Shown: in pieces, positions 1 to 29,731 of the stretch
Position numbering within the stretch: position 1 is the first letter of the stretch
Layout: the number at the start of each line of letters is the position of its first letter
DNA from: a bacterium
GTDB taxonomy: Bacteria; Patescibacteriota; Patescibacteriia; UBA2591; DAOWAM01
Length of the DNA stretch: 29,731 nucleotides
NCBI GenBank assembly: GCA_030634585.1
Contig: DAOWAM010000001.1
Span: 1-29,731 of the forward strand
Direction: 5' to 3'
The notes under the pieces: generated by a model
The model's input: the letters and a program-made list of their open reading frames with translations, nothing else
Told to the model about the DNA's origin: nothing
Database searches by the model: none
Program-made: the position numbers and the translations under genes

Positions 1-21
1 AATATTATTTCATCGAATTAT

Positions 22-435
22 ATGGGCTCACGACATTTAGCCAGAGTAATTACTTTGCAAATTCTATATCAATGGGACTTTAATGGCCAACAAACTGATC
101 TAAAAAGATTAATTGAACAAAGTGTAGATTATTATTCTCCCTCTCCTGAAAACAAAAAATTTGTCCAATTATTAATTGATGGGATAATTAAAAATATCAA
201 AATTATTAATCAATACATCGAAGATTACGCACCAGAATGGCCATTAGAACAAATGACTTTGATTGATCGCAATATACTTCGTTTAGGAATTTTTGAATTA
301 ATAATTTCTCAACAAACTCCACCCAAGGTAATAATCAATGAAGCAATAGAATTAGCTAAAAGTTTTGGTAATTATTCCGCTGGAAAGTTTATCAACGGTG
401 TATTAGGATCGATCTATAAAAAAATAAAAAAATAA
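22..435 (+). CDS. nusB: Transcription antitermination factor NusB
   Basis: R..AR...LQ.LYQWD N-terminus, [37 protein letters not shown] motifs. Confidence 0.95.
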
Positions 436-1157
436 TGAAAAAATTATTTCTTTTAGAAAAAAAGCTGGGGGTTCAATTTAAAAACAAACTATTATTAAAA
501 CAAGCGTTAACACATCGTTCTTATTTGAACGAGCATCCTGATTTAAAAATTCATAATAACGAACGATTAGAGTTTCTAGGCGATGCCGTTTTAGAATTAA
601 TTTCTAGCGATTTTTTATTCAAACACTATCATTATCAAGAAGGAGATTTAACTAGCTTACGAGCTAGTTTGGTCAATACTAATTCATTGGCCAAGTTAGC
701 CAATGAATTAAAATTAGATGATTTTCTTTTCTTGAGTAAAGGAGAACGAAAGAATAAACAAAATATGGCTAGAAAATGTATTTTGGCTGATACTTTGGAG
801 GCGATTATCGGGGCGCTTTATTTAGATCAAGGTCTATCACAAATCAGAAAATTTTTAGAGAAAAATCTGTTCAAAAATTTACCTCAAATTATCTCTCAAC
901 ATTCTTATCGTGACGCTAAAACTAAGTTTCAAGAAGATATTCAACATCGATTTAAAATTACTCCCCATTATCAAGTATTAAAAGAATGGGGACCAGAACA
1001 CGCCAAAAATTTTTGCGTAGCGGTCTTTATTGCCGATCAACAAATTGCACGAGGGACTGACAAAAGTAAGCACTTGGCTGAGTTGTCAGCCGCTAAATAT
1101 GCCTTGTCAAAAGAAATAAAATCTATTAATATTAAAAGCAAAGAAACTGTTAAATAA
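435..1157 (+). CDS. rnc: Ribonuclease III
   Basis: ALTHRSY, NERLEFLGDAVLEL signature, D..EAIIGALYLD, C-terminal dsRBD (DAKTKFQE...GPEH...AELSAA); start overlaps the nusB stop by 1 nt. Confidence 0.97.
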   Translation: MKKLFLLEKKLGVQFKNKLLLKQALTHRSYLNEHPDLKIHNNERLEFLGDAVLELISSDFLFKHYHYQEGDLTSLRASLVNTNSLAKLANELKLDDFLFLSKGERKNKQNMARKCILADTLEAIIGALYLDQGLSQIRKFLEKNLFKNLPQIISQHSYRDAKTKFQEDIQHRFKITPHYQVLKEWGPEHAKNFCVAVFIADQQIARGTDKSKHLAELSAAKYALSKEIKSINIKSKETVK

Positions 1158-1188
1158 TTTGTTTTTAAAATAAAAAAGGAGGTTCATT

Positions 1189-1557
1189 TTGACAAATAAA
1201 AAGCGGAAGAAGAAGAAAAAGAATAAGAAGGACAAGAAGACGGAATCTAATTTGAGAATGTCTTGGCATCATATGATCCCTCGAAGTCGTGGCGGAAGCA
1301 ATGACAAAGAAAATAAAAAAAGAGTTGCTTTGATATTCCATCGAGCGTGGCATCATTTATTCGACAACCATACGCCAGAAGAAGTCATCTACGGATTGAA
1401 ATCACCTTCTAATCAGGACTACTTTATCCGGAATAATAAAGATAAGGCAAAAGATTGGCAAGTCCTTTTTGGAAAAGCTTCGATAAAAAAAATAATTAAG
1501 ATTATCAAGAAAGAATGGTCGCCCCAAACATCAAAAAAAATCGAAAATAAAAAATAA
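1189..1557 (+). CDS. Small HNH-like (His-Me finger) protein with Lys-rich N-terminus
   Basis: [17 protein letters not shown]...FHRAWHHLF resembles the HNH beta-beta-alpha motif; AGGAGG at 1177-1182, 6 nt before the TTG start. Confidence 0.65.
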
Positions 1558-1565
1558 AAACTTAA

Positions 1566-1596
1566 AAAGAGGTCTTTTATAATAAAAGACCTCTTT
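1566..1596 (+). terminator. Intrinsic terminator-like hairpin after the HNH-like gene
   Basis: Perfect 14-bp stem aaagaggtctttta / taaaagacctcttt with 3-nt loop. Confidence 0.7.
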
Positions 1597-1642
1597 AAAA
1601 TTTCTAAAAATTATGATAAAATATGAATAAATAATATTTGTT

Positions 1643-3937
1643 ATGTTAATCAAAAAACTAAAATTACAAGGATTTAAATCATTTGCCCAACCAACTAATA
1701 TTGAATTTTCTACTAATTTAGAAAATAAATGTGGTATTACTGCTATTGTTGGACCAAATGGTTGTGGTAAGTCGAATGTAGTTGAAGCAATCCGTTGGGC
1801 ATTAGGTGAACAAAGTTTAAAAGCGCTTCGAGGTAAAAAATCGACTGACGTTATTTTTCATGGATCAGAAAAAAAGGCTCGATTAGGAATGGCTAAGATA
1901 TCTTTATATTTCGATAATCAAGATCAATCAATGCCAATTGATTATTCAGAAGTAATTATTAGTCGGCAAATTTTCCGCAATGGTGATAGTGAATATTCAA
2001 TTAATGGTAATAAAACTCGTCTAATTGATATATTGGATCTCTTGGCTAAAGCAAATTTTGGGCAAAGAAGTTACAGCATTATTAGTCAAGGACAAATTAT
2101 GACCATTTTACTCTCTTCGGCCATTAATCGAAAAATATTCTTTGAGGAAGCAACTGGAGTAAGAATGCATACAATAAAAAGAGAAGAAACTATTCGCAAG
2201 ATTACCCGAACTAAAGAAAATTTACAACGAGTAAACATCACTTTACAAGAACTAAAACCTCGAGTTAATTCTTTAACTCGGCAAGTTAACAAATTAGCCA
2301 AACAAGATAAAATTAAAGATACACTGTTGATTTTACAGAAACAATATTACAGCAAAATTTGGAACAAAATTAAAAAAGAATGTGAAATAACTAATGAAAA
2401 TTGGCAAAAGGCGCGCTTCAAACACCAGACATTGTCGCAACAAATTAAAGAAAATCAAGAAAAAATAAATCAATTAATCAATTTAAATGAGCAAACAAAA
2501 CCTTGGAAAAAATTAGAAGAAGATTATCAACAATTAATTACTCAGAAAAACGAATTATCCCAACAAGAATCATTTCTTTATGGTCAAATCGTTTCTATTC
2601 AGCAACAAAGTACTCTAGACAGTGAAGAACAAACAGAAATAAATATTCCCTCACAAAATATTCAACAAACTTTAATTGTTTTAAAAAATATTAAACAAGA
2701 ACAAGAAAAATTAATTAATTCTTTGTCGAATATAAAAGATCTTAATGAATTATCCCCTTTAATTAAACTGGCGGATAAAATAAAAAACGAAATTACTGAT
2801 TTGATTAATCCGAAACAAACACGGACTCAAGCACCAACACCACAAAAAAATAAGCAAGAAAATAAATTATTAAACGACTTGCTTAAACAACGACAATTAT
2901 TAAAGGAGCAAATTAAACAATTAAACGCGCAAATAGAACAAGTAAAAACAAAAATAAATCAATCTCAATTATCTGAAGACAAAGAAAGGCAAAAAACATT
3001 GGCTCAACAAACAAAATGGCAAGAACAACAAAACGATTTTAATCGAGCAATTCAACAAACTAATGAAATTAAAATAGATCTGACCCGAATCGAAACCAGA
3101 AAGCAAGTATTAGAAGAAGAAATCTATCAAGAATTAAGTTTAATGCCCGATCAATTACCCATATTAAAACAACCAATTAATCAAGAAGAAATTCTTGCTG
3201 AAATAGACAAATTAAAATATGCGCTACAAATGATTGGTAATATCGACCCAAGTATTGATGAAGAATATAATGAATGTTCCCAACGTTATCAATTTTTAAA
3301 TACTCAGTCAGTTGATTTAAAAAAAGCAAACTCTTCATTAAATCAGATTATAAAAAAACTAGATCAAAAAATAGAAAAACAATTTCGTCAAAATTTTTCT
3401 AAAATTAATCAGCGTTTTCAACATTATTTCACTATTCTTTTTGGAGGAGGAAAAGCAAAATTAATTTTTCATGAACAAGAAGTGAATCAATCAGATGGAC
3501 AAGAATTAGATGTTGATTCTTATTCTAAAACAAAAAGTGTAATGTATGGAATAGACATACTAGTTAATCCGCCGGGTAAGCGTTCAAAGAATATCGAAAC
3601 TCTTTCTGGTGGCGAAAAAACATTAACTGCCTTGGCGTTAATTTGTGCTATTATCAGCACTAACACGCCTCCTTTTGTTATTTTAGACGAGGTTGACGCC
3701 GCTTTAGACGAAAGTAATTCTAGTAAATTCGCTAACATTTTAGAATCATTATCTAATAAAACTCAATTTATTGTTATTACTCATAATCGTGGAACTATGC
3801 AAAAAGCCAACGCCCTTTACGGAATTACTATGGGTAACGACGGTATCTCTAAGTTATACTCGTTAAAATTAGAAAGCGAGTTTCGTCCTCTTTTGAAAGA
3901 GGACGAAGTGCAGTCCCCCGTGAGAGACAAGCATTAA
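1643..3937 (+). CDS. smc: Short SMC-family ATPase (chromosome segregation protein SMC-like, no recognisable hinge)
   Basis: GFKSFA; Walker [10 protein letters not shown] followed by the SMC-typical [20 protein letters not shown]; LSGGEK signature; Walker [13 protein letters not shown]; ITHN H-loop; coiled coils between; follows rnc as in many bacteria. Confidence 0.88.
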
Positions 3938-4054
3938 GATAAACTAAGTGTGATTAATAATCTCTTATCAAAATAGTAAGTATGCGGCATAGTCAAAAAC
4001 AAAAACAGTGATCAATCGAATATTTGAAAGCGTTAAAAAAAATAACAAACAAAC

Positions 4055-4092
4055 ATAGAGCCCTGGTGTAAACCGGTGCTCTATCTCTTTTT
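4055..4092. terminator. Hairpin with GTAA (GNRA) loop and T-tract between convergent smc and galT-like genes
   Basis: atagagc cctggt GTAA accggt gctctat followed by ctctttttt. Confidence 0.6.
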
Positions 4093-4123
4093 ATCTATAA
4101 TTATCTTTTGCTTTACTAATAAA

Positions 4124-5077
4124 CTATTCCCGATAATACTGCGCTGCGTCTTCGGGAGAGATTGGGTTGATCACTATCCCTGAGCCAATCTCTACTCCAG
4201 CCCAAGTACTGCCACGGGGAGTAATTTTCATATAAACATGTTGATCTTCGTCAAAAATAGTTTGGTGAAAATAATAATTGTAGGGCAATCCCAAATCAGT
4301 TATTTTCTGGCAAATCCTCTTTAAAATCCTTGCCCAAGAATGTCTTTCTTGCTGATTTAAATAAGCGATACTATCCAAGTGTCGTTTAGGCAAAATCCAC
4401 ACTTCATAATTATACATTGAAGCATAAGGAGTAAAAGCAATTATATATTTATCTTCATAAATTAAACGTGGTGTCTTACTTTCTCGTTTAATTACATCGC
4501 AATAAACACAAGATCCATGTTCTAATTTATAAGATTGTACCCTTTGTGATTTATCAAATAAATGTGGTGGTAAAAAATCAGTGGCAAAAATTTGTGAATG
4601 AGCATGGGCCAAAGAAGCTCCTGCTAAACCACCACTATTTTTAAAAATTAATATATATTGTATCTTTTTGTTTTTAGAAATTTTTTTAGTTCGTATTCCA
4701 TAAATTTTCAAAATACCGGCAATTTGCTTAATTGACAATTTAGCAAATTCTCTTTGGTGCGTTGGGGTTTCAACGATCACTTCTTGAATTCCGTATGCCT
4801 TAGGATTATCTAGAGTAATGGCTGGATAAAGATTATTCAATATGGCAATATCCCAAGTTACACGTTTTTTCTTTCCCAATGCTTGCAGATTATTCTTTTT
4901 CCAAGCAAATAATTGAATAATTAAATCTTGTTGTAATTTCTGTGGGCAAATTCCGCAAACCGTAGATATTGACCGTTGGCTAATTGCTTTTTTGGCATCA
5001 TGCGGTCGTTTTTTTCGACGAGGAGCAATAATCACGTATTTCTCTTGAATATAGTCTTTTCGTAATTCGGAACGCAT
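4124..5077 (-). CDS. galT: GalT-family (HIT superfamily) hexose-1-phosphate nucleotidyltransferase / ADP-glucose phosphorylase-like
   Basis: SELRKD....YVIIAPRR.KRP, NLYPA, QEVIVETP.H, IFKN.G..AGASL.HAHSQI (HxHxQ active site), CVYCD, YEVWILPKRH. Confidence 0.85.
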   Translation of the reverse strand: MRSELRKDYIQEKYVIIAPRRKKRPHDAKKAISQRSISTVCGICPQKLQQDLIIQLFAWKKNNLQALGKKKRVTWDIAILNNLYPAITLDNPKAYGIQEVIVETPTHQREFAKLSIKQIAGILKIYGIRTKKISKNKKIQYILIFKNSGGLAGASLAHAHSQIFATDFLPPHLFDKSQRVQSYKLEHGSCVYCDVIKRESKTPRLIYEDKYIIAFTPYASMYNYEVWILPKRHLDSIAYLNQQERHSWARILKRICQKITDLGLPYNYYFHQTIFDEDQHVYMKITPRGSTWAGVEIGSGIVINPISPEDAAQYYRE

Positions 5078-5081
5078 TTAT

Positions 5082-6551
5082 TTATTGTTTAATGATTAAT
5101 TGTTGATATAAACGATAATATTGCTTTGCTGACTTACCCCAAGAAAAGTCCTGCTGTAAATCATTAATCACAATTTGTTTCCATAATCTTTTTCGTTGAT
5201 AAAATTCTAATCCTCGTTTGATCGTTGCTAATAAACGTTCGGAGTTTGGTAAATGAAAGACAAAGCCGGTACCTTTAATTTTATTATTCTTAAAAATAAC
5301 ATTTTTTATTGTATCTCGCAAACCACCTGTCGCCCGAACAATAGGTACTGTCCCATACCGCATCGCGATTAATTGCCCTAGCCCACAAGGTTCAAAGCGA
5401 GACGGCATTAAGAAAAAATCACTACCAGCATAAATCTGATGGGCTAATTTAGCATCGAAACATAGAGTAACCGAAACCTGACCCGGATACTGTTTAGATA
5501 TTTCTGCTAATTTCTTTTCTAATTGTCGATTACCAGTTCCTAAAATAACTAATTGCGCGCCTGCTTTGACAATTTCTCCCACAATTGAGACGATTAAATC
5601 GATCCCTTTTTGTTCGGCTAAACGAGAGATCAGTCCAATTAAAGGTATCTTCTGCTTTGGTAATAAAGCAAGTTTTTTTTGTAAAAATAATTTGTTTTTC
5701 TTTTTTTGCCTAACATTTTTTACCGAATACTGTTGACAAATATTTGTGTCAGTTTGGGGATTCCAGCTTTCAATATCAATCCCATTAACAATGCCAACAA
5801 TATCTTTAGCTCTCTGACGTAACGTTTTGCCCAATCCCCGCTGATAATATTGTTTAGTTAAGATTTCTTGCGCGTAACTTTTACTAACTGTGTTAATTAA
5901 ATCCGCTCCCAAAATACCTTGTTCAATTAAATCGATATCTTGTCCATAAGGTCCGTTAAACTTAACTTGTAAGTTTGGATGTTCATTACCAGTTAATCCT
6001 AAAAATTTCATTACCGCCGACCAATTCCATCTTCCTTGCATCGCTAAATTGTGAATTGTAAATAAAGTTTTAATGCCTAATAAATGTTTATTTTTTTGGT
6101 ATAAATTCAATAGTAAAGGAATTAATCCTGTATGCCAATCTTGGCAATGAATTATTTCTGGTTGCCAATCAAGTGCTGGGATAATCGCTAATACGGCTTG
6201 AGAAAAAAACAAAAAACGCTGTATCTCAGCAAAAGTGCCTCCTTGCGCATAAACACCATCTTTACTTAAATATCGCTGATTAGACAGCAAATAAACCTTT
6301 ACATGACTATCAGGCAATTTTGTTTCTAATAAATCAACACTTTCTTGTACTTGGCCAAAAGAAACTTTGATATTTTTCTTAACCAATTTTATCGCGTATT
6401 TTTCTTGATCAATTGTTTCGTAAGCCGGCATAATTATCCGCGCGTCTACGTCTAACTTTTTTAACGCTTTAGGAAGAGAACCAACTACGTCGGCTAATCC
6501 TCCCACTTTTGCTAACGGTGCTACTTCGGCTGATACAAATAAAACTCGCAT
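5082..6551 (-). CDS. glgA: Glycogen/starch synthase (GT5), copy 1
   Basis: SAEVAPLAKVGGLADV, HCQDWHT, FTIHNL, GIVNGID, SRLAEQKG, PSRFEPCGLGQL. Confidence 0.95.
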   Translation of the reverse strand: MRVLFVSAEVAPLAKVGGLADVVGSLPKALKKLDVDARIIMPAYETIDQEKYAIKLVKKNIKVSFGQVQESVDLLETKLPDSHVKVYLLSNQRYLSKDGVYAQGGTFAEIQRFLFFSQAVLAIIPALDWQPEIIHCQDWHTGLIPLLLNLYQKNKHLLGIKTLFTIHNLAMQGRWNWSAVMKFLGLTGNEHPNLQVKFNGPYGQDIDLIEQGILGADLINTVSKSYAQEILTKQYYQRGLGKTLRQRAKDIVGIVNGIDIESWNPQTDTNICQQYSVKNVRQKKKNKLFLQKKLALLPKQKIPLIGLISRLAEQKGIDLIVSIVGEIVKAGAQLVILGTGNRQLEKKLAEISKQYPGQVSVTLCFDAKLAHQIYAGSDFFLMPSRFEPCGLGQLIAMRYGTVPIVRATGGLRDTIKNVIFKNNKIKGTGFVFHLPNSERLLATIKRGLEFYQRKRLWKQIVINDLQQDFSWGKSAKQYYRLYQQLIIKQ

Positions 6552-6555
6552 ATTT

Positions 6556-7419
6556 TTATCTAATTTTAATTTTTTCGCTAAGAATTTTAAAATAATCCCA
6601 TTGGCTATTTAAGGGGAAACCCCATTTTGCCGGCAGTTCACCATGAAAATCAGAACCAGCGGTAATTAATAAATCTAATTGACGAGCAATCTTTTGCCAA
6701 TATTCTTGGTCTTCCCAACGATGATGTCCAGAAATGGCTTCTAACCCGTCTAAGCCAACTTTTTTTAATTGTGCCACGATTGGCCATTCTTTCCAAGATA
6801 AATGTTGACCAGGATGAGCCAAAACAGCAATTCCTCCCGCCTGATGAATTAGTTTAATCGCTTGTCGAATAGGAATAAATGTTTCTGGAAAAATTGCCTT
6901 TCCTTGTTGAAAAAAATAACGACCAATAATTTCAGTAACAGTTAAAATTCGTCCTTCTTGCCAAGCAAAATCTTGTTTAATCCTCGACCAATTATGTTTT
7001 TTTAATAACCCTCCTAAATGTCCTAATCCAATATAGACAGAAATTGTCTTAAAAACTTCCGCTTCATTAATTAGCCAATTATCTGCTTGTAATGTCTTGA
7101 TCCCTTGCTTAATAATTGGGATTCTTTCTTGTTGTAATTTAACTAATTGTTCATTCAGTTGCTTATTTTGTAAATCAAAGTTATATCCTAACAAATGTAA
7201 ATTATGTTCTTGAAGCTGTGTATAAATTTCCACTCCGGAAATAATTCTTAATCCTCGTCGTTTCCCTTCCGAGATCATTTCGGCTACACCACTAATACCA
7301 TTATGATCCGTCAAAGACAAAACAGTTCGATCAGTTTTCAGCGCTCGCTCGGCTAACTCAGCCGGCGAATAGATTCCATCAGAATAATAAGAATGAAAAT
7401 GTAAATCAATTAATCCCAT
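6556..7419 (-). CDS. PHP-domain metal-dependent phosphoesterase (YciV/TrpH-like)
   Basis: DLHFHSYYSDG, LTDHN, GVEI, HLLGY, LAHP, GSDFHG metal-binding motifs. Confidence 0.88.
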   Translation of the reverse strand: MGLIDLHFHSYYSDGIYSPAELAERALKTDRTVLSLTDHNGISGVAEMISEGKRRGLRIISGVEIYTQLQEHNLHLLGYNFDLQNKQLNEQLVKLQQERIPIIKQGIKTLQADNWLINEAEVFKTISVYIGLGHLGGLLKKHNWSRIKQDFAWQEGRILTVTEIIGRYFFQQGKAIFPETFIPIRQAIKLIHQAGGIAVLAHPGQHLSWKEWPIVAQLKKVGLDGLEAISGHHRWEDQEYWQKIARQLDLLITAGSDFHGELPAKWGFPLNSQWDYFKILSEKIKIR

Positions 7420-7430
7420 ATTTAAGATAG

Positions 7431-8498
7431 TTATTTTATAATAAATAATTTTTTAAGTTCGCGCAATTTTTCTTCCGCTTTAGTCAACAAAGTAATAATG
7501 CTTTTTTCTCTATATTCTTTGTTGGTTTCTACCAACGACTGGATTGCCGCCATTTGGAGATAATTCAAGGTCATAAAATAATACAAACGGATTAATTGTG
7601 AAGACCGTGGTTTAGTCGAAAAAAAATAATTAGTTAAAATTTGCTTAATAATTTTGTCTCTTAATACCTGCCGTTTCGGCGCGTAATAACTAAACATTGA
7701 TTCGGTTTGAACAATTAATTTTGCAATGTCCTCTAATTGATCGCCTAGACTCGCATCGGCCAAATCAATTATTCCTATTTTCTTGCTTGTTTGAACAATT
7801 ATATTTCCCCAATGAAAATCACTATGAATCAACGAAAAATCTTTACTTGATAAAAAACTATCGTCTTTTCTAATTTTCCAAAGTGAATTTAAAATTTCTT
7901 TAGCACGCTGATGAAATGACGGCGCGCATTTGCGAAATAAAAATAACCAATGTCGTCGTTCATCTTTCTCATAATTTAGATTGTGCTGTCGCCAAATATT
8001 ATTTTTTTTAATCGGTAAAGAATGCAACTTTTTTAACCATTTGATAATTGCTGGGGTTGTCTCTAATAAAACATTTAATTGCCGACGTTTTTCTAAAAGA
8101 TTTTGTAAGGGTATTCCTGCCAAATCTTCATAGAGTAAAAAATTTAGCGGTTGATAATATAACAATGGACGAGTGATAGATCGATTAAATGAATGTTGGC
8201 GCAGATAAATCAACGTCTGATAATGAATTAATGGGCATTGATGTAAACAATCAATTCGCCCTCGAATAATCTTTTTCTTTAATTTCCCTGCCTGATAAAT
8301 AGTCAAAATATATTTTAGCGCTAAGTTTCTAAACTTACCGCGAAAATTACGCACTATTTCTAGATTTACATCGATTAATTTACTATTTGGCCAATATTGC
8401 CTTACTCGTTGACTAAAAAAATTAGTAATCCACTGTTTATTAATAACTTGTTTAACTTTTTCGGTTTTAATTGGTGTCTTAAGATTAATAAATAACAT
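7431..8498 (-). CDS. Aminoglycoside-phosphotransferase/choline-kinase-fold protein
   Basis: Brenner motif IHSDFHWGNII and the following IIDLAD; substrate not assignable. Confidence 0.75.
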   Translation of the reverse strand: MLFINLKTPIKTEKVKQVINKQWITNFFSQRVRQYWPNSKLIDVNLEIVRNFRGKFRNLALKYILTIYQAGKLKKKIIRGRIDCLHQCPLIHYQTLIYLRQHSFNRSITRPLLYYQPLNFLLYEDLAGIPLQNLLEKRRQLNVLLETTPAIIKWLKKLHSLPIKKNNIWRQHNLNYEKDERRHWLFLFRKCAPSFHQRAKEILNSLWKIRKDDSFLSSKDFSLIHSDFHWGNIIVQTSKKIGIIDLADASLGDQLEDIAKLIVQTESMFSYYAPKRQVLRDKIIKQILTNYFFSTKPRSSQLIRLYYFMTLNYLQMAAIQSLVETNKEYREKSIITLLTKAEEKLRELKKLFIIK

Positions 8499-8502
8499 AA
8501 TT

Positions 8503-10611
8503 TTATCCTTGTATTTTCCAAATTAATTTTCTGATTTGCCAATCACAATATCCTAAATATTGAGCTAATCGTTGATGAACTATTTGTTTAATAGTTAGTT
8601 TTTCTCTTCCATTGAATCCAGTAATCTTAAATTTTATTCCCATTCCTGTTGACACTGATGAATAAGGAAATGAAACTTGCCGTTTATTTTTAGAGAAAAA
8701 AATCGGCGCCCAGCCCATATTCTCCGTCATTACTGCTAAACGAAGATACCGACCATGTTGTTTGTCTTGTTGTTGTAAAAAACGATAAAACTTACTTAAT
8801 AAACTATCCGGTAATAAAGTCATTGTTACTTTATTGTCTTGATATTGATAAAAATTTTGACCTGGACGATGGTATTTACCTTCCTGAGAGAATTTTAAAA
8901 TTGATTGATTGTTCCAAGATTCATCTCCTAATTGATAAATTATTTCTTTACTGGGAACCTCACCTAAATAAATATTGTTTAAATTGTCCCAACCAAAACC
9001 AAGGGGATGAGCCACTTCGGCAAATGACTTACCCGACTGCCATTGGATAAACGCTTGTTTAATAAACTCAAATAATTTCTTGGGTTGTTCAATAATAAAA
9101 TCTTGCCGAGAATAATCAATAAAATTTTGTTTAGCAAAATCAGAAAACTCTTCTGGTGTATGTTCCCAAAAAGTTTTTAAACTAGGTAAATGACGTGAAA
9201 TTTGTAAATCATCAATAACATGCAACACGTCATAAATATCTGTTCCTGCTTTTAATTTATTAATTGCATCTCGCCATTTAATTGCTTTTTCAAATTCTTG
9301 TTGCGCCAAAGCCTTATTCATTTCATCAGTAAATTCCAAAATTATTGAATTAAAGGTAGCACCATAAACTCGTTGGCGATACGGTTTATTTTCTTGTGCT
9401 TGCTGATAAGCTTGTCGATAAGCTTGTCTAATTTTACCTTGTCGCTGCCACTTAAAAGCCAAACTTAAAATTTGTTGATAATAATTTTCTGCTTTTTTAC
9501 ATTCCTGGTCACTAACATTGGGAATAGAAGCGACTACCTCTTTTAATAAATAGGCTCCTTGCTCAATCATTTCTAAACTCCACCACGGTTTACCGGACGC
9601 CCACCAATACTGATCTGATTGTAAGGCCTTATCTAATAATTGCCGTGTTTTTGGATGTTTTTCTTTTTGATGAATTGATTCTACTAAACTAATTACCCAA
9701 TTAGTAAATTTCCATTGCAATTGATGGATTGGATTATTTGGATCTTGCCACAACAAAAATGGATGCTCTTGTTTAGTTTTCGTTTTTTCTTTATCTAACC
9801 AAAAATCTTGTTCTTCAGCCGACCAACTACAAGCACGTGGTTCAATGGTTTGTTGACTTTTCAATTTTTCCACTGCTTCTGAAGCAGTAACTAAATGTGT
9901 ATTTAATTTCTTATCTTGATAAATATCAACTAATAATTTTTCTAATCCTGGACGATGATGACCAAATGTTTCTGCGTCCATTACTGTTAATAAATACCTT
10001 TGTTTATTTATTTCATTTCCTAATTCAGCGGTTAATGATTTTGCTGAACGAACCGTCGCCGATAAAATTAACACGCTGATTCGTTTATCTCTTAATAAAA
10101 AATAAAAATTTGATAAATTGGTAATCTGATAAATTTTACTAAAATCTATTCGCTTATCAGGCCAAGCCAATTGCTCACCAATCATCCAATCAAAGCCCAT
10201 TTGTTTAACAATGTTAGCTAATTTTTTATTGTAGGCTAATTCTGGTGAAAAAAATCCAAGTGGTTGATAAGCCGAACCAAAATATTTCTGATTCGTACTA
10301 ATATTTAGTTCAATTTGACGCTTAATTTCTGTTTCCGGCAACAATGGCAAAAAAGCGTGATATTGAGCCGAACCAGTAAACTCAATTTGTTTTCTTTGCG
10401 CTAACTTCTTCAAATCATCAATCACATCTTGATAACCATGTTTGGCTAATAATTCAGTTAAACAACCATTAATATTAATGGTTAGTTTTGCTACCGGATT
10501 TTCTTTCATTCCACGAATAATTGGTCGATAACTTTCATTGACTACTCTTTCTAAAATATCGGCTTGTTGATTATAAGGTTGATAAAAATGTAAAAAATTA
10601 ATCCAATACAT
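8503..10611 (-). CDS. GH57 alpha-glucan-active enzyme fused to a UVR-like motif and an unknown C-terminal region
   Basis: GH57 conserved regions HFYQP, EFTGSAQYHAFLPL, GFFSPE (nucleophile), DAETFGHH (acid/base), SDQYWW; DEMNKALAQQEFEKAIKWRDAI resembles the UvrB/C motif. Confidence 0.82.
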   Translation of the reverse strand: MYWINFLHFYQPYNQQADILERVVNESYRPIIRGMKENPVAKLTININGCLTELLAKHGYQDVIDDLKKLAQRKQIEFTGSAQYHAFLPLLPETEIKRQIELNISTNQKYFGSAYQPLGFFSPELAYNKKLANIVKQMGFDWMIGEQLAWPDKRIDFSKIYQITNLSNFYFLLRDKRISVLILSATVRSAKSLTAELGNEINKQRYLLTVMDAETFGHHRPGLEKLLVDIYQDKKLNTHLVTASEAVEKLKSQQTIEPRACSWSAEEQDFWLDKEKTKTKQEHPFLLWQDPNNPIHQLQWKFTNWVISLVESIHQKEKHPKTRQLLDKALQSDQYWWASGKPWWSLEMIEQGAYLLKEVVASIPNVSDQECKKAENYYQQILSLAFKWQRQGKIRQAYRQAYQQAQENKPYRQRVYGATFNSIILEFTDEMNKALAQQEFEKAIKWRDAINKLKAGTDIYDVLHVIDDLQISRHLPSLKTFWEHTPEEFSDFAKQNFIDYSRQDFIIEQPKKLFEFIKQAFIQWQSGKSFAEVAHPLGFGWDNLNNIYLGEVPSKEIIYQLGDESWNNQSILKFSQEGKYHRPGQNFYQYQDNKVTMTLLPDSLLSKFYRFLQQQDKQHGRYLRLAVMTENMGWAPIFFSKNKRQVSFPYSSVSTGMGIKFKITGFNGREKLTIKQIVHQRLAQYLGYCDWQIRKLIWKIQG

Positions 10612-10624
10612 AATAAATAAATAA

Positions 10625-11845
10625 TTAATTAATTATTTTACCACTAAAATAATGGTTTGTTTTTTCACCATGTAGATAAGCTTGTTTAATTTTTTGCGGA
10701 ACACCTACTTTCTCCCACTGTTCGATTTGTTGATACATCTTGTTTTTTATATTAATAAGCAATTTTGAGATTTTATTTGCTGGTTGATTTAAGCTTTGAT
10801 AAGCGATGATTAATTCCTTGGCACCTTGTCGAATAAATTTGGGCTCCCACCATGGACTAGCTGATGCCCACCAATACTGGCAAGAAAATAAAGCGCGATC
10901 TAATTTTCGTCTGGCAATTAAATAGTTAATATCTTTTTGTTGTTTAGTAATTTCTTTAATCACCAAATTAGTTAATTGCCACTGTAATTGATGGATTGGA
11001 TTATTTGGATCTTGCCAAAGCAAATAAGGAATGCCGTCTTGTAACTCAATTTCCCGACTAGCCCAACTACATTTTACCGGCTCCACAAAAACTGTTTTTT
11101 TATATTTCGCTAATAATTGAGAAATAGTTAATGTAGTTACTCTTTGACTACTAATTGCTTGTTGCCAAAGTGGTAACATTGCTGGTTGATGATGTCCTAG
11201 GTTTTCTCCATCACAAGCGGTAATTAAGAAATTTTTGATTCGATTATCTTTGGTTAATTGTTGCCAAAAATCTGTGATTGTTTTTATTGCTCCACTGTGC
11301 CAAAAATTACTAACTGTTTGCTGACGAAAAACCACCTTGATTTTTGTTGTTTTGATTTGATACGCTTGATTAAAATTAACTTGGCCAATTTTACCAGAAA
11401 AAGCAATTTCATCTAAAATTATCCATTGATAACCTATTTGTTCTAAAAGAGACACAATTTTTGGATGATAAGCCATCTCTGGCAAAAAGAATCCTCGCCG
11501 TAAAAACTTTTGTTTAAAATATTTAGATAACGTTTGCTCATTTAATCTAATTTGTCGAACAATTTCTGTCTTCGATAATAAAGGTAAAAAAGCATGATAT
11601 TGAGCCGAGCCAGTTAATTCTATTTGTTGTCGATTAACTAATAAAATTATTTTATTCAATAACGGTTTATCATATTTGGCCAACAAATCTACTAAAACGC
11701 CTTGAATATTTAAAGTAATATTAATCTGTGGATGTTTTATTAGCCAATCAATAATTGGTTGATAACTTTCCCGAATAATTCGTTGTAGCATCGCTGGCTT
11801 TTGCCAAATTGGCTGATAAATATGTAATAAATTAGTCCAGTACAT
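10625..11845 (-). CDS. GH57 alpha-glucan-active enzyme, copy 2
   Basis: HIYQP, ELTGSAQYHAFLPL, GFFLPE, DGENLGHH, SCQYWW. Confidence 0.87.
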   Translation of the reverse strand: MYWTNLLHIYQPIWQKPAMLQRIIRESYQPIIDWLIKHPQINITLNIQGVLVDLLAKYDKPLLNKIILLVNRQQIELTGSAQYHAFLPLLSKTEIVRQIRLNEQTLSKYFKQKFLRRGFFLPEMAYHPKIVSLLEQIGYQWIILDEIAFSGKIGQVNFNQAYQIKTTKIKVVFRQQTVSNFWHSGAIKTITDFWQQLTKDNRIKNFLITACDGENLGHHQPAMLPLWQQAISSQRVTTLTISQLLAKYKKTVFVEPVKCSWASREIELQDGIPYLLWQDPNNPIHQLQWQLTNLVIKEITKQQKDINYLIARRKLDRALFSCQYWWASASPWWEPKFIRQGAKELIIAYQSLNQPANKISKLLINIKNKMYQQIEQWEKVGVPQKIKQAYLHGEKTNHYFSGKIIN

Positions 11846-11887
11846 ATTTTATAATATGAAATAACAATAATAGAAATTCTTTCTTTT

Positions 11888-13354
11888 TTACCTGGTCATT
11901 TTTTTATGTTGTCGAATCGCTTTGCGATAAAGAACAACATATTTTTTAGCCGGTAATTGCCAAGAAAACGATTGGCGCATTGCTCGCCAAACCAAATGTT
12001 CCCAAATTCGTGAATATTTATAAGTTTCTAAAGCTCGATTAATAGATAATAATAAAGTAATAGGGTCATAAGTTTTAAAAACAAAACCGTTGCCCCGACC
12101 AGTTTGTGGATTAAAGTTGGTGATTGTATCAGATAGACCACCAGTTTGATGGACAATTGGTACCGATCCATAACGTAAACTAATCATCTGTGAGAGCCCA
12201 CACGGCTCAAAACGAGACGGCATTAAATATAAATCACTAGCAGCATAAACTCGACGCGACATTTTTTCGGAAAAAGGAGTGATAATCGCCACTTGTTGTG
12301 GATATTTTTTGGCTAATTTATGAAAAAAATCACGATATTTTTTATTACCGCTACCAACCACCACAATTTGTAAATTATCTCTTAATAAATAATCTGTGAT
12401 CTGTATAATTAATTCAAAACCTTTTTGTTCTGTCAATCGATTGATAATCCCGATCATCGGAATATCTCGTCCAATTTTTAAAGATAATTTTCTTTGTAAT
12501 GCTGTTTTATTTTTATTCTTTTTATCTAAAGAGTCATAATCATAGCAATAATACAAATTTTTATCAAAAAGAGGGTTAAAAATTTTATAATCAATTCCAT
12601 TAATAATACCATGGACATCCGTTTGTCGCCGACGTAAATATTTATCTAGCCCTTCACCATATTTTTTAGTTAGGATTTCTTGCGCATAACGTTCACTAAC
12701 TGTATTAATTATATCTGCGTATAGAATAGCTCGTTTAGTAAAATTAAGCCAACGATTTCTTTTTGGTTTAATACTAGGTAAACCTTGTCCGTTATCTTTA
12801 TGTTCGGGTGGCACTCTCCACCAATCGAATGGTCCTTGCCATAAAAGATTATGAATAGTAAAAAGTGTGGCCGTATTTTTAAATAATTTTTGATACCGCC
12901 GACTTATCTGTAAATAATTAGGTATCAATCCTGCCTGCCAATCATGACAATGAATTATTTGCGGTTTAAATTTTATTAACGTTAATAATTTTAGTGTAGC
13001 TAGATTAAACAATGAAAAACGCAGACCATCATCTGGATAACCATAAATTTTATGCCGAGAAGTAAATAATTTCTTTTGTTCAATAAAAAAAATTGGATAT
13101 TTATCAGAAGAAATAGTTTTATAAAATCTGACTGGATAACTATATCCATTCAAAATTATCTCTTCTTGATAATTTAATTTTTCTAATTTAAATTTTCCTT
13201 GTTTGATTGTTTGATAATAAGGTACTATTACAATTACTTGGTGCCCTAATCTTTTCAAGGCACGTGGCAAAGAACGTACTACGTCAGCCAATCCACCCGT
13301 TTTAATATAGGGAGAGATTTCTGAAGCAACATGAACAATCTTTAATTTATTCAT
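11888..13354 (-). CDS. glgA: Glycogen/starch synthase (GT5), copy 2
   Basis: ASEISPYIKTGGLADV, HCHDWQ, FTIHNL, GIINGID, RLTEQKG, PSRFEPCGLSQM. Confidence 0.95.
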   Translation of the reverse strand: MNKLKIVHVASEISPYIKTGGLADVVRSLPRALKRLGHQVIVIVPYYQTIKQGKFKLEKLNYQEEIILNGYSYPVRFYKTISSDKYPIFFIEQKKLFTSRHKIYGYPDDGLRFSLFNLATLKLLTLIKFKPQIIHCHDWQAGLIPNYLQISRRYQKLFKNTATLFTIHNLLWQGPFDWWRVPPEHKDNGQGLPSIKPKRNRWLNFTKRAILYADIINTVSERYAQEILTKKYGEGLDKYLRRRQTDVHGIINGIDYKIFNPLFDKNLYYCYDYDSLDKKNKNKTALQRKLSLKIGRDIPMIGIINRLTEQKGFELIIQITDYLLRDNLQIVVVGSGNKKYRDFFHKLAKKYPQQVAIITPFSEKMSRRVYAASDLYLMPSRFEPCGLSQMISLRYGSVPIVHQTGGLSDTITNFNPQTGRGNGFVFKTYDPITLLLSINRALETYKYSRIWEHLVWRAMRQSFSWQLPAKKYVVLYRKAIRQHKKMTR

Positions 13355-13484
13355 AAATTATATAAAAATAAATCTTACAAAATCAAATAAATCGATACAT
13401 ATAGACAATGTTCCCAAAACAAAATTAACATTCAATGATTATTTTTTTGTTTTGTTTTCTTATTTTATTCTTTTATTTTGCATT

Positions 13485-14564
13485 TCAAAGGTATCCTAAA
13501 AAGTGGCTAGCAATCACAAACATAGCATGTGACCATGCCAATGGATAAACTCCTATTCTAAAATCATCGAAAATCTGTTCTGGAATATAACCGTCTGTTG
13601 ATTCAAGTCGCATAATTACCCATCGATAATAAGCTAAAGCTTTTTTCTTATCTTTTTTTAATGACCAATAAATTGATAACCAAAAATTAAGAATTGGCCA
13701 ACCACCGCTCCCTTCTTGCGCTGAACCCTCTCCGTCATAATAATCAAATTGGTAACGATGAACACCACCATTAACTACTAGATTTTTTTCTATTTTATCT
13801 ACCATCTTAACTATTTTTGGGTCATCGATATCATAGATCGCAAATGGCCAAATCAATCCCAATAAAGAACTATCAACATTTTTATCTATTAATTTGCCCC
13901 GATTACGATAAAAATAACCATCTTCTTGATTATACGCTTGATTAATTTGTTCAATCATTTGTAAGGCAGTTTCTTTCCAAATATGATTAGAAGTGTCTGT
14001 GTCAGCTGATAAGAGTCCTCGCGCGCACGCGGCGAGAGAATAAGTAAAATTATTTTTTATGGTAGTAGACGTCTGTCGATGACCCTCTTCCCAAAGATCA
14101 ACCGTATGCTTTGAAAAATGATCTTTATCCCAAATATTGACTAACCCGTCTGCTAAACAATTAACTAAATTAACAAATTTTTTGTTTTGTCGTTTCTTCG
14201 TTTCAAAATGATGTTGGATTATCCACAACATTGTTCCCATTTGATCTGGTTCAAAATAAGCGATACTTCCTTTGCGTCCATTGGTCGCGTAATTGCCATA
14301 AAGTCGTTTTTCTCGTTGCAAGTCCTGACAATTTGTCTCTAACCAAGAAAAAAAGGGTTCAGCTATGGATAGTTTTAGTAAATCGGCCGCATAAATAATA
14401 AAAGCGGCATCACGTGGCCAAACCCAACGATAATTAGCCGCGTTTCTAGGAACATAACTTTTATCAGTATTGGCCGCCACAATTGCTCCATTTTCTAAAG
14501 CGCAATCTTTGATCACACGCCGACTTAAAACAATTAATTTTTTGACTCTCTCTTTAAATAACAT
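13485..14564 (-). CDS. GH15 glucoamylase/trehalase-like (catalytic domain only)
   Basis: Y.WVWPRDAA, DLWEE (catalytic acid), YIPEQ (base), PLAWSHAMF. Confidence 0.87.
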   Translation of the reverse strand: MLFKERVKKLIVLSRRVIKDCALENGAIVAANTDKSYVPRNAANYRWVWPRDAAFIIYAADLLKLSIAEPFFSWLETNCQDLQREKRLYGNYATNGRKGSIAYFEPDQMGTMLWIIQHHFETKKRQNKKFVNLVNCLADGLVNIWDKDHFSKHTVDLWEEGHRQTSTTIKNNFTYSLAACARGLLSADTDTSNHIWKETALQMIEQINQAYNQEDGYFYRNRGKLIDKNVDSSLLGLIWPFAIYDIDDPKIVKMVDKIEKNLVVNGGVHRYQFDYYDGEGSAQEGSGGWPILNFWLSIYWSLKKDKKKALAYYRWVIMRLESTDGYIPEQIFDDFRIGVYPLAWSHAMFVIASHFLGYL

Positions 14565-14565
14565 T

Positions 14566-15052
14566 TTATCCTTTTAATAAAAAATTGGTTTGTAAATAAG
14601 TTAAGACAATCGCAAAAGCGTCGGCCGCGTCATCGGGTGAAGGAATTTATTCTAATTTTAATAAATGTTGTATCATCTCTTGGATTTGTCGCTTAGACAC
14701 TTAACCATAACCAATTAATGCTTGCTTAATTTCTAAAGGTGTAAATTCTTTGATTGCTAAATGAAACTGTTCAGCAATTAATAAAACGACGCCTTCTGTT
14801 TGTCCCACTCACATCGCCGTTTTTACGTTCTTGGTAAAAAACCTTTTCCACAGTAACACTAACGAGTTTAGATTGTTTAATCCATTGGCTAATCTCTCGA
14901 TAAATCTGGGCAAATCGTTGACTAATTGGTTGTTCGAGTAAAGTAGTAATAATACCATAATCAAGAATCTCGATTGTTTTTTTATCAGCAGTTCTTTTTA
15001 ATAGCGCATAACCAGTTGTGGCTGTACCTGGATTAATGCCTAAAATTATCAC
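14566..15052 (-). pseudogene. ruvC: Holliday junction resolvase RuvC pseudogene
   Basis: MIILGINPGTATTGY (first catalytic D appears as N); frameshift in the A6/T6 run at 14836-14841; the shifted frame reads KNVKTAM*VGQ..GVVLL...EFTPLEIKQALIGYG*VSKRQIQ.MI..LLKLE*IPSPDDAADA with stops at 14809-11, 14701-03, 14647-49; adjacent to yebC. Confidence 0.92.
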
Positions 15053-15106
15053 TGCTTTCTTTCAAATTAAAAATTTAAAAACCGTCTTTTTTATTTGAAA
15101 ATATTT

Positions 15107-15841
15107 TTACTCTTCAAGATTAGTATAAATCTCATTGACATCCGTATGTTCATCTAATTGATCAAGTAGCCTATCTATTTTTTCTTTTACTTCTGCGCGT
15201 TCCATCGTTATTTTATTTTTACTTTCCCAAATTAATTCCGAAGAAGTTATCTTAATATTTTGTTGTTCGATTTTCTGTTTGAGTGTTGTTAGATTTTGAG
15301 GATTAGTGTAAATAAACAAATCTGTTTCTTTCGCCTTCATTTCTGTTGCCCCCCAATCAATAATTTGTAATTCAAAATCATCTAAATTAACAACCTGTTT
15401 TTGACAATGATCAATAATTAACAATCCATAACATTTAAACATCCAAGCAACACTTCCTGATTCAGCTAATTGTCCACCACTTTGTGATAAAATCCGCCTT
15501 AATTCACTAATAGTTCGATTACGGTTATCAGTAATTACTTGAATCAATAAGGCCACTTTGCCTGGACCATAAGCTTCATAAGTAATTTCTTCTATCTTTT
15601 TTCCTTCGTCTAATTTGCCACTGCCTCGCTTAATTGCTCGCATAATATTTTCCTTTGGCATATTGGCTTGTTTAGCTTGTTCAGTTGCTAAGCGAAGTTT
15701 AAAATTAGTATCCTGATCTTCTCCTCCCTCTCGTGTTGTAACAGTAATCACTCGCGCCAATTTAGTAAAAAGTTTGGCACGTTTAGCATCGGTTACTCCT
15801 TTACTTCTTTTTATTTGTGACCATTTTGAATGTCCAGACAT
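15107..15841 (-). CDS. yebC: YebC/PmpR-family protein
   Basis: MSGHSKWSQIKRSKG, YEAYGPG, TDNRNRT, GSVAWMF, DVNEIYTN. Confidence 0.96.
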   Translation of the reverse strand: MSGHSKWSQIKRSKGVTDAKRAKLFTKLARVITVTTREGGEDQDTNFKLRLATEQAKQANMPKENIMRAIKRGSGKLDEGKKIEEITYEAYGPGKVALLIQVITDNRNRTISELRRILSQSGGQLAESGSVAWMFKCYGLLIIDHCQKQVVNLDDFELQIIDWGATEMKAKETDLFIYTNPQNLTTLKQKIEQQNIKITSSELIWESKNKITMERAEVKEKIDRLLDQLDEHTDVNEIYTNLEE

Positions 15842-15869
15842 AAAAATTAAATTAACATTATTTTATTTA

Positions 15870-15898
15870 AGTATAACAAAATTAACCCCTCTTTACAA
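15870..15898 (-). promoter_or_regulatory. Putative sigma70 promoter for yebC-ruvC
   Basis: TTGTAA-17 nt-TATACT on the minus strand, about 28 nt upstream of the ATG. Confidence 0.5.
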
Positions 15899-16015
15899 TT
15901 AAAAATAAACCCGTGCCATTTTATTTGAATAATAAAGTTAAATCAGTTATAATAACTTTGAATTACAAAATGAAATTTTGTTATCCAAGTTAATTAAAGA
16001 CTATTTAATAAAATT

Positions 16016-17059
16016 ATGTTGAACTCCTCGTCATCAATTAAAAAATTGAATCAGCAAGCTATGGCTAATCATTTAGCAAATTTTCCCCAACAATGCCTGT
16101 TAGCCTACCAGCAAGCAAAACAACTAAAAATACCCTCCGCCTACCAAGAAATTCGGGAAATTGTTATTGTCGGAATGGGTGGCTCCGGAATTAGTGGTGA
16201 GCTAATTAAATATTTGCCGACTAAATGTCCAGTAGTCCCTGTTCATAATTATCAATTACCCTCTTTTGTTAAACGGCTCAGTTTAGTTATTCTAGTTAGT
16301 TATTCTGGTCAAACAAAAGAAGTTATTTCTTGTTTGAAAGAAGCTCGGCAAAAAAAGGCAAAGATATTAGTTATTAGCAGTGGCGGACAATTATTAAATC
16401 AAGCAAAAAAACTTGCCATTCCTTATTTTAAAATTGATTACTTGTCTCCGCCACGGGTTGCTTTAAGTTGGTTATTTTTTGGTTTATTGGTTATTTTTAA
16501 AAAATTGGCATTAATCACTTTATCAAATGATGAAATTAAAAAAATAATTAATCAATTAACTAAGTTTAATCAGGATCTTATTCCAAAACAATCCACAAAA
16601 AAAACCAACTTAGCCAAACGATTAGGTCAACGTTTAAGTAATCATTGTCTATTAATTATTAGCGCTGATTTTTTAACGCCCGTCTCTTATCGCTGGCAAA
16701 CTCAATTTGCTGAGAATGGTAAGCAAATCGCTTTTTCTTTAGCTTGCCCAGAATTATGTCACAACTTTATTGAAACGATTTCTACTTTACAAACTAATAA
16801 TTTTTTTGTTTTTTTATTGCAAAGTAAATTTTATCAAAAAAATAATCAAAAAATTATAAATTTATTAATCAACCGTTTTAAAAAATATAAAATTAATTAT
16901 TACTTAGTAAAATCTTCAGCGTCTACCCAAATTGGACAACTACTCTCTTGTATTCTACTGGGTGACTGGATTAGTTTTTATTTAGCAATATCAAAAAACA
17001 TTGATCCGATACCGGTTAAAGAAATAGAATACTTCAAGCAATTAATTAATAAAAAATAA
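16016..17059 (+). CDS. Bifunctional phosphoglucose/phosphomannose isomerase (SIS domain, archaeal-type PGI/PMI)
   Basis: GMGGSGISG, SYSG.TKE, PR.AL, ENGK, PEL.HN, terminal DP.PVKEIE.FK. Confidence 0.85.
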   Translation: MLNSSSSIKKLNQQAMANHLANFPQQCLLAYQQAKQLKIPSAYQEIREIVIVGMGGSGISGELIKYLPTKCPVVPVHNYQLPSFVKRLSLVILVSYSGQTKEVISCLKEARQKKAKILVISSGGQLLNQAKKLAIPYFKIDYLSPPRVALSWLFFGLLVIFKKLALITLSNDEIKKIINQLTKFNQDLIPKQSTKKTNLAKRLGQRLSNHCLLIISADFLTPVSYRWQTQFAENGKQIAFSLACPELCHNFIETISTLQTNNFFVFLLQSKFYQKNNQKIINLLINRFKKYKINYYLVKSSASTQIGQLLSCILLGDWISFYLAISKNIDPIPVKEIEYFKQLINKK

Positions 17060-17072
17060 TCTTTTAGAATAT

Positions 17073-17109
17073 AAAAAACCGACCTCATTCATGTTGAGGT
17101 CGGTTTTTT
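17073..17109. terminator. Bidirectional intrinsic terminator
   Basis: aaaaaaccgacctca / tgaggtcggtttttt stem between convergent PGI/PMI and pilin genes. Confidence 0.85.
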
Positions 17110-17151
17110 ATTTTTTAATCAATTGAATTTTTCGAATAAATTATCTGCTGA

Positions 17152-17556
17152 CTATGTCGGTGGTGTTGTTGTCGTTGGTGCGACTAATGACTGGCCAGTC
17201 AATAAATTAATTACCGCTGTAGCAATCACGTAAGAAAATACGATGATTACTAAACCAATTAGACCATTAATCATTAGTTTCCGCGCTGTTTCCACTTTTT
17301 CTTTATTTCCACCCGCAGTCATCCACTGAAATCCGCCAATAATAATAATAATCAAAGCGATCAATCCCAATAAACTTAGCACCGTTTGTAACACTTTTCC
17401 CACAATTTGGGGTATTGTTCGATTTGTTTGTAACCCAGCCGAATAGGCTGTTTCGTCTAATCCGTATTCATCCGCCAATACTAAAAACATTGGAGATAAT
17501 AACATTACCACTGTTAAGATTAACAAACTTATTCTTAAAATCCTTTTTAATTTCAT
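17152..17556 (-). CDS. VirB2/TrbC-like (T4SS-type) pilin, CPR family; ATG at 17556 preferred over TTG 17574
   Basis: Signal peptide plus two hydrophobic helices around GGFQWMTAGGNKEKVETARK.MINGLIGL. Confidence 0.75.
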   Translation of the reverse strand: MKLKRILRISLLILTVVMLLSPMFLVLADEYGLDETAYSAGLQTNRTIPQIVGKVLQTVLSLLGLIALIIIIIGGFQWMTAGGNKEKVETARKLMINGLIGLVIIVFSYVIATAVINLLTGQSLVAPTTTTPPT

Positions 17557-17590
17557 ATTGTTAACTTTTATCAAAGATTATTATGCTGTA

Positions 17591-17971
17591 TTATCCAGCT
17601 GCAGTAATAATCGATTCAATAATAAAGCCGGCAATAGCGTAAGCTAAAACGATAATCACTAAACCAATAACACCATTGATCATTAAATCTTTTGCCTTTT
17701 TTACTTTTTCTTCCGCGCCACCCGCTGTCATCCACATAAATCCACCAAAAACGATAATAATTAAAGCAATTAATCCTAAGAAGCTAAGAACAACTTTTAA
17801 AATATTGCCGATTACCTGGGGTAAACTTGTTGTCGTTAATCCTGTATCTGCTATAGTTTCTGTTAACATACCTTGGGCATCGCCTAATTGTGCATGGATA
17901 GTTAATAAAGGAATAATCAAAATTGTCAAAGCTAAACAAGCAGCCAAAAAATATTTAGTTTTTTTATTCAT
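17591..17971 (-). CDS. VirB2/TrbC-like pilin
   Basis: LGLIALIIIVFGGFMWMTAGGAEEKVKKAKDLMINGVIGL; paralogue of its neighbours. Confidence 0.78.
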   Translation of the reverse strand: MNKKTKYFLAACLALTILIIPLLTIHAQLGDAQGMLTETIADTGLTTTSLPQVIGNILKVVLSFLGLIALIIIVFGGFMWMTAGGAEEKVKKAKDLMINGVIGLVIIVLAYAIAGFIIESIITAAG

Positions 17972-18150
17972 AAATTTTGTTAATTAAAATATTAATAAAT
18001 TTTTTGTTTTTTATTCTTTTAATTCGACCTTTGTTTTATTATTTTGTTATATTTATTTTAAACTATTTATTTTATTAAAGCAATAAATTGGCACAAATTA
18101 GTTTAAAGATACTATCCCAGATTCTCGCCTAATATTAAAAAATATATTCC

Positions 18151-18711
18151 TTATCCCTTTTTACAACAAACTTCCGGTCCACAACCACAATGACGTGTCT
18201 GACAATCATAATCATCGGCATAAAATGTTCCGGGCACCAAACAGGTATAACCTACGCCCAAACTTTCACAATCACATGGAATAGTGCAATCACCTCCACA
18301 AATAAGACTATTAGAACTACTATTTGGATTATTTGGGCTTGAACTATTTCCACCAGTAGTCATCGCCGTAATGACAAAATTAACTAAGACGTAACTGAAA
18401 AAAATTAGCGCTAATCCGGCCACTGCCCAAACTAAAGTATCTTTACCCTTTTTTACTTGATCCGCTTTTCCTCCAGAAGTCATCCACATAAAACCGCCAT
18501 AAATTACCATGACTAACGCCAACGCGCCAACTACTCCCAAGATTATTTTGATAATTGCTCCTACTTTTTGATTTAAACCAGAAATAGTACTAATTTTAAT
18601 CGGTGCTACTTCGCCAAGATCGGTCTCAACCGCTAACGCTGGTCCAACTAATAAAAAAAACAAACCAAATAAGACAATCAATAAATAGATTTTTTTTGTT
18701 TTTGTAAACAT
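18151..18711 (-). CDS. VirB2/TrbC-like pilin with Cys-rich C-terminal extension
   Basis: YGGFMWMTSGGKADQVKKGKDTLVWAVAGL, then an S/N linker and a 10-Cys tail. Confidence 0.75.
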   Translation of the reverse strand: MFTKTKKIYLLIVLFGLFFLLVGPALAVETDLGEVAPIKISTISGLNQKVGAIIKIILGVVGALALVMVIYGGFMWMTSGGKADQVKKGKDTLVWAVAGLALIFFSYVLVNFVITAMTTGGNSSSPNNPNSSSNSLICGGDCTIPCDCESLGVGYTCLVPGTFYADDYDCQTRHCGCGPEVCCKKG

Positions 18712-18739
18712 AAATTTAAGATTAAATTATATTATTTTT

Positions 18740-19321
18740 TTATTTACAACATTTCTCTGTCCCTATTCCGCAATGGTTCTCTTTACAAATACACAAGCCA
18801 TCTCCTTCACATACTTCCCAATCTTCTTTGATCATACATTTGTAATTTTCGGTATCATCAGTATGCCCACAATCATCAGGAATAGTCGCGGGAATATTAA
18901 TTTTTTCTAATTGATATTCGGACCTTATACCTAATACATTACCTAACAAAGCGATGATTGACCAAGCAAAAAAAACAATAAATAATCCAATCAGGGCATT
19001 AACTAATATCTTTTTTCCTTTGGCTACTTGTTGTTGTTTACCAGCTGAAGTTAACCATAATAATCCGCCTAAAACAAACATCGCTAAGGCAATAGCGCCA
19101 ACTACTTTCAAGATTACTTTAGCAATGTTAACAATCATTCCCATAATATCCTGAAAATCGCAATCTCCGGCGTTATAACATTCGTTTGATACCCCTGAAA
19201 GAAAAACACCTCGGGCTGTTATCGTTTCCGCGCGTGCTAAAGAAATATTACTTAAAAATAATAAAGTAATTATTAAAAATAAACTAATTAAAATAATTTT
19301 GCTATTTCTTTTTATTATCAT
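18740..19321 (-). CDS. VirB2/TrbC-like pilin with Cys-rich C-terminal extension
   Basis: GGLLWLTSAGKQQQVAKGKKILVNALIGL, N-terminal C-x5-C, 8-Cys tail. Confidence 0.75.
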   Translation of the reverse strand: MIIKRNSKIILISLFLIITLLFLSNISLARAETITARGVFLSGVSNECYNAGDCDFQDIMGMIVNIAKVILKVVGAIALAMFVLGGLLWLTSAGKQQQVAKGKKILVNALIGLFIVFFAWSIIALLGNVLGIRSEYQLEKINIPATIPDDCGHTDDTENYKCMIKEDWEVCEGDGLCICKENHCGIGTEKCCK

Positions 19322-19342
19322 TGTTTTTTAATCTACTGCTGA

Positions 19343-20740
19343 TTATAACAACTGATTAATTTTTCTAACCGCTTGATTAATAGATTCTTGATACGGATTA
19401 TTTTTATCATTATACCTTCCAGTTAAAATAGCGTCAATCATTTCAGAAAAGATCTGCTGAGCAGATTGATAATCATTACCTTGATACCATGAGTGACTAG
19501 TCAATAATTGCTGAGCGAACGATCGTAAATCAATATTAATTAATTGTTGTTTAATCAATCCACGCAAAGCAGTCGGTTTTTTTGTTTGATCTAAATAAGA
19601 AGGAACATTTTTAATATCCGTGGCAAATTTAAGAAAACCCCAAGCAACATCAGAGTGTTCTGTTTTTTTAGAAACTGTTTCTATCCAATAGTTAGCATAA
19701 TTCGCCGTTCGTAATGAATCAGCAATCTGTGGTACTGGCGCTAAATCAAAATTTAATTTTGGCGCGCGTGCCTTAATCAACGGTAAATGATAAGAATAAC
19801 CAAAATAGAAAGCTGATTTACCTTGGATAAAGGATTCAAAAGCGTTAGGCAAATTCTGATTCCAGCTATATACTTCTTTGATTGGATTAGCAAAGTCAGT
19901 ATAAAAACGAAGTGCTTCTTGTCCAGGAAAATAAGATTTATTATTTATTAAAGGGGAATTGAAAATTGCTTGTCCTTGTTCATTCATCATTGAAGCACCA
20001 CCTTGTATCATTAATAAAGATAATAAATCAAAATAATTATTAATATTATTACTAGTTCCCAAAGCAACGCCAGATTGGATTATTTTTCCTTGTCCATCTT
20101 CTAGTGTTAATTTTTTTACTTGTTGGGCAAAATCAGTCCAATTGTCTGCCGAATCGGCAATACCAGCATTATTTAATAAATCTCGATTATAATAAAGAAC
20201 TAAATTATCTACTGCTAATGGCAACCCGTAAATCTGATTCTGCCAAAATATATCTTTTTCTACTATATCAATAAAACTTTTTCTAATCTCTAAACGTGTT
20301 AAACCATTTATCTTTCTTATTTCGGTTACTTTTTCTTTTTTAATCGTTCCTTGCTCAAAAGTAAATGGTAATTCCATTACTGCCGGCATCGGTATAATAT
20401 ATTTTCGATAATCAGTCATCCAAGTATTGGGAATAGAAAAAATATCTGGTCCTTTATCTATTGCCCATGCTTCTAATAACGCTTGTGCGTATTCTTCATA
20501 ATAGAATTTTCTGACATTGACCACAACATTAGGATGAACTAAACGAAAATCATTAATAATCTTTCCAAAATCATCTTGATTATCTAAAACAGTCCAATAG
20601 TTAAGTGTAATTGATTCCGATGCCTCTTTTACTTTTTCAGAGGTACAACGGCAACCAAGACCGCTGGTTATTAAAAAAACCGTGATTAAAATCAAGCTAT
20701 AAATCTTAATTTTCATTTTTGGTTTAACTTTTGTTAACAT
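19343..20740 (-). CDS. Extracellular solute-binding lipoprotein (sugar-binding family 1-like)
   Basis: Lipobox-like SGLGC; GPDIF, YGLPLAVDNLVLYYNRDLL, F.QGK.AFYFG, AWGFLKF. Confidence 0.85.
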   Translation of the reverse strand: MLTKVKPKMKIKIYSLILITVFLITSGLGCRCTSEKVKEASESITLNYWTVLDNQDDFGKIINDFRLVHPNVVVNVRKFYYEEYAQALLEAWAIDKGPDIFSIPNTWMTDYRKYIIPMPAVMELPFTFEQGTIKKEKVTEIRKINGLTRLEIRKSFIDIVEKDIFWQNQIYGLPLAVDNLVLYYNRDLLNNAGIADSADNWTDFAQQVKKLTLEDGQGKIIQSGVALGTSNNINNYFDLLSLLMIQGGASMMNEQGQAIFNSPLINNKSYFPGQEALRFYTDFANPIKEVYSWNQNLPNAFESFIQGKSAFYFGYSYHLPLIKARAPKLNFDLAPVPQIADSLRTANYANYWIETVSKKTEHSDVAWGFLKFATDIKNVPSYLDQTKKPTALRGLIKQQLINIDLRSFAQQLLTSHSWYQGNDYQSAQQIFSEMIDAILTGRYNDKNNPYQESINQAVRKINQLL

Positions 20741-20744
20741 ATGA

Positions 20745-21617
20745 TTATAATATTCTTTTTAAATATTGTTTAAACGATTGTTTCATTTCAGACCGTTGTA
20801 AAGCAAAATGACAATTAGCCATTAACCAGCCCAATTTACTACCGCAATCAAATCGTTTACCGGTAAATTGACAAGCATAAACTGGCTGATAAGCGATCGT
20901 TTTTTGTAAAGCGTTAGTAAATCCAAATTCGTCTTTTTGTTGCGATTTGAACTTGGCTAATAATTCAATTACTAATGGGGTAACGATATAACGACCAACT
21001 ACACCTAAGTTAGAAGGAGCCTGCTTAATCGACGGTTTTTCTATAATCCGTGATAATTGATAGAGATTTGGTTTAATCTTTTTTCCCTTGATTATTCCGT
21101 AATGCGAAATTTCTTTTTTGGCTACATGCTGAACGGCAATTACCGAACTATGGTATTGCTGATAAACAGATAGTAATTGCTGTAAACAATTTGGTTGATT
21201 ATTTATTATATCATCGCCAAACAAAATAGCGCAAGATTCATTACCAATTAAATGTTTAGCTAACAAAATAGCATCTCCCGCACCAGCCGGTTCAGGTTGA
21301 CGTAAATAAACAAACTTAGCTAGACGAGAAATTGATTTAATTTGTTTTCCCAGTTTAATTTTTTTCTTTCTTTGTAAATAATATTCTAGTTCAAAGTTAC
21401 GATCAAAATAATCCTCAATTTCTCGTTTTGGTCGACTAGTAATTAAAACGATCTCTTTAATTCCCGCTTGTACAGCCTCTTCAACAATGTGTTGAATTAC
21501 TGGTTGATCAATAATGGGTAACATTTCTTTAGGAATCTCTTTGCTGATTGGTAACCAACGAACACCTAACCCGGCCACCGGAATAATTGCTTTAGTAATT
21601 TTAGATTGATAAGACAT
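20745..21617 (-). CDS. galU: UTP-glucose-1-phosphate uridylyltransferase
   Basis: KAIIPVAGLG.R.LP.SK.IPKEMLPI.D.PVIQ, RQ.EP.G.G.AI, GDD, GRY, RFDCGSKLG. Confidence 0.92.
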   Translation of the reverse strand: MSYQSKITKAIIPVAGLGVRWLPISKEIPKEMLPIIDQPVIQHIVEEAVQAGIKEIVLITSRPKREIEDYFDRNFELEYYLQRKKKIKLGKQIKSISRLAKFVYLRQPEPAGAGDAILLAKHLIGNESCAILFGDDIINNQPNCLQQLLSVYQQYHSSVIAVQHVAKKEISHYGIIKGKKIKPNLYQLSRIIEKPSIKQAPSNLGVVGRYIVTPLVIELLAKFKSQQKDEFGFTNALQKTIAYQPVYACQFTGKRFDCGSKLGWLMANCHFALQRSEMKQSFKQYLKRIL

Positions 21618-21674
21618 TGATAATCAGATTATTTTCTATTATTAATATATTACCACAAGAAATAAAAAAATAAA

Positions 21675-21701
21675 ACCCCTCACCATAATATGGTGAGGGG
21701 T
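21675..21701 (-). terminator. Intrinsic terminator of the 967-aa gene
   Basis: 12-bp stem acccctcaccat / atggtgaggggt, with a T-tract on the minus strand (A-run 21661-21675). Confidence 0.8.
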
Positions 21702-21740
21702 AATTTTCTTGCAATTAAGCAAAAAATTATAAATGAGAAA

Positions 21741-24644
21741 TTACCAATCGAAATAAAAACCGCTACTGAGTCGGTAAAATGACTTTTTCTCGCGCTGATA
21801 AGTTTGCTGATATCTATCCCAGCGGAAACAAAACGGACCACCCAAACGAATAGATATGGAGTATCCTTTTTTAACCAACCATTTATCGCTCATACTTTCA
21901 TTGTCTCCATATAAGCTACCAACATGGTAATAAAGGCTACCGTCTATTTGAAACAGGAGTCCTTGATTCGCTGGACCACAAGCTAGAGAAAATCCAGCCC
22001 AGTTCAATAAAGGAAATCTCAATTCAACATCGAAAGATACCAAACGCGTCCCTCGACGATAATCTGCTCTCTTCTCAGTTTCATTCAACAGAATTATCCT
22101 ATCTTCTGATTCATTAAGAGGATGAAAGACAAATATTCTGGTTGCTAAAGTAGTTCTAGCTCCCAATTGAAAATATTGACGAATATCTCCTTCAAAGTAT
22201 CCCTCTATGTGAATTGTTCGATTCAAACCAATCTTTTGTAACTGAATTAATTCGAATTTTATTTTACTACCGCGCACTCTTTGGCCTCGATAGTCAAGAA
22301 AGCTGCTGTCATGGAAGAAAGCAAATCGATTACTGACAATCAAGCCTTTCAATATGTTGACTGTTGGTTGATTCTGATCGGCTGTATTCACAATGAGTAT
22401 TTTCTTGTGACGCCTAAAATCATAGTCCCTTTTTAAATAGCCAGTCCCTACATCCAATTCAAAACCATTTTCAAAGTCAAGTGGATAAAACAAGCTCACC
22501 ATTACGTCTAAACGGGTGTCTTTAAAAGAAACAATCTTTCCATCTTTCATGGCTGATTTTATCTGGCCATTTAATGATAAGGTATATTTCTTTTCCAATC
22601 TACTTCGAAAATCAAATTTACTAAAGCCAATTATACCCAGAAATCCATATTGGTCAATTGTTCCTTGTGCATCCACGGTTATTGCCTGTTCACCGGTTAC
22701 CGTTGAACAACCAGCAACTGCTACGACCAAATGATCTTCAAAAACTCTTTGCTTCCTCAACACTACCGGATAAAGATATTTGAATACAGGTGTTTCTGTC
22801 TCTACCGCAGATTCTATTGTCCAGCAAGTAGTAGTAGTAATCGCTAGAATATCAATGTCAACCACATCATTCTTAGCAACTGTTGTTAAGTCAACTACCA
22901 ATCTCTTTACTTGATGATTAATCGAACAAAATAAGGTTTGCTCATTTTCCCAATCAATTAATTCACTAACTCCTTGTGTTATATTATCATACACCGTATA
23001 CAACTGATCAGTAGTTAGATCAACTACTTTAATCTGTCGAGAGTTATCAAAATCAATGCTAGTAAAAGCTAATTTACTGTCTTGGGGCGAAATTCGCAAT
23101 TGTTGGATACATTCTCCTTCATTAGACAAATAGATTTCTTTAATCTGATTGTCCTGCAAGCAATAAATCCCTTGTTTACCTTGAACACGATAATTGGAAA
23201 TAAAATAGATTGCGCCATCTTTTCCCATCGTTGGATAACGATTGCAATAGTGATCATCGGTGTGTTTGATAAGTTCTTTCGATCTGAAAGAATAAAGATA
23301 AATATCGCTTATTCCTGATTGACTGGTTCCTTCAAAAAGAATTTCTTCATCATTGACGAAATTGACTGAGCTGATAGTAATGATATTGTCATTTCGTAAA
23401 GTAAATTCTTTCATTAACATTGTTTTCTTTGGCTGACTTGTATCATAAATTCTTAACTCGTCTTTTCCTAAACGAGAAATCACCACTGCCGCCAAATCAT
23501 TTTGTTGGTCAACTGTATTTTGCCAATAACGAATATATCCGCTCTGATCTTCAAACAAATGAAAAATCTTGGTTGAAGAATAAGCAAGAGAAGAGCCTTC
23601 CGTCTTTGGTTCTACGTTAATTACCTCTATCCGTAAACCGTATATTTTATCCCTGGTATAACGAATTATTTTTCCTTGATCATATCTGCTTCCTACTGAC
23701 AAATCAGGTAAATCAACTTTTTCAACCGAGGTATTGTCCGTATGATAAATATCGACAAAAAACCTAAGTTGCAACCATTCTCTCCACCACGTTTGAAGTT
23801 GGTTCAAATCAACACCATACGTTTTCGTATAGTCAAAATCATTGAACATTAATTCAATTAACTTTGCTGTCCCACCAAAATTAGTATCTAGATAGTTCAG
23901 AAAACAAAAACCGAACGCATAAACATCAAAACCGCCAGTATATGCACTAAGATAAGGAATGTCTCCATTGATCACTCTTTGACGTAAATAATTCTGGACT
24001 TCAGCACCTCGCGCCGTATGGACACCAACAAAGTATTTACGAGAAATCAATTCAGCGAATCCTTCAGTAAAATAAAGTGGCATTGCACCAGCAATACTTT
24101 TTCTTCTACCCTGTTGTTTCGCTAATTCCTTTAAAAAAACAAAATGGAAAATATGAACCATCTCATGCGATACAGTACCCTTAAATTCCTCTAGATCACC
24201 AGGATACGGTATGGCCCCTCTTAAACCCGCTCGTTCCATAAAACCTTGTACACCTGGTGGTAAAATTACTTCTACCAATATTCTTTGTGACCGGCCAAAC
24301 CGACTGTGTACGGGATAAAAGCAGAGATTAATTTTTTCTGGTCCCCAGCTCTCAACTAGGTTTGTCTTTGTCGTTGTATTGCCTTGCACATCTTCCACTG
24401 GCCAACTAAAATTAGCAAAAATCTTAGTCGAATATGTTTGATAAACATCTTCGGTAATTTTTGCAAATTCGCCCGACAACCAAGTAAGTTCCTTGGGAAA
24501 ATAAATGTCTGCATGTTCTGTTTTCACCACTCGCCATTCAAACTGATGTTCAATGAATTTATTTCTGAAGCCATAAACATTCACTGGCAAAAAAACAAAT
24601 AAAGAAACGACTGCGATTATTAGAATAACAATAACCTTTCTCAT
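21741..24644 (-). CDS. Secreted multidomain protein: gluzincin (peptidase MA-like) + TolB/PD40-like beta-propeller + Omp85/BamA-TamA-like C-terminal barrel
   Basis: Signal peptide; W.V.KTEH.DIYF; HEMVH plus downstream PLYFTEGFAE; SDIYLY...TDD.Y..RYP...DG.IYF.S propeller repeats; amphipathic strands DIRQYF, ELRFPL; terminal GFYFDW beta-signal-like end; SD AAAGGAGG. Confidence 0.7.
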   Translation of the reverse strand: MRKVIVILIIAVVSLFVFLPVNVYGFRNKFIEHQFEWRVVKTEHADIYFPKELTWLSGEFAKITEDVYQTYSTKIFANFSWPVEDVQGNTTTKTNLVESWGPEKINLCFYPVHSRFGRSQRILVEVILPPGVQGFMERAGLRGAIPYPGDLEEFKGTVSHEMVHIFHFVFLKELAKQQGRRKSIAGAMPLYFTEGFAELISRKYFVGVHTARGAEVQNYLRQRVINGDIPYLSAYTGGFDVYAFGFCFLNYLDTNFGGTAKLIELMFNDFDYTKTYGVDLNQLQTWWREWLQLRFFVDIYHTDNTSVEKVDLPDLSVGSRYDQGKIIRYTRDKIYGLRIEVINVEPKTEGSSLAYSSTKIFHLFEDQSGYIRYWQNTVDQQNDLAAVVISRLGKDELRIYDTSQPKKTMLMKEFTLRNDNIITISSVNFVNDEEILFEGTSQSGISDIYLYSFRSKELIKHTDDHYCNRYPTMGKDGAIYFISNYRVQGKQGIYCLQDNQIKEIYLSNEGECIQQLRISPQDSKLAFTSIDFDNSRQIKVVDLTTDQLYTVYDNITQGVSELIDWENEQTLFCSINHQVKRLVVDLTTVAKNDVVDIDILAITTTTCWTIESAVETETPVFKYLYPVVLRKQRVFEDHLVVAVAGCSTVTGEQAITVDAQGTIDQYGFLGIIGFSKFDFRSRLEKKYTLSLNGQIKSAMKDGKIVSFKDTRLDVMVSLFYPLDFENGFELDVGTGYLKRDYDFRRHKKILIVNTADQNQPTVNILKGLIVSNRFAFFHDSSFLDYRGQRVRGSKIKFELIQLQKIGLNRTIHIEGYFEGDIRQYFQLGARTTLATRIFVFHPLNESEDRIILLNETEKRADYRRGTRLVSFDVELRFPLLNWAGFSLACGPANQGLLFQIDGSLYYHVGSLYGDNESMSDKWLVKKGYSISIRLGGPFCFRWDRYQQTYQREKKSFYRLSSGFYFDW

Positions 24645-24672
24645 CTAAAACCTCCTTTAGATTATTAAAGTT

Positions 24673-24694
24673 TAAAGTTCTTTATTGAACTTTA
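24673..24694. promoter_or_regulatory. Operator-like inverted repeat between promoter and RBS
   Basis: taaagttc-tttatt-gaacttta. Confidence 0.4.
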
Positions 24695-24706
24695 TCAATC
24701 AATAAT

Positions 24707-24735
24707 ATTATAATTTTTTGAATCTTTTTTGTCAA
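24707..24735 (-). promoter_or_regulatory. Consensus sigma70 promoter for the 967-aa gene
   Basis: Exact TTGACA-17 nt-TATAAT on the minus strand. Confidence 0.8.
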
Positions 24736-24783
24736 GCACAAATATTGTATACTGGGATACGTGTAACGTTATTTCAATAAGAT

Positions 24784-24812
24784 TTGACAAGATTATTGAT
24801 TAAGATTAAAAT
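24784..24812 (+). promoter_or_regulatory. Sigma70 promoter for the protease gene
   Basis: TTGACA-17 nt-TAAAAT; AGGAGG at 24832-24837. Confidence 0.75.
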
Positions 24813-24843
24813 AAAGAAAATAAAAAACCAAAGGAGGTATGAA

Positions 24844-25695
24844 ATGAAAAAGTTTAGATTCGTTCTAATTGTTTTATTCTTAGTAATAATCAATTCGACT
24901 ATCGTTTTCGCTCAAATTGACACAGAAACAAATCAAGCTCTATTGCCAGAAATCTTGCCAACAGAAATCATAGAGAGCATTATCCAAAAGATGTCCACAG
25001 ACACAGAAAAAAATCAAGTTCTATCGCCAGAAATCTTGCCGACAGAAATCAGAGAGAGTATTATCCAAAGAATGGTAATGATTTCAGTTATTAATAAACA
25101 GAAAGACGGGGAATTAAAAACTCACTATGGTCAAGGTATTTTGATTCAATCGAATATGATTTTAACAGTTAAACACTTAGTCAATGAGACAGAATTAAAT
25201 AGCCAAACTGTTGTAATGATTTATTTTTACGGAACTGAAAAGACACTTGTGTTGCGCAAAAAAGACACGACTTATCATTCAAGCGCAAACATTGATTCGA
25301 CGATTATCAAGCTAGATAAGCTGACCAAAAGAGAAAAAAGCACGTTACCACAAGTTGAGCCAATTAAGTTCTCTACTGTCCAGCCAACGGAAACAGTTTT
25401 TATGCCATGTTTTTTACGTCATCAATCGGATGATGCTGAGAGATCATTCTGGGTAAAATTATTTTTTAGCGGAACGATTGTTAATACAGTTCTTACTAAT
25501 AAAGATTATCTCTATATTAATATTCCCGCTTCGCAGGGTATTTCTGGTTCAGGTGTCTTTAACAAAAAGGGACAATTAACTGGCTTGGCTTTCGCTTATT
25601 TTCAAATAAATCCTGATATTCGAGTAGCTGTGGCAATTAATAATTTCCGCGTTGAGCAATTTTTAAAAACAATTAGAATAAAGGATGGGGATTAA
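24844..25695 (+). CDS. Secreted trypsin-like (S1) serine protease
   Basis: Signal peptide MKKFRF...VFA; triad-like ILTVKHLV (H), IDSTIIKL (D), QGISGSGVFN (S); ATG 6 nt after AGGAGG. Confidence 0.75.
   Translation: MKKFRFVLIVLFLVIINSTIVFAQIDTETNQALLPEILPTEIIESIIQKMSTDTEKNQVLSPEILPTEIRESIIQRMVMISVINKQKDGELKTHYGQGILIQSNMILTVKHLVNETELNSQTVVMIYFYGTEKTLVLRKKDTTYHSSANIDSTIIKLDKLTKREKSTLPQVEPIKFSTVQPTETVFMPCFLRHQSDDAERSFWVKLFFSGTIVNTVLTNKDYLYINIPASQGISGSGVFNKKGQLTGLAFAYFQINPDIRVAVAINNFRVEQFLKTIRIKDGD
24919..25074 (+). repeat. Tandem duplication with 81-bp period inside the protease pro-region
   Basis: Copies start at 24919 and 25000; DTETNQALLPEILPTEIIESIIQKM vs DTEKNQVLSPEILPTEIRESIIQRM. Confidence 0.93.
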
Positions 25696-25706
25696 AACTG
25701 AAAAAC

Positions 25707-25746
25707 AAATAGGGGAATGACAACAGTCAATCCCCTATTTTATTTT
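25707..25746. terminator. Terminator between convergent protease and LAGLIDADG genes
   Basis: aaatagggga a tgac-aaca-gtca a tcccctattt, then T-rich. Confidence 0.75.
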
Positions 25747-25799
25747 ACAAATTATTTAACGGCGCTTATTCATATTTCATTAGATAGCAAATTACTAAA

Positions 25800-26210
25800 T
25801 TATTTTAAATATGAAATATAATGATATTGCCAGTTTTCTTTTTCCTTAAGAAATTTTTGTTTCCATTGTTCAAATTGTTTCTTTTTACTGCCGAATAATC
25901 TATTGTTAAAAAAGGGAATGATAATCTGTTCAATTGTTCGTCGTTTACGGACGATTAATAACGAAAAACTTTGTTTTCCTGTCTGATATAGATGAATTGT
26001 TTCGGCAAGTCCTAAATGTTGTTTAATTATCCAAAGAACTTCTTGATTATCACTCTTTACTTTAATCTGAAAAACGGCAATCTTTTGTCGTTGTTTCCGT
26101 AGACTACTAACTTGGGTAACCCAAAGAAAAGATCCTATTCCACAAATCAATCCATCAACAAAGTCAGACGAAACTCGAGGAATTGAAATAGCATTATTTA
26201 ACTTAGTCAT
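25800..26210 (-). CDS. Stand-alone single-domain LAGLIDADG endonuclease-like protein, degenerate active site
   Basis: FVDGLICGIGSF helix, F.I.....N..VL..IK..LG, IIPFF...L.G.K...F..W pattern typical of LAGLIDADG_1. Confidence 0.7.
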   Translation of the reverse strand: MTKLNNAISIPRVSSDFVDGLICGIGSFLWVTQVSSLRKQRQKIAVFQIKVKSDNQEVLWIIKQHLGLAETIHLYQTGKQSFSLLIVRKRRTIEQIIIPFFNNRLFGSKKKQFEQWKQKFLKEKENWQYHYISYLK

Positions 26211-26750
26211 TTTTGTTATGTTTTAATAAATATGATATTAATAGAAACATCTGATAGATATGTTTACTATTAAGTTAGATTAATTAGATCCCTAAATCTT
26301 TTTTAATTTAGTATTATCTTGCTTCTGTATTAAGATTATTTTATAATTTTGATACCTTTTGTCTTTATTGCTTAATTTACAATATTTTATTGATAAGATA
26401 TCCTAATATTATTTTATCAATTATTTTTAAATTAAGCAAATAGTTATCCACCGTCACTATTCTATTTAAACAATGTGGCTATTTTTTAAGATACTTTTTT
26501 ATTTTCTTTATCTACGCCCCTGTAAAGATTCCAATGAAACTTAAATTATGAAATTTAAAAATAATAAAAAATATTGATCCTATATTGTGTTTAGAAAGAT
26601 GCTCGAAAACAATTTAAATAATTAGCGCTAATTAAATAGTTAGAATAAATAATTTGTTAATTTAGATTATTAATTTTTGATTATTTAAAAAAGACGAATT
26701 AATCAATCAAAATGCTTTTCTTTTGAAAATACTTTCTACATTATTAATTT

Positions 26751-26766
26751 TGTTCCACGTGGAACA
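26751..26766. promoter_or_regulatory. parS: parS centromere-like site (ParB/Spo0J binding)
   Basis: Perfect 16-bp palindrome TGTTCCACGTGGAACA matching the widespread consensus tGTTNCACGTGNAACa. Confidence 0.88.
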
Positions 26767-26853
26767 TTCTGATACCAGTGGGAACATACGTGCCACTTTC
26801 TAAGGTAAAAATAGAGAATGAATTTCTTCAATTAATTATTTAGCTGGATTATT

Positions 26854-27441
26854 TTATCTTACCTTATTCTTTTTAGAAAGACTAAACAAACAACCACAAT
26901 ATTTTTGTCGGTGAAGTCCTAATTGATGTGATAGCACAATACTCCTTTGTTTAGCATCTTGTGGATTAACCGAAAATTGATAGAAATTTATTTTATATTG
27001 TTTAGTTAGCTCTTGACCAATTTGTTTTATTACTGAAACATTTTTATATAAACTGACACTTAGAGTACTAGAGAAATAATCAAAATGGTGTTGTTGCGCA
27101 TATTGTACGGTGGATCGCAAACGAATCTGAAAACAAACAGAACAACGTTCGCTATTTTCTAAATAACTTACCGGTGGGCGAGGTAAAGATTGTTGAATTT
27201 CTTTAAACCATTTTTCTGATTGATAATCCGGTATAATCAATGCTAATTGATAAAAATCCGCTATTTGCTTCATCGAGTCTAATCGCTGTTGATATTCTTC
27301 AATTGGTTGGATATTAGGATTAAAATAGTACAAAACCAATTGCTCTCGCTGAAACAATTGTTTTTTTAATAGATTTTCGACCAGTGGCGCCGTACAAGGC
27401 GCGCAACAACAATGAAGAAGTAATTTCATATTTCGCAACAA
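26854..27441 (-). CDS. queH: Epoxyqueuosine reductase QueH (ATG at 27429 also possible)
   Basis: KLLLHCCCAPC, FNPNIQP..EY..R, RC..CF..RL, STL.VS..K, RQKYCGCLFS. Confidence 0.92.
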   Translation of the reverse strand: MLRNMKLLLHCCCAPCTAPLVENLLKKQLFQREQLVLYYFNPNIQPIEEYQQRLDSMKQIADFYQLALIIPDYQSEKWFKEIQQSLPRPPVSYLENSERCSVCFQIRLRSTVQYAQQHHFDYFSSTLSVSLYKNVSVIKQIGQELTKQYKINFYQFSVNPQDAKQRSIVLSHQLGLHRQKYCGCLFSLSKKNKVR

Positions 27442-27461
27442 ATTAAAATAAATTATTTTTC

Positions 27462-28493
27462 TTAAATAATTAACATCGCGTCACCGAATGAATAGAACCG
27501 ATATTTGTGTTTAATTGCTTGTTGATAAGCTTGTTTAATCAATTTTTGCCCAGCAAAAGCCATTACCAACATCAATAAAGTAGATTTGGGCAGATGAAAA
27601 TTAGTAATTAATCCATCAATAAAACGAAATTGATAGCCGGGATAAATAAATAGGTCTATTTCATTTTGTTGTGGAGACAATTTTCCTTGTTGATCACTAA
27701 AAAACTCTAATACTCGGGTAGAAGTGGTTCCTACCGAAATTATTCGTTTATTCTGTTGTTTGGCTTGATTTAATCTTTGTGCTACTTGAGAAGTTAATTC
27801 CGCCCATTCGCTATGTATCTGATGTTGTTCAATTTCGTCTTCTCGTACTGGTTGAAAAGTGCCCAAGCCTACGTGTAAAGTAACAAATTGGGACTGAATT
27901 CTCTTCTTTTTCAATCGATTAAATAATTCTGGCGTAAAATGAAGACCGGCCGTTGGTGCGGCAACTGAACCATCCGTTTTAGCATAAATAGTCTGATAAT
28001 CAACTAAATTAGATAATTGCTTAATATAAGGGGGCGTAGGCGCAATACCAACCCGTCTAATTGCTTGATCTAGTGTTTTTCCTTGTAAATTAAAAGTTAC
28101 TTGCCATGCGCCTTTATCTAATTTTTTGCTTATTTGCGCTGTTAAATCTACTTTTTGATTAGAAAAAATCAATTTTTGACCATTTTTTCCTTGTTTTACT
28201 AATGCTGACCAATTTTGCTGATCAATTTGTCTTAATAACAAGACTTCCGCCTTTCCGCCAGTTTGTTTATGTCCAATCAAGCGCGCCGGAATAACTTTTG
28301 AATTATTTAGTACCAAAATATCATTGCTCGTTAAATATTTAGGTAAATGATAAAAAAAATCGTGTTGAATAGTCTGTGCTTGTCGATCAACAATCATTAA
28401 ACGAGAATGGTCCCGTGGTTTAATCGGCTGTTGAGCAATTAGTTCTTTTGGCAAATGATAATCAAATTTGTTTAATTTCATAATAATTGACAT
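27462..28493 (-). CDS. queA: S-adenosylmethionine:tRNA ribosyltransferase-isomerase (ATG at 28481 also possible)
   Basis: FDYHLP.ELIAQ.P, SRLM, PPYIK, YQTIYA, GSVAAPTAGLHFT, TLHVGLGTF, TNFHLPKSTL, YRFYSFGDAMLI. Confidence 0.97.
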   Translation of the reverse strand: MSIIMKLNKFDYHLPKELIAQQPIKPRDHSRLMIVDRQAQTIQHDFFYHLPKYLTSNDILVLNNSKVIPARLIGHKQTGGKAEVLLLRQIDQQNWSALVKQGKNGQKLIFSNQKVDLTAQISKKLDKGAWQVTFNLQGKTLDQAIRRVGIAPTPPYIKQLSNLVDYQTIYAKTDGSVAAPTAGLHFTPELFNRLKKKRIQSQFVTLHVGLGTFQPVREDEIEQHQIHSEWAELTSQVAQRLNQAKQQNKRIISVGTTSTRVLEFFSDQQGKLSPQQNEIDLFIYPGYQFRFIDGLITNFHLPKSTLLMLVMAFAGQKLIKQAYQQAIKHKYRFYSFGDAMLII

Positions 28494-28506
28494 TTGTTAT
28501 ATTCAT

Positions 28507-28535
28507 ATCATAATATTATTTATCTAATTAGACAA
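28507..28535 (-). promoter_or_regulatory. Putative promoter for queA-queH
   Basis: TTGTCT-17 nt-TATGAT on the minus strand. Confidence 0.45.
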
Positions 28536-28567
28536 ATAAATCTGTTCAAATTTGAACAGATTTATTT
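28534..28567. repeat. Perfect loopless 34-bp palindrome
   Basis: aaataaatctgttcaaa|tttgaacagatttattt. Confidence 0.93.
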
Positions 28568-28687
28568 AAAAACAAATTAGATTGTAAATAATAATTTTAA
28601 TTTTACTAATTTTTTAATATATCAGATTGATAAGTTCAATTATTTCAATTGTATATTTTGTATTATTTTTTGCTTTTAGGATTACTA

Positions 28688-28715
28688 TTGACACTTTCCG
28701 CGTCTATGCTATAAT
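28688..28715 (+). promoter_or_regulatory. Strong sigma70 promoter
   Basis: TTGACA-16 nt-TATAAT with extended -10 TG; AGGAGG at 28742-28747. Confidence 0.8.
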
Positions 28716-28752
28716 CTGTAATGTATTACTTAAAATTAAATAGGAGGTAGTT

Positions 28753-29076
28753 ATGCAAATCGTTTATTTACACAAAACAGAAAAAGCGGTGGCTATTAAA
28801 AAGATTGATAATTTCTTAATCGCTTTAATGCGTCGGGAATTTCCCAGCGGAGTAAAATTAAAAAACGCTCAAAAGCAATGGAACGGTGATAATATGACTT
28901 TTTCCTTTAAAGTTAAAAGGGGGGTTATAGGAACCAAGATATCGGGAAATATTTTGGTAACCGACAATACGGTGAAATTGACATTCAATCTCCCGGGATT
29001 GGTAAAAACTTTCGTTAGCGAGGAAAAAATAAAAAACGTCATTAACCAACAATTTGACGAGCTTTTCACCAGTTAA
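28753..29076 (+). CDS. Small protein resembling the polyhydroxyalkanoic-acid-system (PHA_gran_rgn) family
   Basis: WNGD.M.FSFK....ISG.I.VTD..V.L...LP..V..F pattern; has its own promoter, SD and terminator. Confidence 0.55.
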   Translation: MQIVYLHKTEKAVAIKKIDNFLIALMRREFPSGVKLKNAQKQWNGDNMTFSFKVKRGVIGTKISGNILVTDNTVKLTFNLPGLVKTFVSEEKIKNVINQQFDELFTS

Positions 29077-29102
29077 CTTTTTCTATTTTGTAAAGCGAAT
29101 CC

Positions 29103-29140
29103 ACAGGGACTAACAAAGAATTAGTCCCTGTTTTATTTTT
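29103..29140 (+). terminator. Intrinsic terminator
   Basis: acagggactaa / ttagtccctgt stem, then tttattttt. Confidence 0.8.
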
Positions 29141-29154
29141 TTAAAAAATAAAAT

Positions 29155-29179
29155 CCAGTTTTATTTTTAATAAAACTGG
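29155..29179 (-). terminator. Possible terminator for the tRNA/ORF transcript
   Basis: ccagttttatt / aataaaactgg stem with a minus-strand T-tract. Confidence 0.5.
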
Positions 29180-29203
29180 TCTACTAATATTAACTGTCAA
29201 AAA

Positions 29204-29602
29204 TTAGATATTATTTATATTGCCGTTCAAAATAACTGGTTGCATTAATTTAATTTCGTCAGTATATCTCATTTGTGGAATAGCATTAAGTAAAAATATT
29301 TTTTTACGTAAAACATGCGCGAAAGCCATTTCTATTAAACCATTGCCTCCTATATAATTCTTGGTATTATTTTTATCTTTGTTAATTACTAAAATTGCAT
29401 CTGCCTTTTTAATTTCTTCAAAATATCTTCGAATTACATCCTGCTTTATTTTTTCCCACTTATCCTTAGTATCAATAATTCCCTTGGCGAATTTGTCCGC
29501 GCCAGCAGGAATAATTACTATATGTTTTCGCGCTTCGAGTTTATTTTTTAATTCGAGCATCTCTTTAAAAAAAGATATGCTCCCAGAAATAGCAATTTTC
29601 AT
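29204..29602 (-). CDS. Hypothetical protein, nucleoside 2-deoxyribosyltransferase-like fold (true start ATG 29602)
   Basis: MKIAISGS, I..ADAILVIN, IG.N.LIEMAFA..L.K.IFLL; the longer ORF in the track runs through the tRNA. Confidence 0.55.
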   Translation of the reverse strand: MKIAISGSISFFKEMLELKNKLEARKHIVIIPAGADKFAKGIIDTKDKWEKIKQDVIRRYFEEIKKADAILVINKDKNNTKNYIGGNGLIEMAFAHVLRKKIFLLNAIPQMRYTDEIKLMQPVILNGNINNI

Positions 29603-29615
29603 ATTATTAATTAAT

Positions 29616-29689
29616 TGGTGGACCCAGGGGGAGTCGAACCCCCGATTCCTCCATGCCATGGAGGTGTTTTACCACTATACTATGGGCCC
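29616..29689 (-). tRNA. tRNA-Ala(GGC), CCA encoded
   Basis: Cloverleaf GGGCCCA...TGGGTCC ACCA with G3:U70, anticodon stem CCTCC/GGAGG, loop ATGGCAT (A32-U38 typical of Ala-GGC), TTCGA T-loop. Confidence 0.96.
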
Positions 29690-29731
29690 CTTTAAATTAT
29701 TATGAACTCCTAAACAAACTATAAAATAGAA

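Follow-up and report, generated by a model that had tools for sequence, protein, structure and literature searches.

A predicted surface protease of the WD40-Omp85 kind encoded in a Patescibacteria genome

The gene and its predicted domains

The window, the whole 29.7-kb contig and even in composition, contains on the minus strand a real, uninterrupted open reading frame (21741-24644) encoding a protein of 967 residues. A ribosome-binding site, AAAGGAGG, lies immediately 5' of the ATG. The features of the gene and of its predicted product are as follows.

24707..24735, minus strand: promoter-like site TTGACA-17-TATAAT upstream of the gene, matching the consensus at 12/12 positions (from sequence)
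21741..24644, minus strand: whole coding sequence, 967 aa plus stop codon, for signal peptide, zinc peptidase, TolB-like propeller and Omp85-type barrel (from the ORF and AlphaFold2)
24570..24644, minus strand: Sec-type signal peptide, aa 1-25 (from sequence; in the AlphaFold2 model a hydrophobic helix, aa 2-17, then a low-confidence linker)
23730..24548, minus strand: predicted gluzincin (MA-clan) zinc peptidase domain, aa ~33-305, largely helical (from the predicted fold and the family profile)
24153..24167, minus strand: HEMVH, zinc-binding and catalytic motif, aa 160-164 (H160, E161 and H164 invariant)
24051..24065, minus strand: EGFAE, aa 194-198 (E194 and G195 invariant)
22881..23717, minus strand: TolB/PD40-like beta-propeller, aa ~310-588 (from the structure match to TolB)
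22725..22880, minus strand: linker, aa 589-640, with aa 631-640 of low confidence (from AlphaFold2)
21744..22724, minus strand: Omp85-type beta-barrel, aa ~641-967, from ~625 in the control model (from fold and profile homology)
22008..22025, minus strand: ELRFPL, aa 874-879, opening the strand that follows a loop-6-like loop at aa 843-866 (E874 and R876 invariant in both clades of the family)
21744..21767, minus strand: C-terminal SSGFYFDW, aa 960-967 (from sequence)
21675..21701, minus strand: intrinsic terminator-like hairpin 40 nt past the stop codon, a 12-bp stem with 7 G-C pairs and then a run of T (from sequence)

The signal peptide, the HEMVH...EGFAE pair, the ELRFPL motif and the FYFDW terminus recorded in an earlier note on this DNA were all located in the 967-aa reading frame. 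Cleavage of the signal peptide is likely after VYG at residue 25, between VNVYG and F. The residues H160, E161, H164, E194, G195, E874 and R876 were invariant throughout a 74-sequence family alignment. The protein has the HExxH motif and the downstream third-ligand glutamate of MA-clan gluzincins, and peptidase activity is predicted; E194, 30 residues past H164, is presumed to be the third zinc ligand by analogy with gluzincin spacing. The C-terminal SSGFYFDW fits the pattern of the bacterial beta-signal, polar-x-G-x-x-aromatic-x-aromatic, and the last residue is F, Y or W in 10 of the 11 proteins of the Patescibacteria (CPR) clade to which the protein belongs.

The family profile matched the peptidase domains of the M9 collagenases ColT, ColH and ColG with E-values of 6.5e-5 to 1e-3. 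PF13485 (Peptidase_MA_2) matched 21 of 42 family members, and among the CPR-type members 1 of 11 only, at E 0.0055. A Pfam search with the 967-aa protein returned nothing above threshold and no match to PF01103, PD40 or Peptidase_MA, the sole match being to DUF5700 with 16.4 bits, under the 25-bit threshold; NCBIfam gave nothing usable.

The AlphaFold2 model (pLDDT 84.4, pTM 0.87) comprises peptidase, propeller and barrel. DSSP assignment on the model revealed 15-16 long antiparallel strands in the barrel region (aa 625-967). In structure comparison the barrel matched BamA of D. radiodurans (8xnb_A) with Z 20.7 over 303 aligned residues (model 626-967), E. coli BamA residues 423-806 with Z ~19, Sam50 with Z 19.5 and TamA with Z 18.3. 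The propeller (model 310-588) matched TolB (2w8b_A) with Z 22.1 and an rmsd of 3.0 over 239 aligned residues. A control fold built from 18 CPR-type rows only gave the same three domains, with Z 20.4 to BamA and 22.7 to TolB, and the whole chain matched ESM Atlas clusters carrying PD40, Omp85 and Peptidase_MA_2 with a TM of 0.80 over 880 residues. No POTRA fold was predicted in aa 589-640 in either the main or the control model. The propeller and barrel proposed in the earlier note are both confidently predicted, and match TolB and BamA structures.

Genomic context, host and family

Per-run contigs from four cold-seep samples cross both junctions of the gene (21620-21740 and 24650-24840) at even depth, and the gene order barrel, NTP-transferase, SBP and pilin recurs in an NCBI assembly made independently; the contig is not chimeric at either junction. 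The gene is somewhat enriched in G+C (0.364, with GC3 0.296), its composition is near that of the host genome, and its codon-usage correlation of 0.815 is at the low end among the long genes of the window. The dN/dS ratio was 0.15 over 205 barrel codons. In 7 further genomes from the order, homologues adjoin housekeeping genes on contigs of up to 185 kb, and homologues are found on contigs of 69-185 kb in genomes of 0.6-0.8 Mb. Judged from sequence and assembly, the gene is native, looks expressed and is under purifying selection.

The mid-contig neighbours are CPR-typical and include T4SS-type pilins, a GH57/GlgA cluster and QueA/QueH. A search for a conserved operon partner gave none shared with the window, and the divergent trypsin-like neighbour is not kept beside homologues. 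A charged ORF of ~190 aa that looks cytoplasmic follows the gene in four relatives and is absent from the host genome.

The host genome, of 606 kb and 88.9% complete, is that of a member of the Patescibacteria/CPR, as indicated by its small size and by the lack of ribosomal protein L30 and of outer-membrane and LPS genes. Within the order 0/55 genomes had L30, compared with 13/14 controls, and relatives in the same GTDB order bear the title 'Patescibacteria group bacterium'. No match to PF01103, LpxC, LptD, TolC, secretin, OmpH, FadL or Porin_4 was found in the host genome, in agreement with the earlier description of a CPR genome without outer-membrane machinery and against a diderm host. In the order, LpxC and secretin were each found in 0/55 genomes. 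PF01103 matched 1/55, this being a PlpD-like patatin-POTRA-Omp85 gene binned with genome G003; it lies on a contig of 2,642 bp whose binning cannot be checked, and it was dropped as support. To judge from the profile searches, the order has no other credible Omp85. A clade HMM found no barrel paralogue in the host genome, and no convincing candidate came out of a rough screen of its ORFs for a secretion signal combined with a C-terminal aromatic residue. Since the genome is 88.9% complete the absences of markers are not proof, although near-complete relatives, G017 (99% complete, 4 contigs) among them, lend support. Moreover, because Pfam can miss divergent CPR proteins, as it does the protein of the window, a divergent insertase or other barrels could be hidden.

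The WD40-Omp85 subfamily of the Omp85/TpsB superfamily has been described already, and by definition has no POTRA domain (Heinz and Lithgow 2014, PMC4104836). Both the propeller-barrel order of the predicted model and homology over the full length place the protein of the window in this subfamily. A phmmer search returned 552 relatives, among which P0019 aligned over aa 5-949 with an E-value of 1e-26. The family is common in Ignavibacteriota, Zixibacteria, Bacteroidota and Acidobacteriota and occurs also in Fidelibacterota and Eisenbacteria; the diderm representatives in the analysis were P0003, P0019, P0021 and loci L007-L060. The CPR-type and diderm-type clades each received 100% SH-aLRT, with the protein of the window on a long branch (1.63). 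In the outgroup-rooted barrel tree the two clades are sisters, with long branches and a modest support of 87, a topology that would be compatible with inheritance or with transfer in either direction. The earlier note's attribution of this architecture to diderm phyla holds, whereas its proposal of a new system gives way to that of a divergent clade of a described subfamily (PMC4104836): the three-domain architecture is not new, and the new part is the divergent Patescibacteria sister clade. The proposed horizontal acquisition, taken in a recent sense, is not supported, in view of an old, deep CPR-type clade that is sister to the diderm-type clade and not nested in it, of host-like composition and of purifying selection.

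Within the host's order the gene was found in 8/55 genomes, and a phylum-wide sample of 400 genomes contained no full-length copy. This patchy occurrence indicates that the gene is not a core envelope component. A search of the literature found no paper on Omp85 proteins in CPR bacteria, nor one that assigns a function to WD40-Omp85 proteins of either clade.

The barrel and the proposed role of the protein

PF01103 matched neither the protein of the window nor any of 11 CPR-clade proteins. The CPR barrel profile aligned with a clean diderm barrel profile with a probability of 99.5% and E 2.3e-23 over 293 columns; the clean diderm set leaves out P0025, P0028, P0032 and P0051, which lack RG(Y/F) and cluster with the CPR-type clade. 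The clean diderm profile in turn matched solved BamA with E-values of 7.2e-13 and 1.4e-8. No match was found between the CPR barrel profile and PDB sequences, so that the link to BamA runs only via the diderm clade or via the fold. Of the domain assignments in the earlier note, those to Omp85 (PF01103), PD40 and Peptidase_MA were negative by direct match, while the Omp85 homology of the C-terminal domain was recovered through the diderm profile and is supported by the fold.

The loop-6 RG(Y/F) motif was found in 0/15 CPR-type barrels compared with 25/27 diderm-type barrels of the family, and the strand-13 Asp that partners the loop-6 Arg, part of the (F/G)xDxG motif of the superfamily, is gone in all 15 CPR-type sequences. 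In the protein of the window, which reads DGSLYYHVGS, the Arg and Asp invariant in the diderm set are replaced. The (V/L)RG(Y/F) motif was thus rightly reported as unrecognisable in this protein, and the same is true of the whole CPR-type clade. The barrel is full-length in every CPR-type member. Outward strand positions were 0.62 hydrophobic and 0.13 charged in the CPR-type clade against 0.60 and 0.15 in the diderm-type clade, and inward positions were 0.38 and 0.35 hydrophobic respectively; strand parity was taken from the predicted model and the multiple alignment, and protruding strand ends dilute the signal. The contrast in hydrophobicity between outward and inward positions is much larger in the barrel than in the soluble propeller.

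On the predicted model, the product of this native gene is probably a surface protease of the WD40-Omp85 kind, exported by Sec as a single chain, with a 16-stranded barrel and belonging to a CPR-type sister clade, and its best reading is that of a lipid-anchored, propeller-gated surface protease. The exported barrel would fold into a lipid layer and serve as the anchor, a role suggested by lipid-facing positions whose hydrophobicity equals that in the diderm homologues. The anchor would keep the propeller-gated peptidase extracytoplasmic, where it would cut envelope or surface proteins or peptides. The barrel itself would be only an anchor or pore, since with the loss of RG(Y/F) and of the strand-13 Asp it is probably no longer a BamA-like, lid-locked insertase.

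There is about an even chance that the lipid layer lies outside the cell's own cytoplasmic membrane. Within that estimate the outer membrane of a diderm host at the site of epibiont contact is possible but doubtful, and an outer layer of the CPR cell, so far unrecognised, is unlikely; a location in the cell's own membrane and one in no membrane are unlikely as well. A more far-reaching reading, possible but doubtful, is that BAM-less CPR epibionts put the barrel in a host outer membrane or in an unseen outer lipid layer of their own, and in the former case the BAM of the host is possibly used via the retained beta-signal. We know of no mechanism that inserts a monomeric Omp85 barrel into the membrane of another cell from outside, nor of one that inserts it into a cytoplasmic membrane.

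Alternatively, the protein may serve the CPR cell's own envelope with no host involved, lodged in an outer lipid layer or in the cytoplasmic membrane and acting, as in diderms, as a quality-control or turnover protease that faces the wall space. Such a role is consistent with the retained lipid-facing hydrophobicity and beta-signal-like C-terminus, with an inter-domain arrangement as in the diderm homologues (TM 0.80) and with the PlpD-like gene assigned to a different genome in the order. We nevertheless consider it unlikely, as the outer-membrane markers from LpxC to Porin_4 listed above and any barrel paralogue are missing from the host's own genome, the order-wide tests were negative, occurrence in only 8/55 genomes is odd for an envelope-building component, and the 2.6-kb contig that carries the PlpD-like gene has uncheckable binning. 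Rather less probable still is a barrel that is no longer a membrane domain, whether a soluble or wall scaffold or a decaying diderm relic, such that only the peptidase and propeller matter. The loss of the loop-6 motif and strand-13 Asp in 15/15 CPR-type sequences, the long branch of the protein, the failure of the Pfam Omp85 model to detect the domain and a genome without insertion machinery would agree with such a loss of function; however, the dN/dS of 0.15 was obtained on the barrel itself, the outward face equals that of the diderm clade in hydrophobicity with a contrast far above that of the soluble propeller, every CPR-type member has a full-length barrel, and 10/11 end in an aromatic residue.

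The order of an N-terminal enzyme and a C-terminal Omp85 barrel is also that of PlpD, and a type V-like autotransporter, in which the barrel exports the peptidase and propeller across a membrane and releases or displays them as a passenger, is an option raised for enzyme-Omp85 fusions by Heinz and Lithgow (PMC4104836); a true PlpD-like gene is moreover binned in a sister genome. Little weight is given to this explanation, since there is no POTRA between passenger and barrel, a peptidase and closed propeller of 560 residues would be difficult to thread, the protein has lost the loop-6 motif on which Omp85 transporters depend, and nothing in the genome points to a second membrane that would have to be crossed. 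An artefact, be it a contaminating diderm contig, a chimeric assembly or a genome that is truly diderm, is the least probable explanation and is already close to refuted. MAG bins can include foreign contigs, the G+C, GC3 and codon usage of the gene are slightly off, and two relatives bear the NCBI label 'Gammaproteobacteria'. The latter, however, are MAGs G011 and G016, which GTDB puts in the order of the window, and that order lacks L30 and the tested outer-membrane markers. The gene is mid-contig among CPR-typical genes, its junctions are crossed by contigs from four samples and by an independent assembly, and its homologues reside on the 69-185-kb contigs of 0.6-0.8-Mb genomes noted above.

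Significance and comparison with known systems

Omp85 barrels are regarded as characteristic of outer membranes, those of mitochondria and plastids as well as of diderm bacteria, and are normally assembled by an Omp85 insertase already in place, whereas CPR bacteria are described as single-membraned. A conserved, selected and full-length Omp85 barrel in 'single-membraned' bacteria without any tested outer-membrane gene raises the questions of what the CPR envelope looks like and of how such small epibionts interact with their hosts. Were the barrel to reside in the outer membrane of a host, Omp85 barrels would not be limited to the outer membrane of the cell that makes them; were it to reside in an outer lipid layer of the cell itself, CPR bacteria would not be strictly monoderm. 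The gene is relevant, too, to the debated diderm ancestry of CPR bacteria. Since standard domain models miss the CPR-type clade, surveys that score CPR genomes as Omp85-free would overlook it.

The lipid-anchored surface protease proposed here resembles the diderm members of the WD40-Omp85 subfamily, with which it shares the three domains in the same order (whole-chain TM 0.80), the invariant zinc-site residues, the E-x-R-F-P strand motif and profile homology across the whole barrel. The CPR-type clade differs in being a separate, long-branched sister group that is missed by the Pfam PD40, Peptidase_MA_2 and Omp85 models, in the loss of the loop-6 RG(Y/F) and strand-13 Asp, and in hosts with genomes lacking outer-membrane biogenesis genes. 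The BamA, TamA and Sam50 barrels (such as 8xnb, 4n75, 8us4 and 7btw) have the same 16-stranded fold (Z 18-21 over the whole barrel), a conserved Glu on the strand after loop 6 and an aromatic C-terminus, but the protein of the window has no POTRA, RG(Y/F) lid-lock or partner lipoproteins, and an insertase role for the CPR-type barrel is unlikely.

PlpD, of type Vd (patatin-POTRA-Omp85), likewise places a hydrolytic enzyme N-terminal to an Omp85 barrel, but contains a POTRA and a lipase passenger where the protein of the window has a peptidase and propeller and no POTRA. The predicted propeller matches TolB (Z 22), and PD40 repeats are detected in the diderm relatives, whereas TolB is a soluble periplasmic component of Tol-Pal with neither peptidase nor barrel. 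A likeness in gating to the propeller-gated peptidases, such as tricorn, DPP-IV and S9 types, is suggested by analogy. With the M9 collagenases and other gluzincins the peptidase domain shares HExxH and the downstream Glu, a similarity that is weak and does not amount to membership. The BAM-associated metalloprotease BepA is a functional analogue, but is a separate protein of family M48 with TPR repeats.

Gene, product and contig integrity

P0001, the product of window:21741-24644 (-), is encoded by a single unbroken ORF of 967 aa, and its N-terminus is a hydrophobic signal sequence (MRKVIVILIIAVVSLFVFLPVNVYG, followed by F). The gene has its own 12/12 consensus promoter, ribosome-binding site (AAAGGAGG) and terminator with a 12-bp stem. 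The motifs read in the earlier note (HEMVH, EGFAE, ELRFPL and a terminal FYFDW) are all present in the protein, and H160, E161, H164, E194, G195, E874 and R876 are invariant across a 74-sequence alignment.

Motifs and predicted domains of P0001
aa ~33-305, peptidase head, helical (AlphaFold2 model)
aa 160-164, HEMVH (sequence)
aa 194-198, EGFAE (sequence)
aa ~310-588, beta-propeller (AlphaFold2 model)
between propeller and barrel, linker without a POTRA fold (AlphaFold2 model)
aa 641 (or 625) to 967, barrel of 15-16 long antiparallel strands (AlphaFold2 model)
aa 874-879, ELRFPL (sequence)
C-terminal end, SSGFYFDW (sequence)

The sole Pfam match of P0001 was sub-threshold, to the zinc peptidase model DUF5700, and NCBIfam gave weak matches to flagellinolysin-HExxH and TolB-propeller; the Omp85, PD40 and Peptidase_MA models proposed as a check in the earlier note did not match the protein. 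Since both databases are near-silent on P0001, standard domain scans would not have yielded the reading made from sequence alone, which was correct. An exhaustive phmmer search recovered 552 relatives, many full-length, and a 42-member sample of these matched PD40 (26/42), Peptidase_MA_2 (21/42) and Omp85 (17/42).

The complete 29.7-kb contig is even in base composition and belongs to a 606-kb genome (92 contigs, 88.9% complete, 0.9% contamination). Codon usage of the P0001 gene is slightly deviant (r 0.815), with a GC3 of 0.296 versus 0.20-0.26 in most neighbours. The earlier note had proposed checking read support at both gene edges; Logan contigs assembled from four metagenome samples taken in one cold-seep study (runs X1-X4) span both junctions at an even depth of 6-8, results indicating a non-chimeric contig.

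Contigs spanning the gene junctions (window coordinates)
3' side, 21620-21740: X2, 19981-22133; X3, 21010-22116
5' side, 24650-24840: X1, 22348-26941; X3, 23921-27500; X4, 24154-25151

In a separate NCBI assembly, GCA_023136575.1, a C-terminal fragment with 94% identity precedes the NTP-transferase, solute-binding protein and pilin genes that also follow the P0001 gene in the window; comparison with the window over 205 barrel codons gave a dN/dS of 0.15 at a dS of 0.18. Base differences among the contigs of the four runs are clustered at window:20633-20669 and 21688-21816, close to where the solute-binding-protein gene starts and where the barrel gene ends. Within 21688-21816, X3 is the only run that differs, and its differences include one deleted and one inserted nucleotide in the terminator region. 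The clusters indicate co-existing strains.

The divergently transcribed neighbour at window:24784-25695 (+) encodes a trypsin-like (Trypsin_2) protease that is not conserved next to homologues elsewhere. A promoter-like TTGACA-17-TAAAAT (11/12) at 24784-24812 falls within this ORF as listed from TTG, and the true start is therefore probably farther downstream. A free-standing LAGLIDADG homing-endonuclease ORF of 136 aa at window:25800-26210 (-) adjoins an AT-rich gap (26211-26853); an Rfam search of the window found no rRNA and no intron, which places this ORF outside any rRNA intron.

Predicted fold and the CPR-type clade

The AlphaFold2 model built from the 74-sequence alignment had a mean pLDDT of 84.4 and a pTM of 0.87. 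Its strand count and its matches to BamA and TamA uphold the Omp85-like barrel proposed from sequence.

Structural matches of the model
aa 310-588, TolB (2w8b_A): Z 22.1
aa 626-967, D. radiodurans BamA barrel (8xnb_A): Z 20.7, 303 aligned residues
barrel, E. coli BamA 423-806: Z about 19
barrel, Sam50: Z 19.5
barrel, TamA: Z 18.3

Foldseek matched BamA barrels with a probability of 1.0 and a TM of about 0.5 when normalised to barrel-only chains. Since the first alignment contained diderm sequences, a control fold was built from 18 CPR-type rows only, which again gave three domains and 16 strands (pLDDT 74.1, pTM 0.74) and matched BamA (Z 20.4) and TolB (Z 22.7). The whole-chain model matched ESM Atlas clusters with PD40, Omp85 and Peptidase_MA_2 (TM 0.80, 880 residues), most of which come from Ignavibacteriota, Acidobacteriota, Bacteroidota, Fidelibacterota and Gemmatimonadota. 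Weak matches of the N-terminal family profile were to catalytic domains of M9 collagenases (ColT, ColH, ColG; E 6.5e-5 to 1e-3) and to M1 aminopeptidases; the head fits a putative gluzincin in which E194, 30 residues past H164, would be the third zinc ligand.

In a maximum-likelihood analysis, 40 full-length proteins fell into two clades, each with 100% SH-aLRT. One is composed of Zixibacteria, Ignavibacteriota, Bacteroidota, Fidelibacterota, Eisenbacteria and Aminicenantes which, with the ESM Atlas clusters, agrees with the earlier note's assignment of this architecture to diderm phyla. The other, CPR-type clade comprises 18 rows including P0001, with members titled 'Patescibacteria group bacterium' (UBA4787, B18T3L11, H43-bin076_1), 'Candidatus Saccharibacteria', 'bacterium AUK207' and two 'Gammaproteobacteria' MAGs; none of 11 CPR-type members had an above-threshold Pfam match. 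The two clades are sisters in a barrel tree with a canonical Omp85 outgroup, so no direction of transfer follows from the tree. The two MAGs titled 'uncultured Gammaproteobacteria bacterium' (L002, CAZMTM010000024.1, and L020, CAZVCF010000042.1; identified from their coordinates as genomes G011 and G016) are assigned by GTDB to the window's own CPR order, and their NCBI labels look wrong.

A clean diderm-type barrel profile was obtained by removing four rows recognised from the tree as CPR-type. The CPR-type barrel profile (A5) matched it with 99.5% probability (E 2.3e-23, 293 columns), and the clean profile alone matched aa 706-960 of P0001 (E 9.3e-20) and, among solved barrels, BamA of F. 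nucleatum (E 7.2e-13) and E. coli (E 1.4e-8). Judged from these profiles, sequence homology of the barrel to BamA runs in two steps, from CPR-type to diderm-type and from there to BamA. The loop-6 motif [VLIMF]RG[YFW] is present in 25/27 diderm-type barrels versus 0/15 of the CPR-type; the earlier note had likewise seen no recognisable (V/L)RG(Y/F) in this protein. The motif Arg and the strand-13 Asp ('FxDxG') do not vary in the diderm set and are both substituted in the CPR-type set. ELRFPL retains its Glu and Arg, and the C-terminus is still aromatic. In BamA, contact between this Arg and Asp locks loop 6 within the barrel and is required for Omp85 function. Joint loss of the two residues suggests an altered role for the CPR-type barrel.

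Of the order's 55 species genomes, 8 were found to have a full-length homologue, and these belong to six families; in one genome (99% complete, 4 contigs) the gene neighbours lepA, rplS and trxB on a 185-kb contig. No full-length copy was found in 400 genomes sampled evenly over the phylum. Outside the order, full-length copies occur in two small genomes, G454 (0.6 Mb) and G455 (0.7 Mb, beside secA). Longer, more divergent forms are present in a further CPR order of small genomes, the one to which G455 belongs. There, a contig of at least 345 kb carries a 1,336-aa ORF (L098 / L101, G553:C1:341908-345393 (-)) that matches the CPR-type profile in both the peptidase part and the last barrel strands, so such versions of the family exist. 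In four CPR genomes (L002:7001-7585, L004:7686-8249, L080:4932-6224, L081:73-1320) the homologue is immediately followed by a charged, helical-looking ORF with no signal peptide or Pfam match, which measures about 430 aa in two of them and about 190 aa in the others; tblastn did not find it in the window's genome.

Host envelope and placement of the barrel

The earlier note cited the description of Patescibacteria as lacking LPS and outer-membrane machinery. In accordance, PF01103, LpxC, LptD, TolC, OmpH, FadL and Porin_4 were all not found in the 88.9% complete genome, and LpxC and secretin were each found in 0/55 genomes of the order. Sortase was likewise not found. Ribosomal protein L30, whose absence is a classic CPR trait, was found in 0/55 genomes of the order versus 13/14 control genomes. 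From the marker absences and published descriptions of CPR we infer a monoderm-type envelope. PF01103 was detected in 1/55 genomes of the order, G003 (about 0.8 Mb, 100% complete), where L094 / L095 (G003:C25:141-2312 (-)) encodes a 723-aa Patatin, POTRA and Omp85 protein (37 bits) of PlpD-like type Vd architecture; GC is CPR-like (0.29-0.32), and the binning is unverifiable on a contig of just 2,642 bp.

Lipid exposure was evaluated with strand positions from the model and the outward face defined by the diderm clade.

Composition of strand faces, hydrophobic / charged
Barrel, outward face: CPR-type 0.62 / 0.13; diderm-type 0.60 / 0.15
Barrel, inward face (hydrophobic only): CPR-type 0.38; diderm-type 0.35
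Propeller control, more hydrophobic face: CPR-type 0.59 / 0.20; diderm-type 0.57 / 0.14
Propeller control, less hydrophobic face: CPR-type 0.53 / 0.18; diderm-type 0.48 / 0.23

The contrast between faces is far smaller in the soluble propeller than in the barrel and, the barrel contrast being alike in both clades, the barrel therefore appears to have similar surroundings in both. The data show or predict that P0001 is exported, that its zinc site is intact, that its propeller is TolB-like and that its Omp85 barrel is closed and under purifying selection. The barrel would serve as a lipid anchor and is probably no insertase, the lid-lock having been lost; it would keep the propeller-gated peptidase extracytoplasmic, and the peptidase may trim envelope or surface proteins or peptides.

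Placement of this anchor in the outer membrane of a diderm host at the contact site is a tentative possibility. P0001 ends in S-S-G-F-Y-F-D-W, which we take to fit the bacterial beta-signal, so that recognition by the host BAM is possible in principle; against the idea, no route is known by which a monomeric Omp85 barrel inserts from outside. Residence in a so far unrecognised outer layer around the CPR cell is unlikely, and the patchy distribution of the family argues against a core envelope role. Residence in the cell's own membrane and residence in no membrane are each equally unlikely; a relic is disfavoured by the preserved hydrophobic face and the dN/dS of 0.15.

Relation to WD40-Omp85 proteins

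The architecture of P0001 is that of a known kind of protein, WD40-Omp85. This cluster was defined among ten subfamilies of Omp85/TpsB, its TolB-like propeller being remarked on and its function left open (Heinz & Lithgow 2014, PMC4104836). Literature searches found no later functional study of WD40-Omp85 proteins and no paper reporting Omp85 proteins in CPR. The genome titled 'Candidatus Saccharimonadales bacterium SMAG_U14664' (L055 / G456, DATKKS010000030.1; 3.2 Mb) has seven PF01103 matches, BamA-like proteins among them; it is a non-CPR genome despite its title, and its WD40-Omp85 copy is diderm-type.

A selected Omp85 barrel in CPR would surprise a specialist, and its membrane location is directly testable; the surprise is limited by an architecture that is not new and a mechanism that we infer. 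The earlier proposal of a new system is not supported; what is new is a CPR-type clade of this known kind that has lost the loop-6/strand-13 lock, escapes Pfam and occurs in genomes without outer-membrane genes.
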